Of a stretch of DNA of 64,000 bases, positions 1-64,000 are shown piece by piece (positions within the stretch are counted from its first letter, which is position 1; every line of letters starts with the position of its first letter). The notes under the pieces were generated by a model, which worked only from the letters and a program-made list of their open reading frames with translations, was not told where the DNA came from and searched no databases. The DNA comes from Bryobacterales bacterium. Its GTDB lineage: Bacteria > Acidobacteriota > Terriglobia > Bryobacterales > UBA6623. Position numbers and translations under genes: made by a program. The stretch spans positions 1,344,001-1,408,000 of the forward strand of contig OY729428.2 of NCBI GenBank assembly GCA_963422375.2, given 5' to 3'.

Positions 1-2
1 CC

Positions 3-353
3 CCGGACCCGCGCGACGCCGCCGACGCCCGGCGGCGCTGGAAGGTCTCGCGCGACGGCGCGGCCGAGGCCGACGAGCGGACGCTCGAGAGCCTGCGGGA
101 CCTGCGTCGGACGCGGGCCGAGCTGCGCTCGCTGGAGGCCCGCCGCGACGAGCTCGAGCGGGCCGCGATGCAGCGCATGGGCGAGGCCTCCGAGCTGGTG
201 CATCCGGCCACCGGGGAGACGCTGGCCACCTGGCGGGCCTCCGCCCGCCGCAGCGTGGACGTGAAGGCCCTGCGCCGCGAGCGGCCCGACGTGGCCGCCG
301 AGTTCGAAGTCGCCGCGCCCGTGCGGCGGTTCCTGCTGAAGGAGACGACATGA
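3..353 (+). CDS. YqaJ-like viral recombinase/exonuclease, C-terminal part (5'-partial)
   Basis: Frame open from window start; C-terminus LATWRASARRSVDVKALRRERPDVAAEF...RRFLLK is typical of YqaJ tails; directly upstream of RecT-like gene. Confidence 0.7.
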   Translation, partial: PDPRDAADARRRWKVSRDGAAEADERTLESLRDLRRTRAELRSLEARRDELERAAMQRMGEASELVHPATGETLATWRASARRSVDVKALRRERPDVAAEFEVAAPVRRFLLKETT

Positions 354-1054
354 GCGAGAGCGCGATCGCGGCCCGGACGGCCGCCCCCGCCGACCCCCTG
401 CGGTCCGGCTTCGAGGAGGCGCAGCGCGTGGCCTCCATGCTCACCCGCAGCTCGCTGGTGCCGGCCGCCTACCGCGCCCCGCCCGAGGCCGAGGCGGGCT
501 CGCCCGCGGCGCGCCAGGCGGTGGCCAACTGCATGGTGGCTCTGGAACTGGCCCGCCGCGCGGGGCTCTCCCCGCTCGCCGTGATGCAGAACGTGGACGT
601 GATCGCCGGGCGCCCGAGCTGGCGCTCGACCTTCCTGATCGCAACCTGCAACGCCTGCGGGCGCTTCGAGCGCCTGCGCTTCCGCATGAGCGGCGAGGGC
701 CCGTCGCGGGCCTGCGTCGCCTGGACGCGCGAGCGGCCCGGCGGGGAGGAGCTCGAGGGCCCCCCGGTCTCGATGGAGATGGCCGCGGCCGAGGGCTGGG
801 TCGGCCGCCCCGGCTCCAAGTGGCGCACCATGCCCGAGCTGATGCTGCGCTACCGCGCCGCGGCCCTGTTCTCGCGGCTGTACGCGCCGGACCTGCTCAT
901 GGGCATGGCGTCCGGCGAGGAGGCGCTCGACGCCGCGCCCGCGCCGGAGCCGGCCGCCGGCGGCGGCGTGTCCGGACTCAAGCACGCCCTGGCCGCGCCC
1001 GCCGCGCCCGCCGCGGACGGCCTGTTCGCCGGGACGAAGGAGGAGACGCCGTGA
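350..1054 (+). CDS. Phage single-strand annealing protein (RecT-like)
   Basis: ANCMVALELARRAGLSPLAVMQN, GRPSW, SKWRTMPELMLRYRAAALFSRLYAPD motifs. Confidence 0.8.
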   Translation: MSESAIAARTAAPADPLRSGFEEAQRVASMLTRSSLVPAAYRAPPEAEAGSPAARQAVANCMVALELARRAGLSPLAVMQNVDVIAGRPSWRSTFLIATCNACGRFERLRFRMSGEGPSRACVAWTRERPGGEELEGPPVSMEMAAAEGWVGRPGSKWRTMPELMLRYRAAALFSRLYAPDLLMGMASGEEALDAAPAPEPAAGGGVSGLKHALAAPAAPAADGLFAGTKEETP

Positions 1055-1488
1055 AATGCAGGTCGAGAGAGCTCGGCAGCCTCGAGCCCGGCCAGGAGGT
1101 GACCCGCATCCGCGTCCGGCGCGGGCGCTTCCTGGGCGTGTCGTCGCCACCCGGGCTGGCCCTGTTCGAGCCGCTCTACCCGTCCGGCCCCGGAGAGCCG
1201 GTCGAGGTCGAGGACCGCGAGCTGTTCGCGACGCACGGCCGGCCGGCCGAGGTCCTCGCGCCCGGCGACCACGCGCTGTGGATCGAGGACCTGCACGTCG
1301 CGTGGGGCTTCTACCGGGGCGCGGCGCCGGGCGGCGCGGCCCTGTTCGAGCCCGACGGGCACGCGCCCTGGCTGCAGGCCCGTGCCGGCGACGCGGTCGA
1401 GGTCGACCCGTCCAGCCTGTTCAAGTGCCCGGACCCGGGCGACTGCCGGATCTGCAGTCCGGACAGTCCGGAGGGGCGGGCGTCATGA
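1051..1488 (+). CDS. Hypothetical phage protein with internal duplication
   Basis: GTG start overlapping the RecT stop; two similar halves (GRFLG..GLALFEP..VEVE / GFYRG..GAALFEP..VEVD); C-terminal CPDPGDCRIC. Confidence 0.55.
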   Translation: MKCRSRELGSLEPGQEVTRIRVRRGRFLGVSSPPGLALFEPLYPSGPGEPVEVEDRELFATHGRPAEVLAPGDHALWIEDLHVAWGFYRGAAPGGAALFEPDGHAPWLQARAGDAVEVDPSSLFKCPDPGDCRICSPDSPEGRAS

Positions 1489-1679
1489 AGCTCGAGCTCT
1501 GCACGCCCGGCCGCAAGGTCCTCTTCCGGCCCGGCGACGGGCCGCCCCGCGAGGTCGAGATCCTGGACGCGCTGCGGCACGAGCGCACCACCGGCCCGCG
1601 GGTGCTGGTGGCCGACGCCGGCCGCAGGCGCTGGTGTTCGGAGAAGCGCATGGAGCCGCTCCCGGGGGGCGACTCGTGA
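1485..1679 (+). CDS. Hypothetical phage protein
   Basis: ATGA overlap with previous gene and GTGA overlap with next; MKLELCTPGRKVLF... Confidence 0.55.
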   Translation: MKLELCTPGRKVLFRPGDGPPREVEILDALRHERTTGPRVLVADAGRRRWCSEKRMEPLPGGDS

Positions 1680-1912
1680 GGGGCCGCGAGCGCCGCGAGG
1701 CCGTGGCCGCGGCCGTGGCCCGCTACCGCGCCGCGGGCGTGCGCTGGAGCGACTGGGCCCGCCGGAACGGCTTCAAGTACCAGGCCGTCCGGGACGTCGT
1801 CCGCGGCCGCAGCGCCTGCTCCCACGGCGAGGCCTTCCGCGTGGCGGTGGCCATGGGCGCGATCCCGGAGCCGCCGCCCGAGCTGCGGCACCTGAGCGGG
1901 GGGCGGCCGTGA
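1676..1912 (+). CDS. Phage DNA-binding protein, BcepMu gp16-like HTH
   Basis: GVRWSDWARRNGFKYQAVRDVVRGRSACSHGEAFRVAVAMG matches the family pattern. Confidence 0.7.
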   Translation: MRGRERREAVAAAVARYRAAGVRWSDWARRNGFKYQAVRDVVRGRSACSHGEAFRVAVAMGAIPEPPPELRHLSGGRP

Positions 1913-2310
1913 GGGGCGCGAAGGGGCTGGCGCGGCAGCGCAAGCGCTACGCCCAACACAAGGCGCTCGGGGTCTGCGTGCGGTGCGCCCGGATGGTGCC
2001 GCGCCTGGGGGACCCCCTCTGCCCCGAGTGCTCGCGGAGCCAGGCGCGGATATCGCGGCGCTCGAAGCGCAAGGCGCGGGCCGCCCGGGCGTCGAGCGGG
2101 CTGTGCGCCCGATGCGGAGCCCGCCCGGCCCGGCCCGGCGTCCTCCTGTGCGGCGAGTGCAAGGACAGGGAGACCGCGGAGAACAAGCGCCGCCGCGAGG
2201 CCCGGGCCGCGCAAGGCCTCTGCATCCAGTGCGGCGCGACCGCCGTCGCCGGCCGCTATCGCATGTGCCTGGCCTGCCGGCTAGCCGCGTCGGAGCGCAA
2301 GAGACGATGA
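1909..2310 (+). CDS. Basic protein with three repeated CxxC...CxxC zinc-finger units
   Basis: GVCVRC..LCPEC; GLCARC..LCGEC; GLCIQC..MCLAC. Confidence 0.7.
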   Translation: MRGAKGLARQRKRYAQHKALGVCVRCARMVPRLGDPLCPECSRSQARISRRSKRKARAARASSGLCARCGARPARPGVLLCGECKDRETAENKRRREARAAQGLCIQCGATAVAGRYRMCLACRLAASERKRR

Positions 2311-2981
2311 CCCTGCGCGCGCGCGGCGAGGGACCGCGGACCGCGGCCTGGACGGTGCGGTACCTGTCGCTCCAGTCCCTGCCCGGGGAAATCCAGGTCC
2401 ACGAGGGCGAGCTGGGCGCCTACTTCGCCGCGAGCGCGGAAGAGGCCCTCGACGCCGCCGAGGCCGACGTCGCGGCGGCCAGCCCGCGCGACCGGCGCTG
2501 GTTCGAGCGCGACGGCTGCGAGTGCGAGTGGTGCTGCACCTGCGGGTGCGCCTGCGGGTGCGCCGCCTGCGAAGCCTGCGACGCGAGCGCGGACTGCGAG
2601 TGCGTCTGCGAGTGCGGCAGGCATCGCGACGCGAGCGGCGAGCCGGTGGAGCTGCCGCGGGTGGACCTGTCCTGCTTCGGCGCCGGCGCCCTCGCCGGCG
2701 AGCGCCCGGGCGTCGCCGCCGGCTCGCGGCACGAGCTGAGGTGCATGCGGGGCGGCGACGGGATGCCGGTCCGGCCCGGCCGGAGCGTGACGCTCCTGCC
2801 GCTCGCGGCCCCGGCGCGCCTGCCGCTGTCGACCCCGCCCGGACCCGGCGAGACGGGCGTGACGGAGGAGCTCGGATCGCCGGGCTCGGGCGCCGCCCTG
2901 GTGCGCTGGGAGCGCTCCGGCGACCTCTGGTGCCCGGTCGCGGATCTCGCGGTCACCCGCAGCCGGAGGGCGCGGGCGTGA
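2307..2981 (+). CDS. Hypothetical phage protein with metallothionein-like Cys cluster
   Basis: ATGA overlap; CECEWCCTCGCACGCAACEACDASADCECVCEC. Confidence 0.6.
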   Translation: MTLRARGEGPRTAAWTVRYLSLQSLPGEIQVHEGELGAYFAASAEEALDAAEADVAAASPRDRRWFERDGCECEWCCTCGCACGCAACEACDASADCECVCECGRHRDASGEPVELPRVDLSCFGAGALAGERPGVAAGSRHELRCMRGGDGMPVRPGRSVTLLPLAAPARLPLSTPPGPGETGVTEELGSPGSGAALVRWERSGDLWCPVADLAVTRSRRARA

Positions 2982-4204
2982 CCGTGCGCGTGGACCGGAT
3001 CCGCGTCGGGCCGCGGCACCGCCGCGAGCTGGGCGACATCGAGGAGCTGGCGCGCTCGATCCGCGCGGTAGGCCTGCTGCAGCCGGTCGGCGTCCGGCGC
3101 TCCGGAGAGGGCTTCGATCTCTGCTTCGGCGCCCGGCGCCTGGAGGCCTGCCGCCGGCTGGGCCGCGAGGAGATCGAGGCCGTGCTGGTGGACAGCGAGC
3201 CGGCGCCCGCCGAGCGGGCCGAGTGGGCCGAGTGGGAAGAGAACGAGATCCGCAAGGACCTCGCCCCGAGCGAGCGCGTCGCCCTCGCGGAGGCCCTGCG
3301 GTCGGAAAATATTCCGATCGCCGCCGTCCCGCGCCCGGACTCGGAAAATATTCCGAAGCCGACCGTCGCCGAGGCCGCGAAGAAGGCGGGCTTCGGCAAC
3401 GAACGCACCTTCCGCGACGCGCGCAAGGTCGGCGCGCGCGGCACCGAGTCGCTGCGCCAGGCGATGGACGCGGGCCGGATCAGCGTGTCCGCGGCCGCCC
3501 GGCTGGCCGATCTCCCGCCCGCGCGGCAGGACGAGCTGGTCGCCGGCGAGCCCCGCGAGCGGCGCGAGGCCGTGCGCTCGCTGCGGGCGGGCCGGGGCGA
3601 CCCGGAAAATATTCCGAGTCCCGGCGATCCGGAAAATATTCCGAGTCCGGGCATCCGCCCGCCGACGGCCTCCGAGCGGATCGGCTGGCTCGTGCGGGCG
3701 CTGGAGGCATTCGAGCGCGAAGCCCGCGACGCCGGCGTGACCGCGGCCCACCTGCGGGCGGCGGACGTCGCGCGGCGCGAGACGCTGCGACGGGCCCTGG
3801 CCTCGGCCTCCGGCCTGCTGGACCGGCTGGCCCGCGAGGCGAGCCCGGGCGCGGGGGCGCCTGCCTGGGAAGCCTACGCCGCGGCCTACCTCGGGCGCTA
3901 CGGCGTCCCGCCGGTGCGCAACGCGAAGGTCAACGCGCAGATGGCCCGGTTCGCGAGCCGCGTGCCGGCCGGGGACGCGCCGGCCGTGGCCGCCTACTAC
4001 CTCGGCCATCCCAACGCCTGGTACGCCCGCGCCGGCCACGCGGTCGGTCAGCTCCTGGCCGACGCCGAGAAGCTGCACATGGAATGGCGGCGGGGGCGCC
4101 CCGTGACGGCCGCGGGGGCGGCCCGCGCCGAGCGCTCCGCGGCCAACGTGGAGAGCTCGCTGGGGGCTCTCGAGCTGCTGCGGGAGAGCGGGCATGTCCG
4201 GTAG
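2978..4204 (+). CDS. ParB N-terminal domain fused to phage replication initiator-like C-terminus
   Basis: RRELGDIEELARSIRAVGLLQPV, GARRLEACRRLG, EENEIRKDLAPSE (ParB); WEAYAAAYLGRYGVPPVRNAKVN...LLADAEKLHMEW (phage replication protein C-terminus). Confidence 0.75.
   Translation: MTVRVDRIRVGPRHRRELGDIEELARSIRAVGLLQPVGVRRSGEGFDLCFGARRLEACRRLGREEIEAVLVDSEPAPAERAEWAEWEENEIRKDLAPSERVALAEALRSENIPIAAVPRPDSENIPKPTVAEAAKKAGFGNERTFRDARKVGARGTESLRQAMDAGRISVSAAARLADLPPARQDELVAGEPRERREAVRSLRAGRGDPENIPSPGDPENIPSPGIRPPTASERIGWLVRALEAFEREARDAGVTAAHLRAADVARRETLRRALASASGLLDRLAREASPGAGAPAWEAYAAAYLGRYGVPPVRNAKVNAQMARFASRVPAGDAPAVAAYYLGHPNAWYARAGHAVGQLLADAEKLHMEWRRGRPVTAAGAARAERSAANVESSLGALELLRESGHVR
3302..3644. 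repeat. Four copies of CGGAAAATATTCCGA (putative iterons)
   Basis: Identical 15-mers at 3303, 3342, 3603 and 3630; near-palindromic and AT-rich in a GC-rich gene. Confidence 0.8.
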
Positions 4205-4727
4205 CGACGCGCGCGCGATGCTCGGGGCGATCACCCTGACGGCCGAGCTGTGCGGGGCGGACCTGAGCGAGCGGGCCCGGGCGGCCATGGTCCGGCGCCT
4301 GGAGCCGTTCGGCCGCGCGGCCGTGCTGGCCGCCCTCGACCGCGTGCAGGCGGAGCATCACGGGAGGCTGACCCTGGCGGCCGTGATCGACCGCATCGAG
4401 GACGGGCGGCCGGGCCCGGAGGAGGCCTGGGCCGTCTGCTGGCGCGACGAGAGCGAGTCGGCCTGGCTGACCGCCGAGCAGATCCGGGCGGCCCGGGCGG
4501 CCGCCCCCCTGGTGCGGGCCGGCGACCCGGTCGGGGCCCGCATGGCCTTCCTCGAGGTCTACCGGCGCGAGACGCGGATCGCCCGCTCGGCCGGCCGCCC
4601 CGCGGCATGGCGTCTCGTCCCGGGCTCCGATCCGGAGCGCCTGCGAGAGGCCGTCCGCCTCGGCGCGGCGCGAGGCCTCGCGAGGGCGCTGCCGCCGGCC
4701 CCGAACGGGGCGGATGTGGCCGCATGA
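4194..4727 (+). CDS. Conserved phage protein downstream of replication initiator (possible helicase loader)
   Basis: GRLTLAAVIDRIEDGRPGPEEAWA...GDPVGARMAFLEVY; occupies the position of a P-type gene. Confidence 0.6.
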   Translation: MSGSDARAMLGAITLTAELCGADLSERARAAMVRRLEPFGRAAVLAALDRVQAEHHGRLTLAAVIDRIEDGRPGPEEAWAVCWRDESESAWLTAEQIRAARAAAPLVRAGDPVGARMAFLEVYRRETRIARSAGRPAAWRLVPGSDPERLREAVRLGAARGLARALPPAPNGADVAA

Positions 4728-5992
4728 GGGCGAATCAGCTACAATCCCTGGCCGAGGTCGGGGACTTGGCGCGGCGCCGGTTGCAGAAGCAGGGGGAGCT
4801 CGTGAAATCCGGCGGCTTTTGGAAGGGCCGCTGGCGCGAGGACGTGCGTCTGGAGGGCGGCGGGATCGCCCGCAAGTGGTCGCCGCGAGTGATGGTCGCC
4901 CCGGCCGAGGGCCGCTTCGGCGTCACCAAGCGCGAGGCCCAGCGCATGTTCTGGGACACCTACCTGTCGCGGCTCGACGACAACAATCTCGTGCCGCGCT
5001 CGATGGAGACGTTCGGGCGCTTCGCGGCGGGGCACTACGACCGAGAGCGCCTCGCGCGCCTGCGGCGGCCCGCATCGCCGCGCCTCTGCCTCGCCCGGCT
5101 CCCGGAATGGTTCGCGCGGCTGCGCCTGCGGGACGTGACCAAGGCGGACGTGCAGCGGGCCTGCGACGAGCTGCTCGCGGCGGGCCTCGCCCCGGGCACC
5201 GCGCGCAACACGCGCGTGGCCGTCCACGCCCTGTTCGAGTTCGCGGCCGAGGAGGGCTTCCACGCCGGTCGCAACCCCGCCCGGGGGGTGCGAATCCCGC
5301 AGGGCGGGACCCGCGAGACGCGGGCCCTCTCCTACCCCGAGGCGCGGGCCCTGCTGGACGGCCTGCAGCATCGCGCCGCCAAGGACATCACGGCGTGCGC
5401 CCTGATGACGGGATGCCGCGTCTCCGAGATCGCCGGCCTCGAGTGGGGCCGCGTCAACCTCGGCAGCGCGTGGAAGTCGGACGGGGGGACGATCGTGCCG
5501 CCGCGCTCGGCGGCCGTCGTCGAGCAGTGGTACCGGGGCGCCGCCGGGCCCCTCAAGACCGCTTCGAGCCAGCGGGTCGTGCCCCTGCCCGGACCGCTGG
5601 CCGCGATCCTCGGCAAGCGCCGCGACGAGGCTCCCGCGGGCTCCGCCTACGTCTTCGAGGGCCCGCGGGGCCGGCCCTGGGAGGTCGGCTCGCTGGCGCG
5701 CTGCTACCTCAAGCCCGCGGCGGCGGCCGCCGGCGTCGGACGGGTCCACTGGCACGCCTTGCGGCACACCCACGCCACGTGGCTCTTCCAGATGGGCATG
5801 TCCGAGCCCGACCGCAAGGCGCAGCTGGGGCATGCCGCGCCCGGAGTGCACGCCGGGTACCTGCACTTGCGCCTCGAGGACCGCAGGGAGCCGCTGGAGA
5901 GGCTGGCCGCCGCGCTGTTCGGGCCGGATCCGGAACCCGAGCCCGAGCCGACCGCCGCGGATCTCGCGGCCCTGGAAGGGTACTTCGCGTGA
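4724..5992 (+). CDS. Tyrosine recombinase / phage integrase
   Basis: TGCRVSEIAGL, LKT, WHALRHTHATWL, LGH, HAGY catalytic motifs; N-terminal arm-binding-like region. Confidence 0.92.
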   Translation: MRANQLQSLAEVGDLARRRLQKQGELVKSGGFWKGRWREDVRLEGGGIARKWSPRVMVAPAEGRFGVTKREAQRMFWDTYLSRLDDNNLVPRSMETFGRFAAGHYDRERLARLRRPASPRLCLARLPEWFARLRLRDVTKADVQRACDELLAAGLAPGTARNTRVAVHALFEFAAEEGFHAGRNPARGVRIPQGGTRETRALSYPEARALLDGLQHRAAKDITACALMTGCRVSEIAGLEWGRVNLGSAWKSDGGTIVPPRSAAVVEQWYRGAAGPLKTASSQRVVPLPGPLAAILGKRRDEAPAGSAYVFEGPRGRPWEVGSLARCYLKPAAAAAGVGRVHWHALRHTHATWLFQMGMSEPDRKAQLGHAAPGVHAGYLHLRLEDRREPLERLAAALFGPDPEPEPEPTAADLAALEGYFA

Positions 5993-6154
5993 CGATTCTG
6001 TCCACGTTCGGTCCACGGAGGGGCGGCGAGGCCGGCGCGGAGTGGGCTCGATACCGCCTCGGATTGCTGGCCGTAATCCGTTGCGGAAACGGTAGTTGCG
6101 CTTGTTGCGCTTGTCCCTGCCCGCCTGCGCGGGCCGGGACCCTCCGGACGCGGC

Positions 6155-7105
6155 ATGCTGTTCCACTGCAACGGCTGGTGTTTTCCGTGGGCCGTTGCCG
6201 CGGTCGGGGCGACGAACGTCTGCTTGCGGAAGGTGGTGCCCTCGGAGGTCTACCGGCTGATCCGCGAGCGCGGCGTCACGCACATGTGCTGCGCTCCGAC
6301 CGTGCTGACCGCGCTGTATTCGAGCCCGGACGCGGACGGGCAGGACCTGAGCGGTCTCACGATCGCGACGGCGGGCGCGCCGCCCGCTCCGCAGGTCATT
6401 CGCAGAATGGAGGGCATGGGCGCCCAGGTGTGCCACGTCTACGGTCTCACCGAGACCTACGGACCGTACGCGGTGTGCGCCGACCAGCCCGGCTGGGACA
6501 GTCTCGATGCCGGGCGGCGGGCCTTGGTCAAGGCCCGTCAGGGCGTGCCGTTCGGCGTCGCGGGAGACGGCCTGCGCGTGGTCGACGAGTGCATGCGCGA
6601 GGTGCCTCGCGACGGGGCGACGATGGGCGAGGTCGTCATGCGCGGCAACATGGTCATGACCGGATACTTCAACGAGCCGCAAGCCACGGTCAACGCGTTC
6701 AGGGGCGGCTGGTTCCACTCCGGCGACCTAGCCGTACGGCACCCCGACGGCTACGTCGAGCTCCGGGACCGCGCCAAGGACATCATCGTTTCCGGCGGGG
6801 AGAACATTTCGAGCCAAGAGGTCGAGAAGGTCGTCATGGAGCATCCTGCCGTGCTCGAGGTGTGCGTCGTCGGAGTCCCGGACGAGAAATGGGGGGAGGT
6901 GCCGAAGGCGTTCGTGGCCCCCCGCGCGGGAGCGGAGGCTTCCGAAGCCGAGATCATCCGCTTCACGCGCGAGCGCCTGTCGCACTTCAAGTGCCCCAAG
7001 CATGTCGAGTTCGGGGATCTGCCCAAGACGGCGACGGGGAAGATCCAGAAGTTCGTCTTGCGCGAGCGCGAATGGAAGGGACGCGAGAAGCGCATTCTCG
7101 GCTGA
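6155..7105 (+). pseudogene. Acyl-CoA synthetase (AMP-binding), 3' half only, interrupted by prophage
   Basis: Begins at (P)MFHCNGW motif; contains YGLTET, WFHSGD, DRAKDIIVSGGENI, LPKTATGKIQK; lacks the N-terminal YTSGTTG region. Confidence 0.85.
6157..6175. other. Putative att core site (prophage/host junction)
   Basis: GCTGTT-CCACTGC-AACGGC: imperfect inverted repeat around a 7-bp spacer, exactly where host gene homology begins. Confidence 0.55.
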
Positions 7106-7129
7106 GGCCGGGGAACGAGCCCGGCGGTC

Positions 7130-8604
7130 TCAGCGCGCCCGTCTGGGGGCCAGCCCGGTCGCGGCCGCGAGCACGAGCAGTGCGCTCGCGGATAGCGCCA
7201 GGACCGGCAGAGCCTGCGCGACCGTGGCGGGCAGCGCCTCCGGCGGCGGGCCCGCGGCCAGGAACGCCCGCCTGACTGTCTCCGCGGCGAGGCCCGCTAG
7301 GACGGCGGCTCTCGCGATGCCCGGAGCTGTCGGACGCCATTCGCGCTCTCCCCGGCGCAGCTGCCCGGTCGCGCGCTTCCCGTGCGCCAGGCAGCCTAGT
7401 AGCAATGCAGCGGCCGCGGCCAGGAAGGCCGCCGCCCACGTGTCCGGGGTTTCCCAAGGCGCGGCCTTCGACGGCGGCGGCAGGGGCGCCCCGTCCGTGC
7501 TGCGCAGAATCGCGCGGGCGATCGGACCGGCCCTCTCGGCTCCCGAGTTCAGCAGGACCGCGACGCCGGCGCGGCGCCGCGGCGCGAGCACCGCGGCGGC
7601 GTTGCCGCCCCAGATCATGCCCGTGTGCTCGAGCACGAGCTCGTCCGCGGTCGAGCTCGTCGCGTCCGCGACCTGCCAGCCGAGATCGTAGCCGGTCTCG
7701 AGCCGCTCCCACCAGGCGCCGTCGGCCGGAAGGCCCGGCGCGCTCGCCCGCCGCGGATCCAGAATTGCCGCGATGTACGAGCCCATGTCCGCCGCGCTCG
7801 CCTTGACGAGCGAGCTGCCGTGCCAGCCGGCGAACCGCGAGGGGCTAACCCTCACGCGGCCCCACTGCCGCTCGTGGCGGTCGGCCGCTCCCCAAGCGCG
7901 CGCCTCGCTGTATTCCGCGGTGGTCCGGCGCATTCCGAGCGGATCGAAGACAGCCTCCCGCATGTACGCGGCGAACCGAGCCCCCCGGACGCCCGCTCGA
8001 CCACGGCGGCCAGCAGCACGTAGTTGCTGTTGGCGTACGAGTAGGTCTCGCCGGGCGGGCTCTCTGGCAGGGCGCCGGCCAGCCGCTCGACCGCCGCGTC
8101 GAGGTCTCCCTCCCCGGGCCTTCCGCAGCAGGGCGCCAGGAAGTCGTGCCGCCGGCGCAGTCCGCTCCGGTGCTGCAGCAGATCACGGAGCGTCACTCCG
8201 TTCCAGCGCTGGGCGCGGAACTCCGGCAGCCAGAAATCCACGCCGGCGCCGCGATCGAGGACCCCGTCGCCCTCCAGGCGCAGCACCGCCAGCGCGGTCA
8301 GCGCCTTGCTCAGGGACGCCAGCTCCACCGGGGTGTCGACAAGCATCGGTTCCCGCGAGGCGACGCTCCGCACGCCGTAGGCCGTTGCGTGGGCCACCCG
8401 GCCGTCCACGGCGATCGCGAGGGCCAGGCCCGGGATTCCGTTGAGCTCCATTTCGGCCCGCGCGAAGCGGTCGATGTCGGCATCGGTCGCGCCTGCGACG
8501 GAACCCGCCCCGCAGAGCGCGAGGCCTAGCAGGATTGCGGGACGCGCCCGCCGGGGTCCGGGACGGCCTTCCGGGGCGCTCGAGGGTTCCTGCCGAGCGG
8601 GCAT
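7130..8604 (-). pseudogene. Serine hydrolase (beta-lactamase class C-like) with C-terminal TM helices; frameshifted
   Basis: ASLSK, LLQHRSG and YSYANSNY in one frame; VFDPLGM and HTG in another; shift at G6 run (C6 on + strand, 7981-7986). Confidence 0.75.
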
Positions 8605-8650
8605 GGGGACTCGCTGCCCGAGACGCGCGGGCGGCAGCCTGCGCCGGGCC

Positions 8651-11239
8651 TCACCGACGCGTCTCGCGGGCTCGTCGCTCGAACACCGCCCGGGCCTCGT
8701 CGAACTGGCCGAGGACGTGCTCGCGCTCTGCCGCCGAGCGCCAGCCGGGGTGTTCCCGCGCTTGGCGGGCGATGTCGTCGATCCAGCGGACGAAGTAGCG
8801 AGCGTCCTCCGCGGACCGAATCGGCTCGTCGCCGCAGTAGACGTAGACCGGGCCGGTCTCCGCATACAGGTGCGTGTCGTCGATCGGGAACACGGGCCCG
8901 TCGGTCCTGGCGCGCAGGGTGTACCAGCCGCTCGCGTCTACCGCTACGCTCGCGCGCAGCGCCGCCGAGCGCCCGTCGGCGCCCAGCTCGATCTCGCGGA
9001 CGGGTTCCCCGTTCCGAACCAGCTCGAGCCGGTCCACCGGGAACGCGGACTCGAGCCGCGCCTCGACTTGGACCGCTCCCCCTCCGGGCGGCAGCCGGAT
9101 CTCGCCCCCCGGCAGCTCCCCGTCGAGGGCCAGCTGCACGAGCGGGCCGTTCGTGACGAAGGTCCGGCCGTCGCGGACCGCGTCGACCCAGCGGTCCCAC
9201 GCCAGTCGGTCCCCGAGGTAGGCGTACATCCGCGCCGCTCCGATCGCCGGCGTGCGGTGCAGCCCGGTGATGGAGTCCTCTCCTCCCGACGCGGTGACCC
9301 GGAAGCCGCAGTTCAGGGCGCGATGCCACACTCGCGCGGTGTTCCGGGCCTGTCGCGCGCTCGTCATCACCTCGAGGTAGGCCAGCTGGCCGAGCGCCAG
9401 GTCGACCGGGAAGCCGCGCGCTCCGCCGTAGCCCGCATCCGCGGGGTCGGTCGAGAACGGATGGACGTATCCTCCCAGCGCGCCCTGCTCCCGCGCCATT
9501 CGGAAGATGTCGGTGTTGCTGGGGTAGAGGCTATCGATCGCCGTGCCCTCGTATCCCGTGGTAAAAGGCGAGAGCAGGTGCCGCGTGAGGTTGATCAAGT
9601 TGATGTGACCGTAGAACGGCGGGCGGTATTCCTGCCCCCAGGCCAGGAGTCTCTCGGGGCCCGAACGGGCCCGGTCGAAGGCGCCGTCGTAGTACTGGTG
9701 GTCGAAGATGCGGTTGTCCTTGTTGGCGATCTTCTCGCCCACCACGTCGAGGCCCTCGGCGGCCGCCATGAACAGCAGGTTTTCTGGGGTGTTGCGGAGG
9801 TTTCCGCCGTAGTTCATATGCACGTGGTCGCTGCCGCTGTACCAGCCCCGCGCCCGCATGTCGGCGATGCGCTTGAGCGGTAGGCGGACCGAGGTCACCG
9901 CGCCCGGCTCGATCTCGGCGAAGGCCCCGGCGGGCTCGCGCTCGAAGCCCTTCGTTGCCAGAACGGCCACCCGCCCGGCAGGCACGTCGAGCGTGACCTC
10001 CCCGCTCGCGTGGAAGAAGTCGAGATGCATCGCGCGCGCCGCCACGCGCTGGTACGCGCGGGGCGGCGCGTAGGACTTGCCGTCCGCGGCTCGCAGGAAG
10101 ATCCGTGCCTCGGTGGGCCTCCCCGCTTCGGCGTCGGTGACGACGACACGCAGCGTGCCGTGGGGACGCAGGTACACTCGGCGGCGGATTTCGACGGCCC
10201 TGTCCTCGCCGCCGAACGTCTTCAGCAGGCGCAGGTCGGTGACGCCTCCCCGGTTCGAGACGTAGGCGATCCATTCCCCGTCGGGCGACCAGCGCGGGTC
10301 GAAGCGGTCCCATGCCCCGAACGTGAGCTGGTAGGGCTCGCCGCCCTCGACCGGGAGCACGTACAGGTTGCTGTACTGGCTTCCGCGATGCGAGCTGTAG
10401 ACGATGCGCGCGCCGTCGGGCGACCATTGCGGGCGCGTGCGGTAGAGCGTCTCCTCGCGCAGAATCCGCGCGGCCTTCGACATCGCGTCGGGGCCGGCCG
10501 GCGCCCGCCAGACGGCGCCCGAGCCCAGCGGGATGCCGCGGTTCGAGACGAAGATCATCTCCCGACCGTCGGGCGAGAGCGTGGGCTGGATGTGCAGGTC
10601 CTGGCTGCCGAAGTACAGGCGTGCGTTCGGGTAGGCGTTGTCCTCGGTCAGCCGGATGGGCTCGCCGGGCGAGCCGTCGCGCACGGGCAGCGCGTAGATG
10701 CTGAACCAGCCGTCGGGACGGGTGGAGACGAACAGGATCCGCTGCCCGCCGGGCGCCCAGACGGGATCGAGGTTGACGTGGCTGCCCTCCGTCAGAGCCG
10801 CGGTCTCGCCGCTGGCGATGTCGAGGAGCATCAGGTTGATCCCTTGGTACTGGTCGTCTGCGGTGTAGGCGATCCAGCGCCCGTCGGGCGACCAAGCGGG
10901 CGACGAATCGTACGTGGGCCCGGCGGTCAGCTGGTAGGCGACGTCCTCCCCGATGCGGATCTTCCAGATCGAGCCTGCCATGCTGAACGCGATCCATTCG
11001 CCGTCGGGGGAGAAGCACGGACGCCAGGGAGTGCTGGCCGCCGGCGGCAGGTGGTAGTTGTGCATGTAGTTGCCGCCCGTGCGGGCCTGCGGGTAGGCCG
11101 GCCGCAAGGGCTCGCCGCTGCGGTCGCCGAGAATCGCGTCGCGGATTTCCGCGGCAGTGACCGTCTGGCCGCCGAGCGGCGCTCCTGCCGCGAGCCACAA
11201 GGCCGCCCCGAGAAGAATCGATCTCCGTGGCCGCTTCAT
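8651..11239 (-). CDS. TolB/PD40 beta-propeller + CehA/McbA-like PHP metallohydrolase
   Basis: Signal peptide; repeated PAWSPDG motifs; GWYSGSDHVHM, GQEYR, GH, GYVHP, SGGED, GRTFVTNGP. Confidence 0.8.
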   Translation of the reverse strand: MKRPRRSILLGAALWLAAGAPLGGQTVTAAEIRDAILGDRSGEPLRPAYPQARTGGNYMHNYHLPPAASTPWRPCFSPDGEWIAFSMAGSIWKIRIGEDVAYQLTAGPTYDSSPAWSPDGRWIAYTADDQYQGINLMLLDIASGETAALTEGSHVNLDPVWAPGGQRILFVSTRPDGWFSIYALPVRDGSPGEPIRLTEDNAYPNARLYFGSQDLHIQPTLSPDGREMIFVSNRGIPLGSGAVWRAPAGPDAMSKAARILREETLYRTRPQWSPDGARIVYSSHRGSQYSNLYVLPVEGGEPYQLTFGAWDRFDPRWSPDGEWIAYVSNRGGVTDLRLLKTFGGEDRAVEIRRRVYLRPHGTLRVVVTDAEAGRPTEARIFLRAADGKSYAPPRAYQRVAARAMHLDFFHASGEVTLDVPAGRVAVLATKGFEREPAGAFAEIEPGAVTSVRLPLKRIADMRARGWYSGSDHVHMNYGGNLRNTPENLLFMAAAEGLDVVGEKIANKDNRIFDHQYYDGAFDRARSGPERLLAWGQEYRPPFYGHINLINLTRHLLSPFTTGYEGTAIDSLYPSNTDIFRMAREQGALGGYVHPFSTDPADAGYGGARGFPVDLALGQLAYLEVMTSARQARNTARVWHRALNCGFRVTASGGEDSITGLHRTPAIGAARMYAYLGDRLAWDRWVDAVRDGRTFVTNGPLVQLALDGELPGGEIRLPPGGGAVQVEARLESAFPVDRLELVRNGEPVREIELGADGRSAALRASVAVDASGWYTLRARTDGPVFPIDDTHLYAETGPVYVYCGDEPIRSAEDARYFVRWIDDIARQAREHPGWRSAAEREHVLGQFDEARAVFERRARETRR

Positions 11240-11343
11240 CCCTCTCACCGCCGTCTAGTTTCGTCTATCCGGCCCTCGCGTGGCGGCTAGGGCGCTGCGA
11301 CCTCGATGCCGCGCCCACGGGCGGCGCCGATACGACCGCCCGT

Positions 11344-13245
11344 CTAGAGCACCCGGCGCAGGTCGCCGTCCCGCAGGGTGACCTTCTGCCGGTCGAAGTG
11401 CTCCAGCAGGGGAATCGCGTATTTCCGGCTGACGCCCGCGAGCGTCTTGAACTCTCCGATGTTGATGCGCCTTCCGCGCAGGGTCGCTAGGCGCTCCCGC
11501 AGCGCCCCGATCGCGCTGCCGTGGAAGACGAGTTCGCGGCTTACGCGAACCAGCACGCCCTCGCGGAGCAGTGCCGCCAGGACGCGCTGCGCCCGCGGCG
11601 CGTCGACCGGAAGCGTCGGCAGGAACTCCTTGAGGGCCGGCACCTGCAGGCCGGCCCGCTCGAACGCTCCCACCAGGCGGTCTCGCGCCTCCTGCTCGTC
11701 CGCCTGCATCCGGATCCTGTGGCGCGCGGCGCGGACGAGCTCGCCGTCCATCGCGACCTGGCCCGCCTCGGCTAGGCGCTTCAGCAGGTCCTCCGCGAAG
11801 AAGTCCGGGGCGTCGCCCAGCTCGCCGCTGCGGATCGCCTCGACCGGAGCGCCTGCCAGCAGGGGATTGGCCTCGTGGAAGCTGGCGAGGGCGTGCATGA
11901 CGCGTTCCTCGGCCCGGCGCGTGCTCGAACGGGCGCAGATCCAGAGGGGTCTCTCGCGGAGTACGCGCACGGAGGGAGTCGCCCGCGCCGTGGCGAGCCA
12001 GGCCGGCTCGAGACGGCCCGTCATCGCGGTCAGCTCGCTTCCCGCGATGCCGTACGGGCGGCCTTCGCACAGCAGCGCCAGCGCTTCGCACCAGTCGCGC
12101 TTCAAAAGCACCTCCAGGAGCGGCCGCCAGGCGTCGTCGCGCCTGTGTCTCGGAGCCTGCGGCCGCAGCACCGTGCCCCCGGCGATGGTAATCAGCGGCG
12201 AGAACTGGCGCAGGATGAACGGCTCCCCGCAAACCGCGACGAGCGGATTGTGGAGACGCAGCTGCAGGAAGGTCTCGCTGCCCGGTTCCACGACGGACTG
12301 GCGACCGCTCGCGCCTAGGACGTAGGCGCGGCCCACCGTCTCCGAGGTCGCGAGGTGAACGTGGACCGGCGCGCCGTGCTTGAGGGGCTTGGCCGTGCCG
12401 AGCAGCTCGACGCGGGCGTCGAACTGCAGCGTGGGGGCCAGCTGGCCGGGCGTCGCGATGCACATGCCGCGGGCCAGATCGGACTTCGAGATCCCGCCGA
12501 CGTTCACCGCGGTGCGCTGGCCCGCCACCGCCTCGGGCACCTGCCGTCCGTGCACCTCGACGCTGCGGACGCGGGCCCGGCGGCCCTCCGGCAGGATCTC
12601 CACCGGATCCTCGACTCGCAGGCGGCCGCTGGTCAGCGTGCCGGTCACGACCGTCCCGAATCCCTTCATCGTGAAGACGCGGTCCACCGGCAGCCGGAGG
12701 AGGCCGTCGGCGCCGCGCGGCTCGACCGCCCGCGCGGCTCTGGCCAAGGCCCGGCGCAGTTCGGGCAGCCCGGCACCCGTGACGCTGCTTACCGGGACCG
12801 CCGGCGCCGTCGCGAGGAACGACCCGGCGACGTACTCATCGACCTCGAGCTTGACCAGCTCCAGGATTTCCTCGTCGACCAGGTCGGACTTGGTCAGGAC
12901 GATGACGCCGTGGCGGATGCCGAGCAGGCGGCAGATCTCGAAGTGCTCGCGCGTCTGCGGCATGACCGACTCGTCGGCCGCGATGACCAGCAGCACCACG
13001 TCGATCCCGCCCACGCCGGCCAGCATGTTCTTGACGAAGCGCTCGTGGCCGGGCACGTCGACGAATCCGAGCCGCAGGCCCGGCTCGAGTTCCAGGCTGG
13101 CGAACCCCAGATCGATGGTGATGCCGCGGCGCTTTTCCTCCTCCCAGCGGTCGGTGTCCGTGCCGGTAAGAGCGCGAACGAGCGATGTCTTGCCGTGATC
13201 GATGTGGCCGCTCGTGCCGATGACGACGTTGCGCCGGGACGCCAT
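11344..13245 (-). CDS. selB: Selenocysteine-specific translation elongation factor
   Basis: [30 protein letters not shown]-terminal [13 protein letters not shown] winged helix. Confidence 0.97.
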
Positions 13246-13319
13246 GCGCGCGCTCGGTCCAACTGTACCCCGCGAGCCTCCGACCGCGCATTCGGCAGAA
13301 TGGAGGCGACCTCCTTGCC

Positions 13320-14903
13320 ATGCGGCCGCTTCTCTTGCTCCTCTCCGCGTCGCTCCTTGTCGCGGCCGCCCGGGCGCAGCCGGTGGCGATCGTCAACGAG
13401 CACGGCGGCGTGAGCGTCGAGGTCATCCCCGAGGCGTACGTCAGGGCGTCGCGGTCGGGGTCGCCGGAGTCGAGGGACGGTATCGCGACCAGCAGGTCGC
13501 CGGCGCAGCTCCTGTTCGAGGCCCTGCCCCCGGCGGAAGGGGAGTCCGCCGACATCGAAGTGCGCGTTCCCCTCGGCGTCCCGTATTCGGTCAGGACCCG
13601 GGACGGGGCGATCCGGCTGACCGGGATGGTGCGCCGGGTCAGGATCCAGACGGCTGGCGGGGCGATCAAGCTCGACGTTCCGCTCGAGGTCACCCGCCTG
13701 AACATCCAGACCATGCGCCGCCCGCCCAGCCTCGCGCTGCCCGCCGGGCGCAAGCTGACCTTCCTGGCAGAGACCATCCGCCCGCGCCTGCGGATCTGGA
13801 CGCTTTCGAACTTCCTCCGGTCTCGGGACTTGGCCTACGGAGTGATCGACGGCCGGCTGGATTCACCGGCCGCGATCAGCGTGCGCGACTGGGAGATACC
13901 CCGGTCCTGGCCGGTCAAGCCGCACACCCTCGCCTCTGGAGCCGTGGAGCGCTTGCTGGCAAGCGCCGCGCGCCGGAAGCGGGGCGGGCCGCAACCCGGG
14001 ACCACTCGCCCGACACGGGAAGCGGCAGCGCGTCCGAGCGGATCCGAGAGCGAGGCCCTGTTCACTTCCGAGGTCCGGATGGTCAGCATGAGCGTGGCCG
14101 TCGCCGACAGCGGGGGGCGTCCCCTGACGGGCTTGGCCCGAGAGGCCTTCGTCGTCGAGGAGGACGGACGGCGCCAGGACATCCGCGTGGTCGATCCGGA
14201 CGAATCGCCGTTCAATATGGCCATCCTGCTCGACCTCAGCGGCAGCACTTCCGTGGACTTGGAGCATATGCGCCAGGCGGCCGAGCGGCTCATCGCGATG
14301 GCCGGGCCGAGGGACCGCGTGGCGCTGTACGCGATGTCGGGTAGCATGTTCCGCCGGCTGTCCTCCCTCACCTCGGACCGCGACGCGTTGCTGGAGCGCT
14401 GCGAGAGGCTGCCGTATCCGACGGGAGGCTCGCCGATCTGGGATACCATCGCGCTGGTCTACGACGACGAGCTGGCCCTGCGGTCGGGCGAGCGGAACGC
14501 GGTGGTTGTGATCAGCGACGGAATCGACAACCGGATCAGCGGCCAGTCGGTGCCGTCCAACCTGCGGGCCCGGCGCCTGACGCAGGCGGCTGGAGAGATG
14601 GATGCGCGGATCTACCCGATCTTCCTGCTGTCCGGCGAGCGCTTCGGTCGCGGGTGGTCCGCGCGGGCGCGGACGCGCATGGAGGCGCTGGCCCAGAGGA
14701 CGGGCGGCCGGCTCTTCGCGGCGCGGTCGGTGGCGGATATCGAGCCCGTGCTGCCCGCCTTGGCGCGGGAAATGCGCAGCGTGTACGAGATCGCCTACTA
14801 TCCCGCGAATCAGGACTTCGACGGGACGTGGCGGCGCGTGCGCATCAAGGTGGAGCTGCCCGGAGCGCAGGTCCGGGCGCGTCCGGGTTATTTCGCGGAC
14901 TAG
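13320..14903 (+). CDS. Secreted VWA domain protein (Acidobacterial type) with N-terminal DUF4097-like beta region
   Basis: Signal peptide; ILLDLSGS MIDAS, ISDG, LAQRTGG, YEIAYYP..DGTWRRV..RARPGY. Confidence 0.85.
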   Translation: MRPLLLLLSASLLVAAARAQPVAIVNEHGGVSVEVIPEAYVRASRSGSPESRDGIATSRSPAQLLFEALPPAEGESADIEVRVPLGVPYSVRTRDGAIRLTGMVRRVRIQTAGGAIKLDVPLEVTRLNIQTMRRPPSLALPAGRKLTFLAETIRPRLRIWTLSNFLRSRDLAYGVIDGRLDSPAAISVRDWEIPRSWPVKPHTLASGAVERLLASAARRKRGGPQPGTTRPTREAAARPSGSESEALFTSEVRMVSMSVAVADSGGRPLTGLAREAFVVEEDGRRQDIRVVDPDESPFNMAILLDLSGSTSVDLEHMRQAAERLIAMAGPRDRVALYAMSGSMFRRLSSLTSDRDALLERCERLPYPTGGSPIWDTIALVYDDELALRSGERNAVVVISDGIDNRISGQSVPSNLRARRLTQAAGEMDARIYPIFLLSGERFGRGWSARARTRMEALAQRTGGRLFAARSVADIEPVLPALAREMRSVYEIAYYPANQDFDGTWRRVRIKVELPGAQVRARPGYFAD

Positions 14904-14988
14904 ATCCGATGCATCCCTGCGAGGCTGCCGCTCGCGGCCCCCACGCAACCGCCGCGAATTGCGCTTCGCTCGGATTCCGGCCCGGCGC

Positions 14989-15423
14989 TCAGCCTGCGTG
15001 CTCGTGCTGCGCCCGGAGGGCCCTCGAGAGTTCCGGGCTGGCGTACGAGAACGACTGGGGCGGCGCGAACCCGAACCGCTCTCGCAATTCGGGGAGACCG
15101 AGAGCGGGGTGCAGGCGCCTCGGGTCCGCCAGCCTGATCGCGACGCCTTGGTCCGTTCCCGCGAAGTAGGCGTCGAACCCGCTCCGGCCGACACGCGCCG
15201 CCCGGGAGAATCTCTCCCAGATCTCGGGAACCGGCGCCACGATCACTTCGGAGACGACCGCGCTTCCGACGACCGCCTTGACTGGCGAGGTCGCGTAGAA
15301 GTGGATCGCCGCGCTTCCCAGCGGCAGGCGCGGGAATCGCCTTCTGAGTTCCACTGTCTTCGCGCCCGAGAGAATCCATTCCGAGAACTCCGGATGGACG
15401 CTGAGGACGATCTCGCGGGCCAT
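14989..15423 (-). CDS. ASCH domain protein
   Basis: LSVHPEFSEWILSGAKTVELRRR, YATSPVKAVVG, PPQSFSY. Confidence 0.85.
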   Translation of the reverse strand: MAREIVLSVHPEFSEWILSGAKTVELRRRFPRLPLGSAAIHFYATSPVKAVVGSAVVSEVIVAPVPEIWERFSRAARVGRSGFDAYFAGTDQGVAIRLADPRRLHPALGLPELRERFGFAPPQSFSYASPELSRALRAQHEHAG

Positions 15424-15708
15424 GACGCGCCTGCTGTGGCCGGAGGCCTGCCGGCGCGCCCGGGCGCGTCGGGTCGCTGAAAGTCGGCCTCGCTTCGAGT
15501 CTAGCGTTCGAAGCGCGCCCGCGGCGGAAGTCGTCGTGGCAGAGCCCTCGCGTCGGTCCTGCCTGCGGGCAGCCCGCCTCCCGGTCCTCGCGTGCCTCGC
15601 CGGAACCTCGCCTTCGGCCAATTCCCGTGCTCCCGGCCGAGTCGTTCGCAGCTCCGGGCCCGCGCGCGGCGCCGGTATCGAGCCGCGGTCTGCTAGATTG
15701 GCCGAGCG

Positions 15709-16638
15709 ATGCACCTCAGCAGGCGCGACTTCATCCATGCCGGCCTCACCGCCGCGACAGCTGCGACGGCTCCGAACTGCCAGGCGGCGAAGCGGAAGTT
15801 CACGATGGCGTTCGTGCCCGGCAGCATCGGCATCGAGGCCGACCAAGGCCGCGCGATCGAACTGGCCGCTCGCCACGGTTTCGAGTCCGTGGAGCCCTTC
15901 GGCCCGCAGCTGCTCGCCGATGGCAGCGCTCGCCACGTGGATGCACTGCAGGCGAGCGGTCTCCGGTGGGCCGCGGCCCGCCTGACCGTCAGCCTCCGGG
16001 CCGACGAAGCCACCTACGCCTCCGGCCTCCGGGGGCTGCCCGCGGTCGCGGCGGCCCTGAAGCAAGCCGGCGTGGCGCGAGTGGGCACGGCCGTCTCCTC
16101 GTACAGCGATACGTTGAACTACCTGGACAACTTCAAGCTGCACACCCGCAGGCTGCAAGAGGTCGGCTCGGTACTGGACGACCATGGCCTGCGGCTAGGT
16201 CTGGAGTACTTGGGCACGAAGCGGCTCTGGACGGCGCGCCGGCACGCCTTCGTGCATTCGATGGCCGAATGCCGGCAGCTGATCGCAGCTGCGGGAAAGC
16301 CCAACATCGGTGTGGTCATCGACAGTTGGCACTGGTGGACCGCCCGCGAGACGATCGACGACATCACCGCGCTGTCGAACGACGACGTCGTGGCGGCCGA
16401 CCTGAACGACGCCCCGTCCGGGATCGAGCGCGAGGGCCAGTACGACAACCGGCGGGAGCTGCCGGGCGCGACCGGAATGATCGACGCGAAGGGATTCCTG
16501 AACGCCCTGGTGGACATCGGGTTCGACGGGCCCATCCGGGCCGAGCCGTTCAACCGGCGGCTGGACGAGATGGACGACGATCTCGCGAGCCAGACCACGG
16601 CGGCCGCCATGCGGAGGGCGTTCGCTCTGGCGGGGTAG
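15709..16638 (+). CDS. Sugar phosphate isomerase/epimerase (xylose isomerase-like TIM barrel), Tat-exported
   Basis: SRRDF Tat motif; LGLEYLG, DSWHW, LNDAP, RELPGATG, EPF. Confidence 0.85.
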   Translation: MHLSRRDFIHAGLTAATAATAPNCQAAKRKFTMAFVPGSIGIEADQGRAIELAARHGFESVEPFGPQLLADGSARHVDALQASGLRWAAARLTVSLRADEATYASGLRGLPAVAAALKQAGVARVGTAVSSYSDTLNYLDNFKLHTRRLQEVGSVLDDHGLRLGLEYLGTKRLWTARRHAFVHSMAECRQLIAAAGKPNIGVVIDSWHWWTARETIDDITALSNDDVVAADLNDAPSGIEREGQYDNRRELPGATGMIDAKGFLNALVDIGFDGPIRAEPFNRRLDEMDDDLASQTTAAAMRRAFALAG

Positions 16639-16781
16639 GGCAGCGCGAGAGCGTCCCGGGCGGGATGACTGACATCGGGGCCGGCCCGGACTGCGAAGTC
16701 ACGTCGGCGAGCCGGCTCGAGCGGCCGGCCCGGGACGCTAGCGGACGCCGGGAAGCGACCGGCACGATTCGTCCTTCAAGG

Positions 16782-16823
16782 CAGCGATTCTCAATTTGGG
16801 CATTTTGGGATTTCCAGAGTGTC
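16782..16823 (+). repeat. Orphan transposon left-end sequence (CAGCGATTC family)
   Basis: 39/42 nt identical to 36238-36279 and similar to 33341-33382. Confidence 0.75.
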
Positions 16824-17746
16824 CCGCTGCTGGATTCTCTGGAGGTTCCCGCGGATCGAGCGGACGATCTCGAGCGTGTTGGCGCCGGGCTGCCTGTAGA
16901 TCGGAATGTAGACCTGTCGCCGGCCGTTGATGCGGACGACGTTGGTCTGGATCTGGCTCGAGTCGCGGACCTCGGCCACGTCCCGCACGAGCACCGGCAC
17001 GCCGTCGCGCACCGCGGCCGGCATGGCGTTCAGCTCGTCCACGGCCGCAGGCATGGAGTTGGCCAGGATCTGGTAGTCCAGGTTGCCGGCCTTGAGGTTG
17101 CCTGCCGGGATGAATACGCTCTGCCGCTTGAGCGCCCGCACGACATCCATGGGCCCGAGACCGCGGGACTGCAGCCGCATGCGGTCCACGTACGCCAGGA
17201 TGCGTCGCAGCTTGCCGCCGTAGACCGCGGGCGCGATGACCCCCTGGATGGATTGCAGCCGGTTTCGCAGCTCGAAGTAGGCGATGTCGTAGAGCTCCTT
17301 CTCGTTCATCGCGGGGCTGGAGACGCTCACGAGGCAGAGCGGGACGGAGGCCGTGGGGTCGAACGGCATCACCATCGGCGGGATAGTGCCCGGCGGGAGA
17401 TAGAACATGTCGCTGACGGCGTACGAGGTGACTTGGCTCATGGCCGTCTCGAGACTGATGCCCCGCGGAAGAAATCCTTGACCACGCAGACGCCCAGCAT
17501 GGCCTTGGCCTCCTGGTGCTCGATCCCTGCCGACTGGCCGGTCCAGCGCTCGAGGCGGCTCGTGATGTCCCGCTCCATCACCTCGGGCGGCATGCCGGGA
17601 TAGAACGTCACGATCTGGACGGCCGGGGTCTCGAAGATCGGCAGCAGGTCCGCCGGCAGCCGCTGGAGCGAGGCGATGCCGAGCACCACCGTGGCCAGCG
17701 CCGCGACGCCGACGGCGTAGGGATTCCTCAAGGCGAATCGGATCAT
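16824..17746 (-). pseudogene. RND efflux permease (AcrB/CzcA-like), frameshifted and 3'-truncated
   Basis: MIRFALRNPY..YPGMPPEVME; LPPGTIPP; RQPGANTLEI; frameshift near 17465; ends abruptly at the transposon end. Confidence 0.85.
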
Positions 17747-18006
17747 GGACGACTCCCGCGAGCGGGGAACCCCGGCTCGGCCGTCCGGCGGGCTGGTCCT
17801 GGCCCGTCGCGGCGTCTCGGGCATCCAGCATACCCGCCGTCGCAGGGACGCGACAGCGTCCCTCCGGAACGCGTCCGAGCGGCCGCTCGCGCCGATCTCG
17901 ACAGCGCCGGTCGGCCGCGGGCGAATGCGGACGGGCGGGCGATGCCGCGCCCGTCCCGATGCCCCGCCGCGGCGAAATCGCGGTAGACTGCTCGCGGGAG
18001 GTCCGC

Positions 18007-19149
18007 ATGACGAGCGAGCGACAGTCGGGATTCTCGAGACGCAATCTGGTGCAGGCGGCGGCCGTCGTGCCGTTCGCCGCTATACGCGGGTCGGCTGCCA
18101 ACTCGAAGGTGCGCGTCGGGCTGCTAGGTGCAGGGGGCCGGGGCACGCGGCTGGCCGGCTTCGTCACGCAGGTCCCCCAAGCCGAGCTGGTCGCGATCTG
18201 CGACCTCTTCGACGAGCGCATCGAGCGGGTGAAGGGCTTGCTCCCCGACGCCAGCCCGAAGGCCTACAAGGACTTCCGCGCGATGCTCGCGAGCGATATC
18301 GACGCCGTGATCGTCGCAACACCGGTCTTCCTGCATCCCGAGCACCTCGAAGCGGCGGTGGCAGCAGGGAAGCACGTCTACCTTGAGAAGCCCGCGGGCG
18401 TCGACGTCGCCGGCTGCAAGCGCGTCATGAAGGCCGCCGACTCGGCGTCCCCGGGACTGAACGTGTCCATCGGCTTCCAGCAGCGCTACGGCTGGACCTA
18501 CGCGCGGGCCCGGCGCGTCTTGGACGCGGGTCTGATCGGTGCCGTCCGGCAAGCGGAGGCGCACTTCCTGAAGGGGCCGGTGACCGGCCGCGAGCCCGTC
18601 AGGCCGCGCCCCGTGACGATCATCGACAAGGTGCGCGAGTGGAAGCATTGGCGCGACCTCTACGGGGACATCATCGTCGAGACGTACTGCCACTCCATCG
18701 ATGTCCTCAACTGGTTCCTCGGCGACCGGCATCCGTTGCGAGCCGTCGCGGGCGGAGGGCGGACGATTCGCAGGGACGGCGACATGTCGGACCACGTGAC
18801 GGTCGCGTACGAATACCCCGACAGCATCCAGGCGACTCTCGTGGGGTCGCATATCACGCCGCCGTTCTTCCGCGAAGTTCACGAGCGGTTCTACGGGGCG
18901 GAAGGCGTGATCGAGACGGCCCGTCACTACTGGCAGCACTACCGCGATCGCGACGACGTGCTACGCGAGGAGCCCGAAAGGAACGTCGATCATGATTCGG
19001 TCGAGGCGTTCATCCTGCGGGTGGCGGAAGGCCGGGCGGAGAACGTCGGTATTCGGGGTGCCGAGAGCACCCTGACCGCGATCCTCGGTCGGATGGCCAT
19101 GGATCTCGGCCGGGCCGTCACTTGGGAAGAGATGATGCGGCCGGCGTGA
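18007..19149 (+). CDS. Gfo/Idh/MocA oxidoreductase, Tat-exported
   Basis: SRRNL; GLLGAGGRG; AGKHVYLEKP; CHSIDV. Confidence 0.9.
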   Translation: MTSERQSGFSRRNLVQAAAVVPFAAIRGSAANSKVRVGLLGAGGRGTRLAGFVTQVPQAELVAICDLFDERIERVKGLLPDASPKAYKDFRAMLASDIDAVIVATPVFLHPEHLEAAVAAGKHVYLEKPAGVDVAGCKRVMKAADSASPGLNVSIGFQQRYGWTYARARRVLDAGLIGAVRQAEAHFLKGPVTGREPVRPRPVTIIDKVREWKHWRDLYGDIIVETYCHSIDVLNWFLGDRHPLRAVAGGGRTIRRDGDMSDHVTVAYEYPDSIQATLVGSHITPPFFREVHERFYGAEGVIETARHYWQHYRDRDDVLREEPERNVDHDSVEAFILRVAEGRAENVGIRGAESTLTAILGRMAMDLGRAVTWEEMMRPA

Positions 19150-19169
19150 CGCGCGCCCGGGGCAACAGT

Positions 19170-19829
19170 ATGGGGCGGGCATGGCGACGCTTCGGCGCGG
19201 CGCTGCTGGTGGCGGCGCTGCCGGGCTGGGCCGCCCCCAACCGCCTCGCCGACGCGGAGCGCGCCGAGGGCTTCGTCCTGCTGTTTGACGGGGAGAGCTT
19301 GGTCGGGTGGGACGGCGATCCGCATCTCTGGACGGTCCGGGACGGAGCGATCGTCGGCTCGAGCGACGGCCGCGAGGTCAAGGCGAACACTTTTCTCGTC
19401 TACGAGACGCCGCACTCCGATTTCGTCCTGCGTCTCGAGGTTCGCTTGCGGAACGGAAACAGCGGGATCCAGTTTCGCAGCAGGCGCGTCTCGGGGCCCG
19501 GCTGGATCGTGCACGGATACCAAGCCGACTTGTCCGATGCCGGTGACCGTTCGGCCTGGGGCAACTTCTACGAGGAGAAGGGCCGCGGCCGCGGCTTGAT
19601 GGCGACGGCGGACGAGGGCTGGCGGCGGGCCCGGGGCGTGGTCCGGCACCGCGGCTGGAACAGCTACGAGATCCGCGCCGAGGGAGAGGGGGTGCGGCTC
19701 ACGCTCAACGGAACCGTCACCTTCGACGGCACCGACGACCGCTCCGCGAGGGGCGTCATCGCCATCCAGCTGCACTCCGGTCCCGCCATGCAGGTGGAGT
19801 GCCGCAGCATCCGGATCAAGCCCCTGTGA
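19170..19829 (+). CDS. DUF1080 (3-keto-disaccharide hydrolase-like) protein
   Basis: LFDGESLVGW, NSGIQFRS, GYQAD, GVIAIQLH, IRIKPL. Confidence 0.9.
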   Translation: MGRAWRRFGAALLVAALPGWAAPNRLADAERAEGFVLLFDGESLVGWDGDPHLWTVRDGAIVGSSDGREVKANTFLVYETPHSDFVLRLEVRLRNGNSGIQFRSRRVSGPGWIVHGYQADLSDAGDRSAWGNFYEEKGRGRGLMATADEGWRRARGVVRHRGWNSYEIRAEGEGVRLTLNGTVTFDGTDDRSARGVIAIQLHSGPAMQVECRSIRIKPL

Positions 19830-20031
19830 GAAGCGCCGGATTCGCGAGGTCCGCGGGCCGTCGGCGGCTGCGTCCTCGCGGCAACCCTTCGAACTCGAGC
19901 GCATCGACGCCGGGACCCGCGTTGGCCCCGGCGCGCTGACGGACTACCTCGCCTCGTCCGGAAGCGGGTCCCGGACCGATGCTTGCCGCGTAACTTCCTC
20001 CGTTTCAAGCTGCTATTCTGCGAGGCGATTC

Positions 20032-21447
20032 ATGCGGTTCGTTGCCAGCCTGCTGCTCGCGCTTCCGCTGGCGGCCGCCCCGCGGCCGAACGTAGTCCTC
20101 GTGCTGGCCGACGACCAGGGCTGGGGCGAGACCGGCTACAACGGCCATCCGCACGTCAGGACGCCGACCCTTGACGAGATGGCGGCTTCCGGCCTGCGCT
20201 TCGACCGCTTCTACGCTGCCGCGCCCAACTGCTCGCCCACGCGCGCCTCGATCCTCACGGGCCGCCACCCGAACCGGTCCGGCGTGTTCGCGCCGAATCA
20301 TTCGACTCGCCCCGAAGAGATCGGCATCGCCCGGATTCTGCGGGATGCCGGCTACCGCGCGGGCCACTTCGGCAAGTGGCACGTCGGCGCGGTCAAGGCC
20401 GCCTCGCCAACCAATCCGGCCCGCATGGGATACGAGGAGTACCTCGCGCACGACAATTTCTTCGAGCTCGACCCTCCCCTGAGCCGCAACGGCGGCCCTC
20501 CCGAGACCGTGCGCGGAGAAGGCTCGGAGATCTGCGTCGACGCCGCCATCGAGTTCCTCGAGAGGGTTCGCGCGGAGGGACCGGATCCGTTTTTCGTCAC
20601 TCTGTGGTTCGGCTCGCCCCACAGTCCCTACCGGGCGCTGCCGGAGGATCTCGCGCTCTACCCAGACGTGCCCGGGGCCGAGCTGGCCGGCCGCTTCGCC
20701 GAGATTACGGCCATGGATCGTGTGCTCGGTCGATTCCGGCGCTGGCTGCGCGACGCCGCAGTCGCGTCGAACACGCTGCTCTGGTTCGCGTCCGACAACG
20801 GCATCACGGTCGAGGGTATCCCGGAGGAGCAGCGCCCGGGCTTGTACAACGGCGGCTGGCGCGGGCACAAGGGGGCGCTGTACGAGGGCGGGATCCGCGT
20901 TCCGGCCATCGTGGAATGGCCGGCGGCAGTCGGCGCGCCGCGACGGACCTCCGTCCCGTCCGTCACCACGGATATCTTCGTCACCCTGCTCGCGATTCTG
21001 GAGCTTGACCACCCCGACCCGGACCGTCCGCTGGACGGCTTGGATCTGTCCCCGCTGATTCTGGACGGGACCATGAAGCAGCGCCCTCGGCCGGTCGGAT
21101 TCTGGCGCTACGCCAGGCGGTCGGAGACGGGGAACCCGCGCTGGATGCCGGCCGACCTGACCAAGGGCACGACTCCGACCACGCGCAATCCCGGGATCGA
21201 CTTCGTGAACTTCCGGCACCCAGAGCCCCGGACCGCCGACTTCGGAGGCGTCGCGGCGTGGATGGACAACCGCTTCAAGCTGCTTCGCCGGGACAGCGAC
21301 GCGCCGGAACTCTATGACCTGCTCGCGGATCCGTTGGAGCGCACCGACATCGCCGGGGCGTTCCCAAGCCGCGTCGAGGCCATGCTCGGCCAGCTGCAAG
21401 ACTGGCAGCGGTCGGTCGAGCGAAGCTTGGCCGGGCAGGATTACTGA
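20032..21447 (+). CDS. Sulfatase
   Basis: LADDQG, CSPTRASILTG, GKWH, SDNG, KGALYEGGIRVP. Confidence 0.95.
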   Translation: MRFVASLLLALPLAAAPRPNVVLVLADDQGWGETGYNGHPHVRTPTLDEMAASGLRFDRFYAAAPNCSPTRASILTGRHPNRSGVFAPNHSTRPEEIGIARILRDAGYRAGHFGKWHVGAVKAASPTNPARMGYEEYLAHDNFFELDPPLSRNGGPPETVRGEGSEICVDAAIEFLERVRAEGPDPFFVTLWFGSPHSPYRALPEDLALYPDVPGAELAGRFAEITAMDRVLGRFRRWLRDAAVASNTLLWFASDNGITVEGIPEEQRPGLYNGGWRGHKGALYEGGIRVPAIVEWPAAVGAPRRTSVPSVTTDIFVTLLAILELDHPDPDRPLDGLDLSPLILDGTMKQRPRPVGFWRYARRSETGNPRWMPADLTKGTTPTTRNPGIDFVNFRHPEPRTADFGGVAAWMDNRFKLLRRDSDAPELYDLLADPLERTDIAGAFPSRVEAMLGQLQDWQRSVERSLAGQDY

Positions 21448-21531
21448 CTCCCGTCCGACAGGCGGTCGCCGCGGCCGCGACGGCGGTTGCGGCGGGGAAG
21501 CGGCGGCCTGGCCCCGCAGCCGCGCGGCTGG

Positions 21532-22827
21532 TCAGGCGGTCGGCAGGACCCACGGGCGGCGGTACTCCCGCCCGAGCAGGGCGTTGGCTTCCGCGTCGTC
21601 TCCGAAATCCTCGCGGACCGCGTCGAAGCGCAGTTTGCGGTCCGTCCTCCAGGCGATGTTGCCGAGGTGGATCAGCCCGGAAGCGCAGTGACCGATCTCG
21701 ATGTCGCACGCCGGGCGCTTCGAGTCGCGGATCGCGGCCAGCATGTCCAGCTTGTGCCGTGCGTCGTCGTCGGACTTGGCGCTCGCTCCCGCCGTCACCA
21801 CCTCGCCCCGCTCGTCGAAGGCTCGCCAGCTCCCGTTGCCGATGACCACGTAGCCGTTCTCGCCGTAGACCGCCGCGCCCTCGGCCTCGCCGTCCATGGT
21901 GGTCGGCTGCCAGTTGCGCATCTCGTACATCAGCGTCGCGGCCGGGTAGTCCCAAGTCACGACCAGCGTGTCGGGCCATTCCTGCGCGTCGTCGAAGAAG
22001 TGCTTGCCGCCCGAGGCGGCGACCGCGGTCGGCCAGCTCGGCAGGGTCCTGCCCATGGCCTCGAAGGCGGCCGCCAAGCCGCGCCGGGCGTAGTCGACTC
22101 GGTGAACCCCGTCGTTGCCGAGGTCTCCGGTCCCGTAGTCGAAGAACCAACGCCAGCTCCCGTGGAACCGGTTCCGGTTGAAGGGCCGCTTCGGCGCGGG
22201 CCCCAGCCACATGTCGTAGTCAACTCCCGCGGGCGCGGGCTCGTCAGGCGGATAGCCGATGCCCCGCTGTCGCGCGCTCTCCCAGCCCTTGGCGAAGGCG
22301 ACCTTGCCCAGAGCCCCGCTGCGGATATAGGCGCAAGCCTCCTCGTAGTTCCGCCCGCTGCGCGACTGAATTCCGACCTGCACGACCCGGTCGTGCCTGC
22401 GGGCGGCGTCGAGCATCGCCCGGCCCTCGGCGATGTTGTGCCCCGCAGGCTTCTCCACGTACACGTGCTTGCCCGCCTGGCAGGCCAGCACGGTCGGAAT
22501 CGCGTGCCAGTGGGTCGGGGCGCCGATCGCCAGCGCGTCGACGTCCGGATCCTCGAGGACGCGCCGGAAGTCGGTCTCCGTGCCGGGCGGATGGCCTTGG
22601 CGCGCCTCGACCGAAGCAACCGCGTCGTTGAACAGGCGCCGGTCGACGTCGCAGATCGTCTTGACGCGGACGGACGGCAGCTCGGCGAACCCGTGCAGGA
22701 TCTGCCGGCCGCGACCGCGGAAGCCCATCATCGCGATCGTGAAGCGCTCGTTCGGGCTGCCCGCGCCCAGCATCGCCGGCGCGACCGCTCCGGCCGCCGT
22801 CGCCAGGAATGCGCGTCGCGTCTGCAT
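21532..22827 (-). CDS. Gfo/Idh/MocA oxidoreductase, Tat-exported
   Basis: TRRAFL; AGKHVYVEKP; YDMWLGPAP; WRWFFDYGTG. Confidence 0.9.
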   Translation of the reverse strand: MQTRRAFLATAAGAVAPAMLGAGSPNERFTIAMMGFRGRGRQILHGFAELPSVRVKTICDVDRRLFNDAVASVEARQGHPPGTETDFRRVLEDPDVDALAIGAPTHWHAIPTVLACQAGKHVYVEKPAGHNIAEGRAMLDAARRHDRVVQVGIQSRSGRNYEEACAYIRSGALGKVAFAKGWESARQRGIGYPPDEPAPAGVDYDMWLGPAPKRPFNRNRFHGSWRWFFDYGTGDLGNDGVHRVDYARRGLAAAFEAMGRTLPSWPTAVAASGGKHFFDDAQEWPDTLVVTWDYPAATLMYEMRNWQPTTMDGEAEGAAVYGENGYVVIGNGSWRAFDERGEVVTAGASAKSDDDARHKLDMLAAIRDSKRPACDIEIGHCASGLIHLGNIAWRTDRKLRFDAVREDFGDDAEANALLGREYRRPWVLPTA

Positions 22828-22907
22828 CGGCGAGTCTCCGGCTGCCACTGTACCGCGATTCCGCGAACCGCGGCCGCCCTCGCCTCGAGCGCCGAGGCCG
22901 CTCGCTC

Positions 22908-23891
22908 TCACCGGCGCCGGGGGCCGGTCAGTTCCCACCACCTTCCGCCGTCGGTCGTCTTGAGCACTCCGCCCTCGCCGGCGTAGTACAGGGTCGGCGG
23001 GGCGGTCTTGGAGTCGAACACCAAGGCCCACGTCCTGTTCGACCACTGCAGGCCGGCTCGCCTGAAGGTACGCCCGCGGTCGTCGCTGCGGAATACCCCC
23101 TTGGTCGTGCCCGCGAACACTCGATCCGGCTCGGCGGGATCGACCGTCAGGGCGAGAATCCGCTGCAGAAGCGGGGTCTTCGATGAGAGCCAGGTCCAGC
23201 CTCCGTCGGCCGACCTGTGGACGCCGCCCGGATCGGTTGCCGCGTAGACGACCTGCGGATCGGCGGGATTGATCGCGATGGCTCGCACGTCGATGTCGTA
23301 CAGACCGTCGGGATTCGCTTGCCAGGTCTGTCCGGCATCCGTAGTCCTGTAGATGCCGTGCCAGGTGCCTGCGTAGAGCGTCGCGGAATCGTCCGGGTCG
23401 CCGACCAGGCAGCGCAGAGTCTTGTCGATCAGCCCCCGGTTGACCTCGCGCCAGGTCGTGCCGCCGTCCACGGACTTGTAGACACCGCCTCCGTCCGTGC
23501 CGGCATAGACGACGCGACCGTCGGAAGGATCGATCACCAAGCCCCGGATTCTCAGGTTGGAGATGCCGGCGCTGGCCTTGGACCAGGTCCGTCCGGCGTC
23601 GGTGGACCTGTAGACGCCCATCTCGTAGGTGCCCGCGTACAGCATGTCCGGATTCGCCCGGTCGAGGGCGATGGCGCGCGGGGACAGGGCCTCCAGCCCC
23701 GTGGACGGCCAGCCGTCCTTGCCGCCGCTGGTGGTCTTGCAGAGACCCCGCGCGGCCCCGACGTAGATGGTTAGCGGATCGCTGGGGTGCAGGGCGACAG
23801 CCTGCGCCTCGCCTCCGCCCGGGGAGCCCATCTGCGCCAGCGCGGCAGGCGCTGCCAGCGCGAGGGCGACTCCGATCAGCGCGGGCCTCAT
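22908..23891 (-). CDS. Secreted BNR/VPS10-like beta-propeller protein
   Basis: Repeated GVYRSxDGGxTW Asp-boxes; signal peptide. Confidence 0.85.
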   Translation of the reverse strand: MRPALIGVALALAAPAALAQMGSPGGGEAQAVALHPSDPLTIYVGAARGLCKTTSGGKDGWPSTGLEALSPRAIALDRANPDMLYAGTYEMGVYRSTDAGRTWSKASAGISNLRIRGLVIDPSDGRVVYAGTDGGGVYKSVDGGTTWREVNRGLIDKTLRCLVGDPDDSATLYAGTWHGIYRTTDAGQTWQANPDGLYDIDVRAIAINPADPQVVYAATDPGGVHRSADGGWTWLSSKTPLLQRILALTVDPAEPDRVFAGTTKGVFRSDDRGRTFRRAGLQWSNRTWALVFDSKTAPPTLYYAGEGGVLKTTDGGRWWELTGPRRR

Positions 23892-23900
23892 CCTGCGGCC

Positions 23901-25829
23901 CTAGGGCGACTTCCAAGGGAACGCGTAGCGAGGGGCCGACGCGAAGCGCTCCATCCGCACCCGTATCTCGATTCCCGCCCCGGGTTCCAAGTCCACCTGG
24001 AAGTGCGTGCCGTTGACCGTCGTCGTCCGGTCCTCGAGCGCGCCCTCCTCGGGAGGGTAGGAGCCGCGGATCCAGGTGTCTGGGGATCGGTGCGAGACGT
24101 CCACGATGCGATGCTCGCCGTAGGCCCCACCCTGGACGATCACCCGGCGCCGCTCGAAGAGGTTGGTGTTGACCAGTTCGATCCGCGCCGAGTCGGCGCC
24201 GATGCGCGTGACTAGGGCCGCCACGCCTTGCGGCAGGCCCGCCTGCCGCCGGTCCGGGTCGAAGTAGCGTACGTACGAGTGCAGCATCTCACCGCGCTTG
24301 TGCACGGGCAGGCCTGCGATGGTCAGGCGGGCGAGGTTGTCTGTCGGCAGGGGGTCGAGCGCGAGCCAGTGGGCGTCGAACCATGTCTCCGGGTCGCCGT
24401 GCTCGTTGAGGATGCGGGCGAGCTTGCGCTGGACGAAGGCCAGGTCGCGGCGAAAGGCCTCGACCGGGAAGCGCGCGTTCCTCCCCCGCACGAAGAACGC
24501 CCAGCCTAGGTCGGGATCCCGGATGCCGCCGTCGTCCGCCAGTGAGCCGAGGCGCTCGACCTGCTCCCAGTCCGAGTCGGACTGGGACATGTGCCAGAGC
24601 TGCACGTAGGGGTACGCGGATTCCTGCACGAAGTGGTGCCAGCCGCGCTCGGCGTCGTAGCGCGAGGGCACGAGCGCCGCGCCGCCCCTGGTCTCGCCCC
24701 TCGCCCTCATCACGGCCGCTTGGCTCCGCGGCAGGTCCAGCCAATGGAATTGCCCCGTCAGCAGCACCGCGACCTTGGCGGCGGTGAGCGTCGCCAGCAC
24801 GATATCCGTGCCGCCGCGCGGCCACTTCCAGCCGTAGTAGCCGCCCCACCAGTCGCCGCCCGTGTACTCGCCGATCCGACCGCTCTGCCCGACGTTGTCA
24901 GGCGTGATCCCGCCGTTCGCCTCGGTCAGCTCGATCCACTCGCCCAGGTAGTCGGCGACCCAACGGCGGTACCTGTCGTCGCGGGTGTAGAGGTACGCGT
25001 TCGCGATCAGCGGGGCCGCCGTGAGGTTGATCGGCACGTCCCCCTTGGCCATGCGGTCGCTCATGGTTTGCACGATCCGCCCGAACTGGTCGTCTTCGGG
25101 GTGGTCGTTGATCCAGCCGGAGGGGGATTCCACGCCCGGGATGTCGTCGAAGGGCAGGTGGTAGGAGGCTAGGTTCGCGTTCGTCGGAATCCAGTCGCGC
25201 TTGGTCCATTGCATCTTCGGGCCCCGGCTTCCCGTCATCGAGGCGCGCATCAGCCTCCGCTCGGGGTCGTAGTTCGGGGCCTCGGGATCGTCGCCGGTGT
25301 ACATCGCGGCGAATCGGACGGCGCGGTCGCGGAAGACGGCGTCGAACGGGTCCGCCATGCCCATCGGGTAGAGGGAGACGTAGCCCTCGCCGTGATGCAT
25401 CCAGTCCCAGTTGCTGTCGAACTCCCTGTAGATCTGCCCGTAGCGCGTGAACTGCCGCGTGATGCCCTCCCAGACCCGGCGGTGCAGGGTGTCGAGCTCC
25501 TTGGAGCCGCCGAGTACGTGGTGGAGCGAAAAGCCGCGGAAGCCCTCGTAGGCGTCGTCGGAGGAGTTCATGCCTCCTTCGTAGCGCTCCCTCCAGCGGA
25601 GCGTGCCGTCGGGGCGGACGTACGCCCTGTGGAACGCGAGACCCGCTCGATCCATGGTCTCGATCAGGTGGCGCTGCATGACGGCCCAGTCCGGGGCGGG
25701 TCGCGGCAGGTCCGCTCGTACCACCGGGATGGTCTCCGGAGCAGGGCGCTCCGCGACGCTCGGCGATGCCACCAGCGCGACGGCCGCTGCGACCGCCGCC
25801 GCCCGAAGGAACGCAGCCGAACGCATCAC
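23901..25829 (-). CDS. Secreted conserved hypothetical protein (possible alpha/alpha-barrel enzyme)
   Basis: 642-aa ORF with signal peptide; SDDAYE, WDWMHHGEG, ITPDNVG, WWGGYYGW motifs. Confidence 0.7.
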   Translation of the reverse strand: MMRSAAFLRAAAVAAAVALVASPSVAERPAPETIPVVRADLPRPAPDWAVMQRHLIETMDRAGLAFHRAYVRPDGTLRWRERYEGGMNSSDDAYEGFRGFSLHHVLGGSKELDTLHRRVWEGITRQFTRYGQIYREFDSNWDWMHHGEGYVSLYPMGMADPFDAVFRDRAVRFAAMYTGDDPEAPNYDPERRLMRASMTGSRGPKMQWTKRDWIPTNANLASYHLPFDDIPGVESPSGWINDHPEDDQFGRIVQTMSDRMAKGDVPINLTAAPLIANAYLYTRDDRYRRWVADYLGEWIELTEANGGITPDNVGQSGRIGEYTGGDWWGGYYGWKWPRGGTDIVLATLTAAKVAVLLTGQFHWLDLPRSQAAVMRARGETRGGAALVPSRYDAERGWHHFVQESAYPYVQLWHMSQSDSDWEQVERLGSLADDGGIRDPDLGWAFFVRGRNARFPVEAFRRDLAFVQRKLARILNEHGDPETWFDAHWLALDPLPTDNLARLTIAGLPVHKRGEMLHSYVRYFDPDRRQAGLPQGVAALVTRIGADSARIELVNTNLFERRRVIVQGGAYGEHRIVDVSHRSPDTWIRGSYPPEEGALEDRTTTVNGTHFQVDLEPGAGIEIRVRMERFASAPRYAFPWKSP

Positions 25830-26153
25830 GCCGTACTCTCCGCGCCTCTCGGTTCCGCCACCGGCCTTCGAGCGATTGCAACGCCGGGAGCGCCAACGAG
25901 CGCCGCCTGCCCGGCGCCCGGCTGATCACTGGGGGTGGGCCGTCGGACCGCCGCCGTTCTCCTCGGAGCCAAGCCACAGAATATCCGCTCGCCGGCCGCC
26001 GTGGGCCAGTGGAGGGGCGCACCGGCTGATGCTCCGCTTCCGCGAGTCGGCCCGCTCGGCGGCCGGTGTCCGCGGCGAACGCCAATTCAGGGAGACGGCT
26101 CGGATCCCGATGGAGGAGGCGCCTGCGGGCCTGCGCCTCCCCGCTAGGGCGGA

Positions 26154-26558
26154 TCAGCTGACCGGAATCAGGCGAGACGTGTCCGCCGGCTCCTCGCGCG
26201 GCAGCGTCAGCTGGAGGACGCCGTTCTCGTACCGCGCCTTGACCTCGGCGTCGTTGACGTCCTCGGGCAGGCGGAACGACCGCTCGAACTTTCCGCTGGG
26301 CCGCTCGAGACGGTGCCAGCTCGCGTCCTCGCGCCGGTCCGCGCCCTTGCGCTCGGCGCGCACCGTGAGTCTTCCGTCCTCGATGCGGATTTCGATGTCC
26401 TTCTGGTTCAGGCCGGGCAGGTCGCCCGCGAGGACGTAGGCGGAATCGGTCACCGCGATGTCGAAGTCCGGGGCCCAGCGGCCCTCGTCTCCGGCGGCTC
26501 CGAGAATCCTCTCGAAGTCCATCCAAGGGTTGAATGCGTGGTGCTGTAGCAGGGTCAT
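26154..26558 (-). CDS. Small heat shock protein Hsp20/alpha-crystallin
   Basis: DLPGL..DIEI, ERPSGKFERSFRLP, ARYENGVL; AAAGGAG RBS. Confidence 0.93.
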   Translation of the reverse strand: MTLLQHHAFNPWMDFERILGAAGDEGRWAPDFDIAVTDSAYVLAGDLPGLNQKDIEIRIEDGRLTVRAERKGADRREDASWHRLERPSGKFERSFRLPEDVNDAEVKARYENGVLQLTLPREEPADTSRLIPVS

Positions 26559-26595
26559 TGGTGTTGCTCCTTTCTGAAAACCCGCTGATGCCTCC

Positions 26596-26623
26596 ATTGT
26601 ATCCCAGCGGACGGAGATGTCAA
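26596..26623 (-). promoter_or_regulatory. Sigma70-type promoter of hsp20
   Basis: TTGACA-16 nt-TACAAT on minus strand. Confidence 0.7.
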
Positions 26624-26640
26624 GAGCTGACGTCAAAAAA

Positions 26641-26661
26641 TATGAGTAAGTAGCTATCAAT
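26641..26661. promoter_or_regulatory. HAIR-like (HspR) operator candidate
   Basis: TATGAGT-N7-TATCAAT, 9/14 match to CTTGAGT-N7-ACTCAAG, in an AT-rich patch upstream of hsp20. Confidence 0.4.
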
Positions 26662-26923
26662 TTATCTGCATCAGTTGATTGACACCCGGTCAAGCAGACC
26701 GCCGCGCCGAGCCTCCTTCCGGTGAGGTCCTCCTTCCGGGTGTCTCGTCGGGACGCGGCCCCGCGACGGGCCCGCGGCGGTCGGGTCGGACGAGGACTCG
26801 GGAATCGTTCGGCGGTCCGCGCCGAAGTCGCTTCGAGCCGCCCCGGCCGGGGTGCCCGGCTGCCCGGAGCGGACTCCAGGAGCGTGCCCTGGGGTGGTAT
26901 CATCAGCCTCGGAGGTTGGTCAG

Positions 26924-27880
26924 GTGAACCGTAGAAGCTTCCTTGGCAGTACTTTGGCGGGCGCGTCGGGACTGGCGGGCGCTTCGCGCGCCGCGGCTGG
27001 GACGCGGGGATCTGTGCCCACGCGGGTCTTTGGCAAGACAGGGGAAGAGCTCACTGTCATCGGACAGGCCGGGGGGCGCTTCCCGCTCTGTTCCTTCGAG
27101 CAGGCCAAGCGGGTCACGCTGCGGGCGTTCGAACTGGGGATCAACTACTTCGACAACGCCCACAGCTACTGGAACGGGCGGTCGGAGGAGGTCTTCGGCG
27201 AAGTCCTTCCGCAGTTCCGCAAGGACGTGTTCATCACTACGAAGAGCGTGGAGCGGACCCGAGCGGGCGCGGAGGCCGAACTTCATCTCTCCCTGAAGCG
27301 CCTCAAGACGGACTACGTGGATCTCTGGCAGATTCACGCGGTGGGCGAGATGGACGAAGTGGAGCGGATCTTCGCGCCCGGCGGGGCCATCGAGGCCTTC
27401 GAGGCCGCGAAGAAGGCAGGCAAGTGCCGCTTCATTGGCTTCACCGGCCATCGCGACCCCCAGGTGCATCTGGCGATGCTTGAGCGCTACCAGGATTTCG
27501 ACACGATCCTGATGCCGCTGAACGCGGCGGATCCGTCCTACTTGAGCTTCGAGCAGCTGGTGCTCCCCGAAGCGCAGAAGCGAGGCCTCGGAATCCAAGG
27601 GATGAAGAGCCTGGCTAACGCCAAGCTGCTGCAGTCCCTCAGCGTGAGGCAGTGCATCCAGTACGTGCTGAGCCTGCCGATCCACTGCCTGGCCGTGGGC
27701 TGCACGACCCTCGGGCAGATCGAGGACGACGTGCGCGTGGCTCGGGAGTTCGCCCGCTTCGAGCACAGCGAGATGGACGCGCTTCGGAAACGCGTCAAGG
27801 ATCTCGCCGGGGCCGGGCTCGAGGACTGGAAGCGCGACTTGGCGCAGGCCTCGAATAGGCCCGAATACGCAGGGGCGTAG
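26924..27880 (+). CDS. Aldo/keto reductase, Tat-exported
   Basis: NRRSFL; GINYFDNAHSY; SLKRLKTDYVDLWQIH; FIGFTGH. Confidence 0.9.
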   Translation: MNRRSFLGSTLAGASGLAGASRAAAGTRGSVPTRVFGKTGEELTVIGQAGGRFPLCSFEQAKRVTLRAFELGINYFDNAHSYWNGRSEEVFGEVLPQFRKDVFITTKSVERTRAGAEAELHLSLKRLKTDYVDLWQIHAVGEMDEVERIFAPGGAIEAFEAAKKAGKCRFIGFTGHRDPQVHLAMLERYQDFDTILMPLNAADPSYLSFEQLVLPEAQKRGLGIQGMKSLANAKLLQSLSVRQCIQYVLSLPIHCLAVGCTTLGQIEDDVRVAREFARFEHSEMDALRKRVKDLAGAGLEDWKRDLAQASNRPEYAGA

Positions 27881-28049
27881 ACCCGCGGGCGGGGCCGGGC
27901 GCCGTTCCGCCCGGGCCCTGCGGCGATTCGTCGGCTGCGGCGTGCGGACTCCGGCCATCGCGGCGGGGGCCCGGGCCGGTAGCCGGCCGTGTGTGCTCTC
28001 GACGGGTCCGGCCGATCCGGCCCCGCTGTCCTCGGCCTGCGGCGGCCGT

Positions 28050-29888
28050 TCAGCGTCCTTCGGAGGGTTGGTCGGCCGGGTCCCTCAATTCGATCCGAAC
28101 GCGGTTGAGCGCCATCAGGTCCCGGCCGTTCGCGGAGATCACCCGTATCCGCAGTTCCGCCGGTCCCGCCGGCAGCTGCACGCTGCCCAGCTTGTGGGTT
28201 TCGAAGAAGGTCCGGCCGGATGTCGGGCGCACGGTGTCCTTCAATGCTTGGCCCGCCACGCTGATCTCGAACTCGCCGCCCGCGTCCTCGACATCGCATC
28301 CGTAGATCGCGCTGACGTCGTACTCTCCCGACCGGGCGACTGCTACCTTCCACGAAACCGATTCGCCGGCCTCGCCCCACCCCTCGATCGTGTCCCAGTA
28401 GTAGGCGCCGAACGTGTACACGGTGGATTCTTCCACCGGCTGCTCCCCTAGCGGAGCCGGTGCCACCGGGGGCCGGTGATACGGCTGGGTCACGCTAGCG
28501 TGCCGACCTCGGTGGCGCGCCCAGCTGGGCCAGAGGTCGACCGGATTCTCCAAGCGGTCGCCGACCGGCACCGGGACGGGTTCGAACGACCTGCCGGCGG
28601 TCACCGCGGCGAGCCAGCCATCGAACTCCCTGCGCAGCGCGGCGGCAGTCGCCGGCTCCTCGCTGGCAATGTCGCGTGTCTCGCCCGGGTCTGACTGCAG
28701 GTCGTAGAGCTCGGGACCTACCAGCTTGTACCGCAGGCCGGCGATTGACCAGCGGGAGGCCGGGCCGGGGGCGTGCCGGTCCCAGATGTGGACGAGCCGC
28801 TCGTGCGGGCTCTTGTCCGTCTGCCCCGCGAGCAGAGGCAGCAAGCTGCGTCCGTCGAGCTGTCGGTCTGCCGGGGCGCTCGCCCCGGCGATTTCTAGCA
28901 GGGTCGGGAACATGTCCAGATGCGACCCCCGAGCATCGGACTTGCGCCCCGCTTCGAACCTGCCGGGCCAGCGGGCGAAGAACGGAGATCGGATGCCGCC
29001 CTCGTAGACGCTGCCCTTGCCGCCGCGGAGGCCCGCGCGGAAGTGGCGGCTGACCCCGCCGTTGTCGCTCATGAAGAAGACGACGGTCTCGTTGTGCAGG
29101 CCCTCCGAATCGATCGTTTCGAGAAGACGCCCGATAGCCGCGTCGCACTGGTCCATCAGTCCGTAGATCCGGGCGTCCCTGCTGGCCACGCCCTTGGCAC
29201 GGTACCTTTCGTGGAGTTCGTCGGACGCGAATAGCGGGGAATGCGGCACGTTGTACGCTAGGTACAGAAAGAACGGCCGGTCGTCGCGCGAGCGCACGAA
29301 CGTAGATGCCGCGTCGGTGAGCACATCGGTGATATGGCCGCGCACGCGGACTGGGTCCCCGTTCCTCATGAGCGCATCCGGCTCCCAGTACCGTTCCGTG
29401 TGCCCGGCAGTGAAGAAGATCGCTTCGTCGAACCCCCTCTGGTCGGGATGGTACCGGCGGTACTCTCCCAGGTGCCACTTGCCGAACATGCCCGTGCGGT
29501 AGCCCGAGTCGCGCAGCGCCTCCGCGACGGTCTGTTCTCCGGAGTGCAGCGTGTCCCCGCCGAAGCGCGTGTTGTACAGGCCGGTTCGGAGGTAGTGCCG
29601 GCCTGTCATCAGGCCGGCCCGGGTCGGGGCGCAGACCGGCTGGACGTAGAAGCGCGTGAGTTCGACGCTCTCGGAAGCCAGGGCGTCGAGGTTCGGTGTC
29701 TCGATTTCGCGGTTGCCGTGGCTCCCGAGATCCCACCAGCCTTGATCGTCGGTCACGATCAGGACAATGTTCGGCCTGGCCTCGGCGGCCAGCGAAGCTA
29801 CGACGCCGGCAAGCAGCGCCGACGCCCCCAAGAGACACCGGGCCGGTAGGAAGCTCCTCCGCCTTTGAGTGAGAAGAGGCCTGCCCAT
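28050..29888 (-). CDS. Arylsulfatase with C-terminal beta-sandwich domain
   Basis: VTDDQG, CAPTRAGLMTG, GKWHLG, SDNG. Confidence 0.93.
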   Translation of the reverse strand: MGRPLLTQRRRSFLPARCLLGASALLAGVVASLAAEARPNIVLIVTDDQGWWDLGSHGNREIETPNLDALASESVELTRFYVQPVCAPTRAGLMTGRHYLRTGLYNTRFGGDTLHSGEQTVAEALRDSGYRTGMFGKWHLGEYRRYHPDQRGFDEAIFFTAGHTERYWEPDALMRNGDPVRVRGHITDVLTDAASTFVRSRDDRPFFLYLAYNVPHSPLFASDELHERYRAKGVASRDARIYGLMDQCDAAIGRLLETIDSEGLHNETVVFFMSDNGGVSRHFRAGLRGGKGSVYEGGIRSPFFARWPGRFEAGRKSDARGSHLDMFPTLLEIAGASAPADRQLDGRSLLPLLAGQTDKSPHERLVHIWDRHAPGPASRWSIAGLRYKLVGPELYDLQSDPGETRDIASEEPATAAALRREFDGWLAAVTAGRSFEPVPVPVGDRLENPVDLWPSWARHRGRHASVTQPYHRPPVAPAPLGEQPVEESTVYTFGAYYWDTIEGWGEAGESVSWKVAVARSGEYDVSAIYGCDVEDAGGEFEISVAGQALKDTVRPTSGRTFFETHKLGSVQLPAGPAELRIRVISANGRDLMALNRVRIELRDPADQPSEGR

Positions 29889-30164
29889 GGCGGCCCCATC
29901 ATATCCGCGCCCGCCGAATTCCATTCGACAATCGCAGATGACGGGGCTGCCGCGCCGGGGCGGGGGATTGGGGCAGTTTCGGCGTCACCCAACGCGTTCG
30001 GCTTCTCCGTCGTGATCGAGCGTCTCCAAACCAGCCCGGGATGGATCGCCCGGTGGGGCGCGACGGCCTTGTGACATACTCTCCCCCGCATCCGCCCTCG
30101 AGGCATGCACGCGGTCGCGCTCCGGCTAGGTCGAAGCGCGACCGGGAAGGGAAGGCAGCACGTG

Positions 30165-31139
30165 ATGTCGCACCGAAATTCGCGGAGCGGAGGGCCTAGA
30201 ACACTCCCTCTCGTCGCAGGTCCCCGTGCCGGCGCTGCGACTAGGCGATCGTTTCTCGCCGGCATGGCGTCGGTTTCTGCCGCTCTCGCGGACACGCCGA
30301 CGGTCGGCCTCGCCTTCGGTTCGTACGCGCTCTGGATGCTGACGTGGGAGGACTCGCTCGAGTTGGTCGGCCGCGCCGGATACGACGGGGTGGAGCTGGC
30401 GCTCATGCCGGACTGGCCCACTTCGCCGAAGCGCCTGTCTCGAACGGACAGGGCGGCCTTGCGCGGGCGGCTTGCTGACTTGGGATTGGACGTCCCCGCG
30501 CTGCTCGAGAACCTGCAAGCCTTGCACCCGACCCAGTCGCATGCGGAGAACTTGGAGCGGATCCGGCGGGCGATGGACCTCGGGGCGGAGATCGCAACAG
30601 GATGGCCTCCGATGCTCGAGACCGTTCTGGGGCGGCGGCCCGGCGAATGGGAAGAGGTCAAGAATCAAATGGTCGACGAGGTCGGAGAGTGGACCCGGCT
30701 GGCAGCAAGCGGGCGGACCGTGATCTGCTTCAAGCCTCACGCAGGCGATGCAGTGAACAACGTGGAGCGCAGCCTATGGCTGCTTAAGCAAGTCGGAAGC
30801 CCGTATTTTCGATGCACGTACGACTACAGCCATCTCTGGCTGGCGGGGCTTGACTTGGAGGACACGCTGGAGGCACTTCTTCCAGTCAGTCCGTACATCC
30901 ATTTGAAAGACGCCGCCGGGAAGACCGGGAGCCACCGCTTCCTGCTGCCGGGCGACGGGGCCACCGACTACGCCGCCATGTTCGGGAAGATGCGGAAGAT
31001 CGGGTATCAAGGGTATGCCAACGTCGAGGTGAGCTCGCAGATCCACAAGAGACCGGACTTTGAGCCGATCGCGACGGCCATGCTGTGCTACGAGCGGATG
31101 GCCTCCGCATACGGAGCAGCGGGTCTGCGGAGGCCCTGA
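30165..31139 (+). CDS. Sugar phosphate isomerase/epimerase, Tat-exported
   Basis: TRRSFL; GYDGVEL; YDYSH; IHLKD; LLPGDG; VEVS. Confidence 0.85.
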   Translation: MSHRNSRSGGPRTLPLVAGPRAGAATRRSFLAGMASVSAALADTPTVGLAFGSYALWMLTWEDSLELVGRAGYDGVELALMPDWPTSPKRLSRTDRAALRGRLADLGLDVPALLENLQALHPTQSHAENLERIRRAMDLGAEIATGWPPMLETVLGRRPGEWEEVKNQMVDEVGEWTRLAASGRTVICFKPHAGDAVNNVERSLWLLKQVGSPYFRCTYDYSHLWLAGLDLEDTLEALLPVSPYIHLKDAAGKTGSHRFLLPGDGATDYAAMFGKMRKIGYQGYANVEVSSQIHKRPDFEPIATAMLCYERMASAYGAAGLRRP

Positions 31140-32324
31140 CCCGGCGTTTGGGTCGGGTGTTCCGGCCCGCGATACCTGTTTGGCCGCGACTCGACTATCT
31201 CGCGTGGGCTGCCTCTCCTCCGTGGCGGCAGACCATCTCCCGGTCCAGCAAGCCACCTCGACCTGCAGCTGGCGGCGCTCGAATGATTCAAGCGACGCGG
31301 GGGCCTTGCTCTTGGCAAGAGCTCGAATTTGTCGATCGAACCCGCGAATCCGCCGGGCAAGCGCCACCTGCCTCATGCGTTGACCGTGCATGGCTCGGCG
31401 ACCATCGCGGATGCGGGCTTGAAGACTGATAGTCCGAGCTCGGTGGAAATGCAGTGTTGCGATCAGAGCTGCCGTAACAGGGTGGCACCGACAGGCTCAC
31501 CGGCAGCGAGTTCGCGCCAGGCGATTGCCTACCGTGGTTCGACGTGTGCCGAGCCTGCTCGGCAGGCGGGTCAGCGCGACAGAAGCATTGCTTGGCCCGT
31601 CCGGCGCACGGCGACTCCGACGAGAATACTGCCGGAGTGTGCCCTCTCCTGGATGACGGGTGGACCGGTCCGTATGTCAGCCGAATGGAGGGCTTACAGG
31701 AACCAGCTCCGACGTCCGCCACCTGAGACCGGATAGTCGCGCAGGACGCACCCCCGGACCGACGACGGAGGGACCCCCTCCCGCTGCACCTTCTCCTTCG
31801 GCCGCGACTCCTGCCGGAGGCTGCGGGCCCGCCGCCCTGGAAGACTCGACCGCGTTGCAGCGGCCTGAATTCGAGAAAATCCGAGAATCCGCACCCGGAC
31901 CGTTCGCTGATGGCCTCGGGCGTCGGAGAGAACTCATGTTGCACGGTCTCCCGGCATGGGCAGGTCGGCGTTGCGGTACTGCCGGCCTCGGAATACCCGC
32001 GGTCGAGAGATGCAAGGAAGCAAGCAACTCACGCAGAGCCCTAGTGTCGCAACGATATTCGCGTCCCTGACAAAGACTGCGGTCAGGACCGAGGATAGAA
32101 TCCGACAAGAAGGGAGAGCCGGACTCTGTGGGAAGCCTACGCCTGCCGTGCGACCGGTCCGACAGTCCCGCTCTGCGCGGCCAAATCCCAACGTCCGGGC
32201 AAGCTGCTGGCAACGCCCCGAGTGCCCCGGACTAATTGAGCGCCCGAGCCGAGACCTCGGCAATGGTCTGGGAACGGGTGCCGGAGTGTGGCCCTCCGTC
32301 GCCTGCGGTAGACTCGAGACAGCG

Positions 32325-33194
32325 ATGATCGATCCGCCGAAGCCCGCAAGCCCCGCCAAGCCCGCCAGGGTGGCAGAGCAAGCGGTGCCGGTCTCGGGGC
32401 TGATCGTTCCGCAGGGATCGCCGGAGGGTGCGGCCCGGGACCGCGGACGGGTCGCGAATCAGTCCGCTCCCGCCGAAATTGTCGACATGGATGAGCTGCG
32501 CAGTTCCGCGGCTGCTGCTGCCAGCGAGGGTCAACACGAAGCCCAAGCCAACCTGGAAGTCCGAATCCAAGAGAACCTGGATTCGTTTCAGACGGAGATC
32601 GAGAAGAAGATTGCAGTGGGCCATGCCGAGACCCGCAGGCTCCTTGACGCGCACGAGGAGGCGTGGGCCGCTCGGCACAACCAGCTACTGGACAAGGTCC
32701 ACTCTCTGCAGTCGGAGTATCGGACTAGTTTCGCCTCGTTACAGTCGGAAGTCCGAGACAAGATCGACTCGCACCAGTCCGAGATTCGAAGGGTGCTTGA
32801 TGAGCGCGAAAAGCGGTAGGACGCTCGCCACGACCAGCTTCAAGGCATGATCGAGTCACTCCGGTCGGCGACGGTAACTAATATCGATGCGCTGCGGTCG
32901 GAGATGAGAACGAGAATATCCGCGCTGGAGAACCGGATCAATGAGAGAGACAAGGTCTGGGATGCCCGCTACAATGCACTGCTAGCCGAGATTAGGTCCA
33001 GTCGCTGGGTTTTTAGCGTGGCCATGACCCTTGTCATGCTGCTGCTGGCCCTGATTGCGGCCGGGGTGTTGCCATTCTTTCGGGACGAGCCCGAGCGGCC
33101 AGCGCCGCCGCCCGTCGCCGCTGGCCAGTCGCAGGATCCAGCGTCGGAACTCGAACCCGGTCCCGAGAGAAGCGATCCTGATTCGGGGCCCTGA
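32325..33194 (+). pseudogene. Coiled-coil repeat protein with C-terminal TM anchor, in-frame TAG at 32817-32819
   Basis: ORFs ending 32819 and starting 32847 share a frame; repeats AWAARHNQL / KR*DARHDQL / VWDARYNAL. Confidence 0.65.
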
Positions 33195-33429
33195 CGCAGG
33201 TAGCGACAGCAATGGTCCTCGCCCCCGTCCTCGGTTCCGTTCGGAAGCCTGTAGGAAGACGGGGTGTCTGGCTTGCGCCGAGCGCCGGATGGTGACTGGT
33301 GCCGCCAGTGACGAATCGAGGGGAGATTCCATATGCGATCCAGCGATTCTAAATTCGCGCATTCCGGGATTGCCAGAGTGTCTTAGAAAGGTGTCGAAGG
33401 CAGGCAGGCACCTGACTCCTCCTAGCTCG

Positions 33430-34005
33430 ATGCGCGAGTTGGCGCGCGAGCCCGAGCATGTGCGGGGACGTTACGGGGACGGGGAATTCGGGCGCGGCTG
33501 CCTAATGGCGCTGCGCTTGGCTGAAGCGGGCGTCCGAGTGGAGCAGATCTACTACGGCGACGGCCGACCGCGGGACAGCCACGACGACATCATGACCCGG
33601 AAGGCCCACGCGGAGAGCTGCGACGGCCCGATCGCGGCCCTGCTCGAGGACCTGAAGGATCGCGGCATGCTCGACGAGACCTTGGTGATCGCGGGGAGCG
33701 AGTTCGGGCGCACGCCGGTGATCCGGAACTCGGGCACGGGGAAGGCGGGCCGCGGTCGAGACCGCAATCCTCCGGGGTATTCGGTGCTGCTGGCAGGCGG
33801 GGGGATCCGCCGCGGCCGGGCCTACGGCGCAACCGACGAATTCGGCTGCAAGGCAGCGGACCAGCCCGTCACGCCGCACGACTTGCACGCGACGGCGCTG
33901 CACCTGCTCGGCATCGACCATGCGAAGCTGACCTACCGCCATGGCGGACGGGACTATCGGCTGACAGACGTTCGCGGCACGGTGGTTCGCGACTGGCTCG
34001 CATAG
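33430..34005 (+). pseudogene. DUF1501 protein, C-terminal fragment
   Basis: GCLMALRLAEAGVR, LKDRGMLDETLV..SEFGRTP, YGATDEFG, HDLHATALHLLG; N-terminus missing, several conserved residues altered. Confidence 0.85.
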
Positions 34006-34122
34006 TCTCTCGGATTCAAGCATGGAGGGTTTTCCCAGGGAGTTCGGAAGGCTTTTGCGCCTCCGTCCGAGCTCGCGGGCCGAGTGCTGGAACAGCTGCA
34101 GGCCGGGGGGCAGGGAGTGATC

Positions 34123-35961
34123 ATGCCTGCACATGGCGGGGACCAGGCACGCACGGCGCTGCCGGCAGGCACGTTGCTCCATCACGGTGCGTACGCGGTG
34201 CGGGCCCAGCTGGGCCACGGCGGTTTCGGGATCGTCTACCGGGCGCTGCACCGTGAACTGCGGCTGGCGGTAGCGATCAAGGAGTACTTCCCGGTCGAGC
34301 TGGCCGTGCGCGAGGGCGGGACCGTCCATCCGAGGAGCGGCGCGCGCGGGGAGGATTTCGCGGACGGGCTGGAGCGCTTTCTCGGCGAGGCCCGTCGTCT
34401 GACCGAGTTCAAGGGCCTGTCGAGCATCGTGACTTGCCGGGACTTCTTCCGCGAGAACGGCACGGCGTACATCGTGATGGGCCACGAGGACGCCATGTCG
34501 CTGGGGGACCTGCTGGCGGCGCGGGAGGCGGCGGGCCAGCCGTTCGGCGAGGCCGACCTGCGGGCGGTGGTCCTGCCGCTGCTGGCAGGGCTGAGGAAGG
34601 TCCACGACGCCGGGGTGCTGCACCGGGACATCAAGCCGAGCAACATCCTGATCCGGCGGGATGCGGACCGGGAGGGCGACCGGCCGGTGCTGATCGATTT
34701 CGGAGCGGCGAAGCAGACGGTCGCGGGGCTGTCGCGGACGTACGCGCCGTACACGGAGGGGTACGCGGCGATCGAGCAAGTCGGGGAGGGCAAGCTAGGG
34801 CCGTGGACGGACCTCTACGCCCTCGGGGCGGTGATGTGGCGGATGGTGGCGGGGGGCGCGCCGGAGTCGGTGTCGCGGCTGCCGGCGAAGGTGGAGACGC
34901 GGACGAACGCGTACCTGCGGGGGGAGGCCGATCCCTTGCGCTCCGCGCGAGAGGTGGGATCCGGCCGCTTCTCGGAAAGGACACTCGAGGCGATTGACCG
35001 GTGCTTGGCGCTGCGGGACGCGGACCGGGTGCAGGACTGCGCGGATCTGGCGAGGCTCCTGCAAGTACCGAAACATGCCCCGGTGGCGCTGCGAAGTGAG
35101 GCGAAGCCGTCGGGGGCGGAATCGGATGAAGCGGAATCATCGACAGCTGCATCCGGTGAGAAGCCGCCTCCACGCCGGGTTACTCGATGGACGAGTGCCT
35201 CGCTGGCGGCGATGGTCGTCGCCGTCTCAATAGCTGCGGTCGTCTGGGTGGGGGACGTCAAGAATGGGGACGTCAAGAATGAGGTCACGAACAGCATCGG
35301 AATGCGGTTCGTGCTGGTGCGTGCGGGAAGCTTCCGGATGGGGTCGCCTCTCGGCGAGGATGGGCGGTTCCTTAACGAGCCCCTCCACGACGTGACGATC
35401 ACAAAGGACTTCTATCTCGGCAAGTACGAGGTGACCCAGCGGGAGTGGCGGGCCGTGATGGGGAACAACCCGTCTAGGTTCGCCGGGTGCGATGACTGCC
35501 CGGTAGAGAATGTGTCGTGGAACGATGCGACCGAGTTCGTCACCGAGCTGAACCAGCTGGAGAGAATCAATGCCTACCGTTTGCCGACGGAGGCGGAATG
35601 GGAGTACGCGGCGCGGGCCGGGACGGACGGGGCGCGATACCATTCCGCAATCGGAGCGGTCGCGTGGTACGCCCGAAACAGCGATGCCCGGACGCATCCG
35701 GTCGGAGGGAAAACGCCCAACGCTTGGGGTCTGCACGACATGCTGGGGAACGTGTGGGAGTGGGTGCAGGACTGGTACGGGTCCTACCCGAGCGGCGCTG
35801 CGACAGATCCGCGAGGCCCCGCTACGGGCTCCGGCCGGGTCCTTCGGGGCGGCAGCTGGAGCAACCATCCGCGGTACGGCCGGTCAGCGTACCGCTACGG
35901 GGTCAGCCCCGGCTACCGCTACAGCTACCTGGGCTTCCGCGTGCTGAGGACAGTGCCGTAA
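34123..35961 (+). CDS. Ser/Thr protein kinase-TM-FGE/SUMF1 (C-type lectin fold) protein; putative DGR target
   Basis: LGHGGFG, AIKE, HRDIKPSN, DFG, DLYALG; hydrophobic helix; NSIGMRFV, YEVTQ, YRLPTEAEWEYAAR, HDMLGNVWEW, RGGSW...LGFR. Confidence 0.92.
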   Translation: MPAHGGDQARTALPAGTLLHHGAYAVRAQLGHGGFGIVYRALHRELRLAVAIKEYFPVELAVREGGTVHPRSGARGEDFADGLERFLGEARRLTEFKGLSSIVTCRDFFRENGTAYIVMGHEDAMSLGDLLAAREAAGQPFGEADLRAVVLPLLAGLRKVHDAGVLHRDIKPSNILIRRDADREGDRPVLIDFGAAKQTVAGLSRTYAPYTEGYAAIEQVGEGKLGPWTDLYALGAVMWRMVAGGAPESVSRLPAKVETRTNAYLRGEADPLRSAREVGSGRFSERTLEAIDRCLALRDADRVQDCADLARLLQVPKHAPVALRSEAKPSGAESDEAESSTAASGEKPPPRRVTRWTSASLAAMVVAVSIAAVVWVGDVKNGDVKNEVTNSIGMRFVLVRAGSFRMGSPLGEDGRFLNEPLHDVTITKDFYLGKYEVTQREWRAVMGNNPSRFAGCDDCPVENVSWNDATEFVTELNQLERINAYRLPTEAEWEYAARAGTDGARYHSAIGAVAWYARNSDARTHPVGGKTPNAWGLHDMLGNVWEWVQDWYGSYPSGAATDPRGPATGSGRVLRGGSWSNHPRYGRSAYRYGVSPGYRYSYLGFRVLRTVP

Positions 35962-36237
35962 CCCTCTGCGCTCTTACCCTCCTGCCCTTTGCCAGAAGGC
36001 CTTGGAGACGCTGGCCGGGAGACGGGCGCGAAGCGGTCCGAATCGACCGGCCAGCCGGAACCAAGCCCGCACTCACGCACTCCCGCCGCGGAATCTCCTG
36101 GTGGCAGGTTCCTGCCGATGCTCCGTGGCGGGCCGACCGACGCCATTGCCGAAGGTTGATCTGCGGCTGTGCTGTCCGTCGCGAGTGCGACGCTGGCTTG
36201 ACGCTGCGGGGTGCCCGGCGCATTGTCGGTCAGGATC

Positions 36238-36333
36238 CAGCGATTCCAAACTTGGGCATTTTGGGATTTCCAGAGTGTCTGAGAAGAGTGTCGAAGGGAG
36301 TCTGGCGCAGGCAGGCACTTGACTTTTCCTAGC
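36238..36333 (+). repeat. Second internal copy of the element's left end
   Basis: Homologous to 33341-33426 from CAGCGATTC through GCAGGCAGGCAC..CCTAGC. Confidence 0.75.
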
Positions 36334-36340
36334 CGAATTC

Positions 36341-37860
36341 GTGAGCCGTCGTGCGTTCGCGAATGCACGGGATAGCGCACGGTCGGAAGCCGCGACGGAG
36401 GGGGTGATCACCCATCCGCACCATTCGCTGCGTGGTCGGTCGTACCCGCTCCACTTCCGGCACACGGTCAGAGGCGTGCGCATGCCGAGCTGCGTGGCGG
36501 GCGAGGCGCAGCTGGCCTCCATCCCGGCCGCCTGGACCAACTGCCGGGAGGTCGACGACCTCGAGCGAGCGTCGGCGGGATGCTCCCTGTTCCGGGCGGA
36601 CGACTTGGAAGCGCTGCGCGAGTTCGTCGACCTCCCGCTCGAAGGGGCGGAGCGTAACCAGAAATAATGGTGTTGCGTTGTCAGAATACTTTCCGCAACC
36701 CAGGCCTGATCAGGCGCGGAACCGCCCCCTAGGGAGGGAACCGGGGCGTGAGGCCTCGAAAGCGGCCGCGCGCACTGGATCTCTTGCGGCCGATCCGCGG
36801 ATTAACCAATGGAGCGTCATGACGGCCCCGAAATCTTCCGGCCCGCCCCTGCCCGGCGACAAGCGCGAGCGGCTCAAACGGGCTGGCACCCTCAATCCCC
36901 ATCCGGAGCGCGTGCGGGATCCGGCCCTTCGCGAGGGCGGCTTCTTCGACCCGCTCGACTTGTTGCAGGTGCGCTACGAGATGGTGCGCCTGGTGCGCCG
37001 TGGCTAGGTCACCCTGGCCGCGGCCGCGCAACGCTTCGGCGTCTCACGCGGGATCTGCTTCCGTGCCGTGAGGGCCTTTGCCGAATGCGGCCTGGCGGAC
37101 CTGGTGCCGCAAGTGCGGGGCCCGTGCGGACCGCACAAGGTGACGCCCGAGATCCTGCGCTTCGTGGCAGCCCACCGCGCCGAGCAGGGCGCGGTGGGGT
37201 CGCGCAAGCCGATGCCACTGATCCGCGACCGCTTCGGCGTGCAGCTGCATCCGCGTGGGCTGGAAAAGGCCTTGCAGCGAGCGAAAAGGGGAGTCCGGGA
37301 TAAGCGCGAGGGTGGCGGTCGAGGGGGACGGGGCGCGCTACGAACGCTGGCGCCGGCAGTGGCTCGAGGGGCGCGACAGCGTCGCGATCGCGAACGTGCG
37401 CTTGCACGGCCCGGCCCGGGCCGGCGGTCCTGGAGCAGGCCGGGGCCATGCTGCGCGAGCTGCCGGAAGAGCCCGGGGCCCGCCCGTGCCTGAGAGCGTG
37501 TCGCACATGGTACAAGCGCGGCACCTGGCGCGCGAGGCCGTCCTGTAGATGCGCCAGTCCTCGCTGCGACAGGACGAGCGAAACACCGAGAGCGGTCGGC
37601 GCCAGTACGAGCTGCGCCGGGAGGCGGTGGCCTTGGGCTGGCCGGAAGAGCGCATCCGCGTGATCGACGGGGACCAGGGCAAGTCGGGGGCGAGCAGCGA
37701 GCACCGCAGCGGGTTCCGCGACCTGATGGCGCGGGTGGCGGCCGGAGAGGTGGGCTTGGTGCTGAGCCTGGAGGTCTCGCGCCAGGCGCGGAACAGTGCC
37801 GACTGGCACCAACTGCTGCAGGTGGCCGCGCTGACCGACACGCTGATCCCGGAAGACCCG
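36341..37860 (+). pseudogene. Decayed y4bA-D-like module: DUF5372-like ORF, HTH ORF, large serine recombinase fragment
   Basis: ITHPHH..SIPAAWT..FRADDL; GTLNPHPERVRDP..FFDPLDLLQVRYEM (TAG at 37005); RQSS..NTES..QY..GKSG..RSGF..LEVSR..RNSADW (TAG at 37546), truncated. Confidence 0.75.
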
Positions 37861-38410
37861 CAGTGCTCGGTGCGGCGCGTCGACAGCGAGCACCGACCGC
37901 CGTACGTCCACACCATGGTCGCGGCCATCGAGGTGGCCGACGGCCACGGCACCGTCCCGCCGGTGATGCTCGTGTTCGTGCGCCCGTAGCAGGACGCGGC
38001 CGCGACCCGCGCCGACCTGAGCGAGGACGAGCGCAACCGGGACTGCGCGCAGCAACGCCGCCAAGCGCTGGATCGCCGCTCACGGCACTTGGCTGCATGC
38101 CTGCTGCCCCGTCCTGCCGGGCGACGCCCTGTACGGCTGCCAGCCGGTCTGCGAGGCCGCCGCAGCCGCCGGCATGGCTCGCACCCCCTTGATGGCCACA
38201 TCTAGAATCGCTGTATGCGATCACTCCAGGTCGGCTCGACAGGAGGTCGGCTAACGTTCGCGGCTTGACGTGTCCGGGAAGCCCTATTTCTCCCTGCGAG
38301 GCCCTGCGGCGATGAGGTCTAAGCAATTCGAGCGCAACGCGAACGATTTCGCCGGTGGGCTCGCAATATGTGATCGGGATGCGACCGTGGCGGCTGCTGA
38401 CGGTCGGGCA

Positions 38411-39904
38411 TCATTGGCCGACTCTCGAAGGTCCCTCAGGAAACGGGTCCAGCCCTTCCTTGTATCTTGGGTTCGGTCGCGGAACAACGGCGTCCGTCTC
38501 CGATAGAAACACTTCGATGAGAGCGTTCAATTCCCTCACTCTCTCGGGACTCGAGCCCGCAACGTCGCGCCGCTCGCCGATGTCGTCCCGGAGATTGTAG
38601 AGTTCAAAGCGGTCCGCCTGGCCAGGTCCGTCGCAGTAGATCCGGATCAGCTTCCAGTCGCCTGCCCGCACCGCCGTGCTGGGGCGCTGGACGGTGGCCT
38701 GGGTGTAGTTGGGGATGTGCGTGAAGATCGCCCGCCTCTCGAGGCTCTGCCCGCGGAGTGCCGGCACGATGCTAATTCCGTCGAACTCTTGGCCCGCCTG
38801 CGCGGGCGTACCTGTCATTTCGAGCAAGGTTGGGTAGAAGTCGATGCTCTGGACGATCTCGTCGCTCTTCGACGCGGGCCGGACCGTCCCCGGCCAGACT
38901 ATGATCAGGGGCTCGCGGATCCCCCCTTCGTAGATGGACGACTTTCCGCTCCTAAGCGGGGCGTTGCTGGTGACAGCCACGCCGCCGTCGAAGCGATGGA
39001 CCATTCCGCCGTTGTCGGAGAAGAACACGATGACCGTGCGGTCCGCGATGCCGAGTTCGTCGATGGTTCCGACAAGAGTCCCGATGGCGTCGTCCAGGCT
39101 CTCGACCATCGCTCCGTTGATCGGATTGCGCTGCGGATAGTCAGGGTCGGCCCGTTTGCGGTACTTGTCGACGAGTTCGGGCTTGCCTTGGATCGGCGCG
39201 TGAACCGAAAAGCACCAGTAGTTGAGAAAGAACGGCCGGTCCTTGTTATCGCGCATGAACCGCGAGGCTTCGACGGCCATCCGATCTTCGATGTGCTCGC
39301 CCTCTTGCCCTTCGCCCGGCCAGAAGCTCCACGGCCCGAGGTAGCCGCCGGAGGGCCCCGGACCCGGGGTGTGCGGCAGGTTGATGCCGAAGCCTTGGCG
39401 GTAGGGGTCGTACGGCTCTCGCCCGAGGTGCCACTTGCCGAAATGCCCGGTCTCGTAACCCGCGCCGCGGAGCGCCTCCGCCAGCGTGATGTACTCGAGC
39501 CCGAGGCGGGTCAGGCTCTCGGCGGCCAAGGCGGGCTGGTTCTCGCGCCCCCGCGGCCGCAGGCCTTTTTCCAGCCGCTCCGCCGCCAGATGGCCGCTTG
39601 CCGAGGTGATGCCGATCCGTGCGGGGTGGAGCCCCGTCATGATGCTGGCGCGCGTTGGCGAGCAGATCGCGGCCGCGGCGTAGGCGTTTGTGAATTGCAT
39701 TCCGCGCCGGGCGAGCGCGTCGATATGGGGTGTCTCGTAGAACTCGCTGCCGTAGAGCGATGTGTCCCTCCATCCGAGGTCGTCGGCCAGGATGAAGACC
39801 ACATTGGGCGGTCGCTCGGCCTGCGCGGCGGGAGCGCGCGCCGCTGCCAGAAATTGCAGCAGCAGGGCCGCCACCGCCGACCATGCGCCAACTGACGTGC
39901 CCAT
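38411..39904 (-). CDS. Sulfatase
   Basis: LADDLG, CSPTRASIMTG, GKWHLG, SDNGG, YEGGIREP. Confidence 0.95.
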   Translation of the reverse strand: MGTSVGAWSAVAALLLQFLAAARAPAAQAERPPNVVFILADDLGWRDTSLYGSEFYETPHIDALARRGMQFTNAYAAAAICSPTRASIMTGLHPARIGITSASGHLAAERLEKGLRPRGRENQPALAAESLTRLGLEYITLAEALRGAGYETGHFGKWHLGREPYDPYRQGFGINLPHTPGPGPSGGYLGPWSFWPGEGQEGEHIEDRMAVEASRFMRDNKDRPFFLNYWCFSVHAPIQGKPELVDKYRKRADPDYPQRNPINGAMVESLDDAIGTLVGTIDELGIADRTVIVFFSDNGGMVHRFDGGVAVTSNAPLRSGKSSIYEGGIREPLIIVWPGTVRPASKSDEIVQSIDFYPTLLEMTGTPAQAGQEFDGISIVPALRGQSLERRAIFTHIPNYTQATVQRPSTAVRAGDWKLIRIYCDGPGQADRFELYNLRDDIGERRDVAGSSPERVRELNALIEVFLSETDAVVPRPNPRYKEGLDPFPEGPSRVGQ

Positions 39905-40028
39905 TGCCCTTCCGCCTTCGCTCGCTGGATCCGCCCTCTAGGAATTGCTCGGCACTCGCCCGCTTCGGCTCTCGACGTTTCTCATGTCCGCCGGTCCCAA
40001 GGTGATCGACGGAGGGGGTGGCGAGGGG

Positions 40029-41000
40029 CTACGGGCCGCCGAGAATCTCCCCGTGCGGCTTGCCCTCGGCGAGTTCCGCGTAACGCACTCGGACCTGCTC
40101 GGCGAAGCGGTCCCCGACCCAGTTCGCGACATCGCCCGACAATTCTACGGTGGTCGATACGCCCGCGCCTTCCTCCACCGTCACGATGTTCTCCAGCGCA
40201 GTGCCGTCCTCGAAGGCCTTCCCTGCGGCTGTGTTGATCTCCTTGAAGAACTGCCGCTGCCCTTCCGCGATCTCGCGGCCGCCGGATGGTCCGTGCCCCG
40301 GCAGGAGCTTCTCGAAGTCCAATGCGAGAGCCTTGCCCACCACGTTCGGCCAGTTGCCCGTGTTCCCGTCGCCGGTGTAGTTGAAGGGGCCGTTCACAAT
40401 GGCGTCCCCCGTGCAGAGGATCTTCTCCTCGGGTAGGTAGACCATGCCGTCGCCGCGGGTGTGGGCCCAGCCGAAGTGGTGGAACTCGACACGGCGGCTC
40501 GCTCCCTCCAGAACATGAGGGGTCTCGCTGAATGTCTGCTGCGGGGGCTGTACCGAGTCCTCGCCCACCGCGGCAACGTCTTCTCGCGTGCTGGCAGCCT
40601 GCTGCCAGCGTTCGGGCTCGTAGCGCTCCATCTCCTGGGCCACGCCGACGTAGGCCAGAGTCGTGGCGCCTTCCCTCGTCCAGACCGCGTTGGCGTACGC
40701 GTGGTCGCCGTGATGATGCGTGTCGAACACGTAGCTGACCGGCTTCGAGCTGACCTTCTGGATGTCTTCCATCAGGGCGCGGGCGCCGCTGGGGAAGTTG
40801 GCGTCGACCACCAGCAGGCCCTCGCCGACGTCGATGACGACGTTGTTGCAGTGCCCGTGCTCGCGCTCGCCCATGCGGAACCAGACGCCGTCAGTGACCT
40901 GCTTCAGCGTGTCCGTCTCGGACGGCAGCGGGGGCGTGGACCCGCACGTCCAAACGACGCACAGTCCGATCGTCGCCAAAGCGATTAGAAAGATGCGCAT
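40029..41000 (-). CDS. MBL-fold metallo-hydrolase (cyclase-like), exported
   Basis: THHHGDH, HTRGD, TGD, PGHG. Confidence 0.9.
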   Translation of the reverse strand: MRIFLIALATIGLCVVWTCGSTPPLPSETDTLKQVTDGVWFRMGEREHGHCNNVVIDVGEGLLVVDANFPSGARALMEDIQKVSSKPVSYVFDTHHHGDHAYANAVWTREGATTLAYVGVAQEMERYEPERWQQAASTREDVAAVGEDSVQPPQQTFSETPHVLEGASRRVEFHHFGWAHTRGDGMVYLPEEKILCTGDAIVNGPFNYTGDGNTGNWPNVVGKALALDFEKLLPGHGPSGGREIAEGQRQFFKEINTAAGKAFEDGTALENIVTVEEGAGVSTTVELSGDVANWVGDRFAEQVRVRYAELAEGKPHGEILGGP

Positions 41001-41209
41001 GGTGCAGTCCCAGTCGGGCCGCTCGGGGTCCGACGAGTTGGATTGTACCCCGGACCGCCAGGCCAGACAACCGCTGCGGCGCGAAATTCCTCGCGCGACG
41101 GCCGTCGGCGCGCCGACTGAGCGCCGACCCTGCAGACGATGAGGGTCGAATACAATGGCTCTGCCCGGCGCTCGGGCCGGGCGTCAGGCAGGGAAGGAGA
41201 CTAGCGACG

Positions 41210-42671
41210 ATGTCCAGCGCCAACGCTCTCTCGCGACGGGAACTGCTCGCCGGGGCCGCGGCCGGAACCGGCCTGCTCGCGGCGTGCGGCGGGGAGACCT
41301 TGCCGGGGCCCCGGGCGACATTCCGTCCTAACTTCTTGATCCTCCTGTCCGACCAGCACCGGCCGGACTGGCTCGGGCGGAATCCCGCGATTCCGGTTCC
41401 CACTCCGCACATGGACAGTCTGGCCGCGCGGGGCGTCGACTTCACGCAGGTGATCGTCGCCTCCCCGGTCTGCGGCCCGTCCAGATCCTGCCTGGCCTCG
41501 GGCATGGAGTACGAGAATTGCGGCGTCGAGGTGAACCGCCAGCCCTACAGGCCCGAGATCACGACCTTACTACAAGCACCTCAGGGACAGCGGCTACCAC
41601 ACGATGGCGTGCGGCAAGATCGACCTGCACAAGGGATCGGCCGGCCGGACGCTGGACGGCCGCCAGAACATGGAGGCGTGGGGCTTCTCGGACATGCTGA
41701 TCACCGCGGGCAAGGGCGGGGGGTATCTCGGCGAGCCGGTCGGCCCGAAGGAGCCGTACTACGCTTATCTGGCGTCGCTGAACCCCCCGCTGGACTTGGC
41801 TTGCGCGGAGGATATAGCGAGGCGATCCGAGCCGCGGGAGGAGAACTGGTGGGGCCTGACCGAGCCCTGCCCGCTCGACGACGAGCAGTACCTCGACAAC
41901 TTCACCGCGCGGACCGGCATGGATCTGCTCGAGCGGGCGCCCGACGACAGACCTTGGTTCCTAATCGTCAACTTCAACGGCCCGCATCCGCCGATGGACA
42001 TCACACGGAGGATGGAGCGCCAGTACCGCGGCCCCGACAGGGCTATCGACGGCTTTCCCCAGCCCCAAGGCTACACGGGGCCGTTCGATGCGGAACAGCA
42101 CGTCCGCATCCGTCAGAACTACGCCGCGATGATCGAGAATATCGACCGCTGGCTGGGTGCTTTCCAAGATCGTCTGCGCGAGCGCGGCGAGCTCGACAGC
42201 ACTCTCGTCGTCTATTCCAGCGACCACGGCGAGATGCTCGGCGACCGCGGGCGCTGGGGCAAGAGCGTCCCCTACCAGGCCTCGGCCGGCGTGCCTCTGA
42301 TCATGGCGGGACCGGGCGTGGCGCGCGGCGCGCGGAGCGAAGCGGTCGTGAGCCAGATGGAGCTGGCGGCCTCGGTGCTCGACAGCGCCGGGCTGCGCGT
42401 CCCTAGCGACATGGAGAGCCGCTCGCTCCGGCCGCTGATGGAGTCGGGGAAGGGCGAGCACCGCGAGGTTGCCCGGTCCGCCCTGAAGGTCGGCCGCGCC
42501 CACGCCGGCCGATTCCGCATGGTGCAGGACCGCCGCTTCAAGCTCGTGGAGGGATTCTTCGAGAAGAGGGTCCTGTACGATCGCGAGGCCGACCCGCTCG
42601 AGACTGAGAACGTGGCGGACAGCAAGCCAGGCGAGGTGGCGCGCTTGGAGAGTTTCTTCGCGGATGCCTAG
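41210..42671 (+). pseudogene. Tat-exported sulfatase, frameshifted
   Basis: SRRELL, SDQHR, CGPSRS in first frame; CGKIDLHK, PHPP, SDHGEMLG in second; one extra base near 41567. Confidence 0.8.
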
Positions 42672-42825
42672 ACGCTGTCAATTCGCCGCGTTCGGGGGCC
42701 TTGGAAGGAGCACTTAGATGCGGAATGCCATTCCAGCTAGGGCGGTGCCATCCGTCCAATGGAGGCTGTGCCCGGTCACGCCGGCGGGCGGATCTGCTAA
42801 GCTGAAAGCCGTAGCCCCAGCACGA

Positions 42826-45702
42826 ATGAAAGCCCTGCCCGCACTCGTATCGACGCTTCTTTTGCTCTCGCCCCAGCCTGCGCCGGCCTCGGAACCGGCG
42901 GCCGTCGCGGCTGTCGCCACTGACGCAGGAAAGTTCGGCCAGGACGTCCGGGCCGATGTCGACGAGGTCCGCAGGGCCGTCCAGGCGTTCAAGCGGATCA
43001 CGGCCGCTGCCAGTCTCCGCCCGGGCCAGCACAAGGCAGGCCGGGCGGCAACGGCGGCGGGCCGGACTGCCTCCTGGCACGGGCGGGTCTTCGAGTACTT
43101 GCGCAATGACAGGCTGGACGCGGTGCCCCACGAGGTGGTCCAGCGCGGCGGGGATCGCAACCTGCGGCGCAGGAACCAGTTCGGCTTCACCGTCAGCGGC
43201 CCGGTCGTGGTGCCGAAGCTGTACGACGGCCGCCGGTCGACCTTCTTCACCTTGTCCTACGAAGGGACGCGCGAACGCGTCGGCCGGTCGTACCTCTACA
43301 CCGTACCGACGGACCAGCAGCGCCTCGGGGACTTTTCCGACCTGGTTGATCGCGCGGGCCGACCTCTGACGATCTTCGACCCGGCCTCGACGCGGCGCAA
43401 TCCAGCCCACGATGCGTCGAGGAAGGTCGGCCGGGCGAACCTCCTGCACGAGCGCGACGAGTTCCCCGGCAATCGCATCCCCGAATACCGCACGGACCGC
43501 GTGGCCCGGGCGGCGGTCGGAGCGTATCCCCGCCCCAACGCCAGCGCGGGCCCGTTCCTGCGCAACAACTACTGGACGAATCCTTCGGAGCGGAACTCGC
43601 CCGACGGATTCATCGCGCGCGTGGACCGCAGCATCGGCGACACGCACAAGATCACTGTCCGGGCCAACTCGTCTCACGGCGTCTCCGACACGCCGGACCT
43701 CTTCCCGACGGTCGCCAACCCGGGCCGGCCGGACCGCCTCTTCCGGAATAGGAGCGTCGAAGTCGCTGAATCGGCCAGCCTCACGCCGAACCTCGTGTAC
43801 AGGGGAGCCGTCGAGGCCGACCTGGACCTCATCGACACGCTTTCGTTGGTCGAGGGACGGGACCTCCCGCGCGAGCTGGGGCTCGACGGCGTGGACGGCA
43901 CGGTCTTCCCGTCGCTGCGGTTCCGCGGATACCGCGGCATGGGGGCGTCTCCGGGTTCCTTCTTGTGCAACGCCCTGGCCACTTACGAGTGGAAGAACGA
44001 ACTGACATTGCGTGACGGCAAGCACACCTGGACGGTGGACAGCGACAGCAAGTTCGTCCGTTTCGGCACCCACGAGCTGGACGCCCCATCCGGCGAGTTC
44101 TCGTTCAGCGACCGCATCACCGGCTTGCCGGGGGTCACCAATACCGGCGACGGGTTCGCGACGTTCCTGCTGGGCGAGGCGTGGCGGGCGGAGGCGACCG
44201 ATCAGCCGCATCCGGCGTACCTGCGCCGCAGCGAGTTCGAGAACTCGCTCGCCGACCAGTGGCAGGTCGCCCCGAACCTCACCCTGACACTGCGGCTCAG
44301 GATGAGCGCTTCCAGCCCGCGGACCGAGAAGCACGACCGCCAGTCGACCTTCGACCCGGGGGCGGAGAACCCCTCCGCGGGAGGCGAGGGCGCGCTCGTG
44401 TTCGCGCGCCGGGACGGCGCCGGCCGCGCCTTCCAGCCGTACCGGGTCCGGTTCGAGCCGCGGCTGGGCGTCTCGTGGAGTCCCTCGTCGGACCGCGACA
44501 CCGTGGTGCGGGGCACCGCCATGCGCTACTACACGCCGGTTCCCCTGCGCACCGGGCCGTTCGGCACGCAGGGCTTTTCGGGCCGGCGCCTGCCGATTTC
44601 GCCCAACCGGCAGCTCGTCCCGGCAGTGACGCTGGAGGACGGCATCCCGGCCCTGCCCCACCCGCTGCCGGATTTGCGGGGCGACGTGGCGAACAACACC
44701 GACGTGGACATGATCCCCCGCACGGGCGCCCAGCCGACCTACAACTACCTCAGCCTCGAGGTGGAGCGCCGGCTGCCCGCGGGGCTGGCCGTGCGGGCGA
44801 GGGCGCGCACGATCCGCGGCCGCGACATGCTGATCGGCGGTCACATCGTCGGCATGAACGAGATCCCGGCGAGCGCGCTGGTGTATCGCGACCGCTTGAA
44901 CGACGAGGCGTTCCGACGCTCGCTGCGCGCGTTCCCGCACGTGCAGCGGATCCGCTTGAACTACCAGTATCCGGGCGGCAAATACCGCTACGACGAAGGT
45001 CTCGTGAACCTGAAGAAGCGCACCGGCGACGGCCTCAGCTTCGATCTGGAGTACGCCTACCGCAAGCGCCGGGACGACTATTCGGGCCCGGGCATCCAGG
45101 TTCCCAGCGACCGCGGCACGGCTTGGGGCCTGAGCCGCGGGATGCGCCCGGAACGGTTTTCGATGAGTTACACCTACGAGCTGCCGTTCGGGCCGGGCAA
45201 GGTTCTCTTCGCGCGCGACAGGCTGTGGACGAAGCTGGTATCGGACTGGTCGGTGAGTGGCTTCACCTCTTGGTACAGCGGGGATCCGATCGCGCTAGAG
45301 CCCCTCTTCAACAACACGGGCGGGATCGTGCGCTATCTGCGCGTGGCCGCCGTCCCGGGCGCGGACCCGCACGTGGCCGAGCCCGGCCCGAACGCTTGGT
45401 TCAACGCCCATGCGTTCGTAGACCCCGCCGACTTCTCGCTTGGGAACGTGCCGCGCACGCACCCGACCCTGCGGAACCCGAGCTACCGCAACCACGACAT
45501 CGCCATCACGAAGCGAGTGGTGCTGCCTCGGGAGCAGACGGTAGAGCTGCTGGTGCAGGGCTTCAACTTCATCAACCAGGGCAACTGGAACGATCCCGAC
45601 GCGGAAATCGGCCCGGCCCATGCCCGGAACGTCAACGCCGGCAGGATCATCGGATCGCGCGGGGGGCGGGTGCTGCAGCTCGGCCTGCGCTACCATTTCT
45701 GA
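42826..45702 (+). CDS. Oar-like TonB-dependent receptor beta-barrel, N-terminus very short
   Basis: HGRVFEYLRNDRLDA, RNQFGFTVSGP, TFFTLSYEG, FEPRLGVSW, YELPFGPGK, terminal QLGLRYHF. Confidence 0.85.
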   Translation: MKALPALVSTLLLLSPQPAPASEPAAVAAVATDAGKFGQDVRADVDEVRRAVQAFKRITAAASLRPGQHKAGRAATAAGRTASWHGRVFEYLRNDRLDAVPHEVVQRGGDRNLRRRNQFGFTVSGPVVVPKLYDGRRSTFFTLSYEGTRERVGRSYLYTVPTDQQRLGDFSDLVDRAGRPLTIFDPASTRRNPAHDASRKVGRANLLHERDEFPGNRIPEYRTDRVARAAVGAYPRPNASAGPFLRNNYWTNPSERNSPDGFIARVDRSIGDTHKITVRANSSHGVSDTPDLFPTVANPGRPDRLFRNRSVEVAESASLTPNLVYRGAVEADLDLIDTLSLVEGRDLPRELGLDGVDGTVFPSLRFRGYRGMGASPGSFLCNALATYEWKNELTLRDGKHTWTVDSDSKFVRFGTHELDAPSGEFSFSDRITGLPGVTNTGDGFATFLLGEAWRAEATDQPHPAYLRRSEFENSLADQWQVAPNLTLTLRLRMSASSPRTEKHDRQSTFDPGAENPSAGGEGALVFARRDGAGRAFQPYRVRFEPRLGVSWSPSSDRDTVVRGTAMRYYTPVPLRTGPFGTQGFSGRRLPISPNRQLVPAVTLEDGIPALPHPLPDLRGDVANNTDVDMIPRTGAQPTYNYLSLEVERRLPAGLAVRARARTIRGRDMLIGGHIVGMNEIPASALVYRDRLNDEAFRRSLRAFPHVQRIRLNYQYPGGKYRYDEGLVNLKKRTGDGLSFDLEYAYRKRRDDYSGPGIQVPSDRGTAWGLSRGMRPERFSMSYTYELPFGPGKVLFARDRLWTKLVSDWSVSGFTSWYSGDPIALEPLFNNTGGIVRYLRVAAVPGADPHVAEPGPNAWFNAHAFVDPADFSLGNVPRTHPTLRNPSYRNHDIAITKRVVLPREQTVELLVQGFNFINQGNWNDPDAEIGPAHARNVNAGRIIGSRGGRVLQLGLRYHF

Positions 45703-45705
45703 CCC

Positions 45706-46602
45706 GTGCGAGCGGCTGCGCCTCTCGTGCTCGCGCTGGCCCTGGCGTCGCTCGCGCGGGCCGAGGCCCTGAAGACGCCCGTCTGGGCCGAGGGGCCGGT
45801 CGGCGCGTTCGAGGTCACGCTCGACGGAGCGCGAGCGGAGGTGCTGTCCGTCCAGACGCCCGAGGACAACCTTGTCCTGCTGGTCGTGCTGGACACCGTG
45901 CGGTATCCCGACCGAGCCGTCGCGGCTGGCGAGGCGCTGGTCGCCGGGTTGCGCGGTCTCGGGCCGCGGTACTACGCCGGCCTGCTGACCGCGCAGGACG
46001 GGCTAACGGTCCTGCAGGACCCCATCCGGGGCCGCAAGAAGCTGCAGGAGGCCTTGGAATCGGTCGATGTCCGCGGCCTCCCCGGGCTGCTGGAGGTGAT
46101 CGCCGAGACTTCGCGGCTCGCCGACCGGACCTTTGCCGCCGCCAACGTGCGTCTGGCGGCCCTGTTCCTCACCGATGGGGCTATCGAGGACTATCGCGGC
46201 GACTACACGATTCCGGTGGTGAACCCGAGCGACCGCAGCGACCTGAGCCGCCGATTCCGGGGGCAGCTGATTCTCGAGCGCGTGCGCTCCATTGCCGACC
46301 AGCTGCAGTCGGCGCAAGCGCCGCTCTTCTTCCTGCACTTGGCTCGCAGCCACGACGAGCTCAACGAGGTGTATCAGAACGGCATCAGCGAGTTCGCCCG
46401 GCTCACCGGCGGCCAAGCGCTCTTCGCGCAGGCAGTGCAGGAAGTGCCGGCCATGGTAGGGCAGTTGCTCGACGCGATTGCCGGGCACTCGGTCCTGCGG
46501 ATCGAAGCGGACTGCGACGGAGCGCACCGGCTGGCCGTCCGTCTGGGCGGCGAGCCGGTCCGGCACAGGGAGTCGGTCAGCTGCCCGCCGGAGGCACCCT
46601 AA
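45706..46602 (+). CDS. Secreted VWA-like protein
   Basis: Signal peptide; LVVLD, LFLTDG, ARLTGG; 3 nt downstream of the barrel gene. Confidence 0.65.
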   Translation: MRAAAPLVLALALASLARAEALKTPVWAEGPVGAFEVTLDGARAEVLSVQTPEDNLVLLVVLDTVRYPDRAVAAGEALVAGLRGLGPRYYAGLLTAQDGLTVLQDPIRGRKKLQEALESVDVRGLPGLLEVIAETSRLADRTFAAANVRLAALFLTDGAIEDYRGDYTIPVVNPSDRSDLSRRFRGQLILERVRSIADQLQSAQAPLFFLHLARSHDELNEVYQNGISEFARLTGGQALFAQAVQEVPAMVGQLLDAIAGHSVLRIEADCDGAHRLAVRLGGEPVRHRESVSCPPEAP

Positions 46603-46659
46603 CGCCTGCCTTGCAGCAGTACCGGATCTGACGGCGGTTTATACTCACAAGCAAAGACG

Positions 46660-47586
46660 ATGCCCCTCCTGACTCGCGCGCTCGTCGCGGCCCTTGCGGT
46701 CCTCCTCTCCACTTGGACCGGCTTTGCTCAACAGGGCAATCGCGAGCGACCGCTTCCTCCCGGCATCACCAAGCACGCCGACGTGACCTACGCCTCGGTC
46801 GGCGGCCGCGACCTTCGCGTGGACGTATACGCTCCTGCTCAACGGCCGGACCCGCCGATCCCGGCGGTCGTGTGGGTCCACGGGGGCGGCTGGCGGGGAG
46901 GCTCGAAGAACGGCGTCGGCCGCTCGCTGCCGATCCTTGCCAGCGGATACGGCTTGGTCTCGGTCGAATACCGCCTGAGCGGCGAGGCGATCTTCCCCGC
47001 TGCGATCGCCGATGTCAAGGCCGCGATGCGCTGGGTGCGGGCCAACGCCGGAAACTACGGATTCGATCCTGCGCGCTTGGGCGCTTGGGGCTCGTCCGCC
47101 GGAGGCCACTTGGTGGCCTTGCTCGGCACGGCACACGAGGTCGAGGAATGGGACGGGCTTCACGAAGAGAACGCCGGCGTGTCCTCCCGGCCCGATGCCG
47201 TCTGCAACTGGTTCGGCCCGACGGACTTCCTGCGCATGAACGACATTCCCGGCCGGATCGACCACGACGCAGCGGATTCCCCAGAGTCGAAGTTTATTGG
47301 CGGGCCGATCCAGGATCATCCAGAGAAGGCCCAGCGCGCCAATCCGATCCGCTACGTCACTTCCGACGACCCGCCGATGCTGCACATGCACGGGGAATTG
47401 GACGGGTCGGTCCCGTACAACCAAAGCGAGCTGTTCCACGCGGCACTCGACACGGCCGGACTCGACTCGACTTTGTACATGGTCAAGGGCGGCGACCATG
47501 GGTTTCGCGGGATGGAAGGCGACACCCCGGAGAGCCTTCTCAAGATGGTCGTGGAGTTCTTCGACCGCACGCTGCGTCGGCCCTGA
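46660..47586 (+). CDS. Alpha/beta hydrolase (BD-FAE-like esterase)
   Basis: HGGGW, GSSAGG, HGELD, GGDHG. Confidence 0.92.
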   Translation: MPLLTRALVAALAVLLSTWTGFAQQGNRERPLPPGITKHADVTYASVGGRDLRVDVYAPAQRPDPPIPAVVWVHGGGWRGGSKNGVGRSLPILASGYGLVSVEYRLSGEAIFPAAIADVKAAMRWVRANAGNYGFDPARLGAWGSSAGGHLVALLGTAHEVEEWDGLHEENAGVSSRPDAVCNWFGPTDFLRMNDIPGRIDHDAADSPESKFIGGPIQDHPEKAQRANPIRYVTSDDPPMLHMHGELDGSVPYNQSELFHAALDTAGLDSTLYMVKGGDHGFRGMEGDTPESLLKMVVEFFDRTLRRP

Positions 47587-47833
47587 GGCGAGTTCGAGTC
47601 GGGACACCGAGGGGGCGGGGTACCGGTCTCTCTAGCATTCGTTCGTCCCCTACCTGGCTATCCACTGGGCAAGCTTGGGCGCGAACGCCTCAACGGCCAT
47701 GCTCCGTGTTGCTCGCGAGGCCTTGCAACGTTTGACGATAAGTGTAGATTTTCAAGCTAAACCGTGAGAATACGGCCATTCTTCACCGGATTGTTTCGCA
47801 GGGCGAAGCGCCTCCAAGTGGAATAAGTCGGGA

Positions 47834-48200
47834 ATGGCCGCACTAGCGGGCACCTTGGTGGAGGCCTCTCGGCTGTACGGAAGCCTCCACGCCGCCCGCC
47901 GCCGCCATGCCGTCTTCGTCTGCTGCGATCGCCACGGCGCGCTGTGCGACACCGAGCTCGCCGACTCCCGGCCCCTGCCCGGCGGAAGTACATTCAAGGG
48001 CATGGCCCCGTGTTGTTTCGGGCTGGCCACCGGCCGCGACGAGCCTCGGGCGATCCTGCTCGTGGAAGGTGCCGTCGACGCCCTTTCGGCCGCGCAACTG
48101 GCGCTCCCGGGCCTGCCCCGGCAGACCCTCGTCGCCTCCGCGGCCGGTCTCGCCTCGGCCGCGCACCGCTGGCTGTCCGCCCCGCATAGCGCCGCTCCGA
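47834..48200 (+). pseudogene. Toprim-domain remnant (plasmid/ICE-type)
   Basis: AVFV..FKGMAP..ILLVEGAVDALS fragment; remainder degenerate. Confidence 0.5.
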
Positions 48201-48689
48201 GCCAACGGGGACGCCCGGCCCGAGCGCCCCGGGCTGCTGCCCTCCGACTGCAAGACACAACCGCAGCCCCCAGCCCTTCACCGAGACATCACCCCTCTCT
48301 TCCTGCAGTAGCGGATCAAAGGGAGCAAGCGCTTCTTTCCACCGGAGGAATAATCTGAGAACTTCCGATGGAATTAATGTGAGATCCTACACTACGGGGC
48401 GCAAATCGCAGGACGCCGTTCCTCATTCGGCCTTCTCAATCGCAGGTCCCGTGTCCCGCACGTCCTGAACGGCCCACACCGAGAAACCGCCCCGCTCACC
48501 GACAATATTCGACGATTGGCAAGCGGCGATGGAGTCGGTACGAAATCGCCTTGCCAGTCGAAGCCACGAAGCTGCAGCACCGTGCCGGTCGGCGGTGCCT
48601 GTTGCGGCTCTGCAGCGGTCACGGCCAGAAGCGTGTCGCGCCCCCTCCGAAGACAGCCACACCTTGGGGCTGCAGTTACGGGACCTCGA

Positions 48690-49390
48690 GCAAGAGTGCG
48701 GAGACCCGCCACCGCCCAATCACGCGCTTCGTGCCGCTCAAGTCGGACAAGTCGCTGGCGCCGCAGTGCTTCCGGCGGATCACCTCGCGGGTTGTGCGTG
48801 CGCACGGAACTGACTATCCAGATCCGCGACTTCCTGCCGGAGCGGGGCATCGCCGTGCCGCAGGGCAAGGCCAACTCGGCGGTGGGTTTGCCGCGCCTTC
48901 TCAAGGACGCGGAGATCGGCCTCGTGGGCCGCATGCGGCAGACCATCGACTCCATAGCGGCCGAGTGGTCGGGACCGAACCGGCGCGAAGCCGAGCTCGA
49001 CCGCGAGGCCGCGCTGGAGTCCAAGCGCAGCGAGGGCTGCCGGCGGCTGAACGGAGTCTTGACATCGGCGCACTGATCGCGACCGCGGTCGGCGATGGGA
49101 CGGCCTTAGGGATGGACTGGACCTGAAGCGGCGGGAGGACTCGCCAGGCGGCAAGAAGCGTCTAGGATGCATCAGCAAATGCGGCACGCGCTACCGGCTC
49201 ACGCTGCCGATGCGCGGGACCGGACGGGCTGGTAGCGCCGTCCAAGCAAGCGGGTCGACGGATTGGGCCGCTGGCTGTAGCGGATCCTGGCCGGTGAGCC
49301 CCGGCACGTGGTGGTCGCGGCCCTCGTCGTCCGTCTGAGGGGTGGTCTGTGGCACAAGCGGAAATCCGGCGATGGATTCAAGCCGTGATG
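48690..49390 (+). pseudogene. IS110-family transposase remnant
   Basis: RFVPLKS, QIRDFLPERGI, CRRL..IGALIATA, GGKKRLGCISKCG, VVAAL; multiple frameshifts and stops. Confidence 0.75.
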
Positions 49391-49911
49391 CCAAACGGAG
49401 GATGCCCCCCAATTGTAATACAGCCTAACGAAAGGAGGGCACGTCGCTATATTTCAAGTCGGACCGCCAGATGCTATTGGATTTGTTTGTCTCTCCCTAG
49501 GTTCCTACGCGCCATACTGGCGCTGGTGGCATGAATACCGGCGCAAGACGCTCAATCTCACTGCTGGAACGGATGTGCATAACGCTTATTGCCCAGAATC
49601 CTGAGTCGCTTTCGAGTGATCGCAGGCAAGTGGCAGAGGATCTTCCAAACTATCAAACCATGGTCCGATGAGCAGCGAGGAGAGGAATCTCGGATCAAGG
49701 CGAGGCTAGCCCACTTTGACGTTGTTGCTATCGAACTTGATCATAGAAGCTGGTTTGCACACGACGAAGTTGCGTGAATCGTATATCAATTGCTGGCATC
49801 AGGATGAAGAATCACTTCTGGAGTTGAATGAGGATCGGAGTGGAGTTCGTCCCTTTAGCACTTCGAGTCTTGAGCCAACTAGTGGGGCAGGGAAGTCAGA
49901 GATCCTAAGTA

Positions 49912-50166
49912 GTGCCTGTGACAAAACTCGTATCCCCTGGACAACAAAGGCGTTAGGTCCAATCTCTCAAGGCGAAGATTTCACTGGAATGCTACGACTA
50001 GTCCGAAATCCTGCCAATTCTGGGTAGAGCGCGGAAATCTTCGCGATTGACGGCTGAGCAACTTCCGACCTTGGGCGCTATATATTGTGCTTGGAGATCC
50101 ATCCGACATCAAGATGTAGTATGAAATGCTGATCAGGCCAGAATTCAGGGGTTTTGTCACAAGCAC
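49912..50166. mobile_element. 255-bp MITE, copy 1
   Basis: TIRs GTGCCTGTGACAAAAC / GTTTTGTCACAAGCAC; TAAGTA on both flanks; homologous to 62014-62268. Confidence 0.85.
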
Positions 50167-50593
50167 TAAGTAGTGAGGTTGTGTGGGGAATCGTCGGCAA
50201 GAGCAGCGGATACATCAGACAATCGGGGGGCGTCTCACCATGCGTCAGGGGACTCTAGGCGAGTTTTCCCAAGACCCACTCGGCATACCGCAGGCTGCGT
50301 TGGCGGCCAATCTAGGTGAGCAGGGGACACTGCTGCGTGAACTGCCGGTCCAACCGATGCCGTAGGCCGTTCGGCACCCGCGACGTCTAGGCCTACCCTG
50401 CATGCTTGCAGCACAGCGGAGCGCCCTTCGCGACCGGGCGTTCGTCGCTGGGCGCGCGGGTTCGTGCTTCCGACCGGCGGTGACCTCGCCATAGCCAAGG
50501 CAACGCACGACGGGAATCCGCCCCCGCTGCGACGAGGCTTCCGGTGACGACCCGGCGCATGCGTGCGAGCTCGCTCGCTTCCCCGCAGCCGCG

Positions 50594-52237
50594 CTAGCGC
50601 GTCTCCGGAACGATCCCCGTGCGGCTCGCGTAATCGTCCCACTCGGCAGCGAGTCGCTGGACCACGTCCGGATGCCGTGCCGCCACGTCCGTCGTTTCCG
50701 TGCGGTCGTCCCTGAGGTTGTAGAGCTCCCACTGGATGTCCTTGGGCATCCTCTTGCCCCGTACGGCCTTCCAGTCCCCTTGGATAACCGCTCGCGCGGC
50801 TTGGTGCTCGAAATACAGGGTGCGGGAAGGCAGCCGCCCGCCGTCGAAGGCCGACAGCAGGCTCAGACCTTCCTCGGGTTGGACGGAACGCCCGGCGAAG
50901 TCCGTCGGGTACTCTGCGCCCGCGACCGCCCGCAGGGTCGGCATGACGTCGACGATGTGGCCCCGCTCGCGCACCCAACTGCCCGCGTTGCGGATGCCTT
51001 CCGGCCAGTGCGCGATGAAGGGCGTGGCCGACCCGCCCTCGTGCGTGAAGTGCTTGTACAGACGGAACGGCGTGTTGCCGAGGTTCGCCCAGCCGCTGCC
51101 GTAGGAATGGTACGTGCCCGGGCCGCCCATCTTGCGCAGATCCTCGCCGATGTGCAGGACGGTCACGCCCTGCCGGCTGCGCTGGTCGAAGCCGTACGGC
51201 CCCCACTCGTAGCAGGCCCCGTTGTCGCTTAGGAGCATGATCAGCGTGTTGTCGAAGTCGCCGGTGTCCTTGAGGTGCCCGACGATCCTCCCGAGGCCTC
51301 GGTCGACGTGCTCGACCATGGCCGCGAACAGTGCCATCCTGCGTGCGAGGTCCTTGCGGCGTGGCTCGTTGATCGAGTCCCAGGCCGGATTCGGCTGGCC
51401 CGAGAATCCGTTCGCGATGTCGTCGCGGTCGACAGGTACCAGCGACCGCTGGGTGAGATTCCAACCGCTGCCGGCCACGAGGCCGATTCGCCGCATGCGC
51501 GCGTAACGCTCCTCGCGCAGCACGTCCCATCCGCGCATGTAGGTGCCGAAGTACTTGTCCGCGCTCTCGGCCGGGGCCTGGACCGGGAAGTGGGGCGAAG
51601 AATGCCCGAGGAAGACGAACCAGGGCCGGTCGCGCTGCTGGCCCTGCCGGATGAACTCCAGAGCGTACTCGCTGAACACGTCGGTCGCGTAGAACGCGCC
51701 TGGCGGGGGATCGATCTCCTTGTTACGGCCGGCCGGCATCCGCTGGTAGTACGCGCCGTCCCACTGGTCATGCGAGTGATCGAACGCGTAGCCGTAGAAC
51801 TCCTCGAAGCCGCGCTTGGTCGGGCCGGTCTTGTCGTGCAGGTGCCATTTGCCGACGTAGTAGCAGCTGTACCCGGCGTTTCCCAGCACCTCGCCGAGCG
51901 TGACGCAGCGGTCGTTCAGCCGCCCGAGATAGGCGGGTCCCCGCGTGGCGTGCGGCTCGCGGGTCGTGAAGCTGGCGATGCCGGTCTGCGGCGGGTACAG
52001 GCCGGTCATCAGGGACGCCCGGCTCGGGCAGCAGCGCGACGAATTGTAGAAGGACTCGAACCGCACGCCTCCCTCGGCCAGCGCGTCGATGTTGGGGGTG
52101 TCGATCTCGCCCCCGTAGCAGCCGAGATCCGAGTAGCCGAGATCGTCCAGCAGGACGATGATGACGTTGGGCCGGGTCGCGGAGGCTGCCGGCAGCGATC
52201 CGACCAGTAGCGCGGCGGCGATGGCAAGGCGTCTCAT
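50594..52237 (-). CDS. Arylsulfatase
   Basis: LLDDLGYSD, CCPSRASLMTG, GKWH, SDNGA, HEGG. Confidence 0.95.
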   Translation of the reverse strand: MRRLAIAAALLVGSLPAASATRPNVIIVLLDDLGYSDLGCYGGEIDTPNIDALAEGGVRFESFYNSSRCCPSRASLMTGLYPPQTGIASFTTREPHATRGPAYLGRLNDRCVTLGEVLGNAGYSCYYVGKWHLHDKTGPTKRGFEEFYGYAFDHSHDQWDGAYYQRMPAGRNKEIDPPPGAFYATDVFSEYALEFIRQGQQRDRPWFVFLGHSSPHFPVQAPAESADKYFGTYMRGWDVLREERYARMRRIGLVAGSGWNLTQRSLVPVDRDDIANGFSGQPNPAWDSINEPRRKDLARRMALFAAMVEHVDRGLGRIVGHLKDTGDFDNTLIMLLSDNGACYEWGPYGFDQRSRQGVTVLHIGEDLRKMGGPGTYHSYGSGWANLGNTPFRLYKHFTHEGGSATPFIAHWPEGIRNAGSWVRERGHIVDVMPTLRAVAGAEYPTDFAGRSVQPEEGLSLLSAFDGGRLPSRTLYFEHQAARAVIQGDWKAVRGKRMPKDIQWELYNLRDDRTETTDVAARHPDVVQRLAAEWDDYASRTGIVPETR

Positions 52238-52386
52238 GGCGAAGGGCGTTCCTGATCCCGGACGGCAGGACCTGCCGCCCAAGCTACGCAGCATCTTACC
52301 CGAGAGGGCCCGGCCCGCCGACGGGTGCGCGAGCGGGGCTCCCGGTGCGGTCCGCGACAGCGGCAGGACAGGTCGTCCCAGCCCGC

Positions 52387-53430
52387 TCAGACCCCCATGC
52401 CGCTGGCCTGCAGCACGGCTCGCTGGACGGCTAGGTCGTGGGAAGGCGTGAAGTGCTCGACCCAGCGCCCCTCGCGAATGGCACCCGCGAGGTCGTCCAG
52501 GTCCGGAAGGTAGCGCGGGGACGGCCCGACCTCGACGCTGTACGTGCCCGTCGAGAACCCGCCATGCGGCTCGCTGAGCGAGAGCCTGACCTTCGGCCGG
52601 TCGGGGTCGTCAATCTGGATCGAGCCCTTCTCGCCGAACACGTAGAAGTAGCGCTCGCCATCCCTCGTGTGACTCTTGACCGTCGCGACCGCGGGCTCGA
52701 ACTCCAACGTGGCCAGCACGTCGTCCTCGAATTGGTCGAGGTGCTGGTTGGTCTTCCGCAGCACCGAGCTGACGCGCGACGGCTCGCCCATCAGCCACAG
52801 CAGCGCGTCGATCATGTGGCAGCAGATTTCGTACATCTGGCCGCCGGGATACCGGTCGAGACGCCGTCGGCCCTCCGGAGTCTGCATGTCGTTCATCTGG
52901 CACACGACCGAGCGCACGGGCCCCAGCCATCCGCCCTCGATGGCGCGCCGCGCCAGGCGAAAGGCCGGGTTGTACCGGTACACGTAGCCGATTTGGACTA
53001 TGACGCCTCGATCCTGCGCCTCCCGGTAAATGCGCCTGAGCAGGCCGAAGTTGACTCCCGGCGGCTTGTCGATCTTAGTGTGCTTGCCCGCGCTGACGCA
53101 GGCCAGCGAGTGCGGCAGCGAGTCGAACGGGTCGGTCTCGACGCAGACCACGCTGATCGCGTTGTCGGCGAGGATCTCTTCCACGGAGGTCCACCGGACA
53201 CCGTCCCATCGCGAATTCGCCTTCGCCCGCTCGAGTAGCCCCGCATCCGGCTCGGCGGCGGCGACGAAGTCGTAATTCCGCGACGCGCGGATCGCTTCCA
53301 TGTGGCCGAGGGCATGGGAATGCGCCGTGCCGATGATGGCCGCTCCGAGGCGCTCCGCCCCCGCGGCCGGCGAGCTGGCGGCGACGCCGCCTAGCGCGAC
53401 GCCGAGGGCCTGTCGACGAGTGACTTGCAT
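52387..53430 (-). CDS. Gfo/Idh/MocA oxidoreductase, Tat-exported
   Basis: TRRQAL; AGKHTKIDKP; GYVYRYNP; CHMID. Confidence 0.88.
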   Translation of the reverse strand: MQVTRRQALGVALGGVAASSPAAGAERLGAAIIGTAHSHALGHMEAIRASRNYDFVAAAEPDAGLLERAKANSRWDGVRWTSVEEILADNAISVVCVETDPFDSLPHSLACVSAGKHTKIDKPPGVNFGLLRRIYREAQDRGVIVQIGYVYRYNPAFRLARRAIEGGWLGPVRSVVCQMNDMQTPEGRRRLDRYPGGQMYEICCHMIDALLWLMGEPSRVSSVLRKTNQHLDQFEDDVLATLEFEPAVATVKSHTRDGERYFYVFGEKGSIQIDDPDRPKVRLSLSEPHGGFSTGTYSVEVGPSPRYLPDLDDLAGAIREGRWVEHFTPSHDLAVQRAVLQASGMGV

Positions 53431-53675
53431 GCTCAGCCTCCTTCCATGCCGATCGGTACCCGACCGGCAGCAAGTAGGCTAGCCGCCCGTCGCGCCGGAT
53501 GCAAGGCGGCGGGCGAGCGACGGCAACGGCACGCTCTCGCGGGCTCGGGACGACAAGTGCGCCTAGGACCGCTCGCAGCGCGGTCCGATCGCGGGCCTGT
53601 ACTACTCTGGGACTTGCGCTCGCCCTCGCTGAGCGCCCGGCGGGCTCCCCGAGGTCCGAGTTGATTGGAGGATCC

Positions 53676-54446
53676 GTGCGCGTCCCTGTCGTAGCGGGAA
53701 ACTGGAAGATGCACAAGACGGCCCCCGAAGCGGCTGCCTTCGTGAAGGCGCTCGCGCCGGCGGCCGCCGAGGCGACGGACCGCGAGGTCGTCGTCGCCCC
53801 GCCATTCACGGCCTTGCAGGCTGCCGTCGAGGCTGCGGAGGGAACCTCCGTCCACATCAGCGCCCAGAACCTGCACTGGGAGGCACACGGCGCCTATACC
53901 GGCGAGGTGTCCGCAGGGATGCTGGCTGCTATCGGCTGCACCCACGTCATCGTCGGCCATAGCGAGCGCAGGCAGTACTTCGGCGAGACCGACGGCACGG
54001 TGCATCTGAAGATTCTGGCCGCCCTTGAAGCGGGCCTGACACCGATCGTCTGCGTCGGGGAGACGCTGGCCCAGCGCGAGGCCGGCAACACCGAGACGGT
54101 GCTCGCCGAGCAGTTCGCCGGCGGCATGGGCGCTCTGGAGCCCGGCCAGTTCGGCCAGCTGGTCCTCGCCTACGAGCCGGTGTGGGCGATCGGCACCGGG
54201 CGCACCGCCACGCCCGCGACCGCCGAGGCGGCCCACGTCACCCTGCGCTCGCTGTCGGCAGACCGGTTCGGCCGGGATGCAGCGGACAGGCTGCGCATCC
54301 TGTACGGCGGCAGCGTCAAGCCCGCCAATTTCCCCGGACTGCTGGGACGGGACGGGATCGATGGGGGTTTGGTGGGCGGCGCTAGCTTGGACCCCGGGTC
54401 GTTCGCAGCGCTGGTCCGCGCAAGGCCCGAGGCCGAACAGGCATAA
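53676..54446 (+). CDS. tpiA: Triosephosphate isomerase
   Basis: [36 protein letters not shown]. Confidence 0.98.
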
Positions 54447-54456
54447 TGGAAGAGAG

Positions 54457-54828
54457 ATGGTGATTCTGCTGACGATCCTGCACGTCGCGGTGAGCCTGTT
54501 CCTCATCATCGTCGTCCTCCTGCAAAGCGGCAAGGCTGCGGACCTCGCCGGAGCATTCGGCGGCATGGGTTCGCAGACGGCCTTCGGGCCGCGAGGAGCA
54601 GCGACGGTCCTGTCGAAGGCGACGACGACCGCGGCCGTGCTATTCATGCTGACCTCGATTTCGCTCGGGATTTGGCAGGGGCGCAACATCGTCGGCCAGT
54701 CCGTCATCGAGCGCACGGGCGTCGGCGAGGAGTCTGAGGAGGCCGCCCCGGAATCCTCGGAGGCCGAGGCTCCCGTTGCCCCGGCGAGCGAGGCCCCCGG
54801 GACGGAAGACAGCGACGCCCAGGAATAG
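54457..54828 (+). CDS. secG: Preprotein translocase subunit SecG
   Basis: [23 protein letters not shown]; conserved tpiA-secG-tRNA-Leu synteny. Confidence 0.95.
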
Positions 54829-54878
54829 GGTCGGTGTCGCGGCGAGAGTCGCGTGCGCGGGCCGGTTCGGGGCAACTT

Positions 54879-54966
54879 GCGGAGGTGGCGGAATTTGGCA
54901 GACGCGCTAGCTTGAGGTGCTAGTGGGAGCAATCCCTTGGGGGTTCGAGTCCCCCTCTCCGCACCA
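54879..54966 (+). tRNA. tRNA-Leu(GAG)
   Basis: GCGGAGG acceptor stem, CTAGC-TTGAGGT-GCTAG anticodon arm, long variable arm, GTTCGAGT T-loop, encoded CCA. Confidence 0.96.
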
Positions 54967-55075
54967 TGCCCGGAAGGCTGTCCGTGCAACGCCGATTCCA
55001 CCCCGTTGCACGGCTACTGGCGGCTGGCGCCGCCCGGCCGGGGCAGTTTCCGGTTACAATCGTTGCCGCCTTGCG

Positions 55076-56311
55076 ATGAAGCCGTCTCAGCCGAGCATCT
55101 CCCGCGCCGGTCGACGGCCGCCCTGCCGATTCGGACCCGACTGCTCGGTCCCCCGAGCTCTGCTCGCGGCGGCGTTCGCAATAGGGTTGGGATCCTGCGA
55201 CCGCGACGCGCCCGCTCCCGCGGGCCCGCTCTTTTCGGACCAGCCGGTCTGGAGCAGCCGCACGTCGGTGTCCGGCGGCGACGGCATCGCCCGCTTCATC
55301 GACCTGGACCGCGACGGGGACCTGGACTTCGTGACGAGCGCCCCCGGACCGCGCCGCTGGGTCGCCTATCTGAACACCGACGGTGCGCTGGCCACGGAGC
55401 CGGTCTGGGAGTCGGCGGAGACGACGGACTGCGATCACGTGGATGTGCTCGACTTCGACGGCGACGGGTGGACGGACCTGGCCGGCACGCACGAGAGCTA
55501 CTGCACGCTCTTTCTGAATCGCGAGGGGGTGTTCGCGGCGACGCCCGACTGGGAGACCGGTCTGATCGCGAACGCCAATCAGATGGACTTCGGGGACTAC
55601 GACCGCGACGGGGACCTCGACATGGTGATGGCGGTGGGCGAGCCCGTCTACGGCGTTGCCCTGTTCGAGAACGGGACCGGCATGCCGTCCCCGCTGGTGA
55701 CCCGCAAGCTCGGGCGGGACGAGTACTCCGAGACCGCGATCTTCGCCGACTACGACCGCGACGGGGACCTCGACATCATCTCGGCCTACCGCGGCGGCGA
55801 CATCGCGGTGTTTCTAAACGCGGACGGGCAATTCGAGGACAGCACGACGGTCTTCGAGGACCGTCGGAACCCGTGGACGCAGCGGCTCTACTGGCGCGAC
55901 CTCGACGGCGACGGACGGGAGGAGATCTTTTGCGCCAAGGGCCCTTGGGGAGGGCAGGTCGGGACCAGTTTGCGGCTCGCGGTCGGCGAGGGGAGCGCCG
56001 GGGCCGAAGTGCTGTGGGCCAGCCCAGAGGACACTGCGTTTCACGGATTCGAGTTCGGCGACGTGGACGGGGACGGCGACCTCGACATGGTTGCCGCCGA
56101 CTATGCCGACGGCGGGGCGCTGCACCTCTACCTAGCTGACCGCGGAACGATCCCTGCCGAGCCTGCTTGGTCGGTCAAGACCACGGGCCCGGCCCACGAG
56201 GCCGTGCTCGGGGACCTCGACGGGGACGGCGATCTCGACCTAGCCGTAGGCTGCCGCGACCAGGCCCATGTGTTCGATAACCTCCTCGCCGGGAGTGCCG
56301 GGAGTTCCTAG
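55076..56311 (+). CDS. FG-GAP/VCBS repeat protein, probable lipoprotein
   Basis: Multiple DxDxDGDLD motifs; LGSC lipobox; start codon uncertain. Confidence 0.85.
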   Translation: MKPSQPSISRAGRRPPCRFGPDCSVPRALLAAAFAIGLGSCDRDAPAPAGPLFSDQPVWSSRTSVSGGDGIARFIDLDRDGDLDFVTSAPGPRRWVAYLNTDGALATEPVWESAETTDCDHVDVLDFDGDGWTDLAGTHESYCTLFLNREGVFAATPDWETGLIANANQMDFGDYDRDGDLDMVMAVGEPVYGVALFENGTGMPSPLVTRKLGRDEYSETAIFADYDRDGDLDIISAYRGGDIAVFLNADGQFEDSTTVFEDRRNPWTQRLYWRDLDGDGREEIFCAKGPWGGQVGTSLRLAVGEGSAGAEVLWASPEDTAFHGFEFGDVDGDGDLDMVAADYADGGALHLYLADRGTIPAEPAWSVKTTGPAHEAVLGDLDGDGDLDLAVGCRDQAHVFDNLLAGSAGSS

Positions 56312-56357
56312 GCGCCTGCGCGAGCTGCCGCGATCATTGTGATCCAAGGGTGTGTCT

Positions 56358-56804
56358 ATGCCGGAGAGGCTGGTGCTGCGCTATTCAAAGCTGCTCGAAA
56401 GTGCTATCGCTCCCGCGTTCGCGCACGGGGACGCCGAGGACGCGGGCATGGATCTCTTCGCGGCGGAAGATTCCGTGCTGGAGCCCATGCGGTGGAGGAG
56501 CGTCCGGACGGGAATCTGCATCGAAATTCCCGATGGCTACGAAGGCCAGGTGCGGCCGCGCAGCGGCCTCGCCCGCGACCACGGGCTGACGCTGCTGAAC
56601 AGCCCCGGCACCATTGACCCCGGATACCGGGGCGAGGTGCGCGTCACGCTGATCAATTTCGGCACCGAGTGCTACCGCGTGGCCAAGGGCGACCGCATCG
56701 CGCAGCTCGTCATCGGCCGCTACGCCGGCGTGGAGTGGACGCTGGCGGAGTCCCTAGCCCGCAGTCGTCGGGGCAACGGCGGTTTCGGATCGACGGGCCG
56801 CTGA
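56358..56804 (+). CDS. dut: dUTP diphosphatase
   Basis: AGMDL, RPRSGLA, GTIDPGYRGE, RIAQ, RGNGGFGSTG. Confidence 0.97.
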   Translation: MPERLVLRYSKLLESAIAPAFAHGDAEDAGMDLFAAEDSVLEPMRWRSVRTGICIEIPDGYEGQVRPRSGLARDHGLTLLNSPGTIDPGYRGEVRVTLINFGTECYRVAKGDRIAQLVIGRYAGVEWTLAESLARSRRGNGGFGSTGR

Positions 56805-56828
56805 GCAGGCCCGCGCCGTGCGGGCGGG

Positions 56829-59297
56829 CTACTGTCGGTACAGGAATTCGTTGAGGTTGAACAGCGTCTGGCAGAGGTCCACCAGCCCGGTGGGCGTGCT
56901 CTCCAGGAATGCCACGGCCCTCGCGCGCTCGCTCTCGTCCGGTCCGCGGGACAGCGCCAGCCGGAAGGCGCGGTCCGCCTGCGCGCCCGCGTCCGGCCCG
57001 GCCTCGAGCGCCACGCGCTGCGCGAAGTGCTTGGCCTGCGTGAGCACCTCGGCGTTGTTCATCAGCAGCAGGGCCTGCGGGGCTACGGTCGAGCGGGTGC
57101 GGCGGCTGCAGGAGGAAACCATGTCTGGCTGGTCGAAGGCCTCGAAGAGCGGGTAGCGAATCGAGCGCTTGGAGAACACGTAGATGCTGCGCCGCCAGCT
57201 GGCCGGATCGCCGATCGCCATGCCCGGCCAGGTCCGGAAGGTGCTGGACTGGAACAGGGTCGGGTCGATGTACGGCCGAACGGCCGGCCCGCCGACCGAG
57301 CGGTCCAGCGTGCCGGCGACGGCCATGATCTGGTCGCGGATGACCTCGACCTCGTGCCGGTTGCGGCTCTGCCGCCAGAAGTACCTGTTCGTGGCGTCCT
57401 TGGCTAGGTTCTCCGGCAGGTCGCGGCTCGCCATGCGATACGCCTCCGACGTGAGCAATAGGCGGTGCATGTGCTTCACCGACCAGCCCGAGCGGACGAA
57501 TTCCGTGGAGAGCCAGTCAAGCAGCTCGGGATGGGACGGCTGCATGCCGGTCTTGCCGAAGTTGCTGGGAGTTCGGACGATGCCCTCGCCGAAGTGGTGC
57601 TGCCAGATGCGGTTGACCATGACGCGGGCCGTCAGGGGGTTGTCCTCGGATGCGATCCATTCGGCAAAGTGCCGCCGTCGCCAGCTGGTGCTGGCTGCCG
57701 CGGGCGGGGGCTGGAAGGCGGGCTCTGCCCGGGCCGCGACGGTGAGAACGCCCGGATCCATCCGCGAGCCCTTGGAGCCGGGGTCGCCGCGGTGCAGGAA
57801 GTAGGACGGCAGCGGGTCCCTGCTGTCTTCCGTCACCGTGCGGGCGGTCGGGTACGGTTTCGGCCGCTGGTCCTCGAGGGCCTTGATGGCGCGCTCGGCC
57901 TCCCGGTAATCCGCCAGCTCGGCCGCTTCCATCCGCTCGACGATGTCCGCAGGGACGATTTGCTTGTATAGCGCGTCGACTTGGCGCGCGTTCAGCCGCT
58001 GCGCCTTGGTGCGCTCGTCGGCCGGCGTCTCCCAGGCTGTCCGGTAGTAGGCCGGAAGGCCGTCAAGGGTGGCTTGGAACAGGAAGTCGCGGTGGGGCTT
58101 CTCGAGTTCTTCCTTGCGCTGCTTGAGCGGCTTCTGCTGTTCGGAAATCGACTTGTTGAGATCCTCGTGCCTGCGCACCTCCGCGTCGGGCACGAGCGGG
58201 TAGTCGATCTCCTTGGTCGAGAAGAACACCGCCTGCATGCGGTAGTAGTCCTTCTGGGGGATGGGGTCGAACTTGTGGTCGTGGCAGCGGGCGCACTGCG
58301 CCGTGACCGCTAGGAAGGCCTGCGCCGTCGTCGCGACGTTGTCGTCGAGTTCGTCCATGCGCGTGCGCTCGTCCTTGATGTTGTTGTCCAGCACCATGCG
58401 CAGGTAGCCCGTGGCGATGTTGGCCTCGTCCGAGTCGGGGGCGATCTCGTCGCCGGCGATCTGCTCCCGAATGAACTGGTCGTAGGGCTTGTCGGCGTTG
58501 AACGCCTCGACGACGTAGTCGCGGTACCGCCACATGGTTGGCCAGTCGAAGTCTCTCTCGTACCCCCCGGAATCGGCGTAATGCACAAGGTCGAGCCAGT
58601 GCCGGCCCCAGCGCTCGCCGTAGTGCGGCGACTCGAGCAGGCTGTCCACCAAGTTGGTCCACGCGTCCGGGGAATCGTCGTTGGCGAACGATTCCACCTC
58701 TTCAGGGGACGGCGGCAGGCCGGTCAGGTCCAGGTACACGCGACGGACTAGCGTGCGCTTGTCGGCGGATCCGCCCTTGGCGAGACCGTGCTCGCGGAGC
58801 TTGGCGTCTATGAAGACATCCACCGGGTGACCGTCGCCGGGCACCGCGGGCCGCTTGGGAGGGACGAACGCCCACCAGGCCCGCTCTTCCTCGGTGATCG
58901 GACGGTCTTCCAGCTTGCGCAGCGCCTTGAGGCGCTCCGCCTCTTCGTCGGTGACCGACGATTCCGGCATCGGAGCGCCTGCCATGATCCATTTCCTCAG
59001 CACCTCGACCTTGGCGTCGGGCAGCTTGCCGCCGGGCGGCATGAAGGGTTTGGTTTCGTGCGTCACCAGCTTCCAGAGCCAGCTGCCGCTGAGGCTGGCG
59101 CCGGTGACGGCCGCCCCTCTCTCGCCGCCGAGGATGATCCTGTCGCGGGTACGCAGGTCGAGACCGGACTGCTGGATAGCCGCCCCGTGGCAAATCTGGC
59201 AGTTCTCCTCGAGGATGGCGTTGGCCTGATCGGCGAGGCCGGACGCCGCCGTGACGGCCGGAACGGCGGCGAGCAGGGCGAGGATTCCGATGTGCAT
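56829..59297 (-). CDS. Planctomycete cytochrome c + DUF1549/DUF1553 (PSD1) protein
   Basis: [53 protein letters not shown]. Confidence 0.93.
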
Positions 59298-59434
59298 GTC
59301 TCTGTCCATTCTTACCGCGCTGGCCCGCGCATGCAACCGATTGCGGCTTCCCGCGCCGCGAGAGACCCGGAATCGCGGCGGGGAGGGCTCGGTACAAGGC
59401 GTTCCTATACTAGACTTGGCGGGGACTCGCGGCG

Positions 59435-60586
59435 ATGCGCCGATGCTATTTCGACCACAATGCGACCACACCGGTCGCACCCCGGGTGGTCGAGTGCATG
59501 CTGCCCCACTTCGGGGAAGTCTACGGAAACGCGTCGAGCCTCCATGCTTTCGGGCAGCAGGCTAGGCAGGGGGTCGAGCTCGCGCGCAGGCAGGTCGCGG
59601 AGCAGCTCGGATGCGAGGCCCGCGACATCGTGTTCACCAGCGGCGGCACGGAGGCCGATAATCTGGCGGTCTTCGGGACGGTGCGACGGAGTCGGCGCCG
59701 CTCGCGGCACGTCATCACGACGATGATCGAGCATCCCGCTGTGCTCAACGCCTGCCAGCAACTCGAGCGGGAGGGCGCTGCGGTGACCTATCTCCCGGCC
59801 GGGCCAGACGGGCTCGTGTCGCCCGATGCCGTGCGAGCGGCCCTGCGGGAGGACACGGTTCTCGTGACGGTTATGCATGCCAATAACGAGCTCGGGTCGT
59901 TGCAGCCGATCCGCGAGATCGGCGAGGTAGCCCGGGCGGCCGGCATCCCGCTCCACTCCGATGGCGTCCAGAGTTTCGGCAAGGTCGCCACACGGGTCAA
60001 GGATCTCGGGGTGGACATGTACAGCGTCAGCGGGCACAAGATCTACGGCCCGAAGGGCGTCGGCGCGCTCTACATCCGCAGGGGCCTGCAAGTCGACAAG
60101 GTGCAGTACGGCGGGAGCCACGAGAGCGACCGCCGGCCGGGCACGGAGAACGTGCCCGGCATTGTCGGGCTGGGGGCGGCGGCGGAACTGGCCGGAGCGG
60201 CGAGAAGGGCGGAAGCGGCGCGGGTCGGGGCGTTGCGAGACCGCATGGAGCGGGCGATTCTGGACGGCATCCCGGATGCGCACGTCCACGCGGGCGGCTC
60301 TCCGCGCCTGCCCACGACTTCCAGCATCCGATTTGACGGAGTCGAGTCCGAGCCGCTGCTGATTTCCTTGGACCTGCACGGATTCGCGGTATCGAGCGGG
60401 TCTGCCTGCTCCAGCGGGAAGGTCGAGCCGTCGCACGTGCTGTCGGCCATCGGGCTGAGTCGCATGGAGGCGAAGTCGACTCTGCGCTTCTCGCTGGGAA
60501 AGGGAACGGATGAGGGCCAGGTCGACGCGCTCCTCGAGACGCTGCCGGGCATCGTGGCACGGCTGCGGGCACTCGCGCCCGCCTGA
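59435..60586 (+). CDS. iscS: Cysteine desulfurase (IscS/NifS class I)
   Basis: YFDHNATTP, FTSGGTE, SGHKIYGPKG, SSGSACSS. Confidence 0.9.
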   Translation: MRRCYFDHNATTPVAPRVVECMLPHFGEVYGNASSLHAFGQQARQGVELARRQVAEQLGCEARDIVFTSGGTEADNLAVFGTVRRSRRRSRHVITTMIEHPAVLNACQQLEREGAAVTYLPAGPDGLVSPDAVRAALREDTVLVTVMHANNELGSLQPIREIGEVARAAGIPLHSDGVQSFGKVATRVKDLGVDMYSVSGHKIYGPKGVGALYIRRGLQVDKVQYGGSHESDRRPGTENVPGIVGLGAAAELAGAARRAEAARVGALRDRMERAILDGIPDAHVHAGGSPRLPTTSSIRFDGVESEPLLISLDLHGFAVSSGSACSSGKVEPSHVLSAIGLSRMEAKSTLRFSLGKGTDEGQVDALLETLPGIVARLRALAPA

Positions 60587-60792
60587 ATTCCGGGTAGGAC
60601 GGTCCCGCGTCGGCCCGTCGGAACGGTCAGAACTCGGCCGGCACAAATCGGATCTGGCCGGGTGCCGGTTCCTCGGCTTGATCTGGCCGGCTCGCCGAAT
60701 GAGATGTGACCGCACTGAGGTCGTCCAGCGGGTCGGTGCGGGCAACGTGCGGATGGACTACTCTGGGGGTGTACCGAGGAGGCGAAACGATC

Positions 60793-61758
60793 ATGGCGTT
60801 CAAGAGTGCTTGGATATTGGTTGCGATGGCGTTGGCAGTCTCGACGATGGGCGCAGGACCCGGTCCGCCCACGAAGGAACTCAAGTCTCTGGCGTTTGCC
60901 AAGCGGCATCAAGAGGCGCGGGCTCTTTTCGAACGCGTCTGCCCATGCGAGCGCCCGCTCGGCCCGGAATGGCTGGAGGCCATGTCGTGGGTAGGCAGGG
61001 CCGGAGCGATCGGCGAGGACTGGAATCTTGCCGCGGAGTACTCGAGGAGAACCTTGGACGAATGCGAGTGGCTCCTTGAGAGCAGGGCACTCGACGAGGA
61101 CGCGCAGGCGCCATTCCCGATCGCGCTCGGAGCCGCCATCGAGACGATGGGGAAGTTCCATGTCGCGAAGGGCGACCGCGGCCGCGCCGTGGCGTACTTG
61201 CGGGACCAGCTCGAGAAGTACGGCGGAACTTCGATTGAGACGCGGCTCAACAAGAACCTGTTGGTTCTCGATCTGGCGGGCAGGCCGATGCCCGTGCTCG
61301 ACACGGGCGAGTGGCTGGGGGAGGCCCGCTTCGCAGCAGAGGATCTGAGTGGCAAGGTCACGCTGTTCTTTTTCTGGGCGCACTGGTGCGAGGACTGCGA
61401 GGCCCAGAAGCCGGCTGTTGCGGGCCTCGCGCGACGGTACGCGGACCACGGATTCCGGGTCGTAGCCCCGACTCGTCTTTACGGGTACATCCAACGGGGC
61501 CGGGATGCGGCTCCGACGGCGGAGCGAGAGTACATCCGGAGGCAGCACGTCACCAAGGACGAATTCTTGCGAGAGGTGCCCGTGCCGCTAAGCACGAAGA
61601 ACTTTGTCTCGTTTGGCGTCAGTTCCACGCCTACGCTGGTCCTAGTGGATCGGAGCGGCACCGTCCGCCTCTATCACCCGGGCGAGATGGACCCGGCTGA
61701 CTTGGCTCGCAGGATTGAGACGCTCTTGGCTTCAAGCGGACCGACCGGCGGACTCTAA
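60793..61758 (+). CDS. TlpA-like thioredoxin with N-terminal helical domain
   Basis: Signal peptide; FWAHWCEDC; FGVSSTPTLVLVD. Confidence 0.85.
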   Translation: MAFKSAWILVAMALAVSTMGAGPGPPTKELKSLAFAKRHQEARALFERVCPCERPLGPEWLEAMSWVGRAGAIGEDWNLAAEYSRRTLDECEWLLESRALDEDAQAPFPIALGAAIETMGKFHVAKGDRGRAVAYLRDQLEKYGGTSIETRLNKNLLVLDLAGRPMPVLDTGEWLGEARFAAEDLSGKVTLFFFWAHWCEDCEAQKPAVAGLARRYADHGFRVVAPTRLYGYIQRGRDAAPTAEREYIRRQHVTKDEFLREVPVPLSTKNFVSFGVSSTPTLVLVDRSGTVRLYHPGEMDPADLARRIETLLASSGPTGGL

Positions 61759-62013
61759 TGCTATAGCGACTGATCGCGCAGACCGTGGCTGGTGCGACTT
61801 CGTTGTACCGCGGTGCTTGCCGTGAAGATGCCGCGCTGGAGGGACTGCGGCGTCGCGGCTGCGAGCCAAACAAGCGCTCCCTGCCTGCCGGAAAGCAGCC
61901 TGATTCCTCCGAAAATACCCTGCACCTCTCAATACCAGAGATCCGAGTGCAAACTCCCCTACCCGAGCTGGAGCACAGGACGTCTGCGGCCGAGCCCGGA
62001 TAGTTCATAAGTA

Positions 62014-62268
62014 GTGCCCGTGATAAAACTCGTATCCCCTTGACACCAAAGGCGTTGGGGCCAATCTCTCAAGGCGAAGATTTCGCTGGAATGCTACGAC
62101 TAGTCCGAAATCCTGGCGATTCTGGGTAGAGGGCGGAAATCTTCGCGATTGGCGGCTGAGCAACTTCCGACCTTGGGCGCTATATGTTGTGTTTGCGGCT
62201 CCATTCGACCTCAGGATGTAGTATGAAATGCTGATCGGGCCAGAATTCAGGGGTTTTGTCGCAAGCAC
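62014..62268. mobile_element. 255-bp MITE, copy 2
   Basis: TIRs GTGCCCGTGATAAAAC / GTTTTGTCGCAAGCAC; TAAGTA on both flanks. Confidence 0.85.
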
Positions 62269-62444
62269 TAAGTAGCCGGGAGGCCATAGTCCGGTCCCTT
62301 CGCCCGGGTCGTGAGGGCCTCCGGTCCGGCGCAATCCTCGCTCTTACGAGTGCCCTGCGATCCCCGGCGGCAACCCCGGCTCGGTCCGGAAGAGATCCAA
62401 GTCTATTAACTGCAACTGTTTTCAGCCGGTAGGTGATATTGAAT

Positions 62445-63893
62445 GGGAATTATATATCTGAGTGCCGACGACGCCATATCCGGCTAGAACTGCTCTGATT
62501 GGGGACGTCGGCGTCTAGCTCGGGTCTTTCGTGTGCAGCCGAGGTGGGCACCGAAAGGTCGGTTCGTATCTGAATCGCTCCTGCAAGCGGATTTCGCGGC
62601 CCACGGACTGGAGAGGCCGCCTCGGGCGCCCCGGTGGAACCCGGATTGCCGTGGAGAGGCTCCCCTTCCAAGGCGGCTGCATCTATGAATTGTCCGGACT
62701 GGACACCGGTCGCGGCGCGGGATTCCGGATCCGGAGCGCCCTTCGCACCGAGCGTGAAGAGAGGCCGCGGCGGACCGGCCAGGCCGTGCTCGGGCCGCGA
62801 CCGCGGCCTTGCCGACCAGTTGCCGGTAGGTCAGCGTCCGGCCGACCGGGCCCCGCGCCATGCGCCGCATCCGTTCCGCCGTGTCGCAGTTGCGGGCGTT
62901 GCGCCGTCCCGCGAACTCCGTGAGGTAGCGGCCCGAATGTTGGACGCTCATCCGGTGATAGGTTCCGTAGAGGCCGCGCTTGAACAGGGACCGGAACGAC
63001 TCGATGCCGTTCGCATGCGCTGTCCCGCGCACGTACTCGCCGCCGGAGTGCTTGACGCCCTCGTGCGGGAACTGCGCCATGCCGGCCCAGACCGCCGCCT
63101 CGTCGGAGCGGACCTGCGCGCCCGGCGCGACCCGGCCGCGCACGAAGCCCTGCAGGTCGCCCTCGGTCGTGCCCGGCAGCGGCCGGGCGGCCACTTCGTT
63201 CGTGGCGCGGTCCCGCGCGCCCGCCACCGAGGTCTTGCCGATGGGCCCGCGCCCGGCACGGGCCTTCTTGCTCTCGTGCTTGTTGCGCTCCTTGCCGCCG
63301 ACGTAGGTCTCGTCCACTTCCACCGGGCCGACGAACAGGTCCCGGTCCCGCTCCCGGCAAGCGCGGATGCGGTGCGCCAGGTGCCAGGCCGACTTCCGGC
63401 TGATGCCCGGGTCGCGGTGCAGCTTCATGCTGGAGACGCCCTTGATGCCGGTGGTCAGCAGGAACAGGGCGACGGCCCGGGTGCGGTAGCCGAGCTTGGT
63501 GTCGGCCATCACGCTGCCGGTGCGCACGGAAAAGCGCTTGCCGCAGCCGCGGCAACGGTACGGCATCGAAGGGTGGGCCGCGTCGGACTGCACGCTGGAG
63601 CCGCGGCAGCGGGGGCACGCGGGACCGTCCGGCCAGCGCATGGAGGCGAACCACTTTTCCGCGGATTCGTCATCGGGGAACATGGCGATCACTTCGATCA
63701 AGGTGATGCCTTTACGAAACGACTTCCCGGGATCTTTCTGCTTCTCCTTCTTCAAAGAAGACCTCCTATATTGGAACTATTCTATCAAGAAACTCCACAG
63801 ACTTTCAACAGATAAACGGAAGAAATATCAAATTGATTTATGGATTGATAATTTGCCAAATAGGTTGCCTCGGCACTCAGATATATAATTCCC
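62445..63893 (-). mobile_element. IS1595-family insertion sequence
   Basis: Perfect 24-bp IRs GGGAATTATATATCTGAGTGCCGA at 62445-62468 and 63870-63893. Confidence 0.92.
62484..63755 (-). CDS. IS1595 DDE transposase (probably degenerate)
   Basis: RWPDGPACPRC, YRCRGC, VEVDETYVGG, SDE, HANGIES, YLTEF. Confidence 0.88.
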   Translation of the reverse strand: MKKEKQKDPGKSFRKGITLIEVIAMFPDDESAEKWFASMRWPDGPACPRCRGSSVQSDAAHPSMPYRCRGCGKRFSVRTGSVMADTKLGYRTRAVALFLLTTGIKGVSSMKLHRDPGISRKSAWHLAHRIRACRERDRDLFVGPVEVDETYVGGKERNKHESKKARAGRGPIGKTSVAGARDRATNEVAARPLPGTTEGDLQGFVRGRVAPGAQVRSDEAAVWAGMAQFPHEGVKHSGGEYVRGTAHANGIESFRSLFKRGLYGTYHRMSVQHSGRYLTEFAGRRNARNCDTAERMRRMARGPVGRTLTYRQLVGKAAVAARARPGRSAAASLHARCEGRSGSGIPRRDRCPVRTIHRCSRLGRGASPRQSGFHRGARGGLSSPWAAKSACRSDSDTNRPFGAHLGCTRKTRARRRRPQSEQF

Positions 63894-64000
63894 AAGAGAA
63901 TCCGTCAAGCTCAGGCTAGGCCGCGCCAACAACGGGGCCGGACCCGTCTGGCGAGTTCACGGACAGTACAAGTCTTTCCAACCCAGCAGGTCAAGCGGTC

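Follow-up and report, generated by a model that had tools for sequence, protein, structure and literature searches.

Three Near-Identical Prophage Copies in Three Unrelated Genes of a Bryobacterales Genome, One of Them a Split Acyl-CoA Synthetase Gene: Likely Retargeting by Exchange of a 7-bp Overlap

Results

Prophage End and Split Gene in the Window

The window, which is the whole stretch of 64,000 nucleotides analysed here (C2:1344001-1408000), comes from a Bryobacterales genome of 6.0 Mb (G000) that was deposited as the three contigs C1, C2 and C3. It begins inside a prophage whose early and integration end gives way, at the attachment core, to the 3' half of an acyl-CoA synthetase gene (Table 1). 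On the same contig, the remainder of the prophage lies upstream, from C2:1307804 onward; the true left end of the copy that enters the window starts at C3:479716. Among 21 prophage proteins submitted to a comparison with the PHROGs families, 17 were assigned to a family, and genes for TerS, TerL, portal, protease, major capsid, head-tail adaptor, tape measure, tail fibre, repressor and integrase were found in this order. Judged by this gene content, the element is a complete HK97-type tailed temperate phage and not a cryptic one.

The start codon region of the integrase gene overlaps the stop codon of the preceding gene. By alignment, the residues R232, K278, H344, R347, H370 and Y379, which we take to be the catalytic set, are present in the integrases of all three prophage copies described below. 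A BcepMu gp16-family protein encoded at positions 1676-1912 is the sole small DNA-binding candidate noted for a possible excisionase. The prophage also carries a tRNA-Arg(CCT) gene (L001:12990-13062), despite its integration in protein genes. A cargo region at C2:1337500-1342480 and its counterparts on C1 and C3 contain a gene for a HATPase-domain protein (744 aa) and methyltransferase-like frames, and the C2 copy of this region is without about 1.2 kb present in the other two. In the host part of the window, the frame at 11344-13245 on the minus strand presumably codes for a SelB-like selenocysteine elongation factor.

Table 1. Coordinates of the prophage end, attachment features and split gene in the window, and of the lesions in the target gene of site 3 (window positions unless a contig or locus is named).
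Feature	Position	Strand	Evidence or remark
Prophage right (early/integration) end, HK97-type siphovirus of ~42 kb	1..6175	+	PHROGs/sequence comparison
RecT-like annealing protein	350..1054	+	phrog_561, E 4.5e-62
ParB-like protein	2981..4204	+	PF02195; PHROGs
Tyrosine integrase, 422 aa	4724..5992	+	Pfam PF00589; phrog_1
Two direct repeats, putative arm-type sites	5999..6017	+	TGTCCACG at 5999-6006, GGTCCACG at 6010-6017
Phage-side ATG in arm sequence common to the three copies	6155..6157	+	in frame with the host half at this site alone
attR core: half-site GCTGTT, overlap CCACTGC (6163-6169), half-site AACGGC	6157..6175	.	identical 19-mer at attL, C3:479716-479734
3' half of PRK08162-type acyl-CoA synthetase gene, codons 222-536 of the predicted whole	6158..7105	+	Pfam/NCBI family match; 5' half at C3:479054-479728
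Lesions of the site 3 target gene: transposase-bearing insert; frameshift	L004:8281-9741; ~8170-7077		

Attachment Core, Arm Repeats and Phage-Side ATG

A first-pass annotation of the window had read GCTGTT-N7-AACGGC as the core site of a tyrosine integrase and the GTCCACG repeats behind the integrase gene as arm sites, and both readings gained support. The 19-bp core has exactly one further occurrence in the 6.0-Mb genome, the attL listed in Table 1, where the 5' half of the same gene ends and the left arm of the phage begins directly after. This left arm contains four further putative arm repeats, 146-187 bp from the core. When searched for across the genome, the spaced-pair patterns of the repeats matched only the six ends of the three copies, plus one looser match at an unrelated place; the repeat also adjoins the integrase genes of tRNA-targeting relatives. 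From the sequence alone, with cut positions that are predicted, the site has a lambda-type layout of inverted core half-sites, a 7-bp overlap and arm repeats on both sides. A terminator-like match at 6157-6175 was rejected as merely the core palindrome.

The phage-side ATG lies 163 nt past the integrase stop codon, with GGA eight bases upstream of it. The frame that it opens has 316, 115 and 22 codons in the three copies and runs antisense to the target gene in two of them.

The Interrupted Acyl-CoA Synthetase Gene

The earlier view that a prophage sits inside an acyl-CoA synthetase gene was borne out, with the same 19-bp core at both gene halves; the att target is protein-coding, as had also been claimed. 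The 5' half and core expected at the other end of the prophage were found once, although on contig C3 and not on the window's own contig C2. The 5' half comprises the first 225 codons and reads through into the phage to a stop after 245 aa. The 316-aa frame of the window starts with M-L-F-H-C-N-G-W and spans positions 214-384 of the 384 of the Pfam AMP-binding model plus AMP-binding_C. Against the PRK08162 model (NF006020, 545 positions), which is the best family for both halves, the two pieces match positions 12-236 (241 bits) and 233-537 (451 bits), each alone staying below the full-length cut-off of 677 bits. The motif YTSGTTGFPKG, presumably the P-loop of the synthetase, stays in the 5' half and is absent from the 316-aa piece. 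The annotated start of the host gene at (WTLP)MFHCNGW, about 160 nt past the integrase, holds for the distance (163 nt) but not for the residue: this genome and 14/14 relatives have WTLPLFHCNGW. Because the host motif has Leu and not Met, the ATG is of phage origin and stands in the place of a Pro codon.

With the phage taken out from one overlap to the other, the gene has an open frame of 536 aa without a stop, so the suggestion that the 3' half is intact and that excision would restore the frame is supported as well. In 14/14 relatives, the best of 35 other genomes with a gene match, nothing interrupts the gene, and the two halves follow each other with gap 0. A match to the gene is present in 22/24 relatives of the genus, the closest paralogue in this genome has at most 39% identity, and the phage carries no replacement copy. 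We also computed dN/dS for both halves, as had been proposed. The values against the 14 relatives were 0.17-0.29 and 0.08-0.17 for the two halves (relatives' medians 0.157 and 0.097), and seven private changes fell on otherwise invariant columns (relatives' range 0-18). Because dS to the relatives is 0.8-1.3, dN/dS is blind to the time since insertion; as estimated from these alignments, it shows only old selection.

Three Copies and a Mis-Joined Assembly

As assembled, the genome contains three copies of the prophage: one within C2, one split between the end and the start of C3, and one between the start and the end of C1. Their integrases are 95% identical. Over the left 33 kb, nearly all differences between the copies lie in tandem-repeat stretches, and over the right 9 kb the copies differ by 2-8%, including the repressor and Cro alleles, among which the C1 allele is clearly distinct. 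This clear difference of the C1-copy repressor and Cro from the other two suggests a second immunity type. A CRISPR array of 29 repeats on C1 (378281-380331) has six spacers matching the triple prophage, two exactly and four with 1-2 mismatches, and another six matching a fourth, related prophage.

In the assembly as deposited, every contig pairs an attL with the attR of a different site. Paired by their overlaps, the ends define site 1 with CCACTGC (attL on C3, attR in the window), site 2 with GGAGAGG (attL on C2, attR on C1) and site 3 with CGGATCG (attL on C1, attR on C3). After this pairing, the overlaps of attL and attR are equal in 3/3 copies. All three overlaps lie within GTT-N7-AAC; any two of them agree in 2 of 7 bases, and at none of the positions do all three agree. 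Re-pairing the host flanks in the same way gave one host circle of 5.87 Mb, assuming that the ends of C2 join. Its replichores measure 3.05 and 2.81 Mb and its net G-C is -2.8 k; the skew reaches its minimum at C1:1620139, about 1 kb away from the single dnaA gene (C1:1621038-1621523). As assembled, every contig is skewed in one direction. The copies are about 99.9% identical over >20 kb, which is enough to defeat an assembler. Judged from the overlaps and the skew, the three contigs are one chromosome mis-joined inside the prophage copies, the deposited gene order across these junctions is wrong, and what stands on C2 as one prophage is a chimera that combines parts of two copies. Throughout the genome there are also very many repeats of 0.7-1.9 kb with 90-98% identity, probably IS families.

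An alternative would keep the assembly as deposited, with three replicons formed by recombination between the copies and the gene halves permanently apart. The halves do lie on different contigs, and both C1 and C3 begin and end inside prophage copies. The balanced single circle obtained by re-pairing, its skew minimum next to dnaA, the one-way skew of each assembled contig and the near-identity of the copies all stand against it, and we consider it highly improbable.

Junctions in Public Sequencing Runs

Contigs from the public runs X1 and X2, which belong to two studies, contained all three right junctions each, and one contig of each run spans the window junction unbroken. The left junction of the synthetase gene was found in X3 and X4, together with two further contigs whose sequence passes into the phage there, and a 151-base contig of X7, from a third study, crosses the left junction with no difference; X6 gave pieces only. 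One of the public runs may be the source sample. A 190-base contig of X6 (window 6157-6346) starts exactly with the first core base, which the coexistence of attB and attR would predict; its depth is about 5, and its start may be a coverage end. Joins at attB or attP, which the first-pass annotation had proposed to look for, were absent from the loose ends shown from the public-run contigs (37 + 5 ends lay outside this set); because rare forms are lost from contigs, rare excision may have gone unseen. Where loose ends at the core run on into coding sequence, they are synthetase genes of other organisms.

Target Genes and Origin of the Overlaps at the Other Two Sites

At site 2 the phage lies in an amidohydrolase gene, antiparallel to it. 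This gene has a match in 28/30 genomes of the genus, and 19/19 loci in relatives read uninterrupted. The target of site 3, which we take to be a TonB-dependent-receptor-like gene from its motifs, is likewise antiparallel to the phage and is broken upstream of it by a transposase-bearing insert, presumably IS1595-like, and a frameshift (Table 1). The site 2 core (C2:1307804-1307822) and the inverted site 1 core (6157-6175) match in 17/19 bases, and yet the orientation of the phage to the gene is opposite at site 2; shared codon context may explain part of the match.

The overlaps of sites 1 and 2 are the commonest form among the relatives (10/14 and 6/19, respectively). Both sites carry the host's own overlap on both ends. 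At sites 1 and 2, the host sequence also agrees with one phage half-site at 4 bases beyond the overlap, more than a clean exchange of 7 bp would account for; shared codon context may play a part here too.

At site 3 the picture is the reverse. The codons within the overlap read Asp-Pro at both prophage ends, as opposed to Asn plus Met, Leu, Val, Ile or Phe in 24/24 homologs (five orthologs at 77-82% identity and 19 more distant ones, including one in this genome). The best ortholog matches 160/182 flanking bases, which gives a binomial value of 0.0055 for the overlap; with private changes at 24/349 aligned residues of the gene, the chance that two fall on the overlap codons is about 0.5%. At the nucleotide level, only 2/7 overlap bases differ from all five orthologs, a score reached by 181/2017 windows in the gene, and because the gene is a pseudogene, drift is possible. 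On balance, these comparisons suggest that the overlap was probably written by the phage into the host gene, and site 3 argues for some tolerance of overlap mismatch. The sequence GTT-CGGATCG-AAC at C1:771998-772010 was considered as an earlier site of the site 3 copy and rejected, since 43% of the core-like sites share their 7-mer with another such site.

The genome contains 730 GTT-N7-AAC sites, 390 of which reach 9 of 12 or more and so equal or exceed the weakest of the sites in use; targets are thus plentiful. Good cores were absent from 60/60 tRNA genes of the genome, two of which have the minimal GTT-N7-AAC alone. We identified no primary attB with a fixed overlap in the genome, where three sites have three overlaps.

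Relatives of the Integrase

The integrase of the fourth prophage mentioned above (C2:2405685-2406827) is 47% identical to that of the window and sits in a tRNA-Pro(CGG) gene with a duplicated 3' half. This prophage (C2:2405646-2465337, about 60 kb; L007-L009) encodes a protein of 5185 aa and shares with the triple prophage a 2.5-kb module of 95.6% identity, including the tRNA-Arg(CCT) gene. The integrase of genome G047 is 49% identical, lies in tRNA-Arg(CCG) and has the same arm repeat; in G047 this integrase gene is interrupted near its start by IS-like sequence (L036:9700-9999). Among 400 genomes searched across the order, 26 others had a match, giving 27 loci. A tRNA gene or tRNA 3' half adjoins 23 of these and is not evident at four (11 called by ARAGORN, 19 by a T-loop pattern, 21 in the union of both, and two more from the printed sequence). 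The loci with the same arm repeat have TTGC-N7-GCAA around the anticodon loop.

In a quick, midpoint-rooted tree of 44 rows (30 own loci, 13 fetched proteins and the window's integrase), the three integrases form one clade, and its sister consists of two tRNA-targeting integrases with a support of 100. The tree and the attachment sites point to, but do not prove, a lineage that moved from tRNA to coding targets. A search of 30 other genomes of the genus did not find the clade, and the three sites, all of them in a single genome, thus lack an independent replicate. No close relative of the integrase was found in the viral contigs searched or in JGI metagenome contigs, where the best match had 26-34% identity; GTDB genomes yielded one relative at 49%, and the protein collection four clusters at E<=1e-40 among the top 7993 candidates. 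In two proteins with 39% identity (P0004 and P0009), SLNVAE replaces GCRISE and the first catalytic Arg is missing from the alignment. A literature search returned nothing on this phage, host or target. Mageeney et al. 2020 reportedly contains tables of promiscuous clades, which could include relatives.

Discussion

The best fit to these observations is a retargeted integrase with attP adaptation, by analogy to the staphylococcal Sa3int phages. The phage is complete and temperate and is present in near-identical form in three unrelated genes; it likely changes its target by exchange of the 7-bp overlap, and its integrase likely recognises only the flanking GC(T/C)GTT and AAC(A/G)GC. Such an integrase would bind the half-sites and arms and would not read the overlap. 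Its ancestor may have been an integrase of the tRNA anticodon loop whose core specificity shifted. Occasional integration at a core-like site would then occur with a mismatched overlap, and excision from there would leave attP with the host overlap, or else the host gene with that of the phage. Re-integration at the now-matched site would finally produce a prophage with identical ends.

A bolder reading, which we regard as unlikely although worth stating, is that the phage behaves like a transposon-like hopper derived from tRNA-specific phages. It would recombine across fully mismatched 7-bp overlaps, have hundreds of GTT-N7-AAC sites at its disposal and rewrite up to seven host bases, as at site 3; if this were true, a mutagenic, freely retargetable phage integrase would have been caught just after leaving the tRNA genes. 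In a further explanation, overlap homology is not needed at all, as in Tn916 or CTnDOT, and the two heteroduplex bubbles formed at each integration are repaired to the host sequence (sites 1 and 2) or to that of the phage (site 3), and the element amounts to a packaged transposon leaving 7-bp scars. The lack of any overlap base common to the three sites and the foreign look of the site 3 overlap to the host gene on both sides fit this explanation. The Tn916 integrase needs no coupling-sequence homology (PMC5812530) and IntDOT tolerates 5 bp of heterology (PMC2817482). We nevertheless think it improbable. Replication alone would leave a mismatch between attL and attR, whose overlaps are identical in 3/3 copies; independent repair should give three matched pairs only 1 time in 8; and the nearest relatives retain conventional tRNA duplications.

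The Listeria comK prophage and the skin element in sigK of Bacillus are each dedicated to one gene and excise on a signal. The first-pass annotation had proposed a switch of this kind for the synthetase gene, with excision of the prophage restoring the enzyme; the prophage would have to excise on a signal without killing the cell. As in these systems, the phage lies inside a conserved coding gene, without replacement sequence, and the halves are intact and would rejoin in frame; the gene is also widely kept in the genus and has no close paralogue. Disruption without replacement is often taken as regulated gene integrity (PMC10111431). Unlike the comK and skin elements, however, the same phage occupies three unrelated targets, two of them antiparallel to it and one a dead gene broken by an IS and a frameshift, and its head, tail and repressor modules are complete. 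The attR junction is crossed by contigs of two runs and the attL junction by those of three, and a recent insertion equally predicts intact halves. A regulated switch is, therefore, very unlikely. We predict that the synthetase is inactive in the lysogen and restorable by precise excision, as a by-product of integration.

Least probable of all is the purposeful expression of a half-protein from the phage ATG, which would either act by itself or form a split enzyme with the 245-aa N-terminal piece. In its favour, the ATG opens 316 aa in frame behind a GGA, and the 5' half stays open. On the other side, the same ATG is phage-borne in 3/3 copies and antisense to the target in two, the P-loop is left in the 5' half, no sigma-70-like promoter was found within 5700-6400 (a weak test in a high-GC host), and the integrase gene ends the early operon and should be repressed in a lysogen.

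Insertion into coding genes is common among prophages, accounting for 39.9% of the mapped proviruses in PMC13626063, and because attP adaptation is known from staphylococcal phages too, a split gene is nothing remarkable on its own. The case also carries two warnings: intact halves on either side of a prophage do not in themselves make a regulated switch, and several copies of one prophage can lead to chimeras even in an assembly that is almost finished.

With lambda and mv4 (PMC5605937; bioRxiv 10.1101/2023.11.06.565760), the phage shares inverted cores, a 7-bp overlap, two-sided arms and off-site insertions that disrupt genes. More than 300 secondary sites are given for lambda when forced (PMC5605937), and for the mv4 integrase the overlap content is described as free when the partners match (10.1101/2023.11.06.565760). 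In lambda, off-site integration is described as rare and seen when attB is missing, whereas here each copy was found at a different site. The Tn916 and CTnDOT integrases (PMC5812530, PMC2817482) also use many unrelated targets with an overlap that varies by site. These are conjugative elements with non-identical att overlaps, and IntDOT keeps a GC dinucleotide; the element described here, in contrast, is a tailed phage with overlaps identical at both ends in 3/3 copies.

Closest is the Sa3int phage phi13 of S. aureus. In PMC8649754, experiments are reported in which attP took up the bases of an alternative attB and then preferred it, and lambda and P2 are named as precedents. Like the phage described here, phi13 has a tyrosine integrase and uses alternative sites, coding or non-coding, in either orientation, with attL = attR in adapted prophages (same source). 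The corresponding features here are alternative sites in coding genes in both orientations, with the ends at sites 1 and 2 matched to the host overlap. For phi13, the same text gives a known primary site in hlb, a TGG kept in 20/22 sites, and attL unlike attR in most field prophages. The present case differs: the genome showed no primary site, the overlaps have no base in common, a single chromosome holds three matched copies, and in one host gene the overlap appears to be that of the phage. What is new is thus the form that attP adaptation would take here, with three matched sites side by side in the same chromosome plus a probable scar on the host side at site 3, which would be the reciprocal of attP adaptation.

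The tRNA-targeting integrases of the order (G000 C2:2405685-2406827; G047/G146; L052-L076) have 27-49% identity to those of the window clade and, like them, a 7-base overlap between inverted half-sites; the arm repeat TGTCCAC is common to the clade and to L051, L066, L068 and L070. They insert in the anticodon loop between TTGC-N7-GCAA flanks and duplicate the tRNA 3' half, whereas the window clade inserts between TGTT-N7-AAC flanks in coding genes without repairing its target. Integrases of 95% identity with three unrelated, matched overlaps, beside tRNA-loop relatives with the same arm repeat, are an unusual snapshot, and the set is suited to asking which residues shift core specificity and how much mismatch a phage integrase tolerates.

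Follow-up and report, generated by a model that had tools for sequence, protein, structure and literature searches.

The window, by which we mean the whole 64,000-nucleotide stretch of Bryobacterales DNA analysed here (G000:C2:1344001-1408000 in the genome G000), carries on its plus strand (the strand, too, of the gene's parts and of the surrounding unit mapped below) a gene for 612 amino acids at 34123-35961, whose ATG start agrees with the gene call in the protein collection. The product opens with a Hanks-type Ser/Thr kinase domain (34192-35031; Pfam PF00069, 4e-31) in which the Gly loop, VAIK, HRD, and DFG motifs are all intact, passes through a predicted transmembrane (TM) helix (residues 359-377, 35197-35253; Kyte-Doolittle 19-mer mean of 2.28 against 1.25 for the runner-up, with basic residues before it), and ends in a CLec domain of the TvpA/FGE-like type (35308-35958; PF03781, 3e-47). 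Catalytic motifs, a single TM helix, and a predicted extracytoplasmic domain together fit a Hanks-type receptor kinase, probably oriented with the kinase inside and the CLec domain outside (N-in/C-out). The original prediction of a receptor kinase with an FGE-type tail is upheld in this layout by Pfam, TM prediction, and fold match.

The hallmark of formylglycine-generating enzymes (FGE) is a catalytic cysteine motif in a C-terminal loop. The variable region (VR) peptide of the window protein contains no cysteine and so lacks this motif, and both sequence and fold searches rank TvpA and PvdO above FGE. TvpA (2y3c) is the top PDB sequence match of the CLec domain (2e-41) and Foldseek rank 1 for its AlphaFold model (pLDDT 86.8; TM score 0.87). 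Outside its own genome the protein finds best matches of 52-59% and its CLec domain alone at most 64%; it forms a sequence cluster of 1, our searches found no close orthologue of the protein and no orthologue of the gene in other strains, and we found no sigma-70-like promoter in 33300-36400.

In diversity-generating retroelements (DGRs), the RT and Avd yield adenine-mutagenised cDNA copied from a template repeat (TR), and VRs are recognised through the IMH and 3' structure. The VR of the window gene lies at the C-terminus of the CLec domain (35827-35928), and the stretch homologous to a TR runs on to 35952. The original prediction had noted neither RT nor TR in the window and had expected a TR near RT and avd genes elsewhere; genome-wide searches place both outside the window, and BLAST with the VR returned an AAC-rich TR at G000:C2:2846136-2846011, on the same contig, 1.47 Mb from the gene and directly after an RT. 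Across the 126 bases compared (35827-35952), 15 of the 17 mismatches face TR adenines, of which there are 31 (hypergeometric p = 3e-9), with changes at codon positions 1 and 2; the pair thus differs almost solely at TR adenines. The two remaining mismatches are a synonymous one at 35886 and one at 35949, at the TR end, which differs from the TR in all three targets recognised in this genome. The codons proposed to be variable lie at 35860-35928, facing AAC, AAT, CAG, and AGG codons of the real TR, and the proposal that adenine-only changes suffice holds for all 12 amino-acid differences between VR and TR. None of these 12 residues is unreachable, against 2 of 13 in the VR of the target gene in the RT's own cassette, and on this count the window VR stands closer to the TR; the two VRs differ from each other at 15 bases, 12 of them at TR adenines. 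By a per-codon table of the TR that excludes the last two codons, 16 codons could encode up to ~2.7e16 protein variants. At the level of sequence, the 3' end of the window gene is shown to have been templated by this TR with adenine-specific changes.

Many FGE tails look similar where no DGR is active, as the original prediction had cautioned, and three non-target paralogues in the genome also show adenine bias against the TR (p from 5e-6 to 1e-3). Since they do, it is by the number of non-A mismatches, not by the p-value, that targets can be told from relatives. The window VR has 2 such mismatches, whereas the paralogues have 16, 19, and 22. Of the 95 TR positions that are not adenine, synonymous ones among them, the window VR matches 93 and the paralogues 73-79, which refutes an ordinary FGE-family tail resembling a VR by chance or through old ancestry and makes that explanation extremely improbable. 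A second caution, that the usual TGC codon reads GGC here, is right as a reading and fails as an objection, since the TR itself has GGC, as do all three targets; TGC is found in all three non-targets. These paralogues (C2 at 2.814, 2.815, and 2.364 Mb) are out as current targets, given their 16-22 non-A mismatches and the absence of a 3' element, and the changes of the true targets concentrate at TR adenines, as the proposed comparison of paralogues had anticipated. Import of a ready-made VR from another species is likewise ruled out: the window VR carries the non-A bases that set the G000 TR apart from the TRs of its congeners G017, G019, and G021.

The partner cassette spans G000:C2:2846011-2850784 in the order target (kinase-TM-CLec), HRDC (frameshifted), Avd, RT, and TR. 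Its RT has 337 residues and a YMDD motif and is 52% identical over its full length to a curated DGR RT from Prosthecochloris aestuarii; this nearest curated match is a clade 5B element. Avd scores 98.7 bits against NF033474 (cut-off 80) and also matches PF22296, giving the genome an RT together with a DGR accessory gene. The only other RT found (C1:1225019-1225693) was rejected as a partner: by sequence it is group II intron-like, and the TR search matched no AAC-rich repeat at that place. A mutasome cluster of imuA/imuB/dnaE2-like genes, identified by their translations alone, lies just downstream of the TR (G000:C2:2840093-2845201).

The three targets of this single TR are separated from it by 2 kb, 27.6 kb, and 1.47 Mb. 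The cassette target has 21 VR mismatches to the TR, 18 at A, and the third target, 27.6 kb away, has 20, of which 17 are at A. This third target (G000:C2:2818437-2820359) is a recent duplicate of the CLec domain of the cassette target; the two differ at 6 positions in the 126-base VR, all in the last 30 bases, and at 7 in the 671 bases upstream (Fisher p = 0.009), a pattern as would be expected from 3'-anchored homing after duplication. Adjoining it, at G000:C2:2812570-2817425, convergent kinase-TM-CLec and caspase(C14)-CLec genes with degenerate TR similarity are probably former targets.

Several features suggest that the cassette in G000 is partly decayed. The HRDC gene has a frameshift and a further stop, the Gly loop and DFG motif of the cassette kinase are changed, and the RT differs from those of two sister strains in a conserved motif. 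Because of this decay relative to the sister strains, present DGR activity may be low, and the hypervariable sensor of the original prediction is better described as one with hypervariable potential. In two sister-strain orthologues of the cassette target, the VRs are wholly different; setting aside a codon inserted in one of them, every change could have arisen from the G000 TR, so the DGR has been active within this species.

Candidates for the signals expected 3' of a VR are found at the window gene. The TR-homologous stretch ends in 24 constant bases (35929-35952) with a single fixed difference from the TR end (35949) that is common to all three targets; from this position, and from PMC4372165 in its accessible part, we infer an IMH role. 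The stop codon is followed by a pyrimidine-rich tract (35962-35994; 27 of 33 bases C or T), also present at true targets in G000 and in congeners; 1.8e-4 of genome 33-mers reach this content, for a stretch picked after inspection. Beyond it lies an imperfect hairpin (36001-36065) with a 9-bp stem (36010-36018/36047-36055) and an apical C-GAA-G (CGC-GAA-GCG, 36027-36035), so that the tract, stem, and loop of the original prediction are all present. The GAA loop sits in a 16-base stretch that is invariant across the three G000 targets, and the tract and C-GAA-G hairpin together occur at 3 of 3 true targets and 0 of 3 non-target paralogues.

The window hairpin is the weakest of the three, all of them long and imperfect: its folding z is modest (-0.09 for 35955-36075, -2.1 for 35990-36075, and -1.0 for another span), against -5.9 and -3.4 at the other two targets. 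Its geometry departs from the BPP-1-type hairpin, for which the available text of PMC3240598 gives a 7-10 bp stem, a GRNA tetraloop, and a distance of 4-34 bp from the VR; here the hairpin is interrupted, lies ~57 bp beyond the TR-homologous end, and has a 3-nt GAA loop, resembling the GRA triloops described 3' of VRs in the accessible part of PMC4372165. A universal GNA triloop is ruled out, as congener targets fold weakly or with other loops, and because those loops vary, the pyrimidine tract looks the more general signal. A profile built from 13 G017 targets scored weakly (4.2-8.2 bits) at the three true G000 targets and at none of the three non-targets. Across 34 loci that are related and not independent, pyrimidine content correlates weakly with the number of non-A mismatches (rho = -0.35, p = 0.04).

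The gene and its 3' signals lie within a 4,873-bp unit bounded by IS ends at 33341 and 38213, outside which stands a perfect 9-bp duplication (33332-33340 and 38214-38222; the 9-mer occurs 14 times in the genome, counting both strands). The mobile cassette of the original prediction is borne out by these inverted ends and the duplication. From left to right, the unit contains an outer left end with the terminal inverted repeat and ~85 bp of an ISNCY-like element (33341-33426); the 3' half of a DUF1501 gene, a passenger cut at the IS end (33436-34005; PF07394 profile positions 207-389 of 390); the kinase-CLec gene; a second left end from this family, lying further in and lacking any duplication to match (36238-36346); other mobile-element remnants, single-copy in the genome, comprising DUF5372 and a broken resolvase N-terminal domain (36341-37989; PF17342, 1e-8; PF00239, 1e-7); and an internal transposase fragment (37857-38177) with the right terminal inverted repeat (38180-38213). 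The family has no Pfam or NCBIfam match, and its ISNCY-like assignment comes from Atlas look-alikes. About 50 copies are present in the genome. For 18 of the 53 left ends examined, a partner end and a perfect 9-bp duplication go together, the window unit being the longest of these; 27 have a partner without a matching duplication, and 8 have no partner. IS-IS recombination is common here, given those 27. A further left end of the family at window position 16782 has no partner end within 6 kb.

In 16 or more of the 30 congeners, 48-322 bp separate the genes that flank the insertion, as against 7.27 kb in G000; the insertion is larger than the IS unit. Terminal inverted repeats of one family, a target duplication, and an empty site in congeners are what an IS-derived transposon leaves; no conspecific empty site was seen. 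The rest of the lineage-specific insertion (window 31140-33331) has two ORFs, at 31956-32819 and 32847-33194, without a Pfam match; paralogous DNA 69-77% identical occurs at C2:416 kb, close to a further IS copy, and at C3:463 kb. We infer that the IS unit carried the gene with its homing signals to this site. The ends would look the same if the cargo had travelled as a single unit or had recombined into an IS already resident here.

The IS unit bears on one account of the VR, in which the gene was formerly a cassette target, diversified in cis beside the DGR, until the IS unit took it elsewhere and homing ceased. The unit with its duplication would suit this history, as would dispersal of the kind proposed in the available text of PMC7517822, the genus-typical CLec subtype of the window gene, and the kinase-CLec genes that adjoin Avd and RT in the congener G007. 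Against it, nothing is left of HRDC or Avd beyond the hairpin (past 36068, identity to the cassette is 36 of 123 positions), no donor scar in the form of an orphan 5' half of the DUF1501 gene was found among 59 loci, and the homing signals travelled along, so that homing in trans would still have been open to the gene after the move. We consider this account unlikely.

The congeners provide a broader view of how targets and TRs are arranged. Of the 30 examined, 4 have the RT and 5 have Avd. In G017, where 7 regions and not the whole genome were examined under an analyst-set filter of at most 3 non-A mismatches, 13 CLec genes pass as targets of one TR, 2 beside it and 11 remote. Seven of the remote genes form an array 0.52-0.55 Mb from the TR (6 confirmed kinase-CLec genes and a seventh, short frame), and the 4 other targets accompany a second cassette, in which the RT is interrupted by a stop and no TR turned up. 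Pairwise identity among the G017 targets is 32% at TR-adenine sites, 96.5% at other sites (a value due in part to the filter), and 63% in the 5' flank. Since remote targets with such diverged flanks follow the TR, remote homing looks normal in the genus. At G017:C5:1.796-1.836 Mb, kinase-TM-CLec genes stand in tandem, each with its own 3' element and a different adenine-specific VR; this array, 0.5 Mb from the only intact RT found there, is a stronger case for a repertoire diversified in trans than the window itself. Other G017 targets bear ankyrin, trypsin, astacin, and PPC domains. Matches to the kinase family number 33 in G017, 12 in G007, and 8 in G043, with none at threshold in 21 of 30 congeners, and many congener copies match in the kinase part only, leaving their C-terminal domains different.

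We propose that the window gene is a remote target of the single DGR of this species and was probably homed in trans at least once. In this mechanism, the cassette RT and Avd would copy TR RNA with errors at adenines, and the mutagenised cDNA would replace the window VR, recognised via the IMH and 3' cis elements; the window locus would have received such cDNA one or more times, in addition to undergoing gene conversion with the cassette target, and the gene would owe its present site, homing signals included, to the IS unit. For trans diversification as originally predicted, the machinery has therefore been located, with TR, RT, and Avd 1.47 Mb away, while diversification at the window locus itself is no more than probable, since the VR also has a history in common with the cassette target through gene conversion and the reads showed no variation there.

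Evidence for gene conversion comes from a 79-bp tract identical to the cassette target (35755-35833). Its first 72 bases lie outside TR homology, where the three other paralogues are identical at 46-51 of 72, and the rest of the CLec N-part matches the cassette target at 64 of 144 residues; because identity reaches so far beyond the TR homology within a diverged domain, gene conversion has linked the two genes. The same footprint would be left if the VR had been diversified at the cassette target and passively copied to the window, where it would now be a frozen snapshot without homing. We regard such copying as the less probable history, with perhaps something over a quarter of the likelihood. 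It would explain why the derived residues common to the window VR and each of the three cassette alleles (4, 3, and 5) outnumber those that the alleles have in common with one another (1, 2, and 0), and it would suit the weaker window hairpin and the identical VR in sequencing run X3. Such sharing would be expected if the window preserves an earlier VR of the cassette, or if selection favoured the same residues in both; G017 pairs share a mean of 1.9 derived residues, and 8 of 78 pairs reach at least 4.

Three observations weigh against passive copying. The pyrimidine tract, the 16-base loop stretch, and the stem (with different pairs) are kept in the window gene despite 28% divergence of the downstream element from the cassette copy (78 of 109 positions identical). 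All 18 aligned CLec domains of G017 and G021 are of the window gene's subtype (N-part 60% identical, vs 43% for the cassette target), which makes it more likely that the VR module passed from the window subtype to the cassette target than the reverse. Finally, the remote targets of G017 track their TR in spite of diverged flanks.

The sequencing runs show no variation at the window locus. The read check covered 4 of 19 runs, and assembled contigs drop rare variants. In run X3 the VR contig, the TR, and the gene are identical to G000, with no variation seen at the window VR. Raw-read depth over the VR is almost none in X11, Hi-C raw reads give 7 partial reads, and X6, one of the small-share runs X6-X10, has no coverage. 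Run X5, which bears another organism label, agrees with the gene at every base as far as 35751 and shares its TR, with no contig over 35752-36230; its word share of 0.78 fits a gap there, perhaps a strain difference or a filter effect, and such a gap is no evidence by itself.

As to function, the protein would be a single-pass receptor Ser/Thr kinase: a variable ligand would bind its CLec tip in the periplasm, and activation of the cytoplasmic kinase would pass on the signal. The role we consider most likely is that of an anticipatory non-self sensor, in conflict or interaction, because of the caspase-CLec paralogue near the cassette and the conflict-sensor proposal made in the accessible part of PMC10907252. 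Tentatively, and with distinctly less confidence than for the window gene itself, a single TR may, in this acidobacterial genus, feed a genome-wide repertoire of single-pass receptor kinases, which new members would join by two routes that can be seen in G000: IS-bounded units that carry a target with its homing signals, and gene conversion of VR modules between different CLec scaffolds; such a repertoire would amount to antibody-like, actively re-diversified periplasmic sensors wired to Ser/Thr phosphorylation. The three targets at different distances from one TR offer a ready test of distance and of the 3' element needed, and with a hypervariable periplasmic domain on a Hanks kinase, phosphorylation could be read directly to find out what cellular sensors diversified by DGRs respond to.

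The components are all known already. A first DGR in Acidobacteria is ruled out, as acidobacterial DGRs are entered in the available supplement tables of Roux 2021. In the literature searched, which included few subscription journals, we found no published DGR target inside a unit with a target duplication, nor published gene conversion between paralogous DGR variable regions. TvpA, a DGR variable protein and surface lipoprotein, provides in 2y3c the closest solved structure to the window CLec domain, for a protein without the kinase or TM-receptor layout. Its DGR in Treponema denticola has an HRDC-containing architecture and up to seven non-adjacent targets, according to the accessible part of PMC5758913, in which targets more than 100 kb away are also catalogued for ten DGRs.

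The best RT match in the plasmid collection (the 52% full-length match) belongs to the plasmid DGR of P. aestuarii DSM 271 (NC_011061.1), entered in the available supplement of Wu et al. 2018 as architecture C1, TG-HRDC-AVD-RT-TR-TG, with CLec1, and as RT clade 5B in that of Dore et al. 2024. It resembles the G000 cassette in its target-HRDC-Avd-RT-TR order and FGE-type CLec1 targets. Its two adjacent targets are FGE-only, and no remote target or stem-loop is listed for it in the supplement entries at hand, whereas in G000 the targets are receptor kinases, two of which lie at a distance (27.6 kb and 1.47 Mb). For the clade-5 DGRs of Thiohalocapsa PB-PSB1, trans diversification of remote CLec targets with kinase, CHAT, and TIR domains has been inferred, transposons shape the loci, and one matching remote target (DGR 1) is without variation, as given in the available text of PMC10907252 (Dore et al. 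2024), where neither "target site duplication" nor Acidobacteria appears. Read-level variation was shown there; at the window, reads show an identical VR in X3.

The nearest parallel to the window gene lies in cyanobacteria, for which the available text of Vallota-Eastman et al. 2020 (PMC7517822) describes C-terminal CLec domains on Hanks kinases, 76 remote targets, and nearby transposases as the proposed means of dispersal. The window gene is alike in its CLec domain on a Hanks kinase and its distance from the cassette, in a Bryobacterales-type acidobacterium instead of a cyanobacterium. Most of the cyanobacterial targets are predicted to be cytosolic, and 4 cassette proteins and 9 remote ones have a predicted TM helix or signal peptide; the window protein is single-pass. 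Remote status was assigned there by a 50% identity threshold; the window VR agrees with its TR at 93 of 95 non-A sites. That published work infers transposon-driven dispersal of targets from the proximity of transposases, to which the window locus adds ends at sequence level: inverted repeats and a target duplication enclosing a target that still bears its homing signals. The locus is real and well supported, systems of its kind had been described before in cyanobacteria and purple sulfur bacteria, and its footprint of mobilisation is unusually clear.
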